Shown here: in pieces, positions 1 to 12,489 of the stretch | Numbering within the stretch: the stretch's first letter is position 1 | Layout: every line of letters starts with the position of its first letter | Source: Promethearchaeota archaeon | Lineage (GTDB): Archaea; Asgardarchaeota; Thorarchaeia; Thorarchaeales; Thorarchaeaceae | Length of the DNA stretch: 12,489 nt | Assembly (NCBI GenBank): GCA_027031765.1 | Contig: JALVPN010000129.1 | Location: forward strand, 1 to 12,489 | Direction of reading: 5' to 3' | The notes under the pieces: generated by a model | Told to the model about the DNA's origin: nothing | Database searches by the model: none | Seen by the model: only the letters and a program-made list of their open reading frames with translations | Program-made: the position numbers and the translations under genes

Positions 1-93
1 GTTTTCTACACCTCTGTACCTGCAGCGATAGTAGCCGTTCCAGATGCTCCAAGACCTACACCTTCCATCTATGTGTCGAAATGGGGTTGATTG

Positions 94-110
94 TGGCAGT
101 GCACAGTGTG
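94..110 (+). repeat. 17-bp motif TGGCAGTGCACAGTGTG, copy 1
   Basis: Exact reverse complement of 12342-12358. Confidence 0.9.
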
Positions 111-432
111 CTCCATGACCCCATCTTTACGGTCATTGACCGGGCCAACTGTACGTTGTTCCTATGTTGTCGACACACAGCCCCTGACCTACGAAGACCA
201 GTCCCAATGGCACACGTATGAGCACGGTGGGAATATTGCTGGGCCCGGTCCCGGAACAGGAGCTAGACCGGCTGGGCACAGTGGTCGACAGGTAGGTGCG
301 ACATCAGGCATCCCGGAAATGGTGGGTTCGGCCCACACAGTGTTGGTGTGCTGATACTTGGCACCAGCGTCGTTGCATATGGTCTGGGATACTAGCAGCG
401 TAGGGCACACTGTCGTGCGAGACCCACACTCT

Positions 433-448
433 GCAAATGTTCATATAC
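433..448 (+). promoter_or_regulatory. Possible BRE/TATA promoter of the 205-aa gene
   Basis: gcaaatgTTCATATAcg about 40 nt upstream of the TTG at 486; AT-rich island in GC-rich DNA. Imperfect match to the archaeal TATA consensus. Confidence 0.3.
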
Positions 449-485
449 GCATCCTACAACTAGTGCATGCCTGGGGTGTACACTG

Positions 486-1103
486 TTGTCCCTCCCTTCT
501 GCGCCAGACGAGTCACGGGCAGACGTTGAAAAGCTCATAGTGCAAGCGTTCGGCCACTCCATAATCGAGTTCGAAGCAGTACTCTTCCACAAGTTCCTGA
601 TCTTGGCTGGCCCCGACTCTGTGATGACGCAAGAGATGTTCAGAGGGTATCTTGCCAGCATGCAGTCCAAGGGCTTTGTATCGCCCCTTGAGTTCATGGG
701 CAAGCCCGCATGGAAACGCCTTGTTATCGACACCGACACTGTTGTCATAGAACCGTCATCTGCTGGACAGCCGGCCCCGGCAGCCGAGGTGCACCGCCCG
801 ACCACTCCGGTGGCACCCGCTGTGCCCGAGAGGCTAGTCACAGAGTCGCGTGCCATCGCCCGTGATATTATCACGTTCCTCAAGTCGCGGTCTCCCGACG
901 GGGAGTTGACACCCGAGATGCGACACTCGCTCCGCCTCCATGCTGAGAAGATGCGACGGGCCCTGTCCGTTTCCCGGGACGAGTTCATGAACTATGTGGA
1001 AGAACACCTCCCGTCCCTCCTACCGCGCCTTGAGCAGCTCCTCAACACAAAGGGCGAGGACATACTCCTGCTAGGTCTGCGGATGGTGGAGATTGGCCAG
1101 TAG
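486..1103 (+). CDS. Hypothetical protein, 205 aa: probable N-terminal winged-helix domain, Pro/Ala linker, C-terminal helical domain
   Basis: Long ORF with natural globular composition and a PAPAAEVHRPTTPVAPAVP linker. The pattern QEMFRGYLASMQSKGFVSPLEFMGKPAWK resembles a recognition helix plus wing. TTG start uncertain; no family recognised. Confidence 0.75.
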   Translation: MSLPSAPDESRADVEKLIVQAFGHSIIEFEAVLFHKFLILAGPDSVMTQEMFRGYLASMQSKGFVSPLEFMGKPAWKRLVIDTDTVVIEPSSAGQPAPAAEVHRPTTPVAPAVPERLVTESRAIARDIITFLKSRSPDGELTPEMRHSLRLHAEKMRRALSVSRDEFMNYVEEHLPSLLPRLEQLLNTKGEDILLLGLRMVEIGQ

Positions 1104-1162
1104 TCCTACACTCACCACGTACCGGATGGCTGACAGGACTTCCGGATAGTGACCAGTATTGT

Positions 1163-1202
1163 CCTCTCATCCGAGCCCTCCACATCCTCGCACCTCTCTT
1201 TT
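1163..1202 (+). terminator. Possible pyrimidine-rich terminator of the 205-aa gene
   Basis: C/T-rich tract ending cctctctttt (1193-1202), 60-100 nt after the stop. Archaeal termination generally uses U-rich tracts. Confidence 0.3.
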
Positions 1203-1310
1203 GGGCCGCCCACTCCATGACCGCGAGGACTGCTCGGTGTGGCCTCAAGTCCCACTGCAGCACACTGTTACCACACATCTCCACTGGACGGGGCCTGAGA
1301 CACACGCACC

Positions 1311-2225
1311 CTACACCAGGATGGTGCCCTCCACCACGGTGACGGCAGTACCGCTCACCCGCACCTGCCGGATCTCGTTCTGGTCACCGTGCACCTCAAC
1401 GAACACCTTCCCGGGCCTGCCCACAAAGTACCCCTGTTCAACAATGATGCTCGTGACCGGTATTGTGGAGTCCATTAGCCCATGCTTGACCACGTAGCTT
1501 GCAGCAGTGGCCGCTGCAGTCCCTGACACAGCGTCCTCCATGACACCAATTCCCGGTGCAAAAGTCCTCAGGTGGACATCGGATGTCTCCTCCACGGTCT
1601 CCCTTGTGAACACGATGATGCCGTCGTACTCTCTGTCGTGTCCTAGGTCGAGGAGTCGCCTCCAGTCCGGGTCGATGCGTTCCAGCGCCCTCCTGGTGGC
1701 CACAGGTAGTACCAAGTGTGGACTGCCGGTCAACACCACCTGTACCGGGTTGGGTGACAGTATGTCCGCGAGTGACAGGCCCAGACCCTCAGCATAGTCC
1801 TTGGGGTCGTACGAATCGCCAAAGGAGGGGCTTTCGTAGGTCACTTGCACCTCGTGAAGACCTGACGACTCGTTTCTCACAACCTCAGCATGGATGACCT
1901 TCGGCCCGACTTCGAGGCTCAACTCGGTGATGTCGGTGACAAGTTCAACCATCCCTTCCTCCACCAGGGCGTGGAGGGCAGCCACGGTCGCGTGTCCGGA
2001 GAACCCTATTTTCCTCTGGTGTGTCCAGTACCTCAGGTGCCAGTCGGCCACTGCAGACCGTGACACGAATACGGTCTCATGAGAGCTGAGCTCGTACGCA
2101 ATCCGGCGACAGTCGTCCTCATCGAGCTGGTCCGCCGCTAGGACCACGGCAGCCGGGTTGCCACCGTATGGTTGGTCTGTGAAGGCATCGACCTGTAAGA
2201 CCCTGAGCTTTCCACGATAGACCAT
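1311..2225 (-). CDS. phzF: PhzF-family (DAP-epimerase fold) isomerase/epimerase, 304 aa
   Basis: Family motifs VDAFTDQPYGGNPAAVV, HETVFV, FSGHAT, RTFAPGIGVMEDAVSGTA and QGYFVGRPG; full length. No other phenazine genes in the window, so the symbol denotes the family only. Confidence 0.93.
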   Translation of the reverse strand: MVYRGKLRVLQVDAFTDQPYGGNPAAVVLAADQLDEDDCRRIAYELSSHETVFVSRSAVADWHLRYWTHQRKIGFSGHATVAALHALVEEGMVELVTDITELSLEVGPKVIHAEVVRNESSGLHEVQVTYESPSFGDSYDPKDYAEGLGLSLADILSPNPVQVVLTGSPHLVLPVATRRALERIDPDWRRLLDLGHDREYDGIIVFTRETVEETSDVHLRTFAPGIGVMEDAVSGTAAATAASYVVKHGLMDSTIPVTSIIVEQGYFVGRPGKVFVEVHGDQNEIRQVRVSGTAVTVVEGTILV

Positions 2226-2258
2226 GAAAGACGCCCGCGTAGACCAGTACCGGACTCC

Positions 2259-2266
2259 TAATTAAA
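2259..2266 (-). promoter_or_regulatory. TATA box of the PhzF-family gene
   Basis: TTTAATTA on the minus strand about 35-40 nt upstream of the ATG at 2225, implying a short leader. Confidence 0.6.
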
Positions 2267-2300
2267 GGGTGGTATGTGCCCCACAACCAGGGGCCGTACA

Positions 2301-2328
2301 AGACAGGACAAGGACAGACAGGACAAGG
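2301..2328. repeat. 13-bp direct repeat AGACAGGACAAGG x2 (2301-2313, 2316-2328) in a purine-only/pyrimidine-only-biased tract
   Basis: Read directly from the sequence; period 15 nt. Confidence 0.85.
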
Positions 2329-2337
2329 GGGATGGGG

Positions 2338-2452
2338 TGGCAGGCGCGCGGGAAATCGTGGTATTCCCCGGCAGCGGGGTAATCCCGCGACCTGGAGGGG
2401 GGAGTTTCGTAATTGAGGGCATGTAACGAAAAACCAGCCCACGCACCTGCCA
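2338..2452 (-). ncRNA. Putative structured non-coding RNA (115-nt three-way junction), family unknown
   Basis: 15-bp closing stem TGGCAGGTGCGTGGG / CCCGCGCGCCTGCCA with two G-U pairs on the minus strand (C-A mismatches on plus). Arm 2392-2437 has CTGG/CCAG and TTTCGT/ACGAAA stems; arm 2356-2390 has an apical CCCCG/CGGGG stem. Upstream TATA and downstream pyrimidine tract. Confidence 0.6.
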
Positions 2453-2506
2453 TTGTTACTTACAGCTGTTACATCTTGTAGCTCTAACCCACACTCGTGG
2501 GGGCGG

Positions 2507-2520
2507 CTTATTAAGGTTTG
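2507..2520 (-). promoter_or_regulatory. BRE/TATA upstream of the structured element
   Basis: caaacCTTAATAAg on the minus strand, similar in layout to caaagGTTATATt before tes. No convincing CDS lies directly downstream. Confidence 0.55.
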
Positions 2521-2711
2521 TCCAACCTGCACACCATGTCCATGCACCGACCGGGCTATTGCTGTAGTGTGGGGCCCATGTCGTCGTGCCCCTCGACAAG
2601 GGGTCTGTGCCCAACAATATATGCTCCTACTTTCTCTCCAGCCCACTATACCTGATGCCCACGGCCAACCGATACCGTCCGGAGCAGTCGTCCCTGTTCT
2701 GTGCGGACGCT

Positions 2712-3158
2712 TCATAGTGGTCGGAGGAGCCACAGCTTTCTGCTCTCAGACAGCACCATCAGCAACGAGACCGCACACAGGCCGTAGAACATCAGGTCGC
2801 GTGGGCCCGGTGGGCACTCGGCGAACAGGGCTATGTAAGCCACCAGCATGCCCGCGATGAACGTCGCGAGGAACAGGAACCTTGGGAGGAGTGTCCTGCC
2901 CACCCTGATGAACAGGGACAGTGACCCAATACGGACGTCTCGTGCCACAGAGTAGTTGCCATGTGCATCCTTGCTGACTAGACCCATCTCCACGAGTTTC
3001 GTGAGGTGATGCAGGGCGAGATTGGGACTCGAATAGCCGAGCTCCCTCTGCACCTCTCGTACCCCCATCGAGTCGCGTGTGAGAAGAAGTGCGTAGACGC
3101 TCATTGTACGTCCCCTGAGGAGGTCTGCAATGGCCTCCTTGTCCAGTCCTTCGCTCAT
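2712..3158 (-). CDS. Membrane-anchored winged-helix transcriptional regulator, 148 aa (N-terminal wHTH plus two C-terminal TM helices)
   Basis: MGVREVQRELGYSSPNLALHHLTKLVEMGLVSKDAHGNYSV is an archaeal ArsR-like wHTH, followed by hydrophobic FLFLATFIAGMLVAYIALFA and LMFYGLCAVSLLMVL. ATG 3158 chosen over 3257 because GGTGA lies 7 nt upstream. Confidence 0.88.
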   Translation of the reverse strand: MSEGLDKEAIADLLRGRTMSVYALLLTRDSMGVREVQRELGYSSPNLALHHLTKLVEMGLVSKDAHGNYSVARDVRIGSLSLFIRVGRTLLPRFLFLATFIAGMLVAYIALFAECPPGPRDLMFYGLCAVSLLMVLSESRKLWLLRPL

Positions 3159-3402
3159 CACGTTGTCACCGTGTTGATGTACTGTTCTTGCAGCCCAGCC
3201 TGTTAACCATTGCCATCCACTGGTAGTGTCCATCAAGCGGTCGTACAGTACCGACACTAGAGTCCCAGTGCCCGGCGGCTGTCAGGGTAGGTGGCGACCG
3301 CCATGCCTGTCCGAGTGCTGGTGTGAAAGTCCTGTCGTGAGGGTGTGGGGCCGGGAGGGGCCCCGGTTCTTGGTGCCCTCCGATGGACACTCTGGTGCCC
3401 GT

Positions 3403-4203
3403 CTATGTCACAGGGTACGGCACGTTCTCGGTCGTGACATCGTACAGCATGGACAGGAACCCCTCAAGGTGTCCGTCCTCCTGTAGCCAGTAGACCTGCT
3501 CGCTGAGGCTCTCTATTGCAGGCCACCCCTCGTCGGTGAAGGTCTGGGACCACGTCCCGTTGCGGATTATGACGAGGTTCTGCGTCGCGACAAAGCCCAG
3601 CTCGAACATTGTGCCGTCGTCAAAGCATATCTCAAGGAAGAGGGTGATTGATGACAGCCCAAAGCTCCATATGTCGGTGCCTGGGGGTGGCGGGTCTGTT
3701 GCATCCGGCATCAGCTTGATACCATCGTCCACGAGGGCACCGCCCAGAGCCTCGTAGGTCGCGCTCTCAATACGCGCCACGCCAGTGAGGTTGGCATAGT
3801 AGGGTGCAAAGAAGAGCCGGATGTAGTCCCCAGTACCGTTGCTGAACATGGACAGGCCGTCGACATACGCCCCCGGATGGGTCTGCCGATAGAACTCGGT
3901 CAAGTTGCTGTTCACAAAGGTGCAGTTGCAGCTCCAGTAGAACACGATATCGTCACGACGACTGTTGAGGTACTGTGCTGCAAGGGCTCCGTATCCTCCT
4001 GACGGCCCGGTCGTTGTCGTTGTTGTTGTCGTTGTTGTCGTTGTTGCCGTTGTCGTTGTGCTTGTCGTTGTGATCCCCGTACCGTTGTTTCTTGGCATAT
4101 TTGAGACCCATGCAACGCCGGCGATGAGGCCGGCCGCTACGACAATCCCTATGACGACCGACAGGGTGAGTGTCCTTGTCACACTGCCATTGTATTCCTT
4201 CAT
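3403..4203 (-). CDS. Membrane-anchored surface glycoprotein with Thr-rich linker, 266 aa
   Basis: N-terminal TM/signal anchor (LSVVIGIVVAAGLIAGVAWV), 19 Thr in a 21-residue linker, six N-x-S/T sequons after the anchor. ATG 4203 has GAGGTGA 8 nt upstream; GTG 4215 is an alternative start. Confidence 0.88.
   Translation of the reverse strand: MKEYNGSVTRTLTLSVVIGIVVAAGLIAGVAWVSNMPRNNGTGITTTSTTTTATTTTTTTTTTTTGPSGGYGALAAQYLNSRRDDIVFYWSCNCTFVNSNLTEFYRQTHPGAYVDGLSMFSNGTGDYIRLFFAPYYANLTGVARIESATYEALGGALVDDGIKLMPDATDPPPPGTDIWSFGLSSITLFLEICFDDGTMFELGFVATQNLVIIRNGTWSQTFTDEGWPAIESLSEQVYWLQEDGHLEGFLSMLYDVTTENVPYPVT
4009..4071 (-). repeat. (ACA/ACG)n trinucleotide microsatellite encoding the poly-Thr linker
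   Basis: Codons read directly: TTT-S-TTTT-A-T12, almost all ACA or ACG. Confidence 0.9.
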
Positions 4204-4216
4204 CTCGGGTCTCACC

Positions 4217-4477
4217 TCATGCGTTCCTTGTGTCTGCTATTGCGCCAACAATGACGGTCCTGAGCCCGATGGCCAGTATCAGGACGGCAATGAACATCAT
4301 GAGCCCGACAGTCACAGTCACTCCCACGAAAACAGGTAGGTGGCCTATGGTACCGGCCTGGTGCAGTCCGAGGAAAGACCACAGCAACAGGCTGAATGCC
4401 GCAACTGCCACCACTGCGCCCACTGCCATCTCCAACGGGCCAAGGAGCCAGCGCATTGTCATTCCTTCTGAAGACAT
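4217..4477 (-). CDS. Small membrane protein, 86 aa, two predicted TM helices
   Basis: Two ~22-residue hydrophobic segments; fills the gap between neighbours with 6-nt and 13-nt spacing. Start could also be 4462 or 4456. Confidence 0.75.
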   Translation of the reverse strand: MSSEGMTMRWLLGPLEMAVGAVVAVAAFSLLLWSFLGLHQAGTIGHLPVFVGVTVTVGLMMFIAVLILAIGLRTVIVGAIADTRNA

Positions 4478-4483
4478 GTTCCA

Positions 4484-4678
4484 TCAGATAGTACGTGTCC
4501 CTGTACTTGCTTTAGTCAACTCATTGTACGGCCTGTCCAAAGGGTTGTACACTGTGGCTACAACAAGGTGTCCATGACCTGGTGCCCATAGCGCTATGAT
4601 ACACTGTCGGGGATGTCCGGGTTGGAGGGACATGGGGGTCTCAATGACCCCCACGCCACTGTACATGGTTGTGCTCAC
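4484..4678 (-). CDS. Small hypothetical protein, 64 aa
   Basis: GTG start overlaps the tes stop (GTGA, 4 nt) and the stop lies 6 nt before the next ATG, typical of translational coupling. Only a faint resemblance (LVVATVYNP) to DUF4258-like C-termini. Confidence 0.55.
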   Translation of the reverse strand: MSTTMYSGVGVIETPMSLQPGHPRQCIIALWAPGHGHLVVATVYNPLDRPYNELTKASTGTRTI

Positions 4679-6318
4679 TCTGAACCATACGGCCGTGATA
4701 TGCTGTCCTCTTCGACCTGCGTGGGCCTGTGCCGTTCACGCCACTCATCGATTGTGATGCTGAACTTCTCCTCTACCCGCGACCTGTGGATTGTGTTCAT
4801 GGTGCAGAAGGGGACAATCCGCCCGTCCGGCACCGCATAGTTGATGTCACAGTGCTGCACTCTCTCCAGGTCAAAGTTGAAGGGGTCCTGGAAGTGCATC
4901 ATGCCAATCATTATCACGCGCCGCATGAGCTTTGCAAGGGACTCGTAGTCGCCCCGGTTCAGGAAGGCCACCAGCAGGTCCTTCATGATGCCCTTCCGTT
5001 TGATGAACCTGATCCCAGCGGCCAGCTTTGCCTTGGCCCGCTTCCGTGCATACCTCTTGTGGTCTGCAAACATGTTTGAGATGTCCGTGAAGAGCTGCAG
5101 GAACCTGTCCACATCAATCAGGTTCGTTATCGGCTCATAGCTGCCGTCCTCATTGACATAGATGAATGTCGCCATGCCACAGGCAAAGTGACTGCTCAGT
5201 TCGAGTTCTGGAGTCCCCTTTATCAGGCCGAGGCCACGCCCAACAGGCATCATCGCGGGCACCGGGTACCACTCCGAGGCCGGCACCTTCCCGCCAGTCT
5301 GCTCCTCGATGAGGTGGATCACATCAGGGATTGTAATCCGCATCTTCTTGCGGGCCTCGTAGTCAATCCTGCCAGTGATACTGACCGGTTGGAAGTTCAC
5401 ACACCTGATGACATCGCGGTTCTCAACGGCAAACTCGATGATCTTACCCACCTGGTCGTCATTGACACCCCTCACCACTGTGGGTACGAGCACAATGGAC
5501 TCCATCCCGAGCTCCCGTGCGTTCTGGATTGCCTGCTTCTTGACGTCCAGCAGGTTTCTTCCCCTGGCAACAATGTAGGGGTCTGGTGTGACGCCATCAA
5601 ACTGCATGTAGACCGTGGACAGGCCGGCATCGAGGAGCTCCTTCAGGTACTCCTTGCTCTTGCCAATCCTGATGCCGTTGCTTGCAATCTGGACGTGCTT
5701 GAAGCCGAGCTCCTTTGCCCACCGGATGTACTGTGGCAGGTGCTTGCTCACAGTGGGCTCGCCACCAGCAAACTGGAGGGCTGGTGCAGGGACTGGGAGG
5801 TTCCGCCGGAGGTTCTTCATCATCTCAAGCACCTCCTCTGGCGTTGGCTCGTACACTGTCCCGCCCTCAGCAGCCACGGCGAAACAGATCGGACACCTGA
5901 GGTTACAGCGGTTGGTCACATCAATCAGTGCAAGGGCCGTGTGCGACTTGTGCTGTGGGCACTGGCCACAGTCGTTCGGGCACCCGTCGACCGTTTCTGT
6001 CCGTGGGTTGTCAAGGCCCACGCTCTTGTACCACCACTGCTGGGCCCTCTTGAACATCTCGACGTCGCCCCAGTAGACATCTATGAACTCCCCGTGCTTC
6101 TCACAGGTCTTCTTGTACATGACCTTCCCGTCTTCCTCGTACAGGGTCGCATCTATCACATGCACCACATTGTCCGTCAAGAAACACTCCGGACATATCG
6201 ACTGTGTTGTATAGGGCAGCTCGCGCACGGGATAGTTCTCCACACGGTACCGCTCAATTTCCTTGCTCTTGTAGTCGTGCGCGACCGGCTGCTCAGGAAT
6301 ACGTGTCACTTGTTCCAT
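4675..6318 (-). CDS. tes: Tetraether lipid synthase (Tes / GDGT-MAS, MJ0619 family) radical SAM enzyme, 547 aa
   Basis: N-terminal metal site QSICPEC...KTCEKHG; auxiliary cluster motif GCPNDCGQCPQHKSHT; radical SAM CNLRCPIC (5884-5907); QFAGGEPT; VNFQPVSITGR; C-terminal HFACG...QDPFNFDLERVQHC...PDGRIVPFC. GAGGT RBS upstream. Confidence 0.9.
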   Translation of the reverse strand: MEQVTRIPEQPVAHDYKSKEIERYRVENYPVRELPYTTQSICPECFLTDNVVHVIDATLYEEDGKVMYKKTCEKHGEFIDVYWGDVEMFKRAQQWWYKSVGLDNPRTETVDGCPNDCGQCPQHKSHTALALIDVTNRCNLRCPICFAVAAEGGTVYEPTPEEVLEMMKNLRRNLPVPAPALQFAGGEPTVSKHLPQYIRWAKELGFKHVQIASNGIRIGKSKEYLKELLDAGLSTVYMQFDGVTPDPYIVARGRNLLDVKKQAIQNARELGMESIVLVPTVVRGVNDDQVGKIIEFAVENRDVIRCVNFQPVSITGRIDYEARKKMRITIPDVIHLIEEQTGGKVPASEWYPVPAMMPVGRGLGLIKGTPELELSSHFACGMATFIYVNEDGSYEPITNLIDVDRFLQLFTDISNMFADHKRYARKRAKAKLAAGIRFIKRKGIMKDLLVAFLNRGDYESLAKLMRRVIMIGMMHFQDPFNFDLERVQHCDINYAVPDGRIVPFCTMNTIHRSRVEEKFSITIDEWRERHRPTQVEEDSISRPYGSE

Positions 6319-6388
6319 GTCTATCGACCTCTGTCTTCCATACCACCACTGGGTGGAGTAGGTACCCCATAGCTGGCCTGCGGCCGCC

Positions 6389-6402
6389 GAATATAACCTT
6401 TG
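6389..6402 (-). promoter_or_regulatory. BRE/TATA promoter of the tes operon
   Basis: caaagGTTATATTc on the minus strand about 75 nt upstream of the tes ATG, implying a ~50-nt leader. Confidence 0.6.
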
Positions 6403-6461
6403 TCCGATGTTTCCGAGTATGATTGTTGAGCATTCGTATACGCATGTCCGGTGCCGTAGGA

Positions 6462-6770
6462 CTAGTCCCCATCGACCTCCATGACGAGCCCCTTCTCGAA
6501 CGCGCCGCGCTCGCTACGCTTCTCCTCCCTCAGTCGCTGCAGCCTTTCACCACCGATGCCCCTCAGTGCGACGAGCCCCTCGACGGCCTCTATCACATCC
6601 ACAATCTCCTCGTCAGCACCCGACTGGAGCAGCTCCTGTGCCTCCTCAAGGATCTTCTCACGGAAGAGCCTGTCCAGCTCCTCGGGTGCGGCCACTCTGA
6701 CCTGTGGTGTCCGCCCACATCTGCGGACTATCTCGGGAATCCTGTCCCTGACCAGTTTCTCCTTTGGCAA
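6462..6770 (-). CDS. MazG-superfamily all-alpha nucleoside triphosphate pyrophosphohydrolase (phosphoribosyl-ATP pyrophosphohydrolase-like), 102 aa
   Basis: Hallmark KLVRDRIPEI, EKILEEAQE, EEIVDVIEAV and EEKRSERGAFEKG motifs. TTG start 3 nt after the upstream stop. Confidence 0.9.
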   Translation of the reverse strand: MPKEKLVRDRIPEIVRRCGRTPQVRVAAPEELDRLFREKILEEAQELLQSGADEEIVDVIEAVEGLVALRGIGGERLQRLREEKRSERGAFEKGLVMEVDGD

Positions 6771-6773
6771 CGT

Positions 6774-7466
6774 TCACACCGGTCTCAGTGCCAGGGCCAC
6801 CTCCACCTGTGGCCGCGCGGTGTTGAGGAACGTGTTGAGTGCGTCCTGCAAGTCGGGTGGCAGGTCGGTACCCCATCGGGAGGCATCAAACTTGGGGCTG
6901 TCAGGTGTCATCGCCGTGACCGGCAGGAACTTGGCCTGCATTTTCTCGTCCAGTGAGAGTGTCCCAATCCACCGCCCGTCTTGGACGAGCTGGTATGTCG
7001 GCCAGTAGGCCCTGAGCTCGTCGGGTACCAGCGCGTCCCAGAAGAACATGGTGTCGCCGTAGAGGAGGGGCTCCCTTATGGCGATGTTGTACGTTGCCAT
7101 GCACGCCCTTGCGGCTGCAACGTCATACAGGACACCAATGCGGCAGTTAAGACACTGGTTGAACTCCAGCCCATCACCGTTTGGCTGCATGTATGCCATC
7201 CCGTTACGTTCGATGTTGTTGTCGTTGCAGTGCATGCACAGGTCCATCCCCCAGCGCACCTCCATGTGGCCCTGCAGTACTTCCTCTGTGAGCCGCTCTA
7301 TTGCGTCCTCGAACGTGGCCCTCAGCTCATCGGCCCCGACCTCGTCCGTCCTGTCCCAGACCACCCGCCAGACCTCCATGGGGTTCTGCCAGCGCACGTT
7401 CAGTATGATGTCCATGAGGTCATCGAGTCCTCGCTCTTCCAGTGCGGACAACTTACCATTCACCAC
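6774..7466 (-). CDS. Hypothetical protein with a CxxC-x24-CxxC zinc-ribbon-like site, 230 aa
   Basis: CMHC and CLNC pairs; natural composition; abuts the MazG-like gene; TATA upstream. GTG start uncertain. Confidence 0.8.
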   Translation of the reverse strand: MVNGKLSALEERGLDDLMDIILNVRWQNPMEVWRVVWDRTDEVGADELRATFEDAIERLTEEVLQGHMEVRWGMDLCMHCNDNNIERNGMAYMQPNGDGLEFNQCLNCRIGVLYDVAAARACMATYNIAIREPLLYGDTMFFWDALVPDELRAYWPTYQLVQDGRWIGTLSLDEKMQAKFLPVTAMTPDSPKFDASRWGTDLPPDLQDALNTFLNTARPQVEVALALRPV

Positions 7467-7510
7467 CTGTCAACTGTATACTCTATGACTGCACCCTCTA
7501 CGGGGGCACC

Positions 7511-7524
7511 GCAATTAAGTCTTC
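7511..7524 (-). promoter_or_regulatory. TATA box for the Zn-ribbon/MazG pair
   Basis: gaagacTTAATTgc on the minus strand about 50 nt upstream of GTG 7466. Confidence 0.45.
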
Positions 7525-7564
7525 ATAGGCCGTCCATTGCCTGCCGGACAACCTGTGCTAGCCT

Positions 7565-7577
7565 AAGCTTTTTATCT
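7565..7577 (+). promoter_or_regulatory. Candidate TATA box of ileS
   Basis: aagcTTTTTATct is the best TATA-like run on the + strand upstream of ileS; it implies a start near 7600 and a ~150-nt leader. Confidence 0.45.
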
Positions 7578-7621
7578 GACATGTCCGTGATGGGTCACGA
7601 GCCCAGACAGGTGAGAAAAGG

Positions 7622-7645
7622 ATGGATTGTCAAATTCTCGTCTAG
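7622..7645 (+). CDS. Candidate leader peptide (uORF) MDCQILV
   Basis: ATG GAT TGT CAA ATT CTC GTC TAG, with AGGTGA (7609-7614) 7 nt upstream, the same RBS spacing as the wHTH gene. Translation is unproven. Confidence 0.3.
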   Translation: MDCQILV

Positions 7646-7747
7646 ATTCGTTGTCCAAAGACCGTACACTCCATCCCGGTCCACCAAGGCCTGTTGGCGG
7701 CTTCTGCTCTGTCACTGTTGTCAAGCAATGGACACGAGGAGGCCATC

Positions 7748-10700
7748 ATGAGTCAACTGGATAAGCAGTACGACCCGCTCGTCGTAGAGAAGGAGGTACT
7801 CAAGTTCTGGGACGAGCAGCGGATATTTGAGAAGACCGTCAGGTCGAGAGAGAAGGGCCCTAGGTGGAGCTTCCTTGAGGGACCACCAACAACGAACGGC
7901 TTCATGCATGTTGGTCATGCCCGTGGTCGGGCCATGAAGGACGCACAGATCCGCTACATGACCATGTGTGGCTACAATGTGTGGAGGCGCGCAGGGTGGG
8001 ACATGCAGGGCCTGCCGGTGGAGCTGGAGGTGGAACGCAACGAGGGGATTGCAGAGAAGGGCCAGATTGAGACTACAATCGGCCTTGACAAGTTCGTCCA
8101 GAAGTGCAAGGAGCTCGTGGACTTCTACCTTGGGAGGTGGGTGCAGGACTCGCAGCGGCTCGGCCTGTGGCTGGACTATGACACTGCCTATCAGACCCGC
8201 AGGGACGACTACATAGAACACGTCTGGCACTTCCTGAAACTGGCAAGCGAGAAGGGCCTCCTGGGACGCGGCTACCGTGTCAACCCGACATGTCCACGGT
8301 GTGTCACTGCCCTCTCCGGCCACGAGGTGTCTCAGGGCTACAAACGCAAGGTCGACCCGTCCATATACGTGAAGTTCCGCCTGGTCGACAGGGAGGACGA
8401 GTTCCTTGTGATATGGACGACGACGCCCTTCACCCTGATATCTAACGAGATGGTCTCTGTGCACCCGGACTACACCTATGTCAAGGTGGACGTCGGGGGC
8501 GAGTACTGGTGGGTTGTGAAGGACCTCCTCGAGACCGTCATGGCAAAGGTCGGCGTGTCCTCGTACAAGGTCGTCGAGGAGCTCAGCGGTAGTGACATGC
8601 TCGGCTGGAAATACGTGCACCCGTTCCTCGAAGAGGTCGAGTGGCACAGGGAGCACCATGAGGAGTACATGCATGCTGTGGTCACTGGGACTCATGTGAC
8701 GGTCGAGGACGGCACCGGTCTCGTACACACTGCGCCGGGTTTTGGCCCTGACGACTTTGAGATGGGCCGCGAGTACGACGTCCCGGTCTTCGTCCCCGTG
8801 GACCCCACGGGCCGCTTCACAGATGAGGTGCCCATGTTTGCCGGCAAGTACGTCTTCGATATGAACCCCGTAGTGTGTGAGATGCTCAAGGAGAAGGGCA
8901 CCTTGGTACATGAGGAGACCATCGAACACGAGTACCCCCACTGCTGGCGGTGCGACACACCGCTCGTATATCTCGCGGACAATACTCAGTGGTTCCTCAA
9001 GATGACCGGTGTCCGTGACAGGCTCGTCGAACGCAACAAGGAGGTGCACTGGACCCCGACATGGGCCGGGTCTGGCAGGTTCGGTGACTGGCTTGCCAAT
9101 GCAGATGACTGGTGCATCTCGCGCTCCCGGGTCTGGGGGTCGCCGCTCCCGGTCTGGGTCTGCACAGAGTGTGGTCACGAGGTCGTGATAGGCTCGCGCA
9201 AGGAGCTGAGGGAGCGGGCAGTGGAGTTCCCAGACGAGTTCGAGATGCACAGGCCCTGGGTGGACAGGGTCGTCCTCAAATGCGACAAGTGCGGGGGCGA
9301 GATGCGCCGTGAGCCCTTCGTGACAGACTGCTGGCTCGACTCTGGAATGGCACACACCGCCAGTGTTGACTACCTCAAGGATCCGTCGCTCTTCAACGAG
9401 CTCTTCCCATACGACTTCATCACCGAGGCCGTAGACCAGTCGAGGGGCTGGTTCTATAGCCTCCTCTACACGTCGGTGGTCATGCATGACCGCGCACCCT
9501 TCAAGGCATGCGTCAGTCAGGAGCATGTCCTTGACAAGGACGGTGGGAAGATGAGCAAGTCGCGCGGGAACGTGGTATGGGCCCGTGACGCTCTCGAGTC
9601 TGTCGGTGCTGACCCCTTCCGGATATTCGTCCTCACAAAGAACGCATCGTGGAACCGCACCAACTACGACCCCGCGGAGATTGAGATGCTTAAGAAGAAG
9701 CTCTCAGTCCTCTGGAACGTGGTGCTGTTCGCCGACACCTACATGGCACTCGACAAGTACCGGTATGATGAGTCGCGGATGCGGGCGGCCCTGTCCGGGG
9801 CGCGGCTGGAGGACAGGTGGTTGCTCTCCAGGGTCCAGAGCACGGTGGAGGCGTACCATGAGGCCATGCGGGCGTACCTGTGGCACCGTGCTGGACGGGT
9901 TCTCCTCGAGTTCGTATCAGAGGACCTGAGCCGTGTCTACCTGCCACTGGTGAAAAAGCGGGTCTGGCTCGATGCTGACGACCCGGAGAAGGTGATGGCA
10001 TATGATGTCCTCTTCTACACCCTGCATGCGGTGGTACGGTGTCTGAACCCATTCACGCCCTTCTTGGCGGAAAAACTACACCGTTCCTTCCTCATGCGGT
10101 ACTGCGACCTCCCCGAGTCCGTCAACCTCACGGACATGCCCCTACCCGACAAGGACTTGCAGGACGATGAGATGGAGGCCACGTTCGACCTCCTTGAGGA
10201 GCTGCGGTCTGCTGCCAGCCATGCCCGCAACAAGAAGGGCGTCAAGCTGAGGCACCCGGTTGCCAGGGTAATGTTCGTACCCGCATCCGAGGACGCCGCA
10301 CGCCGTGCCCGCAGCCTCATCGAGATCCTCCTCCACGACCTCAACACACACGAGTTCGTCGTACTCGACTCGGATGTGGCCGACGAGTTCACACGCCTAT
10401 CAGTGACCCCTAACTTCAAGGCCCTTGGACCGCGCCTCAAGAAGAAGATGCGTCGCCTCACCAAGTTCCTTGAGGAGGAGGTCGATGGTGCGTGGCTTCG
10501 CAACGAGCTCGAGACTCATGGAAGGGCAAAGGTCGTTGTTGACGGCGAGGAGCTGGAGCTCGTGGCAGGCGATGTCGAGTTCCATGAGAGTGTCCCTGAG
10601 AACCTCAGCCTTGCAGAGTGCAGGGCCGGCAAGGTGATAGTGGACGTCACCCGGACGCGCGAGCTTGAGGCTGAGGGCCTGGTCCGTGATGTGACACGGC

Positions 10701-10948
10701 GCGTACAGGTGATGCGAAAAGAGCTCGACCTCAGCGTGGAACAGATGATAGACCTCGTCATACATTTCTCCGATGACGAGTCCATGGAGCTGGTATCGAT
10801 GTTCAAGGACTACCTGTCCAACGAGACCCGTGCCGAGACCCTGCGCCTCGTCGGGCCCTCGGAGGCTGTCGCATGGAAGCGGTGGAACTACTCCGTGGAC
10901 TGGGAGATTGACGGCCGCAAGATAAGGGTGGGGATGACCCCGAAATGA
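7748..10948 (+). CDS. ileS: Isoleucine--tRNA ligase, archaeal/eukaryote type, 1066 aa
   Basis: FLEGPPTTNG-HVGH (HIGH motif, 7907-7918); GWDMQGLPVE; CP1 editing motifs WTTTPFTL and GTGLVHTAPGFGPDD; DWCISRSRVWG; DQSRGWF; KMSKS (9548-9562); type-2 C-terminal EGLVRDVTRRVQVMRK. GAGGAGG RBS (7736-7742) supports ATG 7748 over 7694. Confidence 0.97.
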   Translation: MSQLDKQYDPLVVEKEVLKFWDEQRIFEKTVRSREKGPRWSFLEGPPTTNGFMHVGHARGRAMKDAQIRYMTMCGYNVWRRAGWDMQGLPVELEVERNEGIAEKGQIETTIGLDKFVQKCKELVDFYLGRWVQDSQRLGLWLDYDTAYQTRRDDYIEHVWHFLKLASEKGLLGRGYRVNPTCPRCVTALSGHEVSQGYKRKVDPSIYVKFRLVDREDEFLVIWTTTPFTLISNEMVSVHPDYTYVKVDVGGEYWWVVKDLLETVMAKVGVSSYKVVEELSGSDMLGWKYVHPFLEEVEWHREHHEEYMHAVVTGTHVTVEDGTGLVHTAPGFGPDDFEMGREYDVPVFVPVDPTGRFTDEVPMFAGKYVFDMNPVVCEMLKEKGTLVHEETIEHEYPHCWRCDTPLVYLADNTQWFLKMTGVRDRLVERNKEVHWTPTWAGSGRFGDWLANADDWCISRSRVWGSPLPVWVCTECGHEVVIGSRKELRERAVEFPDEFEMHRPWVDRVVLKCDKCGGEMRREPFVTDCWLDSGMAHTASVDYLKDPSLFNELFPYDFITEAVDQSRGWFYSLLYTSVVMHDRAPFKACVSQEHVLDKDGGKMSKSRGNVVWARDALESVGADPFRIFVLTKNASWNRTNYDPAEIEMLKKKLSVLWNVVLFADTYMALDKYRYDESRMRAALSGARLEDRWLLSRVQSTVEAYHEAMRAYLWHRAGRVLLEFVSEDLSRVYLPLVKKRVWLDADDPEKVMAYDVLFYTLHAVVRCLNPFTPFLAEKLHRSFLMRYCDLPESVNLTDMPLPDKDLQDDEMEATFDLLEELRSAASHARNKKGVKLRHPVARVMFVPASEDAARRARSLIEILLHDLNTHEFVVLDSDVADEFTRLSVTPNFKALGPRLKKKMRRLTKFLEEEVDGAWLRNELETHGRAKVVVDGEELELVAGDVEFHESVPENLSLAECRAGKVIVDVTRTRELEAEGLVRDVTRRVQVMRKELDLSVEQMIDLVIHFSDDESMELVSMFKDYLSNETRAETLRLVGPSEAVAWKRWNYSVDWEIDGRKIRVGMTPK

Positions 10949-10955
10949 GCGGCTG

Positions 10956-12284
10956 TCATAGACCGGCGGGCCCCCTCAACAGTACCTCAATGAGCATGTG
11001 GTAGAACGCCGCGTCCTCCTCGATTGACCGCAGGGAGACCCACTCGTCCGGGCCGTGCACGTTCCCGCCACGCGGGCCAAAGTCAAAGACCTCCGCCCGC
11101 CCGTCAGCAAAGTAGCGCGAGTCGGATGCACCAAAGCCCTCCATTAGACGGTACTCGATACCCTCCTTCTGGAGGGCCCACTCGGCCGCACGAATGAGCC
11201 TCGACGACGGGTCTGAGTCTACGGGCCCAGCCCCACGTTCCACACGCAGTGAGTACAGCTCCACCTTGCCGTCCAGCGCCCTCTCAAAGGCCGCCTGCAC
11301 GGGCTCTGCGTCAGCAGTTATTGCCCGTACGTCACAGTACAGACGCCACAGCCCGTCCTCCAGCGACAGCAGGTTCGGTGCGACCACAGTGCCGTGGTCC
11401 GAGTGGCCTGTGGGGAATGCTGCGTGTGCGAGTGGCAACAGCCCACGCATGAGGCCCGTGAGTGCAACATCGTACTCGCACTCCTCTCCGGCAGGGTCTG
11501 GGTGGACAATGTCCAGCTCCACCCAGTCGGGCACCACGTTTGTCTTTACGAAGGCCCCCCTGATATCACTCACAACACTGTGTAGGTGGAGGTCGAGGTA
11601 CTTGGATGCCGCCAGCATGGAGTGTCTGTCAACGCCCGGACGCATGTATGCGCTGTGCCTGGACCGCGTGCCAAAGGTGTCGGTCTGGAACCTCACGGTC
11701 TCGCGTCGTCCACGTATACGTGCCCGCTGCGACCTGACCTTGACCTCCGTTGGCAGGATATTGCGCCTCCTGTGGATGATCACTTGGTTGATTGCATCGG
11801 TCACGACGACGTAGTCCGGGTACAGCCCGTTCTTGCGGAGGTGCTCCCTGAGATGCCCTGCGCCGTTCGCACCCCCAATCTCCTCGTCGCCCGTGGCTGC
11901 AATCATCACAGCACACTGGGGGTCGTTCTCTGTCAGCCTCTCCGCCATCAGTAGCAGTGACACGATGTTCCCCTTGTCATCGCACGCACCACGGCCGTAG
12001 GCCCTGTCGCCGTCCACACGCATCTCGAACGGGTCTGAATGCCAGCCCTCACCAGGTGGCACCACATCAAAGTGTGCGAGGAAGAGTATCTTGAACCGTC
12101 CCTGTCCACGTCGTGCCAGGGCGGTCCAGTAGCCCTCCGACTCAAGGATTTCCGTGATGAAGCCCATTTCCTCCAGTCGTGAGGCAATGTACTCCGGGCA
12201 CTCACGTGTCGGTCTTTTCCCCGTTGCCGTGTCGTTCACAGTGTCGAACCCAATCAGGCGTTGGAGCTCCTCTCTGGCGTCCAT
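10956..12284 (-). CDS. M20-family metallopeptidase/deacylase (ArgE/DapE/PepV-like), 442 aa
   Basis: AHFDVVP, YGRGACDDKG, GDEEIGG, FGASDSRYF and NVHGPDEWV motifs. ATG 12284 has GAGGAGG 5 nt upstream; the longer N-terminus from 12470 is low-complexity and unlikely. Substrate unknown. Confidence 0.92.
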   Translation of the reverse strand: MDAREELQRLIGFDTVNDTATGKRPTRECPEYIASRLEEMGFITEILESEGYWTALARRGQGRFKILFLAHFDVVPPGEGWHSDPFEMRVDGDRAYGRGACDDKGNIVSLLLMAERLTENDPQCAVMIAATGDEEIGGANGAGHLREHLRKNGLYPDYVVVTDAINQVIIHRRRNILPTEVKVRSQRARIRGRRETVRFQTDTFGTRSRHSAYMRPGVDRHSMLAASKYLDLHLHSVVSDIRGAFVKTNVVPDWVELDIVHPDPAGEECEYDVALTGLMRGLLPLAHAAFPTGHSDHGTVVAPNLLSLEDGLWRLYCDVRAITADAEPVQAAFERALDGKVELYSLRVERGAGPVDSDPSSRLIRAAEWALQKEGIEYRLMEGFGASDSRYFADGRAEVFDFGPRGGNVHGPDEWVSLRSIEEDAAFYHMLIEVLLRGPAGL

Positions 12285-12319
12285 CTTGTCCTCCTCTCCC
12301 CCCATGAGTAGTGTCCGGG

Positions 12320-12329
12320 TCATATACTT
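12320..12329 (-). promoter_or_regulatory. Candidate TATA box of the M20 gene
   Basis: aagTATATga on the minus strand about 40 nt upstream of ATG 12284. Confidence 0.45.
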
Positions 12330-12341
12330 GGTGCTGCCGGC

Positions 12342-12358
12342 CACACTGTGCACTGCCA
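12342..12358 (-). repeat. 17-bp motif TGGCAGTGCACAGTGTG, copy 2
   Basis: Exact reverse complement of 94-110. Confidence 0.9.
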
Positions 12359-12489
12359 TCACAGTCTCCCAGATGAGATTCCGACCATACCGCGTCCCGT
12401 CCGGCCTGGTGCCTGCGGGCGTGTCCCTTCGCGGGCTGAGCGGAGGGGGGAGGAGGGCTGGGTGTGACACCCTCTGGGAGTGTCACTGC

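Follow-up and report, generated by a model that had tools for sequence, protein, structure and literature searches.

A multi-copy small-RNA gene family of Thorarchaeota with a nearly invariant C-rich core and candidate introns

The locus and the fold of its RNA element

The window, i.e., the whole 12,489-nt stretch of thorarchaeal DNA analysed here, carries on its minus strand, at 2338-2452, an element that a preliminary description had put forward as a candidate structured RNA gene with its own promoter. The BRE/TATA-like element described upstream of it, CAAACCUUAAUAAG (2507-2520), is indeed present in the sequence and recurs at the same distance in the orthologues; it would act as the promoter. 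It is followed by a predicted 5′ leader (2453-2490), the start point of which is estimated from the spacing to the TATA box. The leader holds AUGUAAC, which is complementary to GUUACAU at the boundary between arm and loop of the hairpin in the core; a near-palindrome noticed earlier within the leader (2460-2471) is there but is not conserved. The 5′ strand of the closing stem P1 (2438-2452), as given by the MFE fold and by covariation in the family, leads into the junction CUGGUU (2432-2437), which the alignment shows to be CUAGUU in most copies and in which a conserved tract of four to five U begins. Next comes hairpin P2 (2405-2431; UUUCGU/ACGAAA), known from fold and alignment, with a 15-nt loop that contains the near-invariant CAUGCCCUCA. 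The alignment further delimits an invariant C-rich strand in two parts, CUCCCCCCUCC (2394-2404) and UACCACGAUUU (2353-2363), separated by a 30-nt insertion (2364-2393). The 3′ strand of P1 (2338-2352; fold and covariation) ends in CCA, the A being position 2338, and the pyrimidine-rich trailer (2290-2337), located directly downstream as claimed, starts with CC, which together give the family string CCACC. Nearly all copies have CACC and then a T/C-rich sequence, and the 3′ end of the RNA probably lies inside the trailer. Within the trailer, before the phzF promoter, positions 2298-2325 form a weak tandem repeat with a unit of 5 nt (ACAGG when read on the plus strand; 5.6 copies, score 33).

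Folding of the minus strand (window 2330-2460) gave -57.1 kcal/mol versus -39.8 +/- 3.7 for 200 dinucleotide shuffles (z = -4.64), none of which folded as well (0/200), so that the shuffle test named in the preliminary description was passed; the plus-strand fold is weaker (z = -2.57). The 15-bp closing stem of the MFE fold pairs 2438-2452 with 2338-2352 and contains the two G-U wobbles that had been taken as specific for the minus strand, which become C-A mismatches if read on the plus strand. The 6-bp hairpin with its 15-nt loop and the unpaired C-rich tract were also found where they had been placed. An RNA fold is, thus, present at 2338-2452, on the minus strand. The second arm of ~35 nt that had been described does occur at its place, but it corresponds to the 30-nt insertion, which is missing from the other copies at that site. 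The three-way junction, proposed as a feature of the RNA, is accordingly confined to the window copy, the third arm being absent from the orthologues. The mature RNA is most likely a stem around one hairpin and a long C-rich strand, and not a three-way junction of the 5S type. The window copy is intact except for an A-to-G substitution in the junction and what is probably an endonuclease-type intron.

The conserved U4-5 tract (window 2432-2428, minus strand; all copies) is reached ~20 nt into the RNA, after the closing stem and before the hairpin, and is similar to an oligo-T termination signal of archaea as well as to a U-rich site of the Sm/Lsm type. It could be an archaeal termination signal near the 5′ end of the RNA, which counts against the explanation that we prefer.

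The best-scoring copy of each genome lies between an HMPTM-type radical-SAM gene and a PhzF-family gene, all on one strand, and the order radical-SAM gene, RNA, phzF is kept in about 40 loci. In the window, as in one other genome, the radical-SAM gene and the RNA are separated by two additional genes, which in the window are an HTH gene (2712-3257) and a 270-aa ORF (3403-4215, minus strand). The unassigned ORFs of the window are located at 7694-10948 (plus strand), 3403-4215 (minus strand) and 392-988 (minus strand), one of them encoding 1084 aa, and Pfam offered no convincing match for those of 270 and 198 aa. The earlier claim of a separate TATA box for phzF was borne out: the gene is preceded by its own TATA-like CUUUAAUUAG in the window, and TTAATTAG recurs at that place in the orthologues. 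Upstream of the RNA itself, the motif AAACCTTAATA(T/A)G is found ~57-70 nt before the closing stem in the orthologues L012, L018 and L048, and the paralogues possess either TTTATTAGGAA ~50 nt upstream or a TATA box ~35 nt upstream. The clustered genes beside 40 paralogues include no recurrent family. Since the RNA has its own conserved TATA box, phzF has a separate box and the paralogues occur in unrelated contexts, we consider the RNA an independent gene and not a leader of phzF. It is very unlikely that it represents a cis-acting phzF leader or an element in the 3′ UTR of the radical-SAM gene upstream, as might be thought from the position of the main copy, which is always between these two genes and on their strand. 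This is opposed by the same conserved TATA boxes upstream of the RNA and of phzF, by the scattered paralogues and by the two genes that separate the RNA from the radical-SAM gene in the window.

Distribution and conservation of the family

Among 40 relatives searched at the DNA level, all 24 that belong to the same GTDB family gave matches. The stretches 7-34 and 65-125 of the query match the orthologues as directly adjoining blocks and, therefore, positions 35-64 are an insertion peculiar to the window. The orthologues are ~87 nt long and consist of a genus-specific closing stem, an almost invariant core of ~58 nt, and a CACC tail followed by T/C-rich sequence. With model R1, one to eight copies were detected in 58 of the 61 genomes of the GTDB family, covering 16 out of 16 genera. 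Model R2 detected the RNA in 25 of 26 family genomes and in the only sister-family genome searched, and gave no match in 124 genomes from 25 other families of the phylum, searched with Infernal's stricter filters (0/124). An exact-pattern scan of one genome per species yielded at least 120 loci, nearly all of them titled Candidatus Thorarchaeota, and viral contigs did not contain any match to the family.

The genome studied here carries three copies, i.e., that of the window, one at C113:3545-3632 and a more diverged one on contig C222. Comparison of these sequences makes it very probable that a family of stand-alone small RNA genes is represented three times in this genome, once by the element at 2338-2452 on the minus strand, and that this family, among the genomes searched, is specific to Asgard archaea of the Thorarchaeota type. 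The element had initially been thought to be either an undescribed archaeal non-coding RNA or a small repeated element, and both descriptions hold, as it is a non-coding RNA gene that occurs in multiple copies (three in this genome). Many copies are located at contig ends, which is to be expected from the assembly breaks caused by an identical repeated block of 58 nt. Tandem copies ~250-330 nt apart occur in two genomes of one genus (L009:1143-1228 and 1471-1560; L058:1028-1113 and 1393-1536), and in the upstream tandem copy of L058 two insertions flank the CAUGCCCUCA loop.

The homologue and covariation check suggested for the element was clear: the element has many homologues, and its closing stem shows covariation in all 14 pairs. 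RNAalifold, applied to 19 sequences, detected compensatory changes in eight stem pairs, and both-sided changes occur in all 14 pairs of the closing stem in a 60-sequence alignment (A2) that includes diverged paralogues. In this alignment 96% of the cells of the closing stem are paired, versus 32-51% when the 3′ partner is slid by one to three columns, and none of 500 shuffles came up to the observed values. Alignment A2 was fitted to the model and consequently favours modelled pairs, but an alignment made with MAFFT gives the same picture. The support for hairpin P2 is weaker than that for the closing stem, with both-sided changes in three of its six pairs, seen in diverged paralogues.

While the stem drifts freely, the ~58-nt core is nearly invariant over 16 genera and among several paralogues per genome. 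It holds only five G. Two motifs, (U/A)UGCCCUCA of the hairpin loop and GAAACUCCCCCCUCCUA of the long strand, do not change even in the sister family and in those copies that have diverged most, and both are unpaired in every predicted fold. A subfamily formed by the copy of this genome at C113:3545-3632 and its relatives (L074, L083-L089) has a closing stem that is 9 bp longer (GUGGUCAGG with CCUGGCCAC, over an AA bulge). Its TATA box is located only ~35 nt upstream, and the transcript of these copies probably starts at the stem, without a leader.

A search of Rfam 15 did not produce any match for the window, neither at gathering scores nor locally at E <= 10. The intron-less orthologue and six other loci likewise gave nothing beyond noise of CRISPR-DR18 (13.7 bits, E = 7.5), in line with the novelty proposed at the outset, and no description of the family was found in the literature searched. 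Several readings were rejected. 5S rRNA (RF00001) gave no Rfam match, the orthologues are without the third arm, and the real 5S gene of this genome is located at G000:C217 (58.8 bits); the true SRP and RNase P RNAs are also located elsewhere in the genome. The resemblance to 5S rRNA noted earlier turned out to be spurious: besides the lack of an Rfam match even at E <= 10 and the true 5S gene on another contig, the segment GGGAAUACC crosses the boundary of the insertion. The absence of hallmarks of tRNA and of box C/D and H/ACA RNAs was confirmed. ARAGORN finds no tRNA in the window, and the element has a continuous covarying helix of 14 bp instead of a cloverleaf. The C/D and H/ACA boxes are absent on reading, the 3′ overhang is ACC and not ACA, and the interior is invariant where a guide RNA would have a variable guide. 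Against a Y RNA in a Ro RNP speak the lack of a PF05731 (TROVE) match in the 95%-complete genome, for which controls were positive, and the unconserved sequence of the stem. A CRISPR repeat-like (CreA-type) RNA was dismissed as the match was at noise level, the hairpin is unlike the C63 repeat of this genome and there are no conserved neighbours. K-turn, hammerhead and permuted-tRNA readings were dropped after inspection by eye. The CRISPR array of this genome (G000:C63:4874-5740) comprises at least 12 repeats of 31 nt, starting with GTTTCAACCCTAG and ending with ATTGCAAC, and runs to the end of a 5.7-kb contig.

Three other views of the element itself have to be considered. A tRNA-like or tRNA-derived RNA, handled by RNase P and the CCA-adding enzyme, would account for the terminal helix GGCGGG.../...CCCGCC followed by ACC in most copies and for introns of the tRNA type. 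This is highly improbable in view of the negative ARAGORN result and a 14-bp helix without D, anticodon or T arm; furthermore, tRNA genes in this genome include the complete CCA, while the element has ACC followed by U or C, and in one subfamily the terminal helix simply extends. Even less plausible is a repeat acting at the DNA level, such as a MITE, in which the 15-bp "stem" would be a pair of terminal inverted repeats. The multiple copies and their frequent location at contig ends would fit, but such breaks are expected from any identical 58-nt block present in several copies. In addition, it is the interior that is invariant and the ends that vary, and they do so in a covarying manner, with G-U pairs restricted to one strand, i.e., the opposite of what a MITE would show. 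The main copy is syntenic across genera, and viral contigs gave no matches. Finally, an ATG-initiated ORF of 63 codons (2262-2453) spans the element, and its frame would be kept by 30-nt insertions. Nevertheless, it can hardly be assumed that the locus encodes a small protein, either from this ORF or from an AUG in the loop, because the start codon is missing in most orthologues, the 3′ stem contains indels of one and two bases, there is no synonymous variation over 58 nt, and Pfam was negative for the overlapping ORFs.

The 30-nt insertion as a candidate intron

The 30 nt at 2364-2393 are missing from every other copy at that site, and their removal restores the family string CCUCCUACCACGAUU as it occurs in the other copies. 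In the direction of transcription, the exon sequence ...CCCU followed by CC ends at the presumed 5′ cut; the insertion itself comprises an A, a hairpin of 9 bp (one C-U mismatch, loop of 5 nt), GGGG, and AA, after which the exon resumes with U. The last six bases of the first part of the C-rich strand (2394-2404, minus strand) would, hence, form the 5′ splice-site side, with CCCU in the central helix and two bulged C. The GGGG of the insertion pairs with the exon CCCU to give a 4-bp central helix, and the 5′ bulge, with the cut between CC and A, is present. The 3′ site, between AA and U, is in an open strand and not in a bulge closed by an outer helix, which makes this a relaxed form (HBh′) of the bulge-helix-bulge (BHB) structure.

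Archaeal BHB introns are known from tRNA, rRNA and a few mRNAs (PMC4090602), and the types of archaeal splicing endonuclease have been described (PMC5829648). The tRNA introns that ARAGORN predicts in this genome are 21-31 nt long, and those of tRNA-Thr and tRNA-Gln have a layout in which a 4-bp helix and two bulged bases precede each cut (H(4)+2 / ... H′(4)+2 /, the slash being the cut), e.g., ...CUUG UA / ... CAAG AA / in tRNA-Thr. The insertion at 2364-2393 shares this register. It is like these introns in size, inner hairpin, 4-bp central helix and 2+1 bulge register, and differs from them in that its host gene is neither a tRNA nor an rRNA gene, that the outer helix is missing and that splicing is here a prediction. 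Comparable insertions are found elsewhere in the family: in the orthologue L011 an insert of 30 nt with the same architecture is located 6 nt upstream of the window site, and four further copies have inserts of 30-31 nt after CGUUAC or CGUAA, with the helix CGUU/GACG or UCGU/GCGG. The HBh′ rule fits six of the seven insertion-bearing copies, at four different sites, the exception being a 44-nt insert in L090. A metagenome scan for intron alleles at the same site produced five matches, none of which has the family hairpin and which are, therefore, chance matches. Two genes with an EndA domain (PF01974) occur in this genome, on C38 and C40, and their products would form a splicing endonuclease of broad specificity.

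These features lead us to regard the extra arm at 2364-2393 as a putative archaeal endonuclease-type intron of the relaxed HBh′ kind, and its removal would leave a mature RNA of ~90 nt; we think this somewhat more probable than its opposite. What speaks against an intron is the lack of an outer helix, the C-U mismatch in its hairpin, the L090 insert that departs from the rule, and the negative outcome of the scan for a second allele. That the arm is instead a lineage-specific expansion hairpin kept in the mature RNA, so that the window copy would truly form a three-way junction, seems rather unlikely. The arm is stable and completes a tidy junction, and there is no outer helix between the exons, as a canonical BHB would have. 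On the other hand, it interrupts the most conserved string of the family, its boundaries coincide with the H+2 / ... H′+2 / register of the tRNA introns of this genome, and similar inserts of 30-31 nt in the same register occur at other sites of other copies.

The interpretation as an intron, if true, has wider consequences. Introns at four or more positions in these genes would extend archaeal splicing beyond tRNA, rRNA and a few mRNAs. They would also offer a simple system for studying the gain of endonuclease-type introns. With respect to the tRNA genes of this genome, ARAGORN calls only 37, several of them with implausible introns of 373-1693 nt, and intron-rich tRNA genes are probably under-called. 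A tRNA-Sec gene is located at G000:C107:10649-10739, and all credible tRNA genes of the genome encode CCA.

Possible function and comparison with known RNAs

Judged from the sequence comparisons, this is a real small-RNA gene family of the Thorarchaeota that was previously uncatalogued. Its core is conserved at a level that is usual only for the cores of rRNA, tRNA and snRNA. Asgard archaea are the closest known relatives of eukaryotes, and, to our knowledge, hardly any of their non-coding RNAs have been described apart from those that are universal. Because it is multi-copy, occurs in almost every genome searched of one Asgard class and is extremely conserved in its core, the RNA is a strong candidate for an unrecognised central function. 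The covariance model built for the family could also be used to annotate the blind spots of ~85-130 nt that break Thorarchaeota assemblies and are now left as empty intergenic space.

It is very probable that the gene has its own BRE/TATA and a pyrimidine-rich stop region, and that the closing stem of 14-15 bp, variable but always paired, encloses a hairpin presenting CAUGCCCUCA and an unpaired strand of ~22 nt, AACUCCCCCCUCCUACCACGAUU. For its function we propose the following. The RNA would work through these two exposed C-rich strands, one of which contains CCUCCU, the anti-Shine-Dalgarno string of 16S rRNA. Their partners could be short G-rich stretches, e.g., ribosome-binding sites, to which they would base-pair, or else proteins with an affinity for the 3′ tail of 16S rRNA. 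G-rich patches in the variable 5′ leader would pair back onto the C-rich strands, forming a built-in mask until the leader is opened or removed. This proposal, built on sequence features and on modelled duplexes, is tentative, and we would put its chance of being correct at roughly a third. For the three-tier explanation as a whole, i.e., gene family, intron and C-rich function, we regard the chances as even.

The long strand contains CCUCCUAC, and the 16S rRNA of a relative (G019) ends with GGAUCACCUCCUAC. GAGG peaks at -14 to -11 before the start codons in the genome studied, where the use of Shine-Dalgarno sequences is modest. The leaders have patches rich in G (UGGUAGG, GUAGGAG, GUGGUA, GGGCAU, GAGGG) that are complementary to both fixed motifs in a bipartite and colinear fashion. 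The mean energy of duplexes between leader and core is -16.0 kcal/mol, while shuffled leaders give -12.8 and flanking DNA gives -8.8 (n = 133). With 86 de-duplicated leaders it is -13.6 versus -10.9 for reversed controls (Wilcoxon p about 1e-7), although the p-values are overstated since the copies are related; the excess of complementarity between leader and core is moderate. In MFE folds most copies keep the closing stem and have the leader in a hairpin of its own; the leader pairs outside this hairpin in three of 13 folds and directly with the core in two of those.

Specific targets of the RNA were sought in several ways. Complementary 12-mers to the core in this genome do not exceed the estimated chance number, the copies themselves excepted, and antisense targets in four relatives, allowing up to three mismatches, comprised only the gene copies and noise at the level of the controls. 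Complementarity of the core to the 16S and 23S rRNAs of G019 was, at its longest, no better than that of shuffles. As there is no long complementary target in the genome, in four relatives or in rRNA, any pairing would have to involve short seeds, or the partner would be a protein. In addition, 58 bases that are invariant over 16 genera are far beyond what a base-pairing seed needs, which suggests that the core is a surface for contact with a protein or the ribosome. The invariant core may, therefore, be the protein- or ribosome-binding platform of a housekeeping RNP, in the manner of Y, vault, 6S or SRP RNA, with proteins reading the C-rich strands without any base pairing. We consider this doubtful but nearly as likely as the leader-masked pairing of the C-rich strands. 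It would explain why ~58 nt remain invariant over 16 genera and the paralogues while the stem drifts, agrees with the lack of a long antisense target, and fits an abundant RNA, as suggested by multi-copy genes with strong promoters. However, neither a conserved neighbouring gene nor a candidate for the partner protein was found, the genome does not contain a Ro60/TROVE gene, and the complementarity between leader and core would be left unexplained.

Stand-alone small RNAs with more than one conserved unpaired C-rich motif, complementary to G-rich ribosome-binding sites, are known as RsaE/RoxS in Firmicutes and as sRNA41 in Methanosarcina mazei. The thorarchaeal RNA resembles these in being a short stand-alone RNA with more than one exposed C-rich motif. 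There is no relationship with them in sequence or in Rfam, and the invariant block of the thorarchaeal RNA is much longer. The thorarchaeal gene also differs from them in being multi-copy, in having a closing stem of 14 bp and in possessing a leader complementary to its own motifs, and no specific targets beyond chance were found for its RNA (12 nt or more in the genome; four relatives). Y RNAs share with it a length of ~90 nt, 5′ and 3′ ends that form a long stem around a pyrimidine-rich loop, and a pyrimidine-rich tail, but the thorarchaeal RNA has an invariant loop and a variable stem, the reverse of Y RNAs, and there is no TROVE/Ro60 gene. In the case of 5S rRNA the length is similar and the three-way junction is shared by the window copy alone; the orthologues are without the junction, and there is no Rfam match.

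A more far-reaching reading is that this is an abundant, class-wide housekeeping RNA of the Thorarchaeota that copies the 3′ tail of 16S rRNA (CCUCCUAC) and acts on translation initiation or small-subunit maturation, its gene family having repeatedly gained introns of the tRNA type. We judge this unlikely. Should it hold, the family would be the first one of small RNA genes, outside tRNA and rRNA, for which regular processing by the archaeal splicing endonuclease is shown. At the 3′ end of the 16S rRNA gene of G019 (L097, on contig C2), ~90 nt are inserted between GUAGCGG and CUGCGGAUGGAUCACCUCCU, in the last helix before the anti-Shine-Dalgarno tail. This insertion, which could be an expansion segment or a stack of introns, consists of three hairpins, each with a CAUUUCG loop.
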